Assembly (NCBI GenBank): GCA_963755715.1
Contig: CAVWLW010000042.1
Coordinates: 1-44,013 of the forward strand
Source: an uncultured delta proteobacterium
Lineage (GTDB): Bacteria > Desulfobacterota > Binatia > UBA9968
Length of the DNA stretch: 44,013 nt
Reading direction: 5' to 3'
Part shown: positions 1-44,013 of the stretch, piece by piece
Position numbering within the stretch: the stretch's first letter is position 1
How the letters are laid out: each line of letters begins with the position of its first letter
Translations under genes and position numbers: made by a program
The notes under the pieces: generated by a model
Database searches by the model: none
What the model was told of the DNA's origin: nothing
The model's input: only the letters and a program-made list of their open reading frames with translations

Positions 1-127
1 TGTTTTGGGCAACATTTCGAACCGCATGAGCGATAGAGACGCAGTACATCAGCGAACGAGAGTCCGTTCTGCGCTTCGGATAATGAGTAGACCATAGCCC
101 GCCAATATTCGTATCTTTGATGTCCAT
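1..127 (-). CDS. Small hypothetical protein, runs off window edge (WxxH[YF]PKR family, copy 1)
   Basis: Manual translation MDIKDTNIGGLWSTHYPKRRTDSRSLMYCVSIAHAVRNVAQN...; aligns with 2168..2398 and 34384..34617; absent from ORF track. Confidence 0.8.
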   Translation of the reverse strand, partial: MDIKDTNIGGLWSTHYPKRRTDSRSLMYCVSIAHAVRNVAQN

Positions 128-157
128 AGAACAGCAAAGCCTTCCGATATCGGCCCG

Positions 158-511
158 CTACAACGAATCAGGCGCATCCAGAAGTTCGATTGAGCCGATT
201 TCGCTTAGGGAGCGTCCATAATTCGCTCTTAGCAATTCAAAAATCTGATGACAAACTTCTTGACGGTCGAAACTGAGGCGACCGAGATAAACACTTCCAT
301 TGTGTTTTATCGTCATGAACAGGCTGCTATCGGGTCGGACAATAGATCGTCGCACATTCTCGAGTATTCCAACCTCGCCTTTGGGATGCAGATGATTATT
401 CCGAAGCCCATCAGCCCAAATCCATTCCGGTGGCCAATTCGGAATGCCGTTCAACGACATAAGAGGATGATTGCGCAGTTGCATAATTGGCCATTGAAAT
501 ATGCTTTGCAC
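158..511 (-). CDS. Hypothetical protein (likely start MQLRNHPLM near 484)
   Basis: 117-aa ORF with protein-like composition, co-oriented 30 bp upstream of 1..127. Confidence 0.7.
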   Translation of the reverse strand: MQSIFQWPIMQLRNHPLMSLNGIPNWPPEWIWADGLRNNHLHPKGEVGILENVRRSIVRPDSSLFMTIKHNGSVYLGRLSFDRQEVCHQIFELLRANYGRSLSEIGSIELLDAPDSL

Positions 512-572
512 TCACAGCTTTTTAACTTTACTTGACTAAATTTATTGAGCCCGACCTTCGAACAGGGGAAAG

Positions 573-600
573 CGGAGGGCCACCCTATGTGACCCTCCGC
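573..600 (-). terminator. Putative intrinsic terminator
   Basis: GCGGAGGG...CCCTCCGC stem followed by TTT on minus strand, just downstream of 618..1001. Confidence 0.5.
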
Positions 601-617
601 ATCTAAGAGATCAGAAT

Positions 618-1001
618 TTACTCGTGATCGTGGTCTTTGTTTCCATGCTCTTCCCGCTCATCTTTGTTTAAGTCTTTCCTGTCCCGACGCATATCTTTTT
701 CGAGGTTGCGTATTTTTGAATTGTATTCGCGAGTTTCACGCTTATCGCCTTCGCGAATCTCGCGATCACGTTGCTGTCTTAACTATTCAAGCTGTTGTTG
801 GTCCTGCCGAAGATCCTGACGTTGATTCCGCGTGTCTTTCCTATCGTCGTCATCGGCGAAACCTCGTGCGGTTGGGGCGATCAGCGTAGCGGCGAGTAAA
901 CTCATGCAAAATAAGAGCGCAAGCGGCATACCAACCGGTAAACACTTAATAACGCTAGGCTCATGCAAATTCGGACTAGATTGAAGGGGCTTTTCCTGCA
1001 T
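618..1001 (-). pseudogene. Secreted charged coiled-coil protein interrupted by in-frame TAG (783-785)
   Basis: Signal-peptide-like N-terminus; frame continues past TAG as LRQQRDREIREGDKRETREYNSKIRNLEKDMRRDRK...HDHE to TAA at 618-620. Confidence 0.65.
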
Positions 1002-1610
1002 GGATTGAGGAAAATCGCTTACGTGTCAATAAGCGACAGCAAACTGTAAAAATTCAAATGGCGATCTTTTCGCATCCACAAAAGTGTTTCCTCAATTTGG
1101 CTGAGCAGAAATGTGATCGGTGGATCGCGGCAGGAATGTTGTTCTCAAGGAGGGATCTATTTCGCTGGCACACGAAAGAATCATCGTGTACTGCTATCGC
1201 GCTTAACCGGAAGAGTTAGCTACAAAGTCGCCACCGACAGCCTTCAATACAACTCGTTGCCGTGGCACACCAGTCAGCGAGCTAAAATGTTTGAGCGGAA
1301 CTCTTTGATGAGAGTCGGATCAAAGGAAAGCAGAGCGGGTGTGGCCATCGTAATATTTACCGAATCGTAGATCTCGCGATAAGAATCAATTGCCGGCAGC
1401 ACATGGGCATATCGCGCAGAAGGTGCCGGCGCGAGCGGATAAGGTGATCAAGTCAGAGCGATTATAGACACATAGACAAGCGATAACCGCACCGGCGGGG
1501 TGCGCCCCTCTCATTCACACTCGAACAATCTCGCCCAGCTTTTTCACGGATTTTGTCACAGCACATTACCCAAAAGCGCACGTTATCTTTAGCTGTTCCA
1601 AAATTCTCTG

Positions 1611-1625
1611 TGGCATCCACATTGC
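1611..1625 (+). promoter_or_regulatory. Sigma-54 (-24/-12) promoter
   Basis: TGGCATCCACATTGC fits GG-N10-GC; followed by AAGGAG and ATG at 1654. Confidence 0.7.
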
Positions 1626-1653
1626 GCTTCCAGACGCGAAAGGAGATCTCGGC

Positions 1654-1793
1654 ATGGAAACAATTGGAACAAATGATCCGGTGAAATCTTCTTCTCAGTC
1701 GGTGGGAATTGACTGGCCGGTCCTAACCTACTGGGTCACATCCTTAGCATCGTATTCGGCATCCTTTACGCCGTAATTTCGGAAGCGTTTTAA
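1654..1793 (+). CDS. Small putative membrane peptide, possibly frameshifted near 1738
   Basis: RBS AAGGAG; METIGTNDPVKSSSQSVGIDWPVLTYW stops at 1776, while a shifted frame gives hydrophobic ILSIVFGILYAVISEAF ending 1793. Confidence 0.5.
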
Positions 1794-1825
1794 AGCCCGT
1801 CCCTTAGCGACCGGACCGCTTAACC

Positions 1826-2044
1826 ATGCCAGCTAAACGAATCGTCGACGCGGTCAGCGTAGGAGCTGATCAGGTGATCTGTCCGTGCGGCAAGGTGATC
1901 GAGCTGGAACCGGAAGATCCGGAGCTCCTCGAGGTTGGCAATTTGGTTTACTTGCCGCGATTGGTAGCTATCGATTGCCCCAAGTGTAGCGCCGTAGTAC
2001 GGTTGGATCGGTTCTTGGAAGATTTCACACTGCGGGAGCTTTGA
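1826..2044 (+). CDS. Small zinc-ribbon-like protein
   Basis: CPCG ... CPKC cysteine pairs. Confidence 0.6.
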   Translation: MPAKRIVDAVSVGADQVICPCGKVIELEPEDPELLEVGNLVYLPRLVAIDCPKCSAVVRLDRFLEDFTLREL

Positions 2045-2167
2045 TTTCGGCGCGGCGCTTTTTAACTCTGACGGGGAAGAGCCGCGGTCAACACCGGTGC
2101 TGTACGATCACTCAACTTTGTAGAGGAGAAGCCACCGCGTTTGGTTGGCTGATTCCAGCCGATGAAT

Positions 2168-2398
2168 TCACGTTGACTCGTTTTCGATCGTAGCAAACTG
2201 TTCTTTGGGAATTCGAGCATCGGCAAGGATATGCTCTAGTTTATCGGACCAATCGCTCTGCTGAGTCATCGACCTGGCCCGGAGCCGAATTACCATAGCG
2301 AGTGACAAGCAGAGCGACTTTGACGACCCGTTCTCGGCGCGCTTAGGATAGTGCCGCGCCCAGATGATGCCGATCTCTTCGTTGTCTAGCCGATCCAT
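2168..2398 (-). CDS. Small hypothetical protein (WxxH[YF]PKR family, copy 2)
   Basis: WARHYPKRAENGSSKSLC motif shared with two other ORFs in the window. Confidence 0.8.
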   Translation of the reverse strand: MDRLDNEEIGIIWARHYPKRAENGSSKSLCLSLAMVIRLRARSMTQQSDWSDKLEHILADARIPKEQFATIENEST

Positions 2399-2507
2399 TT
2401 GTGTTCTCTGCTGTAATTCGAAACGTGGCTTTTGGCTTCACGCACTGTCTACACTGTAAAAATAACTGCATCGAGTCGCAAGACCCTGTTTAACCACATG
2501 ATATAGC

Positions 2508-2537
2508 TTGTATTCCCATTCGGAAGTTCTATATAAT
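2508..2537 (+). promoter_or_regulatory. Sigma-70-type promoter for response regulator, nearly leaderless
   Basis: TTGTAT-18 nt-TATAAT; ATG 11 nt after the -10 box, no SD. Confidence 0.55.
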
Positions 2538-2548
2538 GTGCGGCATTT

Positions 2549-2917
2549 ATGATTCTCCTCGTAGAAGACGAAAAGAGGGCTCGGGAAGTTTTCGCTAGAA
2601 TCCTCAAACACGCCGGTTACACAGTCATGGAAGCAGCCGACGGACTTGAAGCGCTATCTTTGCTTGAGGATCTACCCTGCGATTTAGTCGTTTCGGATAT
2701 ATTGATGCCGAAGCTAAACGGGTATGCGCTGGTTGCCCGCATTCGTGCCAAATGGCCCAATATGCCGATAATTCTCACGTCCGGTTACCTGTCCCCAGAT
2801 GCAGCAAAGACCATGATGAACGGGTCGGTAGAATTTATACCGAAGCCCCTTGATGCAGCGGCGCTAATTGCGATCATTCAACGCTTGATGCCACCCGGTT
2901 TGATACAAGACCTTTAG
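2549..2917 (+). CDS. Single-domain response regulator (CheY-like receiver)
   Basis: ILLVEDE, VSDILMP (phospho-Asp), LTSG, FIPKP. Confidence 0.95.
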   Translation: MILLVEDEKRAREVFARILKHAGYTVMEAADGLEALSLLEDLPCDLVVSDILMPKLNGYALVARIRAKWPNMPIILTSGYLSPDAAKTMMNGSVEFIPKPLDAAALIAIIQRLMPPGLIQDL

Positions 2918-3013
2918 ACAACCGCCGGCTGGCCTATAGTCGTTGTGAGAATGTACCGAATCGTCGTCGTTTTGAGGGCCTTTAGCTCACCCGGACGCAT
3001 CATCTTTGTCATT

Positions 3014-3169
3014 CTATACCTGGAAGGTACGGTTCAGTGCTTGCCGATTAAACTGAGCCGGTAGTGGCTTCTTCTTTTTTATGGGAAAAACCAGCGGCTG
3101 GCCTAGTGTCCATTCCGTGCTCTTTTCTCTGCGTTTAGTGGCTGTCTTCTTTATCCTTTTATTATTCAT
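3014..3169 (-). CDS. Small basic hypothetical protein
   Basis: MNNKRIKKTATKRREK..., 51 aa, Lys/Arg-rich; no recognisable domain. Confidence 0.4.
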   Translation of the reverse strand: MNNKRIKKTATKRREKSTEWTLGQPLVFPIKKKKPLPAQFNRQALNRTFQV

Positions 3170-3178
3170 ACTAATAGG

Positions 3179-3391
3179 ATGGCACAGTGGGGCATCGTTA
3201 TCGACGCCCCTTTCCAAAAATTCGCCATAGACTTATTCCCAAGCCGGGCGAGCGAAGCGCTCCAACCGGAGCAACTTACGAACTTTCGCGTTTCGAATAT
3301 CCTGCGTATGATTGGTGCCTATCTCGATGCCGGCGAACACGAGCTGGTTGAGATTCAAAAAAGGCCAATTGCGATCACACTGCCGGCCTAA
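3179..3391 (+). CDS. Hypothetical protein
   Basis: 70-aa ORF filling the intergenic gap; no motif. Confidence 0.3.
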   Translation: MAQWGIVIDAPFQKFAIDLFPSRASEALQPEQLTNFRVSNILRMIGAYLDAGEHELVEIQKRPIAITLPA

Positions 3392-3502
3392 TGCCGCACG
3401 GTTTTAATGCGCGGATAAAAAGATGAAGTCGAGTTCGAATAAAAGGAGCCGCCGGTGGGGATAATTCCCAAAAAATCGGCTCACACTGGTGCCACGTATC
3501 GC

Positions 3503-3934
3503 TTATCGCTGGAGGTCGCGGGGCGTCACGAGGATGACGGGCGGTTGGTAATCGAGTGATAAATGTCGCTGCATCGCGGCACGAAGCAATTTCAATTCGA
3601 AAGGCTTGTGTATTATTTCGTCCGCCCCGGCGGTGATAGCTCGATCGACAAGCGACCCGTAGGAAAAGGCGGTAGTTACGATCACGGGTATGTGTCGCGT
3701 CGACGGATCCGCTTTGAGCCGCGCTGTGGCTTGATCTCCCGTCATCGCAGGCATGTCGAGATCCATGATAATCAGATCGGGACGAGTCACGCGTGCTTGA
3801 CTTACGGCCTCAAACCCAGTCGCCGCTTCAACCGCTCTGTAGCCGGATCGTCTTAGAAACAGCATAATCATTTCTCGATAATCGGCTACGTCTTCAACAA
3901 CAAGGATCTTGTTATTGCCCATGTCCATCTCCAC
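3503..3934 (-). CDS. Single-domain response regulator (DivK/CheY-like)
   Basis: KILVVED, IIMDLDMP, VTTAF, IHKPF. Confidence 0.95.
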   Translation of the reverse strand: MEMDMGNNKILVVEDVADYREMIMLFLRRSGYRAVEAATGFEAVSQARVTRPDLIIMDLDMPAMTGDQATARLKADPSTRHIPVIVTTAFSYGSLVDRAITAGADEIIHKPFELKLLRAAMQRHLSLDYQPPVILVTPRDLQR

Positions 3935-4041
3935 TCAAAGGGCGGCCCGCGGGCATGTCTATGGGCATGCGGGAAAAAAACGGCAAAACTGGTAGACTGA
4001 CTGAAATGAAACTTCTGCCCGGAAATAGAGTGCTTAGCATG

Positions 4042-4116
4042 TGGCGCGCCCGACAGGAATCGAACCTGTACTTAGGGTTCCGGAGACCCTCGTGATATCC
4101 TTTTCACTACGGGCGC
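4042..4116 (-). tRNA. tRNA-Arg(CCG)
   Basis: Acceptor GCGCCCG/CGGGCGC, anticodon arm AGGGT-CTCCGGA-ACCCT, GGTTCGATTCC T-arm, encoded CCA. Confidence 0.95.
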
Positions 4117-4146
4117 GTGCAAAATTTTTTATCACCGGGTCGTCGA

Positions 4147-4959
4147 TCAGTCAACGTGCGCTTTGGCAATTGGGCTGGCCACGCGGACCATTTCGTCGTG
4201 AATGAGACCGTTCGTTGCCAACGTCTCGTGGCCGCGAATTGAAAAGGGTTTGCCGGAAAAATCGCTGAGCTTGCCGCCGGCTTCTGTGATGATTAAAGAT
4301 CCGGCAGCGATATCCCACGGCTTGAGCTTAAGTTCCCAGAAACCATCGAGCCTGCCGCAAGCAACATAGCAAAGATCGAGCGCTGCCGATCCGCCGCGGC
4401 GAATCCCTTGGCATCGAATCATGAACGCCTTGAAATAGCTCAGATAGAAGTCGGCGAAGTCGCGGTGATCGTAAGGAAATCCGGTGGCGAGCAAGGACTT
4501 GTCCAATTCGTTTGCGATTGACGTCCGAATCGGGCTGCTATCCAGTGTTGCCCCTTGGCCGAGTGCCGCTTTGAAGCATTCGTTTCGAATCGGATCGTAA
4601 ACCAACCCCACGATGACGCGGCCGTTCTGCTCCAGCGCGATGGACACGGAAAACTGCGGGTAGCTATGAACGAAATTGGTTGTGCCGTCGAGCGGGTCGA
4701 TAATCCAGCGATAGTGGTTTTGCGCGCCGTCAACGTCGGTTTCTTCTTCAGCTAAGATCGAATGATCGGGAAAGTTGCGCCGAATCACGTCGACGATCTG
4801 CCGTTCGCATTCTCGGTCCACCGAAGTCACCAGGTCAATAGCGCCCTTGTAATCAATCGTCTTCGGCTGCTGCCAGTTTTCACGAATGATGGCACCGGCG
4901 GCGTTGGCCGCTTCCCAGGCGACGCTCATGAAATTTCCGATATCAGCGTGGATTGACAC
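4147..4959 (-). CDS. suhB: Inositol monophosphatase family protein (start may be 4929)
   Basis: DLVT, LAEE, WIIDPLDGTTNF, GSAALDLCYVACG, PWDIAAG motifs. Confidence 0.95.
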   Translation of the reverse strand: MSIHADIGNFMSVAWEAANAAGAIIRENWQQPKTIDYKGAIDLVTSVDRECERQIVDVIRRNFPDHSILAEEETDVDGAQNHYRWIIDPLDGTTNFVHSYPQFSVSIALEQNGRVIVGLVYDPIRNECFKAALGQGATLDSSPIRTSIANELDKSLLATGFPYDHRDFADFYLSYFKAFMIRCQGIRRGGSAALDLCYVACGRLDGFWELKLKPWDIAAGSLIITEAGGKLSDFSGKPFSIRGHETLATNGLIHDEMVRVASPIAKAHVD

Positions 4960-5008
4960 GAGTAGGACTCCGTCGCAAATGACCCGAGCCTATGTTACCT
5001 AATGGCGC

Positions 5009-5869
5009 GTGAGGATTCGAGCGCCGGCGAAAATCAATTTATCTTTGCGCGTGGTTGGACGGCGCGAAGACGGATATCATCTGCTCGACACCATCATGCT
5101 TCCGGTTTCGCTCTATGACGAAATCGAAATCCGCAAATCGAAAGCAAAAGCGAAGTCCGCCGGCGCGCGGATCAAGATAAGTTGCGCTCATCCGTTGGTG
5201 CCGCGCGGCGAACAAAATATCGTCTTTGGCGCGGCTCGGCTATTGCTGCCGCGTCTAGACGAACGTCTGAGGATTCATATTCATATTCGCAAGCGCATCC
5301 CGGTTGGCGCCGGGCTCGGGGGCGGCAGCACCGATGCGGCAGCGACATTGGTCGGATTGAACCGTCTATTCAAGCTTGGCCTATCGGACGCTCACTTGGA
5401 AAAATTGGCATTGTCGTTGGGAGCGGATGTGCCGTTCTTCATCCGGGCTCGACCCGCTCGCGCGCTCGGTATAGGCGAGCGATTATTCCCGCTGGCTGGA
5501 TTGCCCCAGATATGGATCGTCATCATCTATCCCGGCTTTCCAATTTCGACTGCTTGGGTGTACAAAAATCTCGCCACAAAGTTGACAAAACCTAGGGTAA
5601 ATACTAGCATTGCGGCTTCGCTGAAGAGTTTGGACAAGCTTGCTGGCCTGCTCGTTAACGATCTGGAAAGCGTCACTCTCGATAGGTACCCCCGGATTCG
5701 TTTGTTTAAGGATAAGCTATTGCGCGAGGGGGCCGCAGGGGGTTTAATGTCAGGTAGCGGCTCGGCGGTATTTGGTATTTTTAATTCCAAGACCAAAGCC
5801 CAAAAGGCCTTTCATAGGTTGCGGAACGAGGAGGGGGTTGACGCGTTTTTGGTGCATGTGCTGAGTTGA
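5009..5869 (+). CDS. ispE: 4-diphosphocytidyl-2-C-methyl-D-erythritol kinase
   Basis: APAKINL, IPVGAGLGGGSTDAA, LGADVPFF, MSGSGS. Confidence 0.97.
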   Translation: MRIRAPAKINLSLRVVGRREDGYHLLDTIMLPVSLYDEIEIRKSKAKAKSAGARIKISCAHPLVPRGEQNIVFGAARLLLPRLDERLRIHIHIRKRIPVGAGLGGGSTDAAATLVGLNRLFKLGLSDAHLEKLALSLGADVPFFIRARPARALGIGERLFPLAGLPQIWIVIIYPGFPISTAWVYKNLATKLTKPRVNTSIAASLKSLDKLAGLLVNDLESVTLDRYPRIRLFKDKLLREGAAGGLMSGSGSAVFGIFNSKTKAQKAFHRLRNEEGVDAFLVHVLS

Positions 5870-5936
5870 ATGATCCCTCGTAAAGCCTAAAGTAACCGCC
5901 AGCAACGCAACTGGCTCGTTCAAGTTGGGGGTCCCT

Positions 5937-6224
5937 ATGCAGGTTACCGAGGTTAGGGTCTTTCCTGTTGATGAAGATAAACTAAAGGCTTATGTCACGA
6001 TCACGCTCGATCACTGTTTTGTGATTCGGGACTTAAAAATCATCCATGGCACCACCGGGTTTTTTGTTTCGATGCCCAGCAAAAAACGCAAGGATGGAAC
6101 CTACAAAGACATCGCTCATCCGATCAATAACGAAACACGGCGGATGATCGAGGAAAAAATCATCGCGGAATATCAAAAGGTTCTCGCCGAGGGTGGAAGC
6201 GCCAAAGCACTGGATAATGACTGA
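5937..6224 (+). CDS. spoVG: SpoVG family nucleic-acid-binding protein
   Basis: MQVTEVRV, FVSMPSKKRKDGTYKDIAHPIN. Confidence 0.95.
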   Translation: MQVTEVRVFPVDEDKLKAYVTITLDHCFVIRDLKIIHGTTGFFVSMPSKKRKDGTYKDIAHPINNETRRMIEEKIIAEYQKVLAEGGSAKALDND

Positions 6225-6273
6225 GTCGATATTTCGCGCGACCGGGTGAACTTCTTTCGCGGAGGTTCGGGGA

Positions 6274-6347
6274 TGGGCGGTCGCCAAGCGGTAAGGCCCC
6301 GGCCTTTGGAGCCGGTATCGAAGGTTCGAATCCTTCCCGCCCAGCCA
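6274..6347 (+). tRNA. tRNA-Gln(TTG)
   Basis: TGGGCGG/CCGCCCA acceptor, CCGGC-CTTTGGA-GCCGG anticodon arm, TTCGAAT T-loop, CCA; typical ispE-tRNA-Gln-prs context. Confidence 0.97.
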
Positions 6348-6401
6348 GTTTCTATTGCAGAAAACGGGTCCAGGTAATAGATATATTGGTACCTCAATGT
6401 T

Positions 6402-6434
6402 GGCGCCGTTCACGGGGACGGCGCCGTTGTTTTA
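6402..6434 (+). terminator. Terminator-like hairpin after tRNA-Gln
   Basis: GGCGCCGT/ACGGCGCC stem followed by GTTGTTTTT. Confidence 0.45.
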
Positions 6435-6525
6435 CTGATTGGGCGATGCGCATTGCGGAGGCGGGGCTCGATCAGGTTTGTTTCCAAGTTAGATAAAGGG
6501 CGCAATCGGTCGACGCCAAAAAAAC

Positions 6526-7479
6526 ATGTCTCAACAGAATACCGCATTGAAAATATTCGCCGGTAATTCGAATCCGCCCTTGGCCGCGGAGATCAGCCAA
6601 TATTTGAAGGTCGCGTTGGGCAAGGCCACGGTGGATACCTTCAGCGATGGCGAAAGCAAGGTCGAGATAAAAGAAAACGTTCGCGGCGCCGACGTTTTCG
6701 TGTTGCAGTCGACTTCGGCGCCGGGCAACAACAATTTGATGGAACTGCTCCTCATGTTGGACGCTTTCAAGCGCGCCTCGGCGATGCGCATCACCGCGGT
6801 GATGCCCTATTATGGATACGCCCGCCAGGACCGCAAAGTGGTGCCGCGCGTGCCGATCAGCGCGAAGCTGGTCGCCGACTTGATCACGATCGCCGGAGCG
6901 TCGCGCATGCTCACCTTGGATTTACACTCCGGACAGATTCAAGGATTTTTCGATATTCCCGTCGACAACGTCTATGCCACGCCGGTGTTGCTCGAATATC
7001 TAAGAAAGCAATTAAACCACAACGAGGTGACCATCGTGTCTCCCGACGCCGGCGGCGTGGAGCGGGCGCGCGCGGTCGCGACTCGACTGGATGCGTCGCT
7101 TGCGATCATCGATAAACGCCGGGTCGGTCCCAATGTTGTTGCCGAAATGAACATCATCGGCGACGTCGCGGATCGCGTGGCGATTCTGGTCGATGACATG
7201 GTCGACACCGCGGGCACGTTGACGATGGCCGCCGAAGCGCTCAAAAAAGAGGGCGCGAAGCGAATCCTCGGCTGTTGCACGCATCCGGTTCTGTCCGGCC
7301 CGGCGATCAAGCGCATCGAAGAGTGCCCGCTCGAAGAATTAATCGTCACCAATACCATTCCCTTAGGTCCGCAAGCTCAAGGCTGCCGCAAGATCAAGAC
7401 TTTATCCGTAGCACACCTGCTCGGGGAAGCGATCCGCCGCACCCATGAAGAAGAATCGATCAGTTCATTGTTCGTTTAG
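6526..7479 (+). CDS. prs: Ribose-phosphate pyrophosphokinase
   Basis: [33 protein letters not shown]. Confidence 0.98.
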
Positions 7480-7498
7480 CCCGAGGAGGTAGATTTCC

Positions 7499-8152
7499 GT
7501 GGAAACCCTTGAAATACATGCCGATGCCCGCGAGAAGATAAAGAAGCGCGATGCCAAGCGATTGTTGCGCAGCGGAAAAATCCCGGGCATTCTTTACGGC
7601 CCGAAAATGCAGTCCGTGAGCCTCGAATTCGATCAGCGCGAGTTCTCCAACCGGATAGCGGGATTGGAAGGTTCGCATTTGGTGCGCTTGAAGTCGTCGA
7701 CCGCTTCGTTGGCCGACAAAGTGGCGCTCGTCAAAGATATGCAGTATCACCCGATTAGCGGCGATGTCATCCATGCGGATTTGTACGAAGTCGATTTGAC
7801 GGCGAAGATTACCGTGCATGTGCCGCTCCATTTCGTCGGCAAGGCCGCCGGTGTTGTTCGCGGTGGTATTCTCCAGCCGATCGTGCGTGAGATGGAAGTC
7901 GAGTGTTTGCCGCTGGACATCCCTGAGTTTTTCAACGTCGACGTAAGCGGATTGGATATCGGCGATTCGGTGCACATTGAAGATCTCGCTATGCCCGAAG
8001 GCGTCACGGCGATCTATGAGTCGAATCTCCCCTTAGTGTCGGTGGTGCCGCCGACCGTCGAAGAGGCGCCGGCTGCAGCGGCTGCGCCCGTGGAAGGCGC
8101 CGAAGTTGCCGCCGCGCCGCCGGAAGCGCCCACCAAGGAAGGCGAATCCTGA
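7499..8152 (+). CDS. rplY: 50S ribosomal protein L25 (Ctc-type)
   Basis: GKIPGILYG, QYHP...HADLY, Ala/Glu-rich tail; between prs and pth. Confidence 0.97.
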   Translation: METLEIHADAREKIKKRDAKRLLRSGKIPGILYGPKMQSVSLEFDQREFSNRIAGLEGSHLVRLKSSTASLADKVALVKDMQYHPISGDVIHADLYEVDLTAKITVHVPLHFVGKAAGVVRGGILQPIVREMEVECLPLDIPEFFNVDVSGLDIGDSVHIEDLAMPEGVTAIYESNLPLVSVVPPTVEEAPAAAAAPVEGAEVAAAPPEAPTKEGES

Positions 8153-8187
8153 TCGACTGCTTTTTCCAAGCATGCCGCGGTTGATCG

Positions 8188-8751
8188 ATGAAATTGATCG
8201 TCGGTCTTGGCAATCCGGGGCAACAATACGAACGCACGCGCCACAACTTGGGTTTTTTGATCGTCGATCGGCTGGCGGCGCAAAATCGGATTGCGTTGGC
8301 ACAAGAGGCTTGCGATTCGATAATCGGGGCAGGTTCTTGCGGCGGTGCCGAAACTGTTTTAGCTAAACCGCAAACCTTCATGAATCTAAGCGGCTGGGCG
8401 GTTGAGTGCCTGCTGAGGAATTTTTCCGGGACCGCCGACGACCTGGTGGTGCTTTACGATGATTTGGATTTGCCCTTCGGTCGCATTCGAATCCGCCCGC
8501 GCGGCAATGCGGGCGGTCACCGCGGCATGCTGTCCATCATCGAGCGATTGGCCGGCGCGCCGTTTTATCGGGTCCGAGTGGGCATTGGCCGGCCGCCAGC
8601 AGGAATAGAGACGATCGATTATGTTTTGGAACGTTTCAACGCTCAAGAATCGGACCAATTGGAAGCGGTCGTCGACCGCGCGGCTGAGGCTGTCGTAGCC
8701 TTACTGAGAGATGGGCCGGAGCGCGCGATGGCGTGTTATAACCAGGCTTAG
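8188..8751 (+). CDS. pth: Peptidyl-tRNA hydrolase
   Basis: LIVGLGNPG, TRHNLGF, KPQTFMNLSG, GGHRG. Confidence 0.98.
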   Translation: MKLIVGLGNPGQQYERTRHNLGFLIVDRLAAQNRIALAQEACDSIIGAGSCGGAETVLAKPQTFMNLSGWAVECLLRNFSGTADDLVVLYDDLDLPFGRIRIRPRGNAGGHRGMLSIIERLAGAPFYRVRVGIGRPPAGIETIDYVLERFNAQESDQLEAVVDRAAEAVVALLRDGPERAMACYNQA

Positions 8752-8826
8752 TGATATCCCGAGCGCATTGTAATGGCTCAGGTCGTATGTTAAAAACGAC
8801 ACTTTATTGTGGAGGAGCAAATCACC

Positions 8827-9210
8827 GTGACTCTATATGAAACGCTATTCGTGGTTCACCCGGAGCGGGGATCGCGGATGAAAGAATTCATCGAAAAGTT
8901 TAAGAAAGTGATTGAGGGTCAGGAGGGCACGGTTTCCCTAGTTGACGAATGGGGTATGCGCGATCTCGCTTATCGCATCGACAAGCAGAGCAAAGGCGTT
9001 TATGCCTTGTTGCGTTACCAGGCGACGGGCCGCGCGGTTGAGGAATTGGAGCGCAACCTCAAGCTGACCGACGGTATACTGCGCTATTTAACCGTTCGGA
9101 CCGAGGAAAACGCGATCACGAACCCGAACCCGGCGGCGGTACGCGCGCACACCGAACAAGCCCGGCATGTAACAGAAGAGAATAGCGCAAAAACAGAACC
9201 TACGACGTAG
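8827..9210 (+). CDS. rpsF: 30S ribosomal protein S6
   Basis: YETLFV, WGMRDLAYRI; GTG 8827 downstream of GGAGG. Confidence 0.96.
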   Translation: MTLYETLFVVHPERGSRMKEFIEKFKKVIEGQEGTVSLVDEWGMRDLAYRIDKQSKGVYALLRYQATGRAVEELERNLKLTDGILRYLTVRTEENAITNPNPAAVRAHTEQARHVTEENSAKTEPTT

Positions 9211-9364
9211 AGCCGAAGATTCGGTGCCACCCTATGGGAATGTCATAGGCCGATCTGTTTTTCGTCATCTTCTTGTCGAACTATGAATTTCCCGCTCGTT
9301 GCCGTCTCGGCCTTTGGAATCATAACCGTTGCAATAATTGATGGAAAAAGAGGTAGATTAATTT

Positions 9365-9661
9365 ATGGCACAGATGGAACGAAGCCCAAGACCTTTCCGG
9401 GAAAGGTCGGATGACGATAAGGGTGGCCCGCCGCGCCGACGCCCGATGTTTCGTCGTCGTGTATGCCGTTTTTGCGCGGACAAATCGCTGGCGATCGACT
9501 ATAAAGATCTGCGGACAATTTCGCAGTTCGTGACAGAACGCGGGAAGATGACGCCGAGCCGAATTACGGGAAACTGTGCGCGCCATCAGCGTTTGCTGAC
9601 GACCGCCATCAAAAGAGCCCGCAGCGTCGCTCTACTGCCGTTTACCACCGCGAAGAACTAA
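9365..9661 (+). CDS. rpsR: 30S ribosomal protein S18 (Cys-containing form)
   Basis: [25 protein letters not shown]. Confidence 0.97.
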
Positions 9662-9684
9662 TCGTTTTCACCGGACCCTCAGTC

Positions 9685-10638
9685 ATGCCGCGAGCAGAAG
9701 TCATCAGCAGGTTTTTTTTGGCTTTGGCTTCAAGCGTGTTTTTGTTTATCAGCGGAGTGAGTTTACCGCCGCTGGGCGTGATTATCTTGCCCTTTGTCGC
9801 TCAACCCGTTCTCGTGTTTGGTCTCAAGTACGGCGTCGGCGCGGGTCTTGGCGTCATTTGTGTGGCGCTCTTGCTCTTGGTTATTTTCGCTGGCGAGGAG
9901 CTTGCGCTGATTTATGCGGTGTTTGCCGTGCTCGTCGGGTTATTGTTTGGTTTGCTCGGACGGATTCGGGCGATCGAGCAGTTGGTGCTTGGAGTGGCCA
10001 TCGTGCTCTCAACCCTAACGGCAAGTCTTTCACTGTATTTTTACGGCTCGTGGTCGACGATGTTCCGAGATCTTCACGCGGCATTGACGCAACAGTTGGC
10101 ATCCGCCGTTCAAGTTCAGGAGAAAATGGGCCTATCGCAAGAGAGCCTGGAGGTCATCAAAAGCCAGACGCCGCATATCGTCGAGACGATGTTGCAACTA
10201 CTCCCAGCGCTGCTTTTCTTGAGCTTCGCGTTTATCGCCCTGATCAATATTCTCTATCTCGGGCGGCGTTTTCCCGAACGGCGCGCTCAATGGTTCTCGC
10301 TGCGTTACTTGCGCGAGTGGAAGGGGCCCGAGCCGCTGGTTTGGGCGCTGATCGCCTGCGGCTTCGCGCTCTTTCTCCCCGGCCTCGCTGCCGTGCGGAT
10401 GATCGCGCTCAATCTGTTAGTGATCATCGGCGCCTGCTATTTCGCTCAGGGTCTTGCCGTGATCGCCTTTTTTTTTCACAAGAACAACGTGCCGCGATTT
10501 TTGCGCGGCCTAACCTACGTGTTAATCCTGTTTCAACAAATTTTTACCCTTTTGGTGGTCGGGCTCGGTTTGTTCGACTTGTGGGGCGATTTTCGCCGCC
10601 TGAGAAAAAATAACTTGACGCCGAGCCAAGCGTCTTAG
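9685..10638 (+). CDS. DUF2232/YybS family membrane protein
   Basis: Polytopic, C-terminal GLFDLWGDFRR, position between rpsR and rplI. Confidence 0.85.
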   Translation: MPRAEVISRFFLALASSVFLFISGVSLPPLGVIILPFVAQPVLVFGLKYGVGAGLGVICVALLLLVIFAGEELALIYAVFAVLVGLLFGLLGRIRAIEQLVLGVAIVLSTLTASLSLYFYGSWSTMFRDLHAALTQQLASAVQVQEKMGLSQESLEVIKSQTPHIVETMLQLLPALLFLSFAFIALINILYLGRRFPERRAQWFSLRYLREWKGPEPLVWALIACGFALFLPGLAAVRMIALNLLVIIGACYFAQGLAVIAFFFHKNNVPRFLRGLTYVLILFQQIFTLLVVGLGLFDLWGDFRRLRKNNLTPSQAS

Positions 10639-10648
10639 TGGAGGAATT

Positions 10649-11095
10649 ATGGAAGTGATCTTGAAAGAAGACATCGTGAATCTAGGAAAGATCGGCGAAG
10701 TCGTGCGCGTGCGCGACGGTTACGCGCGCAACTATCTTTTGCCGCGCGGCTTGGTTTTGATGGCGAACAAGAAAAATCTCAAGACGTTCGATCATCAGAA
10801 GAAACTCGTGGCCGATCAAAAACAGAAAACAATGCGCCAAGCGCAAAGCGCCGCCGATCAGCTTACCGGTATCTCGCTGGTGATTCCGATGAAAGTCGGC
10901 GAAGAAGGCCGGCTCTTCGGCTCGGTCACCAATATTCAGATCGAAAAGGCATTGAAAGCGAAAGGGCTCAACGTCGACCGGCGTAAGATCCATCTGGACG
11001 AACCAATAAAAACGGCCGGTGATTACGAGGTGCCCGTCCGTTTAGCCGCGGATCTCACAGTGCCGCTAAAGCTTTCCGTCGTTTCGGATAGTTAA
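10649..11095 (+). CDS. rplI: 50S ribosomal protein L9
   Basis: MEVIL, GYARNYLLP, LFGSVT. Confidence 0.98.
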   Translation: MEVILKEDIVNLGKIGEVVRVRDGYARNYLLPRGLVLMANKKNLKTFDHQKKLVADQKQKTMRQAQSAADQLTGISLVIPMKVGEEGRLFGSVTNIQIEKALKAKGLNVDRRKIHLDEPIKTAGDYEVPVRLAADLTVPLKLSVVSDS

Positions 11096-11132
11096 GCGCA
11101 GGCCGCCCTGACTAAAATTCATTTCACTTAAC

Positions 11133-11166
11133 GAGGGGAGGAGACCAGGTTCTTCTCCCTTTTTTT
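11133..11166 (+). terminator. Intrinsic terminator of ribosomal protein operon
   Basis: GAGGGGAGGAGA...TTCTTCTCCCT stem plus T-run. Confidence 0.8.
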
Positions 11167-11234
11167 GTGGATTTTCGGTTGAGCCTCTGAGAGAGTGCGG
11201 TTAGCCGGCCGTTCGCTTAGTCGAGCAAAAAATA

Positions 11235-12113
11235 ATGCAGCAACCCTTCGCGTCATATTCGCAAGTCGCACAGGGGCGGTGGCTGATCTTCTCGGCAGCG
11301 TTCCTTTGGAGCTTGGCTGGGGTCTTCATTAAATTTCTCGACGTGCCGCCGCTCACCATCGTTTTTTACCGCAGCCTTTTTGCCGGTTTGGTCTTCACGC
11401 CGTTTTTGCGCCGAAACGGCTGGCCCATCAGCGCGCCGATCCTTGTTTCCGCGCTCACTTACACCGCGGCGATCAGTTCATTCGTCGCGGCGAACAAATT
11501 GACCACGGCGGCGAACGCCATCGTGTTGCAATACACCGCGCCGATTTTTGTTTTTCTTTTTTCTGGGCTCGTGCTGAAAGAGAAGATTGCCAAATTGAAC
11601 GGCTTTGCCCTCGCCGTGAGCATGATCGGCGTGGGTATCATCTCGTTGGACAGCGCCGGTCAGCCGGATATGGCCGGTGTTTTGCTCGCTCTGTTAAGCG
11701 GCCTTTTGTTCGCCGCATACATGATCAATCTCCGCCGCACGAGCGAAATAAATCCGGTTTATCTTACCTGGATTAACAACATGGTCTGCGCGTTGTTGCT
11801 TTTGTTCGTCGTCAAGTCACAGCTTTGGCTGACTTCGACGCAGCTTTGGATTCTCATAGTTATGGGCGCGGTGCAGCTCGGCATGCCCTATTTCTTGTTT
11901 TCGAAGGGATTGCACACGGTGTCGTTGCAGGAAGCCTCGCTGATCGCGTTGATCGAGCCCGTGCTGAATCCTTTGTGGGTAGCCCTCGTGGTCGGCGAGA
12001 TCCCGTCGAGGGCGACCGTCACCGGCGGCGCGATGATTCTCTTGGGCCTTGGCGTGCGCTATGTGTGGCCGCTATTGAGAAGGTCAGCGGCGCCTGTGCG
12101 TTTGGCGCCGTGA
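11235..12113 (+). CDS. EamA/DMT family transporter
   Basis: About 10 TM segments, LQYTAPIFV, LIEPVLNPLW. Confidence 0.92.
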   Translation: MQQPFASYSQVAQGRWLIFSAAFLWSLAGVFIKFLDVPPLTIVFYRSLFAGLVFTPFLRRNGWPISAPILVSALTYTAAISSFVAANKLTTAANAIVLQYTAPIFVFLFSGLVLKEKIAKLNGFALAVSMIGVGIISLDSAGQPDMAGVLLALLSGLLFAAYMINLRRTSEINPVYLTWINNMVCALLLLFVVKSQLWLTSTQLWILIVMGAVQLGMPYFLFSKGLHTVSLQEASLIALIEPVLNPLWVALVVGEIPSRATVTGGAMILLGLGVRYVWPLLRRSAAPVRLAP

Positions 12114-12134
12114 GTCTCTTTCTTCGAATGCGCG

Positions 12135-12557
12135 TCAACCGGAAATGCGCACGTTGCCAGGATGGCGGATGCGTTCCATTTCTTCGCGCGAAAGTGTTTT
12201 GATATCCTTGCGCAGCTCGTAATTGATATGCTGGATCGCTTCCGACGGTCCCGAACGGTTGCCCATCAGCACCATCGGGCAATCGCCGGTGTTTTCCAAT
12301 TGATAAAACGATCCGCCCGTGATCGTCGCGACCATGCCCGGCGTCATCACGGCTTTGCCGCCGTCGGGAAAGTGCATGGTGCACTCGCCCTCGATGACGT
12401 AAAACGTTTGGTCGGCGTTATGGCAGTGCATATCATCAGCGTCTCCGGGCTTGGGATAGACGTGGAGCCAAGCATGAAACCGATTGGTGTTGAAAATTAC
12501 TTTGCGTTTGCCATGTTCGCGCGCCATTTTAGGCATATCCATCACTTCGATCGGCAT
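12135..12557 (-). CDS. Cupin domain protein
   Basis: MHCHNADQTFYVIEGE cupin motif 1, YQLENTG motif 2. Confidence 0.85.
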   Translation of the reverse strand: MPIEVMDMPKMAREHGKRKVIFNTNRFHAWLHVYPKPGDADDMHCHNADQTFYVIEGECTMHFPDGGKAVMTPGMVATITGGSFYQLENTGDCPMVLMGNRSGPSEAIQHINYELRKDIKTLSREEMERIRHPGNVRISG

Positions 12558-12698
12558 AATTCCTCCCGCGGGCTAAGATCGCAAGAGGTTATCAGCAGGC
12601 CTATTTTCCTGTCAATTCGCATCTGACGAAGTTTAACAATTGGGCGTTTTTTTGATAGTTTCACAGGCAATCCAAAAACGGTATCTAAGGAGGTTCGA

Positions 12699-13502
12699 AT
12701 GTCGATGAACTGGGGAATGGCAAATCGATTGGCGCGAATTATCAAGTCGGATGGACGGGCGGTCATGCTCGCCGTTGATCACGGCTACTTTCTCGGTCCC
12801 ACGAGCGGCCTGGAAGAACCGCGAAAGACTATCGAACCTTTGATGCCGCATGCGGACTCGATCATGCTGACGCGCGGTGTGCTGCGCACTTCGGTGGACG
12901 CGAAGGCCGATAAGCCGATCGTACTCCGCGTTTCGGGCGGCACCAGTATTCTCAAAGAACTGTCGAACGAAGATATTACGGTATCGATCGATGATTGTAT
13001 TCGTTTGAACGTCTCGGCGATGGCGCTGTCGATCTTTGTCGGCTCGGAATTCGAAAAAGAGACTCTGGTTAGCTTGGCCAAGCTCGTCGATGAAGGCGAG
13101 AAATACGGCATTCCGGTCCTGGCGGTGACCGCCGTCGGCAAAGACATGGCGCGCGATGTACGCTATCTAGGATTATCCTGTCGCATCGCCGCCGAGCTCG
13201 GCGCCCATATCGTCAAAACTTACTACTGCGATGATTTCGACGAGCTGATCGAAAGCTGTCCGATTCCGGTCATCGTCGCCGGCGGCAAGAAGACGCCTGA
13301 ACTCGAAGCTCTCGAATTGGCCCACAACGCGGTCAGCCACGGCGCCGTCGGCGTCGATATGGGACGAAACATTTTCCAGTCCGATTCGCCGGTCGGTATG
13401 ATCAAAGCCGTTCGGGCCATCGTTCATGAGAATGTTGCGGTGAAAGAGGCGTATAAGATTTATGAAAGCGAGAAAAATGCTAAGGCGCGGAAGGCAAGCT
13501 AG
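12699..13502 (+). CDS. lsrF: LsrF-like class I aldolase/thiolase (DhnA family)
   Basis: MNWGMANRL, AVDHGYFLGPT, VKTYYC, AGGKK, DMGRNIFQ. Confidence 0.88.
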   Translation: MSMNWGMANRLARIIKSDGRAVMLAVDHGYFLGPTSGLEEPRKTIEPLMPHADSIMLTRGVLRTSVDAKADKPIVLRVSGGTSILKELSNEDITVSIDDCIRLNVSAMALSIFVGSEFEKETLVSLAKLVDEGEKYGIPVLAVTAVGKDMARDVRYLGLSCRIAAELGAHIVKTYYCDDFDELIESCPIPVIVAGGKKTPELEALELAHNAVSHGAVGVDMGRNIFQSDSPVGMIKAVRAIVHENVAVKEAYKIYESEKNAKARKAS

Positions 13503-13524
13503 TCTTGGCTACGCTGTCTGACAA

Positions 13525-13557
13525 ATCGTAGGGAACGGGTTGCCCGTTCCCTACGAT
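13525..13557. repeat. GTAG-type REP-like perfect palindrome
   Basis: ATCGTAGGGAACGGG-TTG-CCCGTTCCCTACGAT. Confidence 0.8.
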
Positions 13558-13585
13558 GGCAAACCCCTCTGATCGACTCTTCCCT

Positions 13586-14629
13586 ATGAAATACGAATCC
13601 AAGATGCACGTCGCCATGTACTACAACAACCGCGACGTGCGGCTTGAGCAAGTGCCCGTGCCGAAGATTGGTCCAGGTGAACTGCTCATTAAGACACGAG
13701 CGAGCGGCATTTGCGGCAGCGATTTGATGGAGTGGTATCGGATCAAAAAGGCGCCGCTTGTTCTGGGTCATGAGATTACCGGTGAAGTGACCGAGGTGGG
13801 GGAGGGGGTCAAAGACTTTAAAGTCGGCGATCGGGTTTTTTCCTCGCATCATGTGCCCTGCGGTCGATGCCGCTACTGTTTGAGCGGACATCAGTCGGTG
13901 TGCGACCTGTTGCGGACCACCCATTTCGATCCGGGCGGATTTGCCGAATACATTCGCGTGCCGAAAATAAATGTAGAATTGGGCACGCTGCAGATTCCCG
14001 ATACGATGACGTTCGACGAAGGGTCGTTCATTGAGCCTTTGGCTTGTGTCGTGCGCGCGCAGCGATTCGCCGGCGTCGGCATGGGACAAACGGTTTTAGT
14101 CATCGGCAGCGGCATTTCCGGTTTGCTCCACATTCAATTGGCGCGGTCGCGCGGCGCAGCGCGGATTATTGCGACCGATGTCAGCGATTATCGCTTGAAA
14201 GCCGCGCTACGGTTCGGCGCGGATGCGGCGATTCACGGCGCGGAGGACGTGCCGGGACGATTACGGGATTTAAATGACGGCCGACTGGCCGATCGAGTGA
14301 TCGTTTGCACGGGCGCCATGCCGGGGATTCAGCAGGCCATCAAATCCATCGACCGCGGCGGTACGTTGCTATTCTTTGCGCCCACCGCGGCCGGGGTCGA
14401 TGTGCCGATCCCGCTCTTCGATTTCTGGCGCGATGAAATTAATGTTGTGACTTCCTACGCCGGCAGCGGCGCTGATTTGAATGAGTCGCTGCAATTAATC
14501 CGCGACCAAAAAGTGCGCGTCGCCGACATGGTGACGCATCGTTTGTCGCTGGCGGAAGCGGGGTTAGGTTTCCAACTCACGGCGAGCGGGCAAGATTCGA
14601 TTAAAGTGATTTTGGATCCGCTGATCTAG
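13586..14629 (+). CDS. Zinc-dependent alcohol dehydrogenase (MDR family)
   Basis: GICGSD, LGHE, CGRCRYC...C structural Zn, EPLAC, GSGISG. Confidence 0.93.
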   Translation: MKYESKMHVAMYYNNRDVRLEQVPVPKIGPGELLIKTRASGICGSDLMEWYRIKKAPLVLGHEITGEVTEVGEGVKDFKVGDRVFSSHHVPCGRCRYCLSGHQSVCDLLRTTHFDPGGFAEYIRVPKINVELGTLQIPDTMTFDEGSFIEPLACVVRAQRFAGVGMGQTVLVIGSGISGLLHIQLARSRGAARIIATDVSDYRLKAALRFGADAAIHGAEDVPGRLRDLNDGRLADRVIVCTGAMPGIQQAIKSIDRGGTLLFFAPTAAGVDVPIPLFDFWRDEINVVTSYAGSGADLNESLQLIRDQKVRVADMVTHRLSLAEAGLGFQLTASGQDSIKVILDPLI

Positions 14630-14642
14630 GTTTGTAGAACGA

Positions 14643-14666
14643 GGGCACGGCATGCCGTGCCCCTAC
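14643..14666. repeat. GTAG-type REP-like palindrome between convergent genes
   Basis: GGGCACGGCATGCCGTGCCCCTAC. Confidence 0.75.
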
Positions 14667-14668
14667 GA

Positions 14669-15667
14669 TTATTTCACCATTCCCAATTCTTTTCGCGCTT
14701 TGTCCAAAAAACTGTAGTCGACGACGTCCATCGCGTTGACCGGCTTGGTCACCTTGGCACTTTCGCGCGCCAGATCGACGAGAACCTGGACCGACTCGGG
14801 TTTGACGTAGGCGTCTTTGGTCAGGACGCGATTGACTTGGCGAGCCATCTCCGCGGCCATTTTACGGTCGCTTACTTTCCATTGCTTCATTAGTATATTC
14901 GTTACTGCTTCCTGGTTATTTTTGTCCCAGATAAATTGCAAACCGCGCAGCGTGGCCCGCACCATGCGGTAGACTTCGTCGGGGTTTTCGCGGATGCGCT
15001 TATCCGATGTGCCGAATCCGTTCTGGGGAAATTCGACAATGTCGCCGAGAAACAGCAATTCGTTATAGCCTTTTTCGTGGGCGATGATGTTCTCGGGCAC
15101 AGAGAGCAAAGACGCGTCGACGACGCCGGATTCCAGCACCGCGTAGCGGCTGGCGGCATTGCCGGACATTTGCAGAACCGAAACGTCTTTGCCGGGCTCG
15201 AGGCCGATTTGTTTGAGCGCTTGATTGGCGAGCAGCGTAGCGGAGCCACCAGGCGAACTGCCGGCGATCTTCTTTCCCTTCAGTTGCTTCACGTCTTTGA
15301 TATTTTTCTGACCCATCAAAAACAGCAGCGGTTTGGCTACGGTGAAAAGCAAAACTTTCATCGGCCGCCCTTGCACCGCTGCGCCGATGGTGCCGGTCAC
15401 GGCGCCGTTGTAGTCGACATCGCCGTTCAAGACGGCGGTGCTGGCTAAATTGGCCGGCATGAAGATGATCTCCAAGTCGATGCCTTCGTCCTTGAAGAAA
15501 CCGCGATGCAGCGCGGTGTAAAGGGCGAGAAAAGAGACGTTGGTCGACGAGCTGGCCATGCGGACTTTCTTCAGTGCTTGCGCGTGCCCCGGCGATGGAA
15601 AAAGCATCAGAGCTGCAAGCAGACTGAGTAGCCTAATGGTCAATGGGCGGGAAATTCGCATAGTCAT
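14669..15667 (-). CDS. ABC substrate-binding protein, NMT1/SsuA-like
   Basis: Signal peptide ending HA-Q; GFFKDEGIDLE, LKGKKIA. Confidence 0.88.
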   Translation of the reverse strand: MTMRISRPLTIRLLSLLAALMLFPSPGHAQALKKVRMASSSTNVSFLALYTALHRGFFKDEGIDLEIIFMPANLASTAVLNGDVDYNGAVTGTIGAAVQGRPMKVLLFTVAKPLLFLMGQKNIKDVKQLKGKKIAGSSPGGSATLLANQALKQIGLEPGKDVSVLQMSGNAASRYAVLESGVVDASLLSVPENIIAHEKGYNELLFLGDIVEFPQNGFGTSDKRIRENPDEVYRMVRATLRGLQFIWDKNNQEAVTNILMKQWKVSDRKMAAEMARQVNRVLTKDAYVKPESVQVLVDLARESAKVTKPVNAMDVVDYSFLDKARKELGMVK

Positions 15668-15681
15668 CTCCTCGGCAGCGA

Positions 15682-17598
15682 TCAATCGAGTTGGCTCCAT
15701 TGTTTGAACTCTTCGAGCCCGAGCCGCGTCAACGTGTCCATGTAGGGTCGGCCCGTTTTTTCATGGCGGCCGGAGATTCGATAGTATTCGTAGATCAAGC
15801 CGGGCAGCCACTTGGCGATGGTAAAGCCTTTGTATTTGCCGTCGGGGATCGGTTCCAGAAAGCGCGGACCGACGTCTTGCCAATCATGCTCGGCGATCCA
15901 GCCGCGCTGGGTGCCGAAGACGCTTTGCAGAATGATCGCGCGATGGCCGGTGTCGATCAATTCATCCAAGGTCACGTCCCAACCGGTCGTCGCGTTGAGC
16001 GAATCGAGCATACTCTTGACCCCGTCGGGCGGTTTGTCGTTAAGGGCGAACCAGCATGCGCCCATGATGCCGCAGGCTTGGCGAACTTGCTCGGTGATCA
16101 GATGCGAGTGCGTCCAACCATCAGGCTGCTGGGGATCGAGCGGTCCCCATTTTTCCCGATATGCGTAAATCGGCCGGCGGTTCGGCGCCGCCCGCGCCTT
16201 GCGGCTTCATGCCGCCGCTGGCGACCAACTCGCGCAGCATTTGGCTGAGCAGCGGTCGCCACTCGTGCTGCGCCGGCGTGCCGCCTTTGGTGTGGACTAC
16301 CCAATTCTTCGCTTCGCCGCCCAATTCTTCGGCGAGCTCCTTCGGACCGTCGGCAAGAATATTGCCGAGCCAGGTTTCGCGGCGGGCGCAGCGTTCCAAT
16401 AAAGTTTCCGACGGCTTCGAGATTGCCCCATTCCAATTTCAGTCCGTCGGTTCTGTCGGGGCCGAGCACGCCTTTTTCCCAAGCTTCGAACGCCGAGCCC
16501 GCGCCGCAAGCAGAAGTGGCTGCACTCGATGCCGAGATCATTGATGCGCTCGGAGAGGTACAGCACGTCATTGCCTTTGAACCCGAGATTATAAAAAGTA
16601 TCCATCCACTCGCTGCCGGCGTTGAAGTGGCCGACTTTGCCTTTGAAGCGCCCTTCGCCGATCTCCACGTCCCAGGGGCACATGCGCGGACATTGGAAGC
16701 AAGGACGAAGCGTCACTCGGTTTTGATCCAAACCTTTGGCCTCGTCGGTGATGATGGTGCTGCGCCAATTCAGCTTGGTGATCGCGCCCCAGGCTTCGCC
16801 ATGGCCGACGCTCTTTTTTTTATGCGCGGCGCTGTTCGTGCGCGGTTGCAGCGCTTTGCGCCAGCGCAGGCCGGCGTCGATAAGCGATTGCTTGTCGTGC
16901 ACGCGCGGCCGCTTGGTGCCCCAGGCGACGAAGGCTTTCAATTTCTTCGAGCCCATTACGGCGCCCAGGCCGTGCGCCGCGGTGTGGTTGTAATCATTGA
17001 CCAACATGGCGGCGCGGATCAGGTTTTCGCCCGCCGGGCCGATGCAGCCGATGCGCGCATCCAAGTGGCCGGATTCCGCGCGCAAAGTTTCCTCTGTGGC
17101 GCGCACGCCTTTGCCCCACACGTGGCCGGCGTCGCGCAACTCAACTTTGTCCTCGCCGATGTAAAGATAGGTCGGCTTTTGCGCCGCGCCGGTGACGACT
17201 ATTCCGTCATAGCCGGCGGCTTTCAGGGAAGTGCCGAAGTAACCGCTGGTGGCGCCGCGACCGAGCGTATAATGCGTTGCCGGGCTCAAATAAACAAAGC
17301 ACATCTTGGTGCCGCCAGGCGTAAAGCCCGTGCCGGTGATCGGGCCGGTCATGCCGACGATCACGTTCTTCGGGTCGTACGGATCGATCTGCAACGGCAC
17401 TTCGTTGAGCAACACGTATTCCGCGAATAACTGGCCGCCCCAGTACTTGCGCAACATCGGTTCCTCGGGAAGATTCAAATCCGTCAGCTTTCCCGTCGTC
17501 ATGTCGACGCGCAGGACCTTGCCCATGTAGCCGCCGGGGAGGCGGGTTTTTCGCTGGGCGGGGAAGAAGTTAGTATAGTCGGAAGTTGCGTTTGCCAT
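15682..17598 (-). CDS. Aldehyde:ferredoxin oxidoreductase family protein, copy 1 (three +1 frameshifts at ~16512, ~16408, ~16162)
   Basis: GYMGKVLRVD, IGPAGEN, GAVMGSKKLKA, CFQCPRMC; the ORF pieces join into a full-length paralog of 22537..24423. Confidence 0.9.
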
Positions 17599-17621
17599 CA
17601 CTTGTCCTTTCATATTAAAAT

Positions 17622-17697
17622 CGGTTCCAATCGTTCCAGATGTTCCAGTCGTTCCGAACGTTTGGAACCCATGGAACTGTTGGAACGTTTGGAACGC
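17622..17697. repeat. Inverted array of 9-nt GTTCCA units
   Basis: GTTCCAATC-GTTCCAGAT-GTTCCAGTC-GTTCC facing four TGGAAC units. Confidence 0.8.
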
Positions 17698-17714
17698 GAA
17701 CGCCATGCGTTCGC

Positions 17715-18770
17715 TCAGTCCGCCGCCGCCCATAAAACGCGGTCCGCGGGCAAGTCAATATCGAGCCGCTGCCAACTGTCGCCCATGTCGCGGCTGATCA
17801 TCAGATCGCCGGCGCCGCCGGCGCCGGATGCGTGGCCGCGGGCGACGTTGCCGAAGCCGGCAAATACGGCGCGCCGATCCGTCGGATGATGAACCAAGGC
17901 CCAGATCATCGAGTCGAGATCGTCGGCGAGCCCTTCTGTGATGCGCGTCCACGATTGCGCCCCGTCGGTGCTTTTGAACATCGCCGCGCGGGCGCCGCGG
18001 TTTTCTCGTCGCCAGAAACCAGGGGAAGCATCGGCGGTCGCCAGCAGCATCGTCGGTTGTTCGCCGTCCCGCTGCGCCGGCAAGAACAGGAAGTCGTGGA
18101 AGTAATCGCGTGTCAGTCCGTTTTCGGCGCGTACCCAGCCGTCTTCCGGTTTGTCGCTGGTGAAAAAGCCACGTGCCGATGCGACGTAGTAGCGATCGGT
18201 TCGTTTGGGGAAATTCGCGATGACGTGAATATCGAGATAGTCGATGCCCTTGCTGACATCTTCCCAGGTCTGGCCGCGGTCGAAGCTGCGCACGATGCCG
18301 CCATGTTCGAGGCAGAGATAAATTGTCTTCGGATCGTCGGCGTAAATGTGAATGTTACGCACATGGCCGTGGTGCGGCGCTTGCGGATACCACCAGTTTT
18401 TACGCACGGATTGCGGCAAGGCTTTGAGTGCGGCGATCTCCTGCCAGCTATCGCCGCCGTCTTCACTGCGAAACAGCCCGACGGGCTCGATGCCCGTGTA
18501 TACGACTCGGTCATCGTTCGGGTCCACCGTGACCGAGCGAATATCGCCTTCGAACACCTTCGCCCAACTCTGGCCGCCATCGACGGTGCGATAGAGGCCG
18601 TCATGGGTCACCCCGACAAAAACTGTTTCCGGCGACTGGTTGCAGCCATGGATCGAATCGATGATGCCGTCTGCAAAATGGCGCGCGACTTCCTGCCAGC
18701 CGTTTGCTGCCGAGCGCCAGACGATCAATCCATGCTGCGTTCCCGCATATAGTCTAACTCCTTCGCTCAT
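17715..18770 (-). CDS. BNR/Asp-box beta-propeller protein, no signal peptide
   Basis: Repeated [ST]xDGGxSW Asp-boxes (TVDGGQSW, SEDGGDSW, SFDRGQTW, STDGAQSW). Confidence 0.85.
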   Translation of the reverse strand: MSEGVRLYAGTQHGLIVWRSAANGWQEVARHFADGIIDSIHGCNQSPETVFVGVTHDGLYRTVDGGQSWAKVFEGDIRSVTVDPNDDRVVYTGIEPVGLFRSEDGGDSWQEIAALKALPQSVRKNWWYPQAPHHGHVRNIHIYADDPKTIYLCLEHGGIVRSFDRGQTWEDVSKGIDYLDIHVIANFPKRTDRYYVASARGFFTSDKPEDGWVRAENGLTRDYFHDFLFLPAQRDGEQPTMLLATADASPGFWRRENRGARAAMFKSTDGAQSWTRITEGLADDLDSMIWALVHHPTDRRAVFAGFGNVARGHASGAGGAGDLMISRDMGDSWQRLDIDLPADRVLWAAAD

Positions 18771-18783
18771 GAATCTCCTCCTC

Positions 18784-18869
18784 CGGTTCCAGTCGTCGAA
18801 GAGCCTCAGATATTCCGGATTGATCTAGACGGTTGGAACGACTGGAGTGTGTGGAACCATTGGAACGGT
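18784..18869. repeat. Degenerate GTTCCA/TGGAAC periodic repeat
   Basis: CGGTTCCAGTCG ... TTGGAACGACTGGAGTGTGTGGAACCATTGGAACGG. Confidence 0.65.
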
Positions 18870-18880
18870 ATTTATCCGGC

Positions 18881-19609
18881 CTACGGAAAAAGCTCGCTTC
18901 GGCCCGTTGAGGGCTGGCGATCCCAACGCTTTTCGAGACTACAAAAATAATTCCACGCTCTTTGGGCGCGCCGCTCCAAGGCGATCTCGCCGCCGAAGGT
19001 GCGGCAGTCCTCCGGGCTGATCGTGCCGACTTCTCCCAGCGCTGCGGCCTGCATGTACTTCTTGGAATCATCTTCCAATACCAATGCCGAGAAAAGCACC
19101 TCCTGCAGATTGAGACCGACGACGACGATGCCGTGGCCGCGCAAAAGTGCGGCACGCTTATCGCGGATCACTTTCAACAGCGCGTTGCCGCGCTCGGGAT
19201 TCGTAATCAGTTGGGCTTCCGGGTAAAGGGGCACTCCGTCGTTAAAGATGGCACCCTGCAAAGTAACCGGCCGAAACTCGCGCTTGGCAATGGCGAACAA
19301 CGTCGCGTGCGGCGTGTGCAGATGCGCGACCGCCAGCGCGTCGGTGCGGGCACCGTGCAAGGCGGTGTGGATCGGCCATTCCACCGGCGGGCCTTCCTTG
19401 CCCGCGAGCGGTTTGCCATCGAGATTGGTCGGCACCATATCTTCCGGGCGCAGACTTCCTTTGTCGGAACCCATGCCGGGTGTGATAAAGACCGTTTTCG
19501 TTTCGGGCTGGTAGACGCTCACGTGACCGAAGACGCCGATCATGCCCTGCATGGCGAAAATCCGCGTGCACGTGGCGAGCTGTTCGCGTAAATCTGTTTC
19601 CGAAGTCAT
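18881..19609 (-). CDS. Class II aldolase/adducin family protein
   Basis: GHVS, EWPIH, HLH, LLRGHG Zn ligands. Confidence 0.92.
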   Translation of the reverse strand: MTSETDLREQLATCTRIFAMQGMIGVFGHVSVYQPETKTVFITPGMGSDKGSLRPEDMVPTNLDGKPLAGKEGPPVEWPIHTALHGARTDALAVAHLHTPHATLFAIAKREFRPVTLQGAIFNDGVPLYPEAQLITNPERGNALLKVIRDKRAALLRGHGIVVVGLNLQEVLFSALVLEDDSKKYMQAAALGEVGTISPEDCRTFGGEIALERRAQRAWNYFCSLEKRWDRQPSTGRSELFP

Positions 19610-20610
19610 TTTGTCGTTCTCCTTTGTGTTGCTTCCAGTTCTTTTTTCACTTCTTCGACCAATTGCAGATGCAGCAAGCGTTCCGGTGGGATATCTTCCT
19701 TGATCTGCATCGGAATCTTGATGTCGTATTCGAGGAAATTCTTGATGCCCTCCGCCGTCGGAAGTCCCGGCACGCCTTGAGGCAAGGCGCGCACGTAATT
19801 TTTTGTTCCTTCCAAGACCATGGCGCGTGTCGCTCTGCCGAGTTGCAGTTTTTTCATACCGAGATCGACGGCTTCCTCGGGCCGATCGCGCACGAACATA
19901 AGACCGCGCATCGCGCCCTTGAGCCAGCGCTTGATCTGCGCCGGATTGTCGCGGATTTTTTTCTCCGTGGCGACGAAGCCCTGAAACGGCATCGGAAAAA
20001 GATCGCCGAGAAAGCCGAGAGACACGAGCCCTTCTTTTTGGGCGAAGACGAGGCCGCCGGGATCGACCGTGGTCGCCTGCGCGTTGCCGCTCTTGATCGT
20101 TAGAATGCGGGTGCTCGTGTCCGCGCCCACGGCGATGCGCATAATTTCTTTTGACGTCACGCCGCCGCGCTCGGCGAACATCGTGATCATCCGGTCTTGT
20201 GTGTCGCCGGCACTACCGATGGCAACTTTTTTGCCCTTCAAGTCAGCAGCCGTTTTGATGCTGGGATCGGCGACGAGATAAAAGGTGACTTTCTCAGATT
20301 GAAAGTAGATGCCTTTCAGCGGCGCGCCCTTGAGCGCGGCGCGCATGCCGCTGCCGCCGGCACCGCTATAATCGACGTCGCCGCTGAGCAAAGCGGCGAT
20401 CGACAACGGACCGGAGATAACAACGGTTTCGTTTTCGAGCCCTTCGTCTTTGAAGAATCCTTTGGCGTCGGCGACGTAGATAGAAAGATAATTCAGATTG
20501 GCCTGCGGGATCGCGGTGCGGATTTTTTCGGCGCGAGCTATAGACGCCCCCAATAATAAGGCGACTGTTATCGACAAGTAACAGCACGATCGCGGTAGTT
20601 CAGACAGCAC
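19606..20610 (-). CDS. ABC substrate-binding protein, NMT1/SsuA-like
   Basis: Signal peptide ARA-E; GFFKDEGLE, ALLSGDVD, DLKGKKVA. Confidence 0.88.
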   Translation of the reverse strand: MLSELPRSCCYLSITVALLLGASIARAEKIRTAIPQANLNYLSIYVADAKGFFKDEGLENETVVISGPLSIAALLSGDVDYSGAGGSGMRAALKGAPLKGIYFQSEKVTFYLVADPSIKTAADLKGKKVAIGSAGDTQDRMITMFAERGGVTSKEIMRIAVGADTSTRILTIKSGNAQATTVDPGGLVFAQKEGLVSLGFLGDLFPMPFQGFVATEKKIRDNPAQIKRWLKGAMRGLMFVRDRPEEAVDLGMKKLQLGRATRAMVLEGTKNYVRALPQGVPGLPTAEGIKNFLEYDIKIPMQIKEDIPPERLLHLQLVEEVKKELEATQRRTTK

Positions 20611-20645
20611 TGGGAAATTCCTGGTTTACTTGCGAATGACGGTTA

Positions 20646-21454
20646 TCACGAGAAATATCTGTAGATCAGCCGCTTCGGATGGGTAATCGCGAGCCACAGC
20701 GCGCGCATCTTGCCAGCGATGCCGCAGCGCGGCGTGAAGAGATCCTTGAGCATCAGGCTAAGCGGGATTCTATGCTTGGGAAATTTCTGCTCGCCGATGT
20801 TGCGCACGGCGTATTTTTCTTTGGTCTCTTTCAGCACATAAACGACATTGCCGCCGCCGGCTTCTTTCTCGCCGTATATATAACCGCCGACCGCCTCGGC
20901 TTGCTTCTTGGCTTTGTCGGAAATTTCTTCCGAGAAACCGAAATCGAGCGCATTTACAGGACAAGCCTGGACGCAGAAAGGTTGCTTGTCTTCGCTAATG
21001 CGGTCGCTGCACATGGTGCACTTGCTGGCTTTGCCGGTGATCTCGTTTTTAGTAATCACTTCCCAGGGACAGGCGTGAATGCAGTATTCGCAGCCGATGC
21101 AAGACGTCTTGATTAATGACGACCGGGCCTTCTTCGTATTTGGTGATCGCCTCGACCGGACAGACGGCGGCGCAGGCGGCGAAGGTGCAGTGCATGCAGC
21201 TATTGCGCGCCCACAACGGCGAAAGCCCTTCCAGGACCGGCGGCTCCATGGTGATCCAGTTAGTTGCTCGATAATTCGTAGAGGCTAGTTCGATCGTGAT
21301 CGTTCCAGTCTTTGCACGCCTGCACGCAGTGGCGGCAGCCAATGCATTTCGTCGCGTCAAACAAGATGCTGCGCGGTTTGCCGTCTATGAGCCGGCCTGT
21401 GGGCACCAGATTGCCGTATTCGCGATGGAGAGTTTCAGCCGGATTAATAGCCAT
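20646..21454 (-). CDS. 4x[4Fe-4S] FdnH/DmsB-like electron transfer protein (frameshifts ~21265, ~21101)
   Basis: CIGCRHCVQAC, CMHC...CAAVCP, CIGCEYCIHACP, KCTMC...CVQACP, YGEKEAGG across three ORF pieces. Confidence 0.88.
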
Positions 21455-21634
21455 TCGGCTCCTTTCTAATGTGCGCTCGCTGAAAGCGTGGTTTATCACT
21501 TAACTTTTACATGCGTCAACTGAATCGCACGAGGAGAAACAGTTGCGTCTGAGATGGAGCTCTTGTATTTCTCATCCAGTATCGAATAGCCTGAGAGCAA
21601 TTATGTCAGCGCGATATTATCGAGGAGGTAACCT

Positions 21635-22363
21635 ATGTCTTCCGGTACTTGGCGGGGAATCGTTGGCGTCGTGAAGCCGACTTATGGGTCGGGCTCGCTC
21701 GTGGAATTTATCCGTCTCTTGCCTGAAGGTGTCGGCTGCATCCCGATGTACGCTGGGATCAAAGAGCATTCGGAGCGCGGTTACCTCGGCGCGTTGGAAA
21801 CCTACAACGCCAAAGTCGCCGAGCTGGCCGAGATCGGCGTCGATCTGATGCATCCCGAAGGCGGGCCGCCGTTCATGGTGCGCGGCTACAAAGCCGAGCA
21901 GGAGATCGTCGCCGGTTGGGAGGCGAAATATAAAATTCCGATCTTCACTTCCGGCATCTCGCAGGCCGAGGCGCTGCGCGCGTTGGGAATAAAAAAGTTC
22001 GTTGGGTGCACTTATTTTAACGACGAGAAGCTCAATTCGCTCTTTGCTCGGTATTTCACCGACGCCGGTTTCGAAGTTCTCGGGATGGAAGGGATGGATA
22101 CGACGCCGTATGACGCAGACAAGATCTCAACGGACACGATCTACCAGCATCTCAAATCCTCATTCAACAAACACCCAACGGCACAAGGAATTTACTTGCT
22201 CGGCTCGGGCGCATGGCAGGTGAAAGACATCGTTGACGTCGAGAACGATCTCGGCGTTCCAGTCGTTCATCCGGTCGCCGCGCGGGTCTGGTATGTGCAG
22301 AAAAAATTGCGAGTGAGGAACCCGATAAAAGGCGCGAGCCTGTTGCTGGAGGAAATTCCGTAG
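21635..22363 (+). CDS. Maleate isomerase/arylmalonate decarboxylase (Asp/Glu racemase) fold protein
   Basis: GVVKP, PEGV, ALRALGIKK, YFTDAGFEV, ENDLGVPVV. Confidence 0.8.
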   Translation: MSSGTWRGIVGVVKPTYGSGSLVEFIRLLPEGVGCIPMYAGIKEHSERGYLGALETYNAKVAELAEIGVDLMHPEGGPPFMVRGYKAEQEIVAGWEAKYKIPIFTSGISQAEALRALGIKKFVGCTYFNDEKLNSLFARYFTDAGFEVLGMEGMDTTPYDADKISTDTIYQHLKSSFNKHPTAQGIYLLGSGAWQVKDIVDVENDLGVPVVHPVAARVWYVQKKLRVRNPIKGASLLLEEIP

Positions 22364-22389
22364 AATCGAATCAGCAGATCGAAGGGCAT

Positions 22390-22533
22390 CGGGTTCGCTT
22401 TACCCATCCTGAGGATTGTGACACAGAATGAGTCGAATCGTGCGCGTGGGCAAGACTAGGATAAACTTCGCGAAGCATCTCGTATTTTTGAGTGTTTGAA
22501 GTCGAGATCCTTCGGCTTTGCCTCAGGATGACA
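22390..22533. repeat. REP-like half element plus ...GATGACA palindrome arm between convergent genes
   Basis: CGGGTTCGCTTTACCCATCCT at 22390; GAGATCCTTCGGCTTTGCCTCAGGATGACA at 22504, similar to the inner arm at ~28780. Confidence 0.55.
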
Positions 22534-22536
22534 TCT

Positions 22537-24423
22537 TTAATCAAGCTGGGCCCACTCCGAAAATTCTTCGAGCCCGAGTTTCTCCAGCGTGTCCTTGTAT
22601 GGTCGCCCGGTTCGTTCGTGCCGGCCGGAGAGTTCGTAATATTCCCAAATCATATCCGGTAGCCACTTGGCGATGGTGAAGCCTTTGTATTTGCCGTCGG
22701 GAATCGGTTCCAAAAATCTCGGGCCTACGTCTTGCCAGTCGAAGTCGGCGATCCAGCCGCGCTGGGTGCCGAAAAGGCTTTGCAAAATCATGCTGCGATG
22801 GCCGGCTTGAAGGGCTTCATCCATCGAAAAATTCCAGCCAGTGATGGCGTTGAAAGCGTCGACGATGCTGTTGAGACCGTCTTTCTTGTGACTCTCTTGG
22901 GCGAACCAGCAGCCGCCGAAGATGCCGGTGAATTGTCTGTACTGTTCCGAAATAACATGGGACCAAACCCAACCTTCAGGGTTGTCCATTTCCAACGGAC
23001 CCCATTTTTCTTTGTCGCGCAAATCAGGTGGTGGATTCTTTGACCCTCCGCCTTGCGGTTTCATGCCGCCGCTGGCGACCAGCTCACGCAACATTTGACC
23101 GAGCAGTGGGCGCCACTCGTGCATCGCCGGCGTGCCGCCTTTGGTGTGGACCGCCCATTGGGGCGCGTCGCCGCCAAGCGCTTCGGCAAGCTGCTTAGGC
23201 CCTTCGGCGAGCAGATTTCCTAGCCAGCCTTCGCGGCGCGCTGCCATGTCCAACAGTTTGTCGACAGCTTCGACGTTGCCCCATTCGAGTTTCAAGCCAT
23301 TGGTTCGGTCCGGACCGAGCAGGCCTTTTTCCCACGCTTCGAAAGCGACTCCGGCGCCGCAGGAAAAATGGCTGCATTCGATTCCTAAATTGTTGATCTT
23401 CTCGGCTAAATAGAGCACGGCGTTGCCTTTGATGCCGAGATTGAAAAAAGTGTCGAGCCATTCACCGCCGGCGTTGAAGTGAACTACCGTGCCTTTGAAC
23501 TCGCCCTCGCCGAGCTTGGCGTCCCACGGGCACATGCGCGCGCATTGAAAGCAGGGACGGAGCACGACGTCGTTTTGATCGAAGCCTTTGATATGCGCGG
23601 GTTGAATGTCGGTGCTGCGCCAGTTGAGATTATTCAATGCGCCCCAGGCATCGCCGTGGCCGTACTTGGTTTTCTTTTTCTTGACGTCGTGTTGCTGCAA
23701 GACGTTGCGCCAGCGCAAGCCGGCGTCCGCTAGCTTCGCTTTGTCGCGGTGACTCGGCCGCAGAGTGCCGGAGACGACGATGGCTTTGAGTTTCTTCGAC
23801 CCGAGCACGGCGCCGCCGCTGTGGGCGGCGAAATGATTGTAGTCGTTGGCGAGCATCGCTGCGCGGTTCATGTTTTCGCCCGCGGGGCCGATGCACAGCA
23901 CTCTGGCGTCGCGGTTGCCGACGATTTCGCGCAGGCGATCTTCGGTGTCGCGGGTGCCGGCACCCCATACTTGCGCGGCGTCGCGCAGCTCGGGCTTGCC
24001 GTCTTTGATGTAAAGATAAACCGGTTTGGGTGCCGCGCCGTTGAGAATAATTCCGTCGTAGCCGGCTGCTTTGAGATAGGTTCCCCAGTAGCCGCTGGTC
24101 GCACCGCGGCCGAGTGTCGTATTCGTCAGCGGGCTCAAGTACACCGCAGTCATTTTGGTGCCGCCGGGAGTGAAACCATTGCCGGTCAGAGGTCCAGTCA
24201 TGATCACGACAATGTTCTCCGGACCGAAGGGCGTGGCGTCGAGCGGCAACTCGTTCATTAAAATGTAGAGCGCCAGCGCCTGGCCGCCGATGAACTTTTT
24301 CAGGATCGGTTCTTCGGGCAAATTCTCATTTTTCAATGTTCCAGTCGTGAGATCGACGCGAAGAATTTTACCCATGTAGCCACCGGGGAGGGGAGTCGTT
24401 CGATGAGAGGGGAATAGATTCAT
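22537..24423 (-). CDS. Aldehyde:ferredoxin oxidoreductase family protein, copy 2 (intact)
   Basis: 628 aa; GYMGKILRVDL, IGPAGEN, GAVLGSKKLKA, CFQCARMC, LEWGN, GGCWFA. Confidence 0.93.
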   Translation of the reverse strand: MNLFPSHRTTPLPGGYMGKILRVDLTTGTLKNENLPEEPILKKFIGGQALALYILMNELPLDATPFGPENIVVIMTGPLTGNGFTPGGTKMTAVYLSPLTNTTLGRGATSGYWGTYLKAAGYDGIILNGAAPKPVYLYIKDGKPELRDAAQVWGAGTRDTEDRLREIVGNRDARVLCIGPAGENMNRAAMLANDYNHFAAHSGGAVLGSKKLKAIVVSGTLRPSHRDKAKLADAGLRWRNVLQQHDVKKKKTKYGHGDAWGALNNLNWRSTDIQPAHIKGFDQNDVVLRPCFQCARMCPWDAKLGEGEFKGTVVHFNAGGEWLDTFFNLGIKGNAVLYLAEKINNLGIECSHFSCGAGVAFEAWEKGLLGPDRTNGLKLEWGNVEAVDKLLDMAARREGWLGNLLAEGPKQLAEALGGDAPQWAVHTKGGTPAMHEWRPLLGQMLRELVASGGMKPQGGGSKNPPPDLRDKEKWGPLEMDNPEGWVWSHVISEQYRQFTGIFGGCWFAQESHKKDGLNSIVDAFNAITGWNFSMDEALQAGHRSMILQSLFGTQRGWIADFDWQDVGPRFLEPIPDGKYKGFTIAKWLPDMIWEYYELSGRHERTGRPYKDTLEKLGLEEFSEWAQLD

Positions 24424-24452
24424 GCTCGTAGCAACCTCTTGTGCTTTGATTC

Positions 24453-24495
24453 ATTCCAAGCGTTCAAACCGCTCCAGCTGCTTAAACTTCGAACT
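24453..24495. repeat. Degenerate 9-nt periodic repeat, single arm
   Basis: TTCCAAGCG-TTCAAACCG-CTCCAGCTG-CTTAAAC. Confidence 0.45.
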
Positions 24496-24496
24496 T

Positions 24497-25489
24497 TCAA
24501 CGTGCGCCGAAAATAGACCGCATTTCTTCGCTCGCGGGACCGTAGTCTTTCGCCAATCTCGGGTCGCTGGCTTGAAGCTTCACATTACGGAGCGGAAAAA
24601 CCTGCGGGTCGATGTCCCGGTGGCTGGGAATTCGGCCCTGGTCGCGCAGCATGCGTTGACCTTCGGCGGAAAGAATAAAACTCATCAGCAACTTGCCGGC
24701 GTTGGGATGGGGCGCGGCCTTTATTAATGCGATTGGGTGCACATAGGTAATCACCGGCTCGTCGAAGACGTACTGCACGGGTCCGCCTTGGCCTTTGATG
24801 CGCGCGGCGATGTGCGCGTAGGTATTGCTCACGGCGTGGAACTCCCCCGCGGCCAAAAGTTGCGCCGTGATGTTATGACCGTCGCGCACGCCCGGCTGCT
24901 GCGTAGCGAGCGCCTTTAAAAAATTCCGCGCTTTTTCTTTGCCCCAGCGCCGCTGTAGGCTCACGTACCATTCCGGATCCAGGAGGTTTACGCCGAGGCG
25001 GCCTTTCCAACGAGACGCAAGCAAATCTTCGTATTTTTTCGGTGCTTCGTTTGGTTTCACCAGCTGAGTATTGTACGCCATCGAATTGAGTAGCGAATGG
25101 ACGCTGACCCAGTGACCGTCGGGATCTTTGAAGCCTTCGTTGTAGGACGATGCTTCCGGCGGCACGAATCTTTGCGTCAGTCCCGATTCTTTCATCAGCT
25201 GTAGTTGAAAGCCTGCCGCCGTGACGACATCGACGGCGAAGCGGCCGGCTTTCGCTTCCGTGGCTGCGCGCTGCAGGACGCGCTCACTGGTGCCGCGGTA
25301 AAACGACGGCTTGATGTTTGGATACTTTTTTTTGAATGCGTCGACAAGAGTGACGATCTGCTCGTTGTTGAGCGAGCTGTAAAGAATGACTTCTCCTTCG
25401 GTTTTGGCGGAGTCTTCGATGGTCGCGGCGATCGAGAAGTTGGGAGAAAATGCAACGAGGATAAAATAGGACAGAAGGTGTCGCTTCAT
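24497..25489 (-). CDS. Extracellular solute-binding protein (Fe/AfuA-like fold)
   Basis: Signal peptide; EGEVILYSS, AYNTQLV, APHPNAGKL. Confidence 0.88.
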   Translation of the reverse strand: MKRHLLSYFILVAFSPNFSIAATIEDSAKTEGEVILYSSLNNEQIVTLVDAFKKKYPNIKPSFYRGTSERVLQRAATEAKAGRFAVDVVTAAGFQLQLMKESGLTQRFVPPEASSYNEGFKDPDGHWVSVHSLLNSMAYNTQLVKPNEAPKKYEDLLASRWKGRLGVNLLDPEWYVSLQRRWGKEKARNFLKALATQQPGVRDGHNITAQLLAAGEFHAVSNTYAHIAARIKGQGGPVQYVFDEPVITYVHPIALIKAAPHPNAGKLLMSFILSAEGQRMLRDQGRIPSHRDIDPQVFPLRNVKLQASDPRLAKDYGPASEEMRSIFGAR

Positions 25490-25509
25490 GTACTATTTCG
25501 ATGCTTCCT

Positions 25510-26490
25510 TCACACATGTCCGATGAAAAGCTCGTCCATCGGCAGCATGGTTTTCATCAGACCTTGCTCGATCTGATAGCGATTCATCGCCGCGAGCGTG
25601 CGTTTCTCGTTTTCACCCATGACGTAGGCATAGGGATCTTCGCCGAGCACGTCGCGCTCTTTTTGATAGCCGGAGATTTCCTCGGCGGGCATGTACTGAG
25701 TCGCGACATCGCGGGCTTCCATGAAGGCGCGCGTCAATTTCGCCGGCAAGTCAGGATGGCGTTCGACGACTTCGCGGCGGATCGACAAAACGTGCATGAT
25801 CGGATTGATGCCGGTCTTTTTCACGTAATCGATAATCTCCTGAGTGTCCGCGAAGAGAGGCTTTACCCCGGCGTGAGCAGACATCATTTTCGGCGTTTCG
25901 CCGCCACCGAAAAATCCAGCATAACCATTGTCCCCAGGAACCACGGCGCCGTGCAGTTCGCCTTCATTCAGCATTTTTGAAAGCACCAGTTTCTCTCCGC
26001 CGAAGGGTGGCGGCGGTTCGATGCGCTGCACTTTGACCGGCAGCTCGTGGCCGATGAAAACTTCCCGGCCGGAGACGAACCACTGCATGTCGGTAGTTTT
26101 AATATTGTGCGCGTCGAGCAGGTAGCCGCGTGCCCAAACCACGGCGGTGGCGCCGTAGCGAAAACAGCCGAACTTTTTGCCTTTCAGTTCCGACGGATGT
26201 TTTAGATGGTTCTCGCAATGATAAATATTGCGCTGGCGCGGACCACGCTCGAAGAACACCGGAATCGCGAGCAGCTGCTGACCTTTCTCGATGGCGCGCA
26301 ACAGGCTCGCGGCGGAAACCTCGCCGACATCCCACTCGCCGTGCAGATACTTGTAATGGCGCTCGCCGGAAGAAACAAAATTAGGGTCGACGTCAAGCTC
26401 ATAGCCTTCGATGCCGACTTTGCCGTCGATGATCGCCTGGCAGCGCGGATGGTCTGGGAGACCGAGGGTGATTTTGTGTTTGTTTGACAT
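25510..26490 (-). CDS. SBP-fold protein resembling 4,5-dihydroxyphthalate decarboxylase family
   Basis: DGKVGIEG, EWDVGEVS, AIPVF, ELKGKK, TAVVWARGYL, TGINPIMH, DPYAY; no signal peptide. Confidence 0.75.
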   Translation of the reverse strand: MSNKHKITLGLPDHPRCQAIIDGKVGIEGYELDVDPNFVSSGERHYKYLHGEWDVGEVSAASLLRAIEKGQQLLAIPVFFERGPRQRNIYHCENHLKHPSELKGKKFGCFRYGATAVVWARGYLLDAHNIKTTDMQWFVSGREVFIGHELPVKVQRIEPPPPFGGEKLVLSKMLNEGELHGAVVPGDNGYAGFFGGGETPKMMSAHAGVKPLFADTQEIIDYVKKTGINPIMHVLSIRREVVERHPDLPAKLTRAFMEARDVATQYMPAEEISGYQKERDVLGEDPYAYVMGENEKRTLAAMNRYQIEQGLMKTMLPMDELFIGHV

Positions 26491-26521
26491 AATTAGATTC
26501 CTTCCATAGCCACTCAAAAAG

Positions 26522-26587
26522 TTTCGTTCAATCCGTTTAAATCGTTCAAGTCGTTTTCCGAACGGTTTGACGGCTTGAACCTTTAAA
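26522..26587. repeat. Inverted 9-nt periodic repeat (GTTCAA/TTGAAC variant)
   Basis: CGTTCAATC-CGTTTAAAT-CGTTCAAGT-CGTT facing GAACGGTTTGACGGCTTGAAC. Confidence 0.65.
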
Positions 26588-27652
26588 TCAGCGGGCGCCG
26601 CCGAAAATCTCCCGATACCGATTGCCGATCGCCTGATATCTTCTGCCTATATCGAAAATATCCGGCGTGCGCACGTCCTGGCCTTCTAAAACCTGGCTCT
26701 CGGGTGATTTGACTTTGGCGTGCGCCGGCATGCGATTGGTCGTCACGACGATCTTCTGTCCATCCTCGGACAACAGATAGTCAATGAATAACGCACCGGT
26801 ATAAGGGCGCGGCGCGTTGGCGCTCATGAAAACTAGGCTCGGACTCAGGAAATACGGCTGGATCGGCGCAAACGAAAGCGGCGCTCCTTGCTTATTCAAA
26901 GTGAGCACGGAATTCAAATTCGTCTCGACTGCCATATCGAATTCTCCCGCGGCGACCAGTTGCGTCATCAAGCGCCGACCGCGCTGGTGCGAAATATTCT
27001 GCTCGTTCAACTGCCGCATAAATCGTAATCCGGCCTCCTCGCCGAGATACTGAAGCATGGTACCGAACCAAACATAGGACTGACTGTCCATGGTCAGCTT
27101 GCCTTTCCAGCGCGGCTTTAAAAGATCTTCCACAGTGCGCGGCGCTTCTTCTTTCTTAATTTGCCGCGTGTTGTAGGCGCTGACCATGACATTGGTCATG
27201 TACGCCGTCCACAAACCGTCTTTGTCTTTCAGACCGTCGCGGAAAAATTCTCTTTCGGGAGAGCGATATCGCATGGCGATTTTCTTTTCGATCAGCGCCA
27301 AGACGCCCAATTGACCGCTCAGAACGACGTCGGAGACCGGCTTGCCGGCACGCGCTTCCACATCAAGCCGGGTGATGATTGCGGCACCGGAAAAATGGAC
27401 GCTGGCGGCCTTCGTTCCCGGGTAGCGCTTCATGAAACCATCCGTGAGCGGTTTCATCGCCGACACGTCCATGTTGGCGTAGATCACCGCCTCGCCTTCG
27501 TTCTTTGCCAGCTCGTACAAGCGCTGCTGGCGCTCTTGCGGCGCCACCTTTTCTAAAGCGGCAAGCTTCGATTCTGCGGTTTGCGCTGACAGAATGTTGG
27601 GCCAGAACCAGAGCAACGAGATTACGATAGACAGATAAGTCTTATTCGTCAT
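26588..27652 (-). CDS. Extracellular solute-binding protein (Fe/AfuA-like fold)
   Basis: Signal peptide; EGEAVIY, AYNT, DLLKPRWKGK; paralog of 24497..25489. Confidence 0.88.
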   Translation of the reverse strand: MTNKTYLSIVISLLWFWPNILSAQTAESKLAALEKVAPQERQQRLYELAKNEGEAVIYANMDVSAMKPLTDGFMKRYPGTKAASVHFSGAAIITRLDVEARAGKPVSDVVLSGQLGVLALIEKKIAMRYRSPEREFFRDGLKDKDGLWTAYMTNVMVSAYNTRQIKKEEAPRTVEDLLKPRWKGKLTMDSQSYVWFGTMLQYLGEEAGLRFMRQLNEQNISHQRGRRLMTQLVAAGEFDMAVETNLNSVLTLNKQGAPLSFAPIQPYFLSPSLVFMSANAPRPYTGALFIDYLLSEDGQKIVVTTNRMPAHAKVKSPESQVLEGQDVRTPDIFDIGRRYQAIGNRYREIFGGAR

Positions 27653-27681
27653 ACGGCATACTCCATCCATCGAAGTCTTTG

Positions 27682-28680
27682 TCACTTTCGTCCGGGTATA
27701 CCCAACTCCTTGTGAATTTCACGGAGCACGGAAAAATCAACGAGCTGGGCCAACGGCGGGCTGGTCGTCAGTTTCAATGGTTGAGTGATCGTGAGATCGA
27801 TGTTCTTGCGCATGGCGTCGTCGGTGGCGCCGCCGGGATTTTGCGGATCGATCGCCTTAATACACACGTCGGCGGCGCCTTCGATCACATCGCGCGGATG
27901 GCCGAATTCCGCTTGAGCCATTTTGTAAGTTTCCTCTTTGCGAGCGATCATGAGCTGCAGGCTCTTTACCATCGCGCGGGTCCAGCGCTTGATTTTATCG
28001 CGACGATTCGTCAGATGAGCGTCGGACGTCGAATAGCCGGCCCAGGGCCAGGGCCCCATGTCGGCGAGCACGCCGAGCTCCGTGAAGCCCTGCTTCTTCA
28101 TGATGAATGCCGCATCGGGATTGAACGCGCGCGCTTGGATGATGCCGCTGCGCATCGCGATGATGGAAGTTTCAGCGCCGCCGATGGTCATGAATGTCAC
28201 GTCCTTCTTCGGGTCCATGCCGTGATTCTGCAAGACTATGGACGCGGCGACTTCCGTGGTCGCACCCGGTCCGGTGGTGCCGATCACTTTTCCTTTTAAG
28301 TCTTGCACGCGTTTGATGCCTGGCGCACCCATCAAGACGAAGAGCGATTTGTCATAGGGAAAAAAATTTGCCTTCAAAGGCGCGCCGCGCGCCGCCGCGC
28401 GCATTGAAGAGCCGGCGATGCCGGCAACATCGATCTCGCCGGCCAACAGCGCGGTCACGACGACGTTGCTGTTGACGACGATCCATTGAATTTCCAATCC
28501 TTCTTGAGCGAAAAGGCCCGACCGCATGCCGACGTAAAGCGGTAGATACCCAAAGTCTTTGGTGGAAAGAGCGACGCGAAAAAGCTCGGCGCGAAGGTCT
28601 CTCGCGGAGCAGAAGAATATTGCGGCGAGAAATGTGACGAGTAAGATGCGATGCGCGCAGCCGTGTAATCGTGTTGCCAT
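27682..28680 (-). CDS. ABC substrate-binding protein, NMT1/SsuA-like
   Basis: Signal peptide; GLFAQEGLE, ALLAGEID, DLKGKVIG. Confidence 0.88.
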   Translation of the reverse strand: MATRLHGCAHRILLVTFLAAIFFCSARDLRAELFRVALSTKDFGYLPLYVGMRSGLFAQEGLEIQWIVVNSNVVVTALLAGEIDVAGIAGSSMRAAARGAPLKANFFPYDKSLFVLMGAPGIKRVQDLKGKVIGTTGPGATTEVAASIVLQNHGMDPKKDVTFMTIGGAETSIIAMRSGIIQARAFNPDAAFIMKKQGFTELGVLADMGPWPWAGYSTSDAHLTNRRDKIKRWTRAMVKSLQLMIARKEETYKMAQAEFGHPRDVIEGAADVCIKAIDPQNPGGATDDAMRKNIDLTITQPLKLTTSPPLAQLVDFSVLREIHKELGIPGRK

Positions 28681-28712
28681 TGTACTAATGGAGCTTGACC
28701 AATCGGACTGTT

Positions 28713-28850
28713 TCCCGCAAAGACGCCAAGACGCAAAGGTAATGAATTGTCATTTCGACCAAAGGGAGAAATCTTTCTCAGATCCCTCACATTCGCTCGG
28801 GATGCCGGGTCCCGACCCGTCACTTAGCGTCTTTGCGCCTCGGCGGGAGA
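28713..28850. repeat. Nested palindromic element
   Basis: Outer arms CGCAAAGACGCCAAGACGCAAAG / CTTAGCGTCTTTGCGCCTCGGCG enclose inner TGTCATTTCGACC...AGAAATCT / AGATCCCT...TCGGGATG. Confidence 0.75.
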
Positions 28851-28855
28851 TTTTC

Positions 28856-29806
28856 CTAATCAAGATAACCTTTCTCGCGAAAGTATTTCTTGGCTCCAGG
28901 ATGCAGCGGAATGGTCAACTGGCCGGCTTCGCCGCCGCGGCAGAATTCTGTCATTGTCATCGGCCGCTTGTCGAAATGATCGACGGGAATTTGCGCGTGG
29001 CAAAGATCGACGGCTTTGGCCATGTCGTAAGCGATCGATGACGGCAAGTCGGCATGGCAGAAAAAAGTCCAGCCGCTAAAATCGACGCAGCGAATTGCCT
29101 GCTCGAGCTTCGGATATTGTCCGCGTGTAAGCATGGCGGTAGGGAAGCCAAGTTTTTGCATGTGGCGCGCGGCGGCGTCGTTGATCGGCAAAAATCGCAT
29201 CCCTGAGTCGAGAGCGCGCTCGCCCCAGCTTTTGACGCCTTCGTCGAAGACGGCATCGGCACTGCCGGACGCGATATGATCTTTACGCTCTTTGCTACTC
29301 GGGGAAGACACCTCCATCACTTTGCCGCCCCAACGCTCGATGTCGCGGTAGCTCATGCCGTAGGCTTTGAGCACTTCTTCTATGGCGTAGGCCGTGGTTT
29401 GCAGTTTGTTGCGCCGGCGCGTCGAGACGCGCAGCGGATATTTTTGTTTTTTGACGTCGTCGAGCGAGTGGATGCCGGTCTCTTTGCGCACCGCGAAAAT
29501 AAGTCGATCCCAGGTCGGAAATACGCCGATGGCGCGGAGCGGAATTTTTTTCTTATAAAACCCGCGGCCAAGGTAAGCCATCGCCGAGAGACCTACCGGG
29601 TTGCCGAAGCCGAAGTCGCATTTCTTTTTGCCAACAAGAATTGCTGGGCCCGTGCCGCCGAGCTCGGAGTCGCGCCAGCCCATGCGCACGTCGAGCTCGG
29701 ATTGGCGCGGCAATTCGACATTGTTAAAAAAAGTCAGAGCGACGACGTTGGCGATGTCGACGCGCTTGGAGGTAGCGCCGATGGTGAGTTTAATGGGTTT
29801 GTCCAT
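28856..29806 (-). CDS. TAXI-family TRAP solute-receptor-like protein, no signal peptide
   Basis: LRAIGVFP, GIHSLDD, C-terminal IPLHPGAKKYFREKGYL. Confidence 0.85.
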   Translation of the reverse strand: MDKPIKLTIGATSKRVDIANVVALTFFNNVELPRQSELDVRMGWRDSELGGTGPAILVGKKKCDFGFGNPVGLSAMAYLGRGFYKKKIPLRAIGVFPTWDRLIFAVRKETGIHSLDDVKKQKYPLRVSTRRRNKLQTTAYAIEEVLKAYGMSYRDIERWGGKVMEVSSPSSKERKDHIASGSADAVFDEGVKSWGERALDSGMRFLPINDAAARHMQKLGFPTAMLTRGQYPKLEQAIRCVDFSGWTFFCHADLPSSIAYDMAKAVDLCHAQIPVDHFDKRPMTMTEFCRGGEAGQLTIPLHPGAKKYFREKGYLD

Positions 29807-29902
29807 GTTGTGGTCCTACTGAATGTTTCTGCTGGATTGAGTCGGAGCGTTCACGACGAAGATCCGGTGCGACAAAGCTTCAGCCAAAAAGAAAATGCAG
29901 GG

Positions 29903-29985
29903 TTTACCACGAAGGCACGAAGGGCACGAAGGTCGGAATAATTTTCATCTCTAAACTTCGTGCTCTTCGCGTCCTTCGTGGTGAA
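29903..29985. repeat. Inverted array of CACGAAG units
   Basis: ACCACGAAGGCACGAAGGGCACGAAG ... CTTCGTGCTCTTCGCGTCCTTCGTGGT. Confidence 0.8.
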
Positions 29986-30004
29986 GTAGATTCTTCGATT
30001 ACCA

Positions 30005-30445
30005 TCAGTTCGCTTGCCGCTGTCTCCGGCCGCCGGGCCGGGGAAAATGCAGCTCCAAATAATTTCCTTCGGAGTCGAACATGTAAATGGTGTTGCCACT
30101 GTCGCGCTCGACACTGCGGTGAAAGCGGCCGAGCTCTTTCGCCGTCTTCAAGGCGTCGTCGTAATCTTCCCACGCCATATCGAAGGCCTGATGAAAGATG
30201 CCGTCTTCGTCGAGCGCGTCGCGTTCGATCGGCTTGGGCCGCTCGAACAACACCACGTCGTCGCTGCCGCAACGGAAGCGGTCGAGCTTCTGCGCCACGC
30301 CGTGAATCGGAAACGAGTCCGGATTGTTCGGATTGCCGCCGACTCGGCCGAGATATTCCATGCCGAGAACCTTGGTGTAGAAATCTTTGGCGCGATCCAG
30401 GTTATCCACCGGTATGCCCATGTGATAAACCTTTTGTAATTTCAT
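30005..30445 (-). CDS. VOC/glyoxalase family protein
   Basis: HMGIPV, FYTKVLGM, HQAF, YMFDSEGNYLELH. Confidence 0.9.
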   Translation of the reverse strand: MKLQKVYHMGIPVDNLDRAKDFYTKVLGMEYLGRVGGNPNNPDSFPIHGVAQKLDRFRCGSDDVVLFERPKPIERDALDEDGIFHQAFDMAWEDYDDALKTAKELGRFHRSVERDSGNTIYMFDSEGNYLELHFPRPGGRRQRQAN

Positions 30446-31213
30446 GATCCACTCCCTTCTGCCTCGATTGCGGGCGTGATTTTCTGCCTAAGTGGAATTA
30501 CTGTCAAGCGGACAGGACCGAGCGGTTTAGCCAAAACGATTTTCACCGCTGTTATCTTTGCCTGCGGCGAGGATGTCGCGAAGATCCGCAATGTTCGCTC
30601 GTTCAGACAAGCGATCATGACGCCAATTGGGTTCGCCAGTGACCAGCGGTCGGAGTGCACGACAGGTCACGCATCACAGTCAAGTAAGGGGAGCGAGAGT
30701 AGGTGGCTTCGGGAAATACGGGCGAAGCACAGTTGATTTGAAGTCAGATGGACTGCGATAAACACCGATCAAAGTTAGGGATTTATCGCGTTGTCCGCAA
30801 GCTGTCCGCCCTTTTTATTGAGGGGTACCCAGGCCGTTCACCGATAATCACCCGACACGAGGATTTTCAGGGACCGTGTACACCCTACACCATCGGTATT
30901 GATCGGTCTCAATCTGAGTGAATTCCGCCGATTAGCCCCCTTCCCGACTCCCCCGTTTTCCCCTTCCAATGCCATAGCGCCCGATGGTTCTGAGAAAGTT
31001 CCGAGAAAAGTCGGCATCAGATCGGTTTGCTTTTTTTTCGCCGACCGTCGTCAGGCTCCCAGCACAGGGACTTCTCATGATCGTGTCGTTCGGAACCGAT
31101 CAAAGCCACGCCATTTTTTTTGCTTTCCACCCGCTTTCTCATTGGCCGTATGATCGCAACGACTTCCGGAGTTCCTCCGGTTTCCCAAGACCCAGACCGA
31201 GGAGGTAACCACA

Positions 31214-31492
31214 ATGAACGAACGATCTACACAGGAAACTCAATGCGCGGAGTTGCAATCCCAAAATCGACCTATGATGACCAGGGTTCAGAAAAATAAC
31301 CGTCTTAAACAGCCGTGCACGCCTAGCAGCGGGCATCGTGAGCGTTGTCACAGTCCGATTTGCCACAACCCGCTTGAACCAATCGAAAACGGATGGCGAA
31401 GGACTGAGCGTCTACACTGCTCGGACAAATGCCGGCAGGATGCGTCGATCATTTGCTGGCATGTCTTTGAAGGAGTTCTGCTTTCGAACTGA
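31214..31492 (+). CDS. Hypothetical protein with C-x4-C...C-x3-C zinc-finger-like motif
   Basis: GGAGGT RBS; CHSPIC...HCSDKCR. Confidence 0.6.
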   Translation: MNERSTQETQCAELQSQNRPMMTRVQKNNRLKQPCTPSSGHRERCHSPICHNPLEPIENGWRRTERLHCSDKCRQDASIICWHVFEGVLLSN

Positions 31493-31570
31493 GCGGAAAT
31501 ACTGACGAGACCGGTAGCCTGCTCATCGACTTTTCCTGCATAATTCGGATGTCACAATGCTCAGAGTGGC

Positions 31571-31585
31571 TGGCACGTGCATTGC
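31571..31585 (+). promoter_or_regulatory. Sigma-54 (-24/-12) promoter
   Basis: TGGCACGTGCATTGC matches TGGCACG-N4-TTGC; AGGAGG and ATG 31618 follow. Confidence 0.85.
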
Positions 31586-31617
31586 GCCAATAACTCGCTA
31601 ACTGTAGGAGGTGTCGA

Positions 31618-32070
31618 ATGGAACGAATACAGAAATCGGTTTATGTCGATTTGCCCTTACAAGCTGTTTACAATCAGTGGACCCAATTTGAAGAATTTCC
31701 CCTGTTTATGGAAGGGGTAAAACATGTGGAGCAGCTTGATGACAAGCGCCTTCATTGGGATGTGGAGATCGCTGGAAAACCCAAAGAGTGGAACGCGAGA
31801 ATCACTGAGCAGATTCCCGATCAACGGATCGCCTGGGAAAGCGAAGCCGGCGAGAACACCGCAGGGGTGGTGTCTTTCCAAGCAGACGGCCCTAACCGAA
31901 CCCAGGTCAACCTGGAACTCTTTTATGATCCCAAGGGATTTGTCGAATCGGCCGGAGATTCGATTGGGGTTGTATCGCGGCGCGTTGAGAATGACCTTGA
32001 GCACTTCAAAGAATTTATCGAGAACCGCCACCGCGAGACCGGGGCGTGGCGCGGCACCATCAGGGAGTAG
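31618..32070 (+). CDS. SRPBCC (polyketide cyclase/dehydrase) family protein
   Basis: YNQWTQFEEFPLFMEGV, EQIPDQRIAW, ETGAWRG. Confidence 0.93.
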   Translation: MERIQKSVYVDLPLQAVYNQWTQFEEFPLFMEGVKHVEQLDDKRLHWDVEIAGKPKEWNARITEQIPDQRIAWESEAGENTAGVVSFQADGPNRTQVNLELFYDPKGFVESAGDSIGVVSRRVENDLEHFKEFIENRHRETGAWRGTIRE

Positions 32071-32242
32071 GGCTTTACATATACCAACCCTGGACCTTTT
32101 GGAAAAAACTCTAGGCGGAAAAAATAAAAATTTTCAAACTCAAAAGAGCAGCTAATGCATTAAGCGCTGGGGGGGCGATCCAGCAGGACTCGCCCGGCGG
32201 TATATCTACCCACGGGAATCGAAAGTAGCCGGAGAGATTAGG

Positions 32243-32578
32243 TTACTTCTTGCCGGATTTTTTCTTCGCCGCCCAATACGCTTTCAATTTCGCCGACAAC
32301 TTCGCTCGGGTAGCCGTACTGATTACGGTCTTTTTGGCCGCGGGTCTGGCAGAAACGGTCGCCGGTTTCGAACTTCGAACCTTTGCCCATCTTGCTTTTT
32401 GAGTAGCCGCAATCTTCTTTTTCACAGAAGCGCTCATGGTCCGATTCCTCGTTGGCGCCGCTCGCGATGTAGGCTGCGCACCGAGGATGCCGCGCAGCTG
32501 TTTGTTCAGAGCGTCGATTTGTTCTTTGATGGCGGCAGCACGCTTCAGTTGCTGTGGTGTAAGGTCAAATAGGTTCAT
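32243..32578 (-). CDS. Small basic putative DNA-binding (nucleoid-associated-like) protein
   Basis: N-terminal coiled coil, two K/R-rich helices ending ARWAK / AYWAAKK; GGAGG RBS. Confidence 0.8.
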   Translation of the reverse strand: MNLFDLTPQQLKRAAAIKEQIDALNKQLRGILGAQPTSRAAPTRNRTMSASVKKKIAATQKARWAKVRSSKPATVSARPAAKKTVISTATRAKLSAKLKAYWAAKKKSGKK

Positions 32579-32652
32579 GTCGGTAGTAGACCTCCAAAGC
32601 GATTCTATAGCAAGGCAAATATCCGGTTTCGTACTCTCCCGTCGTAGGTCTT

Positions 32653-33078
32653 TTAGAGTTTGATAGGATGCACCTTCCCGTTGATGATGAGCAGCGGCTC
32701 CTGGCGAAAACGACCCAGCGATATCCTGACGTTCACGCCATGGTTTTTTAGCCTGCGATATATTGGCCAGAGTTTTAGATATCGTTGAAAGTAAGTCTGT
32801 GCCGCCTCGCCGTAAACGCCTTCGAGAATCTCCAAGAGGTCATTAGACGCTTGAGCGTCTCGGTCTCCGAAGTTACGGGGATCAAGATTATAGGGTGCTG
32901 TGTTTTCGGTGTCCGCCAAATTGCCTAACGAGTGGTCATCTGAAGGGGAGCTAGCAATACGATGATGCGCTCGCCTGGCGGTTCGCCTATTATGATCAAG
33001 AACCCGTACTAGGAACCAAATCAAGCCAAGGACAATTCCAATTCGATGTTTTTTGGTCATGATCATCCTAGAAACCAT
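32653..33078 (-). CDS. Hypothetical protein with N-terminal hydrophobic segment
   Basis: 141-aa ORF with IGIVLGLIWFLV; no domain recognised. Confidence 0.4.
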   Translation of the reverse strand: MVSRMIMTKKHRIGIVLGLIWFLVRVLDHNRRTARRAHHRIASSPSDDHSLGNLADTENTAPYNLDPRNFGDRDAQASNDLLEILEGVYGEAAQTYFQRYLKLWPIYRRLKNHGVNVRISLGRFRQEPLLIINGKVHPIKL

Positions 33079-33581
33079 AACGCTCGAATCGCAATTCCCT
33101 CGGTATCAACGAGCGTGGTCCTGGAAGCTTCTGCCACCCGATGGACCGGACCTTAGCACAGGGAGGGTGCTTGAACCAGTTTTGTTTTTGACGCGCGCCA
33201 TTTTCTCTACGGCATAATCGTATAGATTTTGTAGCGTTCCTCTTTCCATGCAAACTTTATCGAGTCCATCGCCGGCAAGGGCGGAGTGCTGTAACCACAG
33301 CTTGTCTGTCTTTACATAATTTTTCCCTCTCATGTAAGTAAAAGTGCATCGAATTTTCGTCGGGGGATAAGCCAGTAGTCGAAAAATCAATATCCTCGCG
33401 GATACGAGGTCGACAAACCTCTGGCATGGTGGTTGCGTTATCCAAGGAATAAGTTTTGCCCGTTGGTTTTGTCGGCGTCCAGCGCATCCGATGGGCCGGA
33501 GTTTTGGGATACGTCGCTTGGATTGCCGACGGTGATACCGCCACTCGTTCGAGAGCATGGGCAGGGGATACATGTACTGCC

Positions 33582-33964
33582 ATGGATGAGCCTACCAGTC
33601 TAAAATTCGTGAACAGGCGTATTGGCGAGTTGACGAAAGAGTATGCCGCAGCGCAAACACTCATGCCCGCACATCGGCGATTTTTGAAGAGCTTTCGCAG
33701 CTGAGCATCGTCCGAGACGAGCTTAAAAAAATCCAGAGGAAGGTCTACACCGCCGAGCAGCCCACCGAGCGTCCGAAAATTGAAACGCTTTTCCGAGAGA
33801 TGGATAAGCTTGCGCGCCAGATTGCCGAGACCCGGAGAGAGAATCGAGACAGGTGTGAGATCGTCAATGAGATCACGAGACTTAGCTTTCTCGCTGACTC
33901 TCTATCCAAATCTAAAGAACTCACAATGATTGAGCGCTTGTCGTCTTCCGAGCACTTGTCATAG
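33582..33964 (+). pseudogene. Helical hypothetical protein, frameshifted near 33655
   Basis: MDEPTSLKFVNRRIGELTKEYAAA, then other frame RTSAIFEELSQLSIVRDELKK...EMDKLARQIAET...EIVNEITRLS...HLS*. Confidence 0.55.
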
Positions 33965-34008
33965 AATTAAATGGTATCAATGTTTGTTGTCGCCTAACCC
34001 GAACGTAA

Positions 34009-34377
34009 ATGCCAAGTATTCTTATTGCCGAGGACAATGAGGATCTCCGAAAAATGCTCGCATGGCTTCTGCAACCTCGTGGCTACGAAACGTTACAGGC
34101 GGCAACTGGCCAAGAAGCCATCCAAGTTGCAATCGCCGCGCAACCCAACCTTATCCTCTTGGACCTCAATCTACCCGACATGAACGGGGCGGACGTTGCG
34201 CGGGCGATAAAGACAAATACACGCACGGCGCATATCCCGATTGTTGGTTGGAGCGCGTATTTTGGAGAGCATTGGCGCGAAGAAGCACTGCGAGCAGGAA
34301 TGGTCGCTTATATGGAAAAGCCACTTTCAGTGCCAGTAATTGAGGCAACAATCAAACAATTCATCCTGGCGGATTAA
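34009..34377 (+). CDS. Single-domain response regulator (DivK-like)
   Basis: ILIAEDN, ILLDLNLP, GWSAY, MEKP. Confidence 0.95.
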   Translation: MPSILIAEDNEDLRKMLAWLLQPRGYETLQAATGQEAIQVAIAAQPNLILLDLNLPDMNGADVARAIKTNTRTAHIPIVGWSAYFGEHWREEALRAGMVAYMEKPLSVPVIEATIKQFILAD

Positions 34378-34383
34378 TGACGT

Positions 34384-34617
34384 TCATGTGAAGTTGCACT
34401 CACTTTTAACTCGATGAAATTCCTTCTCTGGCACACCAAACTTTCGTAGGACCAATCGCAACTTCTTGCTCCAACGTTCGGCAGTTTCGTGTTGGGCTTT
34501 GTGGCTCAGGATCAAACAAATATAAGCGCAGACAGTCTTGGAGTGGCCATTGTCCAGCCGTTTAGGGAAGTGCTCGGTCCAGCTGCTCTCTATATCTGCG
34601 TCCTTGATCGGCTTCAT
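34384..34617 (-). CDS. Small hypothetical protein (WxxH[YF]PKR family, copy 3)
   Basis: WTEHFPKRLDNGHSKTVC; WSKKL and VPEKEF match WSDKL and IPKEQF of copy 2. Confidence 0.8.
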   Translation of the reverse strand: MKPIKDADIESSWTEHFPKRLDNGHSKTVCAYICLILSHKAQHETAERWSKKLRLVLRKFGVPEKEFHRVKSECNFT

Positions 34618-34927
34618 GGTAAATCCCCGATAATTGAGAAGTGCTTACGTACCCGCGACCCTGCTTATCGCCGACCTCGAAATGCCCGAGTGGAGATCGA
34701 TCGTGCGGCACGCCGTAAAAACAACCCGCGCAGAGAAAGTGTCAGAGCATGTGTGTCGACTAATTTGCCTCTGATGGATACCGAGTGTTCCAAGCAGATA
34801 GCTTTAAAGCGGCTGTTTCTCATATTCACTTGCCAACAACTCATAATGGGCTAATTTATTCGGGCCGTAAGATTGAACTGAATTCTCCATCTACTAAATC
34901 CTGTGAGATTCGTCTGAAGCGTCGTTG

Positions 34928-36877
34928 ATCGACATAGGTAGGCTCTCGCGAGCTGTCCCTGTCACACCACCGGGCATACGGGTCACGTACCACGGCGGTT
35001 CGATCGGGTTAAGCATTTGAAGCGCCGGCTAATCTCGGAAGGCCGATCGAGTCGAAATAGCGATTGCGCAGTGCTTGTTGAACCGCCGGATGGCCTGACA
35101 TACGCCAGAGTCCCGTCGGTGAACCGGCGGCGACCGCAGCATTAAACTTCGGTACGCCGCGTCGATGCAGTTCTTTAAAACGGTTGTGTCCGTTCAGCCA
35201 CTGCCGCCAGAGGTACATCCGTAGTCTCCGGCGAATCCACGCATCCAGAGTCGACAGCACTTTAGGAGTTTGGCAAAAGCCAAAGTAGCCGCGCCAGCCA
35301 ATCAGATATCGAGCCAGGGGCTCGACCAGCGTGACCAGACTTACTCCAGACGTCCGACGTGTCAGTTCCCGTACCCGTAGCTTGAACCGTTGAACCGCCT
35401 TCGGCGCAATTTGCCGTTGGCGCCCATCGTTCGTGATACTAAAGCCCAGGAACTTTCGCTCCTCTGGTCGAGCCACAGCGCTCTTTGACTCGTTGACTTT
35501 CAGCCGAAGCCTAGTCGTCAGAAATCGGCTCACGCTGGCCATGACCCGCTCGCCCGCCCGCCGACTGCATACGTACACGTTACAGTCATCTGCGTAACGA
35601 CAGAATCGATGACCGCGGCGTTCCAGTTCCTTATCGAGTTCATCAAGCACCAGGTTACTTAACAGAGGAGAAACAGGACCCCCTTGCGGTGTCCCTTCAT
35701 CGATCGGACGGACCAACCCGTCTTCCATCACTCCAGCGTTTAAAAACGCTCGGATGATCTTGAGCACTCGCTTATCAGCCACCCGCTCCGCCACCCTTGC
35801 CATCAGCCTGTCATGGTTGACTCGATCGAAGAATTTCTCCAGGTCAATATCAACCACCCAGTTGTAGCCCTCAGCGATGTACGCTTGAGCTTGGGCTACC
35901 GCCTGATGCGCTGAGCGACCCGGGCGGAATCCATAGCTGTGCTCGGAAAACGTTGGGTCCCAACCTCTCTGCAGAACCTGAAGCAACGCTTGCTGAATCA
36001 GTCTATCGACGATGCAAGGAACGCCGAGCTTTCTGATCCCACCATCCGGCTTAGGAATTTCCACCCGCTTGACCGGTTGTGGCTTGTAAGTTCCGCTTAG
36101 CAGCTGTTCCCGAATCTCTAGCCAGTGCTCCCGCAGATAGAAAACGGCCTGCTCGATGGTCATCCCATCGACCCCCGCACTACCTTTGTTCTCCCGGACA
36201 CGCTTCCACGCTATTTCAAGATTTTCTCGTTGGCACACCTCCTCCATTAACCGTTCTTCCATTGCCAGGCTTTCAGAGTTTCGCTTCGCCACATGCGCTT
36301 CGGTCCCTTTGCGGACAAGGTTAGGGGTTTCACCCCAACCTCCTTCCGTGAAGGCCAGATGCAATTGCTTGCTCCGGATTTTCTGCCGCTTTGCGCTCAT
36401 GAGTTGCGAGTCCTACTTGCCACTCCCAATCGTTCAGGCCTTCAGCAAGTCGTTACCGGTCCGGCGAGCCCTGCCGTTTCTCCCCTTTCGGGCGAGTGTC
36501 CCAATCGAGTGGACCGACTGCCCTTGCCTACTTTGCCCTCTGCTGACTTCTGCGCCGCGGTCGGGTTGCCTCACGGCTTCCTCAGTTCCAATTTGGAACA
36601 CAGCGCAGATCTCCCGAGGTAAGCCCGACAGCTTTCACCGCACACCTGCCGGATCTACATCTCTGGCCCTTAATGGATATGGACTTCGCGACTAGTCGCA
36701 CGCTCGTCCGACCCGAGATGCCTGATATCCGGTTTCTGTTCGTCAGGTCGCGGCTTTGCTCCACGCTTCCTTCAGACGCCACCTCACGATGACGCCCTTG
36801 CGCTTTGCTAATCCTTCACCTCCATCAGGTTGGATAGGGGACTCTCACCCCTAAGCTGTCAAACATGCTCGGCACAC
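34928..36877 (-). mobile_element. Group II intron, class IIC
   Basis: 5' GTGTGCCGAGCATG...GGGGTGAGAGTCCCC; DV GAACCGCCGTGGTACGTGACCCGTATGCCCGGTGGTGT with CGC triad; ends ...CCTATGTCGAT; hairpin in 5' exon. Confidence 0.92.
35009..36400 (-). CDS. ltrA: Group II intron reverse transcriptase/maturase, no endonuclease domain
   Basis: NKGSAGVDG, RKLGVPCIVDRLIQQA, GTPQGG, RYADD, FLGF, domain X GWRGYF. Confidence 0.97.
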   Translation of the reverse strand: MSAKRQKIRSKQLHLAFTEGGWGETPNLVRKGTEAHVAKRNSESLAMEERLMEEVCQRENLEIAWKRVRENKGSAGVDGMTIEQAVFYLREHWLEIREQLLSGTYKPQPVKRVEIPKPDGGIRKLGVPCIVDRLIQQALLQVLQRGWDPTFSEHSYGFRPGRSAHQAVAQAQAYIAEGYNWVVDIDLEKFFDRVNHDRLMARVAERVADKRVLKIIRAFLNAGVMEDGLVRPIDEGTPQGGPVSPLLSNLVLDELDKELERRGHRFCRYADDCNVYVCSRRAGERVMASVSRFLTTRLRLKVNESKSAVARPEERKFLGFSITNDGRQRQIAPKAVQRFKLRVRELTRRTSGVSLVTLVEPLARYLIGWRGYFGFCQTPKVLSTLDAWIRRRLRMYLWRQWLNGHNRFKELHRRGVPKFNAAVAAGSPTGLWRMSGHPAVQQALRNRYFDSIGLPRLAGASNA

Positions 36878-37022
36878 GACTAAACCGCTTCGCGGTAGGC
36901 CGGAGGGCCGGAGTCCTGCGATTAGCGATCTTGCTGCTTTAATTTCGCAGTTATCATTTCTCTGACGTTGTGCCTGGGTGCAGTGATAGCCTCAGTGAAA
37001 ATTTTCACTCAAGGAGGCTGTC

Positions 37023-37869
37023 ATGGGAGCATTACGGGACCGAATGATCGAGGAGATGAAGCTGCGGAACTTTTCTGCTGCAACGCAAAAGACTTACCTC
37101 TACGCGGTGACGCGGCTGGCGAAATATTATGGCAAAGCGCCGGATCAGCTCAGTAAGGAAGATATCCGAGCGTTTCTTGTACATCTGCTGGTGGAGCGGA
37201 AGTTATCGCCCAATGGTCTGACCGGCTACTGTTCGGGGCTGCGCTTTTTCTATAACGAAACCCTAGGGTGGGACGAGAACAAGCTGTTCATTCCACCGCG
37301 GAGGAAATCTTCACCTGCTGGCTGAAGTGTTCAGTCCCGAGGAGGTCGTGCGCCTTATCCGCGCCGCCCGAGGTCTCAAGCAGCGTGTTTTATTGATGAG
37401 CGCCTATTCGGCAGGGCTCCGAGTCAGCGAGTTAGTCAATCTCAAGATCACCGACATCGATCCAGCACGCATGACGCTTCGTGTCAGGCAAGGTAAAGGC
37501 GGCAAAGACCGTTATGCCATTTTGTCGCAGAACCTGCTGGTGGAACTGCGTGTATATTGGAAACGCTACCGACCTGTGGTCTGGCTTTTCCCCAACCGAG
37601 CCAAGACCGGCCCCTTGAGTCGAGGAGAAGCTTGGCACATCTTCAACTCGGCGAAGAGAAGAGCGGGGCTTAAAAAAGGCCGTGGCATACACAGCCTACG
37701 GGCGTGCTTTGCCACCCATCTGTTGGAAGCCGGTGTAGACTTGCGCTCGATCCAGTTCTTAATGGGGCACACCTCGCTTCTATCCACCCAGCGCTACTTA
37801 AGGCTACGACCACAGAATGTTGACCGAGCCCTAAGTCCGCTCGACAGGCTGCCGTTAACGACGCTCTAA
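37023..37869 (+). CDS. Tyrosine recombinase with N-terminal SAM-like domain (frameshift ~37318)
   Basis: MKLRNFSAATQKTY; SAGLRVSE, GKGGKDR, HSLR, LMGH, TQRY catalytic residues. Confidence 0.92.
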
Positions 37870-37872
37870 GCC

Positions 37873-39068
37873 GTGGGCGGCGGCTCTGAGCAGCCGGCAG
37901 CGACAAAGGGCGGCGGCGTTGAACTGGCCGATATCTTTCGCGCCTATGGCGAGTCCTATCGCCGCAACCATCGGTTGCCGGTTTCCCATCTCAAAGTCAT
38001 CGAGGCCGTGGAGCGCTGTCGCACTGCGGCTCTCGGTGGGCATCTCCAACAGTGTGACTCCTGTGGCTTTGAGCGGCCGGCCTACAACTCCTGCCGCAAT
38101 CGGCACTGCCCTAAATGCCAATCTTTGGCCAAGGTAAAATGGCTCGACAAACAAAAATCAGAACTGTTGCCGAGCGGATATTTTCATCTAGTTTTTACCT
38201 TGCCCCACGAGCTCAACCCCCTGATCCTCATCAATAAGAAAGCCCTGATCCATATTTTGTTTCAATCGGTCTGGCAGACCTTAGCCCAATTTGCTCAGCG
38301 TCGTTTGGGCGGGATACTGGGGATCACTGCGGTTCTGCACACCTGGGATCAGACCCTGTTGGATCATTTTCATCTGCATTGTCTGGTTCCCGCCGGCGCT
38401 CTGTCTTTTGATCGAAACCGCTGGGTCTCAGCCCGTCAAGACTTTCTCTTCCCGGTTAAAGCCCTGAGCCTGGTCTTCCGCGCTAAGTTCCTCGACTCGC
38501 TCAAAAAGAGCTTCGATCAGAACAAGTTGCTCTTGCTCGGACACATCGCACACTTAGCCGATGCTCAAAGCTTTAACGTGTTGCTGAAAGGATTGCGAAA
38601 AAAACCGTGGGTCGTCTATGCCAAAAAACCGTTCGGCTCTGCCGCCCATGTGCTGGACTACCTCGGTCGTTACACCCACCGCGTGGCGCTCTCCAATGAT
38701 CGGATTGTTTCCAGCTCTAACGGAGAAGTCACCTTCGCTTACCGCGATCGAAAAAACCAAGATCGGCGCAAACTGATGACGCTCGATGCCCAGGAGTTCA
38801 TCCGCCGCTTTTTACTCCACGTCATCCCCAAAGGTTTCATGCGGGTGCGTCACTACGGCTTTTTAGCCAACCACTGCAAAGATGCTCTGTCGAAGTGTCG
38901 TCAACTCATAGGCCTCACGCCCGCACCGCCTCCATCTCCCCAACGCTCATCGAGGAGTTGATGCTGGCCTTGACCGGCATCGATATCCATCGCTGCCCGC
39001 TTTGCCAGAACGGAACTCTGGTGTGGGTTTGCGAACTGGCAGTGTCCCTGCCGTGGGATTCTTCGTGA
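37873..39068 (+). CDS. IS91-family (HUH Y2) transposase with Zn-binding domain (frameshift ~38948)
   Basis: CRTAALGG, SCRNRHCPKC, HTW...HLH, YLGRY, RVRHYG; shifted tail TGIDIHRCPLCQNG...WDSS*. Confidence 0.93.
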
Positions 39069-39323
39069 GAACGGATCTCATCAATCAATGCGACGGTCTT
39101 TCCCCTGCTCTCTGCCAGAGCCAACGCAGAGCTGTGTCTGGTGGTATCATTTTGCCATGCTTTTAGCCCATGCTCACGTGGTATTTGTGCTGTCTGGATC
39201 TTGCCGAAACCAATTTCTCGTAATGCGCCCCGATCCTCCGCGATCCCCCGCAAAATGGTAGCTCGCCGCGATGTTGCCGTTCCAATCCCCATAGGCAACG
39301 CTTCTGCCTCTCCCAACGCTTTA

Positions 39324-39414
39324 GTCCAACGGGTTTTAACCCGAATGCGTCCAATCCAACTGTTCTCACCGATCGTTCTGCCCTCGCATTCGGGTTAAAA
39401 CCTATCCGTTGGAC
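39324..39414 (+). other. attC-like terminal hairpin of the IS91-like element
   Basis: GTCCAAC (RYYYAAC) ... GTTGGAC (GTTRRRY) with perfect inner stem GGTTTTAACCCGAATGCG/CGCATTCGGGTTAAAACC. Confidence 0.7.
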
Positions 39415-39425
39415 GTTTCGTGCTG

Positions 39426-39541
39426 GTATATTGAATATACGAGACCAGGTATATTGGATATACCGGCGACATGAACAAATTGACAACCCTTTGATTTCAG
39501 GGGTAAGTTGCGCATTGATTATTGGTGGATACCCAATATAC
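39426..39541 (+). promoter_or_regulatory. Promoter TTGACA-18-TAAGTT flanked by three 15-bp palindromic motifs
   Basis: GTATATTGAATATAC 39426, GTATATTGGATATAC 39449, reverse-strand GTATATTGGGTATCC 39527; TTGACA at 39480. Confidence 0.55.
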
Positions 39542-39591
39542 GAGATCTGTTCACTCAATAGTTCGGCTTCAAACCAAGGGTCTTCATACAA

Positions 39592-40365
39592 ATGAGCGGA
39601 AAAAACTGGCGCGAGTGGTTCCTTGGCGTAGTAACAGTGGGGGGAATCGCTACGACATTTTGGTTGTCGCCGCTCCCCCAAGATCCGACCTATCATGAGT
39701 TCGCGGACCGCAGAACATTCTTCGGAACCCCAAACTTCTGGAACGTGTTCTCCAATCTCCCGTTCGTGCTTGTCGGAGCTTTTGGACTGCGCACGCTATC
39801 GCGGCTGCCACCATCCTCGCCCCGCTCTGCATACGTCGTGTTCTGTATCGGGGTGGTTTTGGTCGGCTTCGGTTCGGCTTATTATCACTATTCTCCCTCA
39901 ACGCCGGCGCTGGTTTGGGATCGGGTACCTATGACGATTGCCTTCATGGCGCTCTTCTCGATGGTTGTCCGCGACCGCCTGTCGGAACAAGGCGGCAGTG
40001 TCATGCTGTGGCCGTTGGTCCTGGCGGGAGTGGCCTCGGTCGGGTACTGGTACTGGTCCGAGACCCAAGGGCAAGGAGACCTCAGGGCGTACGGGGTTAT
40101 ACAGTTTCTGCCGATGCTCCTGATAGCGTTGATGCTCATAATCTGTAGCGGCAAAGGCCTGAGCGCTCCATGGCTGTGGGGTTCATTGGGGACCTACGCC
40201 TTGGCCAAAGTGGCGGAGCACTTCGACAAAGCCATTTACAACGTGACAGGTATCGTGAGTGGACACAGCATCAAGCACGTCTTAGGGGCTCTTGCGGTTC
40301 TCTGGGCTGTCTTTGCGGCTCTAGGGTTTAGCCGACGACAAAGCCGAACAACCCAGTGGAGCTGA
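39592..40365 (+). CDS. Ceramidase-like (CREST superfamily) membrane protein
   Basis: YHEFADRR, NVFSNLPF, GSAYYH, WDRVPM, SGHSIKH; about 7 TM. Confidence 0.85.
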   Translation: MSGKNWREWFLGVVTVGGIATTFWLSPLPQDPTYHEFADRRTFFGTPNFWNVFSNLPFVLVGAFGLRTLSRLPPSSPRSAYVVFCIGVVLVGFGSAYYHYSPSTPALVWDRVPMTIAFMALFSMVVRDRLSEQGGSVMLWPLVLAGVASVGYWYWSETQGQGDLRAYGVIQFLPMLLIALMLIICSGKGLSAPWLWGSLGTYALAKVAEHFDKAIYNVTGIVSGHSIKHVLGALAVLWAVFAALGFSRRQSRTTQWS

Positions 40366-40415
40366 CTGGGAAAAAGCTGGCGTTTTTTCCCAGCAACTCA
40401 CCGGGAGCGTTAGGC
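40343..40415 (+). other. Integron attC site
   Basis: GCCGAAC ... imperfect palindrome GTGGAGCTGACTGGGAAAAA/TTTTTCCCAGCAACTCAC with extrahelical bases ... GTTAGGC; 73 bp at the gene's 3' end. Confidence 0.8.
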
Positions 40416-40468
40416 TTTCATGCGAAAACGCGGGTGGAGAGATCCCAGCAGCGAAGGTTTAGAGCGAG

Positions 40469-40651
40469 ATGCCCGAGGCGCGGGTGGCCTATCAAAAAGC
40501 ATTGAGTATGAGCCAACAAGAGCCGGAAAAAAGATTTTTAAAAAAAGATTGGCCGCAGATTGACCGTGGAAAGTCGGCCGAGCCAATGCCCTTCGACTGC
40601 GAGCGCATCGTTTACTCCGGCTTCGGGCGGCTCATCACGATGGAGAAGTGA
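40469..40651 (+). pseudogene. Chimeric remnant: ECF sigma-factor C-terminal TPR tail fused to DUF1428-like C-terminus
   Basis: EARVAYQKALSMSQQEPEKRFL followed by MPFDCERIVYSGF. Confidence 0.55.
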
Positions 40652-40652
40652 C

Positions 40653-41138
40653 ATGGTGAAGCCAGCAAAGAACACGATTTGCCTTTGGTACGATGGCGAC
40701 GCCGAGGACGCGGCGCGGTTTTACGCCAAGACCTTTCCCGATTCATCCGTCGGCGCGGTGCACCGCGCACCGGGAGACTTTCCGTCCGGGAAGAAAGGGG
40801 ATGTGTTGACGGTCGAGTTTACCGTGATGGGAATTCCCTGCCTCGGGCTCAATGGCGGACCCGCGTTCAAGCACAACGAAGCATTCTCGTTTCAGGTCGC
40901 AACCGCTGACCAGGCCGAAACGGATCGTTACTGGAACGCGATCGTCGGCAACGGCGGCGAAGAGAGTGCGTGCGGCTGGTGCAAGGACAAATGGGGATTG
41001 TCCTGGCAGATTACGCCGATCGCTCTGACGAAAGCGATCACCGATCCCGATCCCGCTGCCGCCAAGCGCGCGTTCGATGCGATGATGCAGATGAAAAAGA
41101 TCGACATCGCTGCAATCGAGGCGGCGCGCCGCGGTTGA
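40653..41138 (+). CDS. VOC family protein (PhnB / 3-demethylubiquinone-9 methyltransferase-like)
   Basis: CLWYD, LNGGP, CGWCKDKWGLSWQI, MKKIDIA. Confidence 0.93.
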   Translation: MVKPAKNTICLWYDGDAEDAARFYAKTFPDSSVGAVHRAPGDFPSGKKGDVLTVEFTVMGIPCLGLNGGPAFKHNEAFSFQVATADQAETDRYWNAIVGNGGEESACGWCKDKWGLSWQITPIALTKAITDPDPAAAKRAFDAMMQMKKIDIAAIEAARRG

Positions 41139-41324
41139 GGTTGCAATCTTCGAAGCGGTGCGTCCGCGGAAGCGCAAGGGGAACATGACGGGCGAATCTT
41201 CACAGGACTCCCGCCATAGCGTGCGTGACCAGATGCAGGGTCATGCCGAGCTCGGGATGAGGACGTTTGCTCCTGTGAGGCCGGATTGACGGCTGTTCGC
41301 GGCGACCAGCCAAGGCCGCCTGGT

Positions 41325-41384
41325 TCAGTTGCCCGAACCAGCCACCGTCAGTTCCACGCGCCGGTTCTTCGCCCGGCCGTCCTG
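41325..41384 (-). pseudogene. OmpA-like domain C-terminal remnant
   Basis: QDGRAKNRRVELTVAGSGN* with no upstream body. Confidence 0.6.
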
Positions 41385-41519
41385 TAAGTGAAGTGCTCTA
41401 TTGCATGGCAAGAATTGGGAAACCGAAAGGTGAATTGTCGGCAGCTTCCCTTGCAGATACAAAGGGACATATGCTTTTCAGTGCTTGTCATGACCAATAA
41501 CCGATAAGGGACAGATGGC

Positions 41520-42242
41520 GTGAACACAAATTCCAAGAAGTGCCTATGTGCTGCGATACTTGGAATCGCCATAATCATGGGTGAGATACTATCCGCGCGC
41601 GCCGAACCCAAGGCTCTATACACCATGGATTTCGGCCAGAAAGAGAATATCGATGCATCCAAATGGCTTAAGAAGCAGGGATTCGATGAGTTTCTCGATG
41701 CAAAGAGATTGCATTTGAAGTTTGAGAATGAGGGGCTGCGCATCAGCACGAACGAAGGTTTGACAGCCATGTTCGGATTAAAGTTCGGCAAGCCAGATTA
41801 CGTTCCCGACGTAAATCATATTGTTATTGAATGGGGTGTAAACCGCTTTCCCATCGGTGCAGACTGGGCACAAGGAAAAAAACGGGTGCCGATTGGCGTC
41901 ATTTTCAGTTTTGGCGAGAAGAAGTTGAGTAGCGGCTTGCCTTTTGGCATCAAGAACGCTCCTTACTTCCTTAGCGCGTTCATCGGCGAGAAAGAACAGG
42001 TAAATAGAATGTACCTCGGTGCTTTATACCAGGAAGGGGGGCGCTACTTTTGTGTATCCAATGGCGCGCCTATGGGGCAAACCATTGTCACCAAATTTGA
42101 AGTCAACAATCGATTTAAAGACGTTTTCAAACAGGAAAAGACGCCGCCCATCACAGGCTTTGCGTTTGAAATGAACACCGACGACACAAAAGGTGGCGCC
42201 GACGCCTTTATTAAAAAGATTGTTTTTTATTCTGAACATTGA
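41520..42242 (+). CDS. Secreted hypothetical protein (possibly DUF3047-like)
   Basis: Signal peptide ARA-E; EWGVNRFPIGADW, GFAFEMNTDDT...AFIKKIVF. Confidence 0.75.
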   Translation: MNTNSKKCLCAAILGIAIIMGEILSARAEPKALYTMDFGQKENIDASKWLKKQGFDEFLDAKRLHLKFENEGLRISTNEGLTAMFGLKFGKPDYVPDVNHIVIEWGVNRFPIGADWAQGKKRVPIGVIFSFGEKKLSSGLPFGIKNAPYFLSAFIGEKEQVNRMYLGALYQEGGRYFCVSNGAPMGQTIVTKFEVNNRFKDVFKQEKTPPITGFAFEMNTDDTKGGADAFIKKIVFYSEH

Positions 42243-42284
42243 AATTTGGATTCTTTATGTGAGCTGACCCTGTCGCGTGGTATC

Positions 42285-42402
42285 GGGCTGGCAAAAATAC
42301 CCGCTCTAGACACAGTGCCTTGTCCTGTAGGTGGACAAACTGTGCCGCGACATGCCCAACAAGGCGGTGGCCGAACTGGATCGCCTGCACGACAGGACGG
42401 TC
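42285..42402 (+). pseudogene. ISL3-family transposase fragment
   Basis: TQCLVL*VDKLCRDMPNKAVAELDRLHDRTV resembles the ISL3 HTH segment (recognised from memory of the family). Confidence 0.55.
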
Positions 42403-42487
42403 AATCCGGTTTTTGCATCATACGAGCACACAAGTGAGGCGATTAGAGCGAAATGTCGCCATACACTGGCGACTCCACCACCATTAT

Positions 42488-43396
42488 TTACCTGCTAGAA
42501 AGCGTAAGCTCGGCAAATACAGCACGATGATCGGAAATATCGGTTCCGATAACTTCATAGGAAAAAAACTCAAGACCGGGTGATATCAGGACCCAGTCCA
42601 GGCGTTTGCCAAGCAGGGGAAAAGTGATCAGCTCGCTGTTTTCCGGCTGGTACGCCTTCAGCCCAAGTTTCTCAACCAGGTACTGTGGTGCCGAGTCCTG
42701 CCATCCTGAGTTCATGTCGCCCATGATGATAATTAGGTGATTGTTTCTGGCACGTAAAACTGCAATCAGTTCGTCTGCCTGTTTTTTCCTGACCCAACCA
42801 CTCATGAAATCCAGATGAACAGAAACTACATCAATGTCGATATTGTCCCTTCCCGGCCAACTAATGGTCGATACCACAAAACCCGTGGGTACCAGTGTAA
42901 GTAAGGGGTCAAATGTAACCGCCTGCGGATTCGACATCTCCTGTCGTGACATCAGTGCTGTACCATAGGAAAGTCCTATCGCATCAACGTGTGACGCCTG
43001 AATCGAACGGGTAAACATGTTGTGACTTGCAAGATATTCAACGTGGTTGAAATTGCCACTCCAGAACGAAGGCCCATCGATCTCCTGAAAAGCAGCGATA
43101 TCCGGTGCTGCCTGGTTCAGTAGTTTGCTTATACTATCTAGGTTTTTCACAATCTCGGCTGAATGCAGCAGCAATTGATGAAAACTGGTCCCTCGCCCGT
43201 GGGCTACGTTCAGTGTCATGACCCTGAGACCTTGTTCATTGGAATGCCGGTCAGCATGATACGGAATGCTTGAATTCTGATAGTAGTGCACGGGTGGTGT
43301 TGAATGAAGCTGCGTTGTTGCACAAGAAGGTAACAGCAAGATAAGCAGAAGTAACCCTCCAGTGCAGTAGATGCTTATGTTGAAAACACGCCTCAT
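42488..43396 (-). CDS. Endonuclease/exonuclease/phosphatase family protein, putative lipoprotein
   Basis: MTLNVAHG, FQE, SVHLD, MGDMN, LDWV, SDH; LPSC lipobox-like. Confidence 0.92.
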   Translation of the reverse strand: MRRVFNISIYCTGGLLLLILLLPSCATTQLHSTPPVHYYQNSSIPYHADRHSNEQGLRVMTLNVAHGRGTSFHQLLLHSAEIVKNLDSISKLLNQAAPDIAAFQEIDGPSFWSGNFNHVEYLASHNMFTRSIQASHVDAIGLSYGTALMSRQEMSNPQAVTFDPLLTLVPTGFVVSTISWPGRDNIDIDVVSVHLDFMSGWVRKKQADELIAVLRARNNHLIIIMGDMNSGWQDSAPQYLVEKLGLKAYQPENSELITFPLLGKRLDWVLISPGLEFFSYEVIGTDISDHRAVFAELTLSSR

Positions 43397-43509
43397 CAAC
43401 GTGCGCTACCTGGCCGCCATAACCATTTAGAAGCAAGCAATAAGAAAAACGCAGCCAATGCGATGGTCACTACAGTAACTATCTGCGTTTTTAAGTACTC
43501 GATTTTCAT
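43396..43509 (-). CDS. 37-aa single-TM small protein
   Basis: MKIEYLKTQIVTVVTIALAAFFLLLASKWLWRPGSAR*; TGATG overlap with EEP gene start. Confidence 0.5.
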   Translation of the reverse strand: MKIEYLKTQIVTVVTIALAAFFLLLASKWLWRPGSAR

Positions 43510-43844
43510 GGCAGTCAGCCTCTGGCTACCATGGGTAGTGTACGATAATCTTCAGCGCACGGAATAATCCTCGCGCGCCAGCCCCTTGTCATCTGCTACT
43601 CGTCTATCATGGAGTAATGCATCTGGCCAGCTTCCAATAGAAAAACAGCCAGAGTCGCAGACTAACATCGATCGTTACAACCCCTTGTCGACATCATCGC
43701 TGATAGTAGACTTGAATAGCGTTCTGATACCAATGTGTTCACTATACGTGACAGCCGAGTTTCATCTATACGGTACGCATCTCTCACACCGTTCAACAGT
43801 AGCTCCACGTTGGCTTGATTTCAGGAACGACAACGGCCGATGGT

Positions 43845-44013
43845 TCAAAAACCGGCGCCCGCGCGAAGGGAGTGCAGGATAATACAGGCAGCCGCGCCGG
43901 CAATCACATCATCCAGCGTGATACGAGGCCGCCTTGCACGTGCTTGTCGATCCAGCAAATCGGCCATGGTTTCCAGATGTCGAGCAGGCGAAACAGCGCA
44001 AAGCCGGCCAGGA
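43845..44013 (-). CDS. pgpA: Phosphatidylglycerophosphatase A, C-terminal part (frameshift ~43925)
   Basis: FALFRLLDIWKPWPI...GGL/ITLDDVIAG. Confidence 0.85.
   Translation of the reverse strand, partial: PGRLCAVSPARHLETMADLLDRQARARRPRITLDDVIAGAAACIILHSLRAGAGF

Follow-up and report, generated by a model that had tools for sequence, protein, structure and literature searches.

A group IIC intron probably homed into the left, terIS-like tip of an IS91-family element that carries a tyrosine recombinase gene

In the window, by which we mean the whole stretch of 44,013 nucleotides analysed here, a class C group II intron has in all likelihood retrohomed into the left, terIS-like tip of an insertion sequence (IS) of the IS91 family with a tyrosine recombinase gene, and it probably belongs to a lineage specialised on this kind of site. 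The IS runs from GGACTAAACC to CCTATCCGTT, that is, position 34927 followed by 36878-39410, and the intron lies antisense to the IS genes, between the last and the second-last base of that strand of the element (...ACCGCGAAGCGGT-TTAGTC^C). The features on which this reading rests are the following.

34871-34926, plus strand: left flank, the left part of the short repeat GATTGAACTGAATTCTCC...GAAGCGTCGTT, the usual insertion target of the IS
34927, minus strand: IBS3 C, at the outermost position of the IS left tip (plus-strand base G), from intronless relatives
34928-36877, minus strand: group IIC intron, 1950 nt, with boundaries from an intronless paralog and an Rfam RF02001 match of 141 bits
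35009-36400, minus strand: intact reverse transcriptase (RT)/maturase of the intron, 463 aa, assigned to class C, without an endonuclease domain (Pfam)
36623-36793, minus strand: ribozyme core, domains 1 to 4 (Rfam group-II-D1D4-3, full-length match, model positions 1-170)
36655, minus strand: EBS3 G, intron position 223, pairing with the first 3'-exon base C (mutual information)
36693-36697, minus strand: EBS1 GACUA, pairing with IBS1 UAGUC (terminal loop in the Rfam alignment; covariation)
36878-36882, minus strand: IBS1 TAGTC (covariation with EBS1)
36884-36896, minus strand: mini-hairpin of the 5' exon, ACCGC-GAA-GCGGT, which is the left-end subterminal palindrome of the IS (sequence, folding)
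37023-37869, plus strand: tyrosine recombinase gene of the IS (Phage_int_SAM_4, Phage_integrase), split by a frameshift into 37023-37325 and 37327-37869
37873-39068, plus strand: IS91-family Y2 transposase gene (Zn_Tnp_IS91, Y2_Tnp; NF033538 at 424 bits, cut-off 125)
39317-39331, plus strand: right subterminal motif copy CGCTTTAGTCCAACG, inverted with respect to the left tip (sequence), which pairs with the left tip across head-to-tail junctions
39320-39410, plus strand: right-end (oriIS-like) long hairpin, with the right tip ...CCTATCCGTT ending at 39410 (sequence, paralogs, metagenome ends)

On the minus strand the intron starts with GTGTGCC at 36877 and ends with ...GTCGAT at 34928, and it is present once in this assembly (G000, blastn). 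An intronless copy of the neighbouring element, 78% identical, is found in C54 of the same genome; its junction reads ...GAAGCGTCGTTG|GACTAAACCGCTTCGCGGT..., also given as ...GCGTCGTTG|GACTAAACCGCTTCGCGGT..., and equals the joined flanks 34927/36878 exactly. Because this paralog shows the intronless junction, both intron boundaries are confirmed. Empty sites are also common in metagenome contigs, where all 57 evaluable left ends of close IS relatives lack the intron; L140, L148, L155, L159, L168 and L201, in which the search pattern had matched wrong places, were excluded from this count, and a stricter pattern again gave 57. Contigs of two soil or rhizosphere runs, X4 and X1, show the empty site as well: in X4 a position near 34902 is joined to 36878 with ...GCGTCGTTG between them, and in X1 the loose end AGCGTCGTTG precedes 36878, while those parts of the window that X1 leaves uncovered are uninformative. 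The zero occupancy in metagenome contigs may partly be an assembly effect, since three contigs stop at most 3 nt from the site. A preliminary description, made from the letters of the window, had proposed that joining 34927 to 36878 restores a terminal motif and had suggested a search for the empty allele; the true boundaries, as seen in C54 and in the metagenome, bear out the proposal, and the empty allele turned up in both sources. Run X15 yielded RNA contigs that match only parts of the intron, with 0-1 differences, and hold no spliced exon-exon joint; as DNA carry-over is possible, this does not amount to evidence of expression. A promoter scan of 34700-39600 gave no sigma-70-like promoter on either strand.

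The host element has the hallmarks of the IS91 family in both its transposase and its ends. Its HUH Y2 transposase with an N-terminal zinc-binding domain is typical of the family, and in the window copy the frame is broken near 38961, with the C-terminal piece in another frame. The tyrosine recombinase is a single frame in relatives, and related contigs are one base shorter at 37318. IS91 members with an upstream integrase are listed in ISfinder. The two ends differ as in the IS91 family, with a mini-hairpin on the left and a long hairpin on the right. According to PMC13181058, the terIS of IS91 is at the left; it precedes the genes and has one subterminal palindrome, which adjoins the cleavage site. 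The 14/15 motif match at 39317-39331 that had been noted earlier holds, with CGCTTTAGTCCAACG on the plus strand there, and it is not due to chance, since the 12-mer TTTAGTCCAACG occurs four times in the 7.4-Mb genome and only at ends of this IS family (C42 right, C1 right, C54 left and right). The preliminary description had taken the intron to lie inside a separate copy of this motif beside the element; the motif is indeed there, but the site is the element's own left (terIS-like) tip, and the two motif copies are inverted at opposite ends of one IS.

Metagenome loci define the outer limits of the element. The base before GACTAAACC is G in 57/57 intronless relatives, and bases further out differ. 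Where both flanks could be read (27 loci, one of them a head-to-tail junction), the left flank is mostly ...CGTT before the tip G, the right flank is mostly CAGTTC or CAATTC, and no target-site direct repeat was found. At 24 of 28 metagenome loci the right flank reads CAGTTC or CAATTC; with a register that is uncertain by as much as 4 nt, a GTTC target reading is possible for some sites, not for all. Head-to-tail junctions, CCGTT|GGACTAAACC, occur in two metagenome contigs, L178 and L181, and are the one hint of rolling-circle transposition by way of a single-stranded circle. A 75-bp repeat to the left of the intron was considered as part of the IS and rejected; IS-free copies exist, as in C54 at about 41007-41065, and flanks vary beyond the tip G.

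The target itself combines a very small hairpin with a short sequence. The mini-hairpin in the 5' exon, already pointed out in the preliminary description and placed here at minus-strand positions 36884-36896, is 6 nt away from the splice site, so that the intron follows a DNA stem-loop as group IIC introns do. Mini-hairpins of the d(GCGAAGC)/GNA type are specially stable. At 44 related sites, drawn from the best 80 of more than 509 relatives, the stem is kept in 43, with compensatory changes, the G..A loop in 40 and the 6-nt spacer in 39. The consensus target has a stem of 5 bp closed by a GNA or GNNA loop, lacks a T-run and continues with TT(A/C)GT(C/T)^C. Weighing against the main reading, the 5' exon alone folds no better than shuffled sequences (z -1.5). 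The insertion site received no terminator-like call; its stem is followed by only three T, which does not make an intrinsic terminator. By PMC10190682, the usual IIC target stem has about 12 bp versus 5 bp here, a further point against the main reading; the IIC ribonucleoprotein (RNP) is described there as binding a DNA stem-loop, a spacer, a 4-5-bp IBS1 and IBS3.

In the intron, base-pair covariation ties the ribozyme to this target. Among the best 80 of more than 509 relatives, the first three positions of EBS1 and IBS1 pair in 69 of 75, against a mean of 25.5 and a maximum of 35 with shuffling. The EBS3 column has the highest mutual information with the +1 base in the alignment, and EBS3 and IBS3 form Watson-Crick pairs in 57 of 62 relatives from the same best 80 (46 G:C and 11 A:T); a comparable position is held by A231 in the E.r. 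IIC intron described in PMC10190682. The suggestion that EBS1 and EBS3 be mapped against TAGTC and C is thereby answered, with GACUA and G pairing with their partners. Recognition through a short EBS1-IBS1 and a single EBS3-IBS3 pair is that of group IIC. The RT agrees with this: Pfam finds RVT_1 and GIIM only, TIGR04416 matches at 428 bits, and the best solved relatives are the GsI-IIC RT (6ar1, 490 bits) and the E.r. IIC maturase (7uim, 354 bits). As IIC RTs score 490, 354, 294 and 290 bits versus 130 for LtrA (IIA) and 128 for a IIB maturase, the RT is, by sequence comparison, a member of class C.

The association with IS91 ends extends across the lineage. Relatives of the RT number more than 509, of which the best 80 were analysed, and upstream genes were counted in those of them with at least 600 nt of upstream sequence. 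Within this set, 41 related introns follow a 5-bp mini-hairpin and TT(A/C)GT(C/T), and 33 of these have an integrase and/or an IS91 Y2 gene upstream on the opposite strand, compared with none of 18 terminator-type relatives and none of 8 at other sites. The integrase starts 97-170 nt from the intron in the 30 loci in which its N-terminal part was found. By their record titles, the 33 IS-linked loci, again from the best 80 of more than 509, are spread over 27 assemblies that belong to the Alpha-, Beta- and Gammaproteobacteria and to the Acidobacteriota. Locus L008 lies on a Mesorhizobium plasmid. The other 8 of the 41 motif sites (same best 80) have no IS genes upstream and weigh against the main reading; Pfam shows unrelated genes there, and two of these sites, though not the remaining six, look like gene-less miniature derivatives. 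The idea of an intron lineage that homes to the ends of rolling-circle elements, put forward in the preliminary description, is thereby supported in its main part and narrowed to the left (terIS-like) end only, and the counter-case named with it, homologous introns mostly behind terminators and without an IS91 link, is not what these relatives show.

The target label also clusters on the RT tree, with 6 changes versus 22.6 when labels are shuffled, and two motif clades hold 24/26 and 17/18 motif sites. These clades are not sisters, which would mean two origins or reversions, on a tree of the best 80 of more than 509 relatives from a quick LG+G4 search that was midpoint-rooted, with no bootstrap and no outgroup. 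L022_1, L062, L083, L086, L087 and L089 were left out of it, L082 is absent since its RT frame is broken, and the row for L013 is a wrong ORF with a branch length of 5.5, from an intron with an insertion. In open-access papers and preprints we found no link of class C introns with IS91, ISCR or terIS ends, and a prior mention is possible; the accessible parts of the intron literature name IS911 and IS91 only in other contexts.

Several other explanations have to be weighed against site-specific homing. An ordinary IIC insertion behind a terminator-like hairpin that happened to lie in the IS, with the motif match incidental, would fit the use of many hairpins by IIC introns and the occurrence of close RT relatives behind classic hairpin and T-run terminators (best 80 of more than 509). 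We give it hardly any credence, as the hairpin at issue lacks a T-run and received no terminator-like call, the combination of this hairpin, spacer and IBS1 returns at the 44 sites from those 80, IS genes stand beside 33 of the 41 with enough upstream sequence, and in this genome the 12-mer is confined to IS ends. The site could also be of the attC type, with an integron-like recombinase whose folded site is the hairpin and an intron within or like the IIC-attC lineage, which is a known case of IIC introns at a recombinase hairpin site. A SAM_4 N-terminal domain and weak matches of the recombinase to integron-integrase models speak for this, yet those matches reach 34 and 110 bits where the cut-off is 265, the gene invariably has an IS91 transposase as its partner (with a Y2-integrase identity correlation of 0.88), the site is an IS tip and not a place between cassettes, and no cassette array is seen among the ORFs of the window. 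With an integrase below the cut-off and an IS91 transposase as its partner, an attC/IntI target is very improbable.

A more substantial objection is that the intron might be a fixed part of a composite element, as its passenger or module, and go back to a single ancient insertion that has moved with the IS ever since, so that the link would reflect common descent. The intron does lie inside the IS by one base, near-identical copies of IS plus intron occur with different flanks (5 of 6 sampled in G041, 4 of 6 in G043), and three within-genome pairs have 100% RT identity with Y2 identities of 94-99%. Across 17 loci, however, pairwise identities of RT and Y2 are hardly correlated (Spearman 0.15, compared with 0.88 for Y2 and integrase), with discordance in both directions: RT 94% with Y2 65% for L008/L016, and RT 62% with Y2 78% for L067/L021. 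The intron of G015 is 92.4% identical to this one, its IS only 64%. Within genomes, occupancy tracks the EBS1 match, in that occupied IS ends match the EBS1 of the resident intron, whereas ends with a different IBS1 and five hairpin-less ends lack an intron (9 of 30 loci gave no pattern motif and had their left ends read by eye). Since intron and IS do not co-diverge and none of the 57 close IS relatives in metagenome contigs carries the intron, homing fits and co-inheritance does not, and we regard a fixed passenger as improbable.

If the intron homed, the RNP would read the conserved 5-bp GNA/GNNA mini-hairpin, which is the subterminal palindrome of the IS, 3-6 IBS1 bases through EBS1, and the tip base through EBS3; we infer by analogy that the mini-hairpin is recognised as in other IIC introns. 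Strand geometry, together with existing knowledge of IS91 and IIC introns, makes it plausible that the attacked DNA is single-stranded: the target strand corresponds to the one that in IS91 becomes displaced and makes up the functional single-stranded circle. According to PMC13181058, this bottom-strand circle is the sole inserting form, and our reading of 'bottom strand' follows the text of that source, not its figure. The form attacked may be a transposition intermediate, with a chance that we would put just short of even; a hairpin extruded at a replication fork is possible too, if somewhat doubtful. A closed single-stranded circle is less likely, as the IBS1 bases would be buried in the long hairpin of the head-to-tail junction. 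Insertion would put the intron between the IS end on one side and the palindrome with seven of the eight tip bases on the other, which would be expected to impair termination or circle closure of that copy. Tentatively, and with more doubt than belief, one may picture a widespread IIC lineage that parasitises rolling-circle transposons by reverse-splicing into the single-stranded IS91 bottom strand (a displaced strand or a pre-closure intermediate) at the terIS mini-hairpin, one base from the 3' tip, and that blocks termination or circle closure by severing the tip from the pairing partner of the right subterminal 'splint'. Such a lineage would bring the natural target classes of group II introns to four, and it would be a retroelement that regulates a DNA transposon.

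A 2015 review lists three target specificities of bacterial group II introns, namely long homing sites, terminators and attC, and a survey from 2020 saw no bias in the neighbourhoods of class C introns. Our results point to the IS91-end hairpin as a target class not yet described for IIC introns, and as a variant of their known habit of inserting after hairpins. A conserved sublineage from several phyla tied to this terminal hairpin would add another structured-DNA target, provide a case from nature in which a IIC RNP accepts a very small hairpin (5 bp, GNA loop), and connect intron mobility with a second folded single-stranded-DNA system besides integrons. Additionally, the analysis defines the ends, target and cross-junction pairing of a poorly described IS91 subgroup with a tyrosine recombinase, and the site offers a compact, sequence-defined target for mobility assays.

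Compared with known systems, the intron is closest in build to the terminator-type IIC introns (B.h.I1, GsI-IIC, E.r. IIC). It shares with them a class C RT without an endonuclease domain, a short EBS1/IBS1 and a single-base EBS3/IBS3 at comparable ribozyme positions, and insertion a few bases 3' of a DNA stem-loop, and its sister lineages still use terminators. Where those introns accept any terminator, however, its target is one conserved sequence family, and that target is the tip of a mobile element, antisense to the element's genes. The IIC-attC introns (S.ma.I2) offer a parallel in that a IIC sublineage has become specialised on the recombination site of another mobile system, a site that is folded and active as a single strand, and a tyrosine recombinase gene adjoins the target. 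Here, in contrast, the host is not an integron but a presumed rolling-circle element of the IS91 family, the site is the terminal palindrome of the IS, and the recombinase falls below integron-integrase cut-offs. RmInt1 (in ISRm2011-2) and E.c.I4 (in IS3-family genes) likewise have natural homing sites within insertion sequences, but they are of IIB type and use long coding-region sequences on the sense strand, whereas the present intron uses a structure plus about six bases at a non-coding tip on the antisense strand.

On the side of the host, the element resembles IS91, IS801 and IS1294 in its Y2 transposase, in dissimilar ends, of which the left has a single subterminal palindrome by the tip and the right a long one, in the lack of target duplication, and in a preferred target whose last bases, CGTT, equal the right tip of the IS itself. 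It differs from the family in its extra upstream tyrosine recombinase gene, in what looks like a longer specific insertion site, TT^CAGTTCAATCC versus bare CTTG or GTTC, and in a left tip that is complementary to the right subterminal motif.

Features of the intron and of the adjoining element (IS), an integrase (tyrosine recombinase) plus an IS91-family Y2 transposase
34928-36877, minus strand: group IIC intron, starting GTGTGCC at 36877 and ending ...GTCGAT at 34928
36793-36623, minus strand: ribozyme match to Rfam group-II-D1D4-3 (full-length model, 141 bits)
36697-36693, minus strand: EBS1, GACUA, a terminal loop in the Rfam alignment
36655, minus strand: EBS3, intron position 223, the alignment column covarying best with the first 3'-exon base
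36400-35009, minus strand: intact intron ORF of 463 aa with RVT_1 and GIIM domains and without an endonuclease domain
37023-37325 and 37327-37869, plus strand: tyrosine recombinase gene adjoining the intron, in two parts because of a frameshift
37873-38961, plus strand, continuing in a different frame for its C-terminal piece: IS91-family Y2 transposase gene (NCBIfam transpos_IS91, 424 bits against a cut-off of 125)

The intron is present once in the 76-contig genome. In a search of solved structures its reverse transcriptase (RT) scored highest against the GsI-IIC RT (490 bits), with the E.r. IIC maturase at 354 bits and two IIC RT-domain crystal structures at 294 and 290 bits, and non-IIC proteins scored far lower (LtrA of class IIA, 130 bits; a IIB maturase, 128 bits). 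All of the IIC membership features that were tested were found, and by sequence the intron behaves like a IIC intron. Two further recombinase-transposase copies exist in the genome, a 5'-truncated one on contig C1 (97% identical) and a full one on C54 (78% identical). The C54 copy is intronless and reads ...GAAGCGTCGTTG followed directly by GACTAAACCGCTTCGCGGT..., which is the exact join of window flanks 34927 and 36878 and thus bears out the boundaries proposed in the preliminary description. In the window copy the two IS genes are each frameshifted (37300-37330; about 38955-39068), through either decay of that copy or assembly error; related metagenome contigs are one base shorter at 37318, where their integrase frame is continuous. 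Elsewhere in the window, an imperfect repeat (GGTATATTGAATATACG...GGTATATTGGATATACC, 39420-39470) lies just right of the IS and is followed by a ceramidase-family gene (39592-40365), and an Rfam scan gave two tRNA genes (4045-4116, minus strand; 6274-6344, plus strand).

The preliminary description had placed the intron within a copy of the right-end motif of the IS. That motif, CGCTTTAGTCCAACG, does lie at 39317-39331, and its match at the insertion site is real; the site is not a loose copy, however, but belongs to the IS itself as its left end, since the 12-mer TTTAGTCCAACG is confined to ends of this element family (four occurrences in 7.4 Mb, 4/4 at such ends) and the opposite end bears an inverted copy. 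The exact ends were read from 80 metagenome contigs coding close relatives (72-97% aa) of the window transposase. A left end was readable in 57, leaving out 10 without an integrase N-terminus, 4 that were too short, 3 ending at most 3 nt from the site and 6 regex artefacts. G precedes GACTAAACC in all 57, while the flank beyond the tip varies (CGTTG in 34, AATTG in 10, others in 13); on the right, CAGTTC or CAATTC comes after the tip ...CCTATCCGTT in 24/28. Because conserved tip bases thus give way to variable or target flanks, we place the limits of the IS at GGACTAAACC...CCGTT, which puts the intron a single base in from the left tip. Read along the bottom strand, the insertion site is ...ACCGCGAAGCGGT-TTAGTC^C, with the flank after it.

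The same comparison indicates that the IS inserts without target duplication at TT^CAGTTCAATCC, where a short repeat has its inner edge. Repeat copies free of the IS are present in the genome, and the repeat is the preferred IS target, either of its arms offering TT^CAGTTCAATCC as the insertion point. The family is bounded by GGATTGAAYTG...CAGTTCAATCC and has at least 10 matches in the genome (for example C54 about 41007-41065, contig C11 28874-29132 and window 34871-34926). Head-to-tail junctions, with CCGTT joined to GGACTAAACC, occur in two metagenome contigs, L178 (130-160) and L181 (right end). The right flank of the window IS (39406-39414) starts GGAC, without the usual CAGTTCAATCC; it looks like a remnant of such a junction, although four bases could be chance. 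Folding of the L178 junction (bottom strand) gives a long hairpin (-40.1 kcal/mol, z -7.7, 0/200 shuffles as good) in which TTTAGTCCAACGG is paired with CCGTTGGACTAAA. From this pairing, the motif at 39317-39331 is predicted to act as a pairing arm for the right tip (CCGTT) and, once the ends are joined, for the left tip (GGACTAAA) as well, and as such it would align both IS ends for strand joining.

Related introns were sampled at 80 genome loci (59-82% aa in the RT; the best 80 of more than 509) and at ten further loci in genomes related to the host's, their ends being mapped by blastn with the first 140 and last 110 bases of the window intron as queries. Two target classes recur: class A, which reads (N)CCGC-G(N1-2)A-GCGG(N'), then TT(A/C)GT(C/T), the intron and C, and class T, a classic GC hairpin with a T-run. 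Neighbouring genes were counted only at loci with at least 600 nt upstream. The proposed link to IS91-type genes holds within this sample of best relatives: a recombinase and/or Y2 transposase stands just upstream, on the opposite strand, at 33/41 class A loci (40 without the window), against 0/18 class T loci (one of them, L083, from G005, an unpublished genome) and 0/8 loci at other sites. The recombinase start lies 97-170 nt from the intron at the 30 class A loci where its N-terminal part was found. The 33 loci represent 27 assemblies, counted from record titles, with hosts that include Mesorhizobium, Bradyrhizobium, other Alphaproteobacteria, one Betaproteobacterium, an Ectothiorhodospiraceae MAG, Vicinamibacterales, Bryobacteraceae and Acidobacteriaceae. 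About nine full elements carry an inverted site copy at their other end, 2390-2590 nt upstream. Among the eight class A loci without IS genes, L014 and L069 have such a copy 302 and 223 nt upstream and are probably gene-less miniature IS derivatives that are still targeted; the remainder have unrelated genes upstream (Pfam).

The hairpin was found in 43/44 class A sites, its outer pair varying compensatorily (A-T, G-C, C-G) and its inner pair being swapped from C-G to G-C in L023-25; the loop is G..A in 40/44 and the spacer to the splice site 6 nt in 39/44. Both EBS1 and EBS3, whose mapping had been proposed, covary with exon bases. Pairing of EBS1 positions one to three with the final three bases of the exon holds in 69/75 relatives (for example GACU/AGTC, AACG/CGTT and AUA/TAT), where 1000 shuffles of exons among introns gave 25.5 on average and 35 at most, and position 223 and the first 3'-exon base are G/C in 46 and A/T in 11 of 62. 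Taken together, these patterns indicate that the intron recognises its site through both structure and base pairing.

Could the association simply be co-inherited? On a quick maximum-likelihood tree (LG+G4, midpoint-rooted) built from 71 RTs, the label of class A requires 6 changes, against 22.6 with shuffled labels, and falls in two starred, non-sister clades (24/26 and 17/18 rows). The intron of genome G015 is 92.4% identical to that of the window over its full length while its IS is only 64% identical; at the 17 loci with all three proteins, identities correlate at 0.88 for Y2 versus integrase and 0.15 for RT versus Y2, taken qualitatively because the pairs are non-independent; and discordance runs both ways (RT 94% with Y2 65%; RT 62% with Y2 78%). 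These mismatches argue that intron and IS do not share a history. Occupancy was scored in five genomes with class A introns, at six sampled integrase loci apiece. In G041, 5/6 ends are occupied and the empty one has a deviant IBS1; in G042, the two occupied ends are TTCGTT-type (intron EBS1 AACG) and the four empty ones TTAGTC-type; in G043, 4/6 are occupied and two have an altered tip. None is occupied in G044, where five ends are TTCGTT-type versus resident introns reading AGTC and one matching end is empty, or in G045, where five ends are TTTAGTC without the hairpin. Left ends of close relatives of the window IS carried introns in 0/57 metagenome contigs, which may partly reflect assembly. 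Fourteen metagenome runs contain at least half of the sampled words of the stretch; word shares of 0.80-0.86 come close to the intron's own fraction of it. Contigs of two soil or rhizosphere runs show intronless joints or loose ends at 36878.

The five hairpin-less G045 copies (L100, L104, L109, L114, L119) form an IS subtype with left tip (A/C)TTGGACTAAACC and are all intron-free, with class A introns elsewhere in the same genome. The 92%-identical intron of the related genome G015 (L082, G015:C9:503232-505193) has a broken RT frame, with pieces in all three frames. In L022 (3521-7398), two full introns stand head to tail behind one class A site adjoining an IS, the second abutting the last base of the first (...CCCTATCCCGAT, then GTGTGCC). 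The introns of L013 (1929-5473, 3.5 kb) and L028 (3527-6229, 2.7 kb) are oversized, so something is inserted inside each; the longest ORF of the former is not the RT.

According to PMC13181058 (2026), the left end of IS91 (terIS) precedes the genes and has a single subterminal palindrome adjoining the cleavage site, the right end is oriIS, and the bottom-strand single-stranded circle is the sole form that inserts. The intron targets the bottom strand of the IS, on which the mini-hairpin lies 7 nt short of the 3' tip, and the RNP most likely meets the site while it is single-stranded, which would be the case once that strand has been displaced but not yet closed, or at replication forks. The finished closed circle is a less fitting target because the IBS1 bases are paired in the predicted closed junction. 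Since the intron moves the palindrome and seven of eight tip bases 1.95 kb from the IS end, an intron-bearing copy would be expected to terminate poorly.

A 2015 review lists three group II intron specificities (homing sites, terminators and attC), and in a 2020 survey of gene neighbourhoods class C introns showed no bias towards particular neighbours. Our search of the open-access literature turned up no class C lineage described from IS91, ISCR or terIS ends, and the association should clearly interest those who work on group II introns or HUH transposons. The window target falls outside the terminator definition of terminator-targeting IIC introns and outside the attC/IntI definition of IIC-attC introns. 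EBS1 and EBS3 of the window intron match in position EBS1 (184-188) and EBS3 (A231, coordination loop) of the E.r. IIC intron, in whose cryoEM structure a DNA stem-loop, a spacer, IBS1 and IBS3 are held by the RNP (PMC10190682); the 5-bp DNA stem at the window site is much shorter than the stem of about 12 bp in that target, and the ends of the window IS match the terIS/oriIS layout of IS91.

Follow-up and report, generated by a model that had tools for sequence, protein, structure and literature searches.

The insertion sequence and its genes

The stretch of DNA analysed here (the window; 44,013 nucleotides) harbors, at positions 36878-39410, one copy of an IS91-family insertion sequence, 2,533 bp (approximately 2.5 kb) in length. 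It belongs to a subgroup in which a gene for an IntI/XerA-like tyrosine recombinase (int) is situated directly 5' of the gene for a Y2-HUH rolling-circle transposase (tnpA). The element and its surroundings comprise the following features:

34868-34927, forward strand: first (5') part of an attC-like palindromic repeat of about 70 bp, called T below (AAGATTGAACTG AATTCTCC...GAAGCGTCGTTG); from nhmmer and homology
34928-36877, reverse strand: group IIC-type intron with an RT/maturase ORF at 35009-36400; from Pfam, TIGR04416, Rfam and uninterrupted relatives
36878-36900, forward strand: left (terIS-like) tip GACTAAACC with the subterminal palindrome ACCGCTTCGCGGT (36884-36896); from the alignment of relatives
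37023-37869, forward strand: int, IntI/XerA-like tyrosine recombinase, in the frames 37023-37325 and 37327-37869; from Pfam, NCBIfam and relatives
37873-39068, forward strand: tnpA, IS91-family Y2-HUH transposase, in the frames 37873-38961 and 38895-39068; from Pfam, NF033538 and relatives
39318-39410, forward strand: right (oriIS-like) end, consisting of TTTAGTCCAAC, a stem, a CTAT bulge and CCGTT; from folding, compensatory changes and 12 other copies
39411-39570, forward strand: flank, consisting of the spacer GGACGTTTCG and a dispersed repeat module of about 145 nt (module M) ending ...GTTCACTCAATAGTT/CGGC; from family matches and alignment
40343-40413, forward strand: canonical-looking attC-like hairpin GCCGAAC...GTTAGGC; from folding (-18.5 / -20.6 kcal/mol)

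A tyrosine recombinase paired with an HUH enzyme had been proposed in the sequence-only reading of this DNA, and the Pfam domains found at 37023-38961 bear this out. The int gene carries Phage_int_SAM_4 at 37023-37325 (5.6e-21) and Phage_integrase at 37327-37869 (2.6e-35), and its intact relatives are 278 aa long. In tnpA, the segment 37873-38961 carries Zn_Tnp_IS91 (PF14319, 1.9e-32) and Y2_Tnp (PF04986, 4.9e-62), and the translation displays HFHLHC and YLGRYTHR; intact relatives have about 396 aa, and the transposase of the related copy L002 scores 423.4 bits with NF033538 (cut-off 125).

Both genes of the window copy are interrupted. An additional base near 37317, absent from all 12 aligned relatives, divides int between two frames; tnpA is likewise divided by the loss, at 38948/9, of one base that all six relatives spanning the site possess. 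These private 1-nt indels may represent decay or assembly error; unless they are assembly errors, the window copy, with both genes frameshifted, is probably inactive. Contigs of soil runs covering 37286-37538 are about 3% different and contain one gap, and hence stem from other copies or strains.

The recombinase stays below the cut-offs of the IntI models (TIGR02249, 168.2 bits vs. 265; NF011946, 121 vs. 435), and the true IntI proteins of the relatives score 466-470. As the sequence-only reading had noticed, the IntI-specific insertion is lacking: TIGR02249 is matched at 4-181 and 246-315, with positions of about 182-245 absent. In integrons, IntI acts on folded attC by means of this additional domain. 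The catalytic-type residues of tyrosine recombinases, R133, K158/K161, H223, R226, H249 and Y258, are invariant in the 12 aligned int sequences. A phylogeny against IntI and XerC, suggested earlier as a check, places the recombinase nearer to IntI than to XerC/D: the IS-linked recombinases (46 IS-linked rows plus three without a visible tnpA) form a single clade (SH-aLRT 88), nested apart from XerC/XerD in a 100%-supported clade with the true IntI and XerA-like proteins.

The pairing of int with tnpA is shared by many phyla. The species-genome collection contains at least 602 matching stretches, and among the best 80 of these loci an IS91 transposase directly follows int in 40; the same pair of int and IS91 tnpA is annotated by PGAP on Sinorhizobium and Bradyrhizobium plasmids. 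Motif-based mapping of the ends in 40 distant int+tnpA loci succeeded for few only, so the target statistics presented below rest on the window's own order.

Limits of the element

The ends were mapped with the three copies from the element's own genome and about 25 from its order. The left tip GACTAAACC is kept in 19/19 relatives and is directly preceded by xTTG in 17 of them as well as in the window. The palindrome ACCGCTTCGCGGT thus lies beside a cleavage-type tetranucleotide, GTTG, which is the arrangement of a terIS: according to the available part of PMC13181058, IS801 and IS1294 are cleaved at terIS at a GTTC, which lies beside a subterminal palindrome. The left limit proposed earlier, GTTGTGC at 36967, turned out to be internal, given that the alignment with five uninterrupted relatives is continuous over 36878-37030; in L003, the sequence at this position differs from that of the window.

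In the window, the left tip is separated from its target by a group IIC-type intron of 1,950 bp, which lies precisely at the boundary of GTTG and GACTAAACC and runs antisense to the element's genes. Its ORF displays Pfam RVT_1 and GIIM and scores 427.8 bits with TIGR04416, and the intron RNA scores 141 bits with the Rfam family group-II-D1D4-3. The intron boundaries were set from the uninterrupted relatives, the homology to which resumes beyond the intron, at 34871-34927. In a single contig from a soil metagenome, 34909 is followed by GTGATTGAAGCGTCGTTG and then by 36878 (one contig, side 28, and accordingly a weak observation). On the bottom strand, the palindrome ACCGCTTCGCGGT constitutes the target hairpin of the intron.

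The right end is built around a stem of 17 bp (39332-39349 / 39385-39402) followed by CCGTT, and the element terminates at the GTT of 39408-39410. All 12 other copies part from the window sequence after ...CCGTT or a variant of it, and two pairs of the stem show compensatory changes (in 7/17 and 4/17 sequences). The hairpin reported earlier at 39324-39414 holds as a structure (-27.8 kcal/mol, z = -8.39, with 0/200 shuffles folding as well), but its last four bases, GGAC (39411-39414), are flank, unique to the window copy. As examined by eye, the end hairpin possesses a one-sided 4-nt CTAT bulge and a 5' arm devoid of a spacer. The tetranucleotide at the right junction, compared over 13 copies, is GTTC in seven, ATTC in three, GTAC in one, GTTG in one (the window) and TTAC in one; a target tetranucleotide of the CTTG, GTTC or GTCC type is found beside the oriIS under the IS91 rule (PMC13181058, in the part available), and such a tetranucleotide is present here. 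The left tip and the 5' flank of the hairpin are complementary in the T subfamily and in L017, with one mismatch in L026 and L027.

Several candidate features of this region were dismissed. GGAC was considered as a remnant of an end-to-end joint and rejected, since its counterpart in the alignment with L163 is the spacer that precedes module M. Guide-like co-variation between the bases at the 5' foot of the hairpin and the junction triplet was not found (L012, L017 and L018 keep AAC). An Rfam match to a miRNA precursor is due to chance (22 bits vs. a gathering score of 89), and at the Rfam gathering and E-value thresholds there is no family for the hairpin or module M. A sigma-70 promoter in module M, suggested by a TTGACA motif, was dropped, as 0 promoter-like sites were predicted in 36850-39620.

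The gathering of genes, another proposal of the sequence-only reading, is not seen: the core measures 2,497-2,557 bp in 15 of 16 relatives, and none is longer.

The cassette-like surroundings

An attC cassette had been claimed to follow the element immediately. What comes first is the non-coding module M of roughly 150 nt with its spacer (the end of the module is written as ...GTTCACTCAATAGTT followed by CGGC; it has 16 matches at 73-85% identity in 10 other family genomes), and only then a ceramidase-family ORF (39592-40365), at the end of which sits the attC-like hairpin of 40343-40413. This hairpin shows the element to be in a context resembling a cassette array, with the element co-oriented with the neighbouring genes in the window, L002 and L003. 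No second T arm is found downstream within the window: a deletion of about 25-30 bp took it from the window copy and thereby completed the GTCCAAC...GTTGGAC hairpin by chance.

The hairpin and its setting bring up the question of whether the element is a passive integron cassette, the right-end hairpin being used as an attC by the host IntI, with the IS91 genes as cargo. In its favor, the element lies among cassette-like units, the window hairpin is one of only eight in the 7.4-Mb genome to pass a strict RYYYAAC...GTTRRRY test, and passive shuffling of ISCR28 is raised in the sul4 paper (PMC12772301, in the part available). These box sequences are seen in the window copy and in the joint described below. 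However, among 12 integrated relatives, 10 have GTTCAGT or similar as the R'-like 3' box rather than GTTRRRY, and the outer stem amounts to only 5 bp. Moreover, the intI of the element's own genome is broken, conservation of the left tip, of the palindrome and of the CTAT motif is that of a transposon end, and the element is found in both T arms. Hence, a passive cassette is a very improbable explanation.

Insertion at the GTT of attC-like stems

The DNA at 34868-34926, beyond the intron, is matched by an nhmmer profile of 11 solo T copies (E 1.6e-11), and the T part 34868-34927 is homologous to the DNA directly to the left of GACTAAACC in L003, L013, L014 and L015; its last bases, GTTG, adjoin the left tip in the uninterrupted relatives. 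T is the target site holding the element. On the other side, the right end adjoins the other T arm at GTT/CAGTTC in 10 of 12 close relatives. In a second subfamily, the right end is followed by GTT/RRRY in 7/10 copies, against 1/16 expected by chance. The family thus inserts at the GTT of the stems of hairpin sites, i.e., of T and, in the sister subfamily, of canonical attC R boxes. Breakage of the copies at GTT and the strong enrichment of attC-like hairpins in their flanks, both anticipated by the earlier reading, were confirmed in this way, and the part of the earlier idea concerned with attC-like targeting holds.

The term "attC-like", as used here for T and the end hairpin, refers to our own criteria. 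The T pattern has 11 forward matches in the element's own genome (vs. 0 in the control) and 44 in the genome G081 (vs. 1 in the control), with same-orientation clusters in C54 (7), C61 (7) and C35 (5). The Pfam-supported genes between T copies are co-oriented, and canonical attC-like hairpins are interspersed among the T copies. Seven of the 11 T copies fold with an outer stem of 13-15 bp, unpaired spacers and a variable inner stem. Alongside the T arrays of G076 and G083, no intact intI was found. Conceivably, T is a REP- or MITE-like repeat instead.

The element occupies either T arm (L008 and L009 vs. L003, L013, L014, L015 and the window), and the core also sits in minimal T forms of 30 bp. 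An empty-site homologue is available: the flanks of L010 and L016 are matched by a minimal T (G081:C5:20292), which contains a single GTT, as compared with a GTT on both sides of the element. One GTT could be borne by the element and the other by the target, or else three base pairs may have been duplicated.

The same observations could be read in another way, with the T halves as the outer inverted repeats of the element itself and solo T copies as its internally deleted derivatives (MITEs) rather than recombination sites. The T arms do form inverted repeats of 12-13 bp around the core in 10 of 12 relatives, and taking the core and one GTT out of a filled site leaves a solo T. At the same time, solo T copies are far commoner than the element (e.g., the 44 pattern matches in G081) and occur in same-orientation arrays between co-oriented genes; the core is accommodated in either T arm and in the 30-bp minimal T; the flanks of the sister subfamily represent canonical GTT/RRRY without T; and the head-to-tail joint is free of T sequence. 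We regard this reading as very improbable.

The head-to-tail joint

A search for circular junctions had been suggested, and it yielded a joint of the ori-ter type, although one compatible with a circle as well as with a tandem: the exact 22-mer connecting the right end to the left tip is present in two unrelated metagenome contigs, one of 2,661 nt (about one unit plus 127) and the other of 3,439 nt. The junction of oriIS to terIS characteristic of IS91 elements is therefore represented in these two contigs (circle or tandem); single- and double-stranded circles of the IS91 family carry such an ori-ter joint (PMC13181058, in the part available). The joint folds as a long attC-like hairpin with a 13-bp outer stem (z -7.1 to -9.6), which ends in GTCCAAC / GTTGGAC and contains no T sequence. 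It was absent from 90 family genomes (allowing up to three mismatches), from 174 loci and the element's own genome (regex search) and from viral contigs. The assembled contigs of four soil runs contained no circle joint either, which, for contigs only, is not evidence of absence.

A possible course of transposition

Taken together, the data make it probable that we are dealing with an IS91 element equipped with int, which retains the IS91 anatomy of the ends, inserts at the GTT of attC-like hairpin stems (T and attC R boxes) and whose joined ends form a hairpin. Direct observation covers the anatomy and end points of the element, its target preference and the natural joint of the right end to the left tip; the course of events linking them could be as follows. 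TnpA would nick the right end and peel off or copy one strand, and would then join both ends into a circle, as for IS91. The joint of the circle would fold into an attC-like hairpin, and insertion would take place into single-stranded, folded attC-like sites. The recombinase might help to choose or to resolve the insertion step, or might itself perform the insertion.

The sequence-only reading went further, proposing a self-mobilising cassette mimic: TnpA would only produce an ssDNA circle, and the IntI-like recombinase would integrate it at G/TT by recombining the joint hairpin with an attC-like target. The kinship of the recombinase with IntI rather than XerC/D, the invariance of all its catalytic-type residues in 12 sequences, the GTCCAAC / GTTGGAC ends of the joint hairpin, the insertions at the GTT of attC-like stems in either T arm and the conservation of the gene pair in many phyla are consistent with such a mechanism. 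So is the co-variation of the junction triplets, which would fit a shared crossover core and lies outside the predictions of a plain IS91 model: the left and right triplets agree in L012 (GTA/GTA) and in L008, L009 and L017 (ATT/ATT). However, they disagree in L010, L021, L022 and L071, i.e., the co-variation fails in 4/8 informative copies. The ends, moreover, obey the IS91 rule (a terIS tetranucleotide with a palindrome, a target tetranucleotide at oriIS), an outcome which the earlier reading had itself named as refuting its proposal. Since GTT is also standard under the IS91 ori/ter rule, its presence at the ends does not point specifically to an integron-type mechanism, and all the end features are also accounted for by this rule. 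The lack of the IntI-specific domain, a hairpin without the spacer and L-box layout of attC and the failure to find an experiment on any member in the literature searched also count against the mimic, which we regard as rather unlikely.

A related idea, likewise rather unlikely, is that of a two-enzyme integron logic operating without an integron, wherein TnpA would supply the ssDNA circle, the element's own recombinase would join its hairpin to a folded attC-like GTT, and the lineage-specific T arrays, located apart from any intI, would be built or reshuffled by this activity.

Comparison with known systems

Like the members of the IS91 family (IS91, IS801, IS1294, IS1294b, ISCR), the element possesses a Y2-HUH transposase with a zinc-binding N-terminal domain. 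It also shares with them, as far as the family is described in the part of the literature available, the tetranucleotide at the ori end, the cleavage tetranucleotide and palindrome at the ter end, and the ori-ter joints. IS91-family members with an extra integrase ORF are listed in ISfinder. Unlike the described family, the present element strongly prefers the GTT of attC-like hairpins, forms a joint folding as an attC-like hairpin and has a conserved IntI/XerA-like recombinase; in the literature searched, parts of which were available, these three features were not found for an IS91-type element. A testable role would follow for the hitherto unexplained extra recombinase of this IS91 subgroup.

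A parallel from integrons is provided by the sul4 modules, where attC sites at or just after ISCR28 have been mentioned ("data not shown") and the question of cassette shuffling was asked (PMC12772301, in the part available). These modules differ in that no recombinase gene is mentioned in this part of the paper, and they come from clinical and wastewater class 1 integrons (PMC12772301).

With the integron cassettes and IntI, the element shares a GTT junction resembling a crossover, a joint hairpin with RYYYAAC/GTTRRRY ends and a recombinase falling into the clade of IntI. In contrast to cassettes, its unit consists of two genes and transposon ends; in contrast to IntI, its recombinase remains under the model cut-off and is devoid of the IntI-specific segment; and, in contrast to attC, its hairpin is devoid of the spacer and L-box layout. 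An element of this kind would connect rolling-circle transposition, which makes single strands, with integron recombination, which uses folded single strands.

To our knowledge, only the IS1111-attC elements and the group IIC-attC introns have been described as homing to integron attC. Both (the former exemplified by ISPa21 and ISPst6) home to a fixed place in attC, in antisense orientation and near its 5' end (PMC3001079, in the part available). The intron of the window, which runs antisense to the genes beside it, resembles the group IIC-attC introns in this respect (PMC3001079), whereas the IS91 element is co-oriented with its neighbours in the three copies named above (window, L002 and L003) and enters either T arm. 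The enzymes differ as well: a DEDD transposase in IS1111-attC and a ribozyme with a reverse transcriptase in group IIC-attC, as opposed to those of the int-bearing IS91 element. An IS91-type element homing to attC would thus represent a third kind, with an integrase-like gene and joined ends imitating attC, and the cassette arrays of many soil and water phyla could be broken up, relocated or rewired by such elements. To this comparison, the window copy adds a lineage-specific family of attC-like targets used in either arm, the lead to natural head-to-tail joints in metagenome contigs, and a group IIC intron whose own target is the end hairpin of the element.

Gene Pair and Condition of the Window Copy

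The pairing of a tyrosine recombinase gene (int) with an HUH transposase gene (tnpA), proposed earlier from the sequence alone, is borne out by the Pfam domains of both genes. The element and its surroundings comprise the following features.

34928-36877, minus strand: group IIC-type intron, 1,950 bp between GTTG and the left tip
37023-37325 and 37327-37869: int, tyrosine recombinase gene, with Pfam SAM-like and catalytic domains
37873-38961: tnpA, IS91 transposase gene, with Pfam zinc-binding and Y2 domains
39418-39567 (stretch 39411-39570 in the window): module M, a dispersed non-coding repeat of ~145 nt, matched 16 times across 10 further genomes of the family
C45:103861-105087 (same genome): true integron integrase gene (intI) carrying the IntI-specific segment, broken

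Two further copies reside in the same genome, namely L002 (97% identical, left-truncated, matching 37962-39410, and scoring 423 bits as NCBIfam "IS91 family transposase") and L003 (78% identical, with int intact and tnpA frameshifted). Of 123 genomes searched across the order, 61 gave matches, among them about 25 usable copies. In the window, each of the two genes can be read only in two frames: int has an extra base near 37317, absent from 12/12 aligned relatives, and tnpA lacks one base at 38948/9, present in all six relatives spanning the site. A conserved programmed frameshift was rejected, since both indels are private to this copy; they may represent real decay or assembly errors, and of the soil-metagenome contigs covering them, those at the first site stem from different copies or strains, and those at the second are ambiguous. 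Intact reading frames occur in five relatives (L008, L010, L011, L012 and L013), with a single int of 278-299 aa and a tnpA of ~396 aa. Overall, the window element is a genuine, though probably inactive, member of a known family.

The int leader (36985-37025, also in L003 and the metagenome contigs L173 and L174) harbors a conserved nested palindrome, AGCCTC-AGTGAAAATTTTCACT-CAAGGAGGCT, predicted to pair with the Shine–Dalgarno GGAGG just before the ATG; it may serve translational control of the recombinase or protein binding.

Ends and Length of the Element

GTTGTGC at 36967, formerly taken for the left limit, is internal, because the alignment of five uninterrupted relatives runs unbroken through it down to 36878; the coordinates 36967..39414 of the sequence-only reading are mis-set. 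The left tip, GACTAAACC, with the palindrome ACCGCTTCGCGGT next to it, is conserved in 19/19 relatives examined, and in 17 of these TTG immediately precedes the tip. In the window, the corresponding GTTG (34924-34927) lies 1,950 bp away, as the intron (beginning with GTGTG and ending in ...GAT) is inserted exactly between GTTG and GACTAAACC, 6 nt past the ter palindrome on the bottom strand. One soil contig may, as weak evidence, represent the intron-less joint of a relative.

At the right, all copies end in ...AAAACCTATCCGTT, window position 39410. The terminal hairpin proposed earlier, GTCCAAC...GTTGGAC, does fold strongly (z = -8.4; 0/200 shuffles fold equally well), but its closing GGAC belongs to the flank, since beyond 39410 the window is unlike every other copy. 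The core stem is maintained across 17 sequences, and two of its pairs show compensatory changes. In L071 (a Candidatus Binatia record), the final ~24 nt of the right end (GGGATAAAACGCTATACGTT) are tandemly duplicated before the flank.

The core measures 2,533 bp in the window. Its length lies between 2,497 and 2,557 bp in 15 of 16 relatives, and none has a longer one; hence, no captured genes are seen, and the suggestion that the element gathers genes finds no support among these relatives.

A Probable attC-Like Target Site

In L003, L013, L014 and L015, the DNA abutting the tip on its left is homologous to the 57 bp that precede the intron in the window (34871-34927). The right end is followed in 10/12 other copies by CA(G/A)TTCAATCCT, which repeats the beginning of this left piece in inverted form. 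Jointly, the two pieces make up a ~70-bp palindromic unit, T. Solo T units gave 11 forward pattern matches in the same genome vs 0 for a reversed-pattern control, and 44 vs 1 in genome G081. According to an nhmmer profile, they form clusters of one orientation on contigs C54 (7), C61 (7) and C35 (5); the Pfam-supported genes between them are co-oriented, and canonical-looking hairpins of the GCCTAAC...GTTAGGC type are scattered among them. In 7/11 copies, the predicted fold consists of a 13-15-bp outer stem and a variable inner stem, with spacers left unpaired; we therefore read T as a putative lineage-specific attC-like site.

The element occupies the same position in T (...GCGTCGTT|CAGTTC...) in the window, L003, L013, L014 and L015. 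L008 and L009 carry it in the mirror-image arm (...GGAGAATT|CAGTTC...), and L010 and L016 within 30-bp minimal forms of T, of which an empty homologue exists at G081:C5:20292. In the second subfamily (L017-L031), the four bases past the right-end triplet read RRRY, as in the R box of canonical attC sites, in 7/10 copies (chance, 1 in 16). Without the loci from genomes flagged as unpublished (L016/G055, L030/G052 and L034/G074), the counts for the right-hand sequence and for RRRY are 10/11 and 6/9, and no conclusion is altered. The element is co-oriented with neighboring genes in the window, L002 and L003.

The minimal T forms are of two kinds (C59:26403-26432 in the same genome; G081:C5:22621, C43:360055 and others), one retaining just the left unpaired spacer between the outer arms and the other just the right, as though the interior had been excised precisely. 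At 41283-41360, downstream of an ORF of the 3-demethylubiquinone-9 3-methyltransferase family (40560-41138), the window holds a hairpin, GGATTGACGG...CCGTCAGTTCC, whose ends resemble T arms; the cassette-like array may continue to this point. On the other side, a ~235-bp stretch (34383-34617) with a 77-aa minus-strand ORF lacking a Pfam match is repeated at C74:124750 (93% identity) and C9:11703 (89%) of the same genome, and short stretches (34664-34727 and 34772-34825) recur in genomes G081, G057 and G080.

Right Flank and Module M

Module M, found, e.g., in the right flank of L013 and at L153 and L158-L164, contains three palindromes of the GTATAT type and terminates in CACTCAAT(A/G)GTT. It lies 25-30 nt past a T arm in 4/8 aligned copies and in L013, and directly past an intI stop codon in 3/8. 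The order is element, T arm, spacer and M in L013, and element, spacer and M in the window, where GGAC aligns with the spacer of L163; hence, a deletion beginning at the exact end of the element has removed the T arm and part of the spacer from the window. The terminal motif of M also closes the left flank of the second subfamily, abutting the left tip. M is a candidate target site, regulatory module or miniature element.

Head-to-Tail Joint

The sequence TTTAGTCC, just 5' of the right-end hairpin, is complementary to GGACTAAA of the left tip, so a right-to-left joint is predicted to lengthen the stem. Two metagenome contigs, unrelated to each other, contain the exact 22-mer joint. L173 covers the element's last 145 nt and continues through the left tip and leader into the start of int; L174 leads from the tnpA end and hairpin into the left tip. 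Both joints possess a 13-bp outer stem with the ends GTCCAAC/GTTGGAC (z -7.1 to -9.6). The length of L173, 2,661 nt, equals about one unit plus 127, which would be compatible with a circular path of assembly and equally with a tandem copy. The joint was not found in 90 family genomes, 174 loci, the window's own genome or viral contigs.

Relationships and Spread of the Recombinase

The recombinase matched best the profile "XerA/integron integrase" (184 bits); against the IntI model it reached 168 bits, below the cut-off of 265, and the IntI-specific segment was unmatched, in agreement with the earlier impression that this insertion is missing. Its catalytic-type residues are invariant. In a quick maximum-likelihood tree (84 proteins chosen by likeness to the query; SH-aLRT support only), the IS-linked recombinases formed one clade (88% support; 46 IS-linked rows and 3 without visible tnpA), nested in a clade of 100% support that also holds true IntI and XerA-like enzymes, and placed away from XerC/XerD; the nearest neighbors are XerA-like rather than IntI. 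The pair is widespread: at least 602 matching stretches occur in the species-genome collection, and among the best 80 of these loci, from many phyla, an IS91 transposase directly follows int in 40.

The true intI of the same genome is disrupted by a frameshift and by insertion of a GIY-YIG-type ORF, with a canonical GCCTAAC...GTTAGGC hairpin 660 bp downstream (105749-105838). No T copies were found beside the intact intI of genomes G076 and G083.

Comparison with Known Systems

According to excerpts of PMC13181058, the target tetranucleotide adjoining oriIS in the IS91 family is CTTG, GTTC or GTCC; terIS consists of a palindrome and an adjoining cleavage tetranucleotide (GTTC in IS801 and IS1294), and the ori–ter joint occurs in single- and double-stranded circles. 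The element conforms to this rule on the left (GTTG and palindrome) and on the right (hairpin, conserved CTAT motif and tetranucleotide, the latter being GTTC in 7 of 13 copies, ATTC in 3, and GTAC, GTTG and TTAC in one each). Its ends therefore follow the IS91 ori/ter pattern, which the sequence-only reading had named as speaking against recombinase-driven integration at attC-like GTT cores, and GTT at the ends does not decide the mechanism. The left-tip and right-end triplets agree in L012 (GTA/GTA) and in L008, L009 and L017 (ATT/ATT), and disagree in L010, L021, L022 and L071. Such agreement in unusual cases is not predicted by the plain IS91 rule; possible explanations are a crossover core common to both junctions, duplication of 3 bp, and a read-out shared by the two sites.

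The combination of int with an IS91 gene has already been annotated on rhizobial plasmids. Such elements are classed as a subgroup of IS91 that bears an integrase ORF. The known elements homing to attC are, in the excerpts of PMC3001079, the IS1111-attC group and group IIC-attC introns, and attC sites at the end of ISCR28 are noted, with data not shown there, in those of PMC12772301. In the literature searched, which lay outside subscription journals and ISfinder/TnPedia texts and was partly represented by excerpts, no description was found of an IS91+Int element targeting or mimicking attC-like sites. The attC-like targeting and attC-like joint of this subgroup thus appear not to be in print, and the testable question that the subgroup poses is the role of its recombinase.
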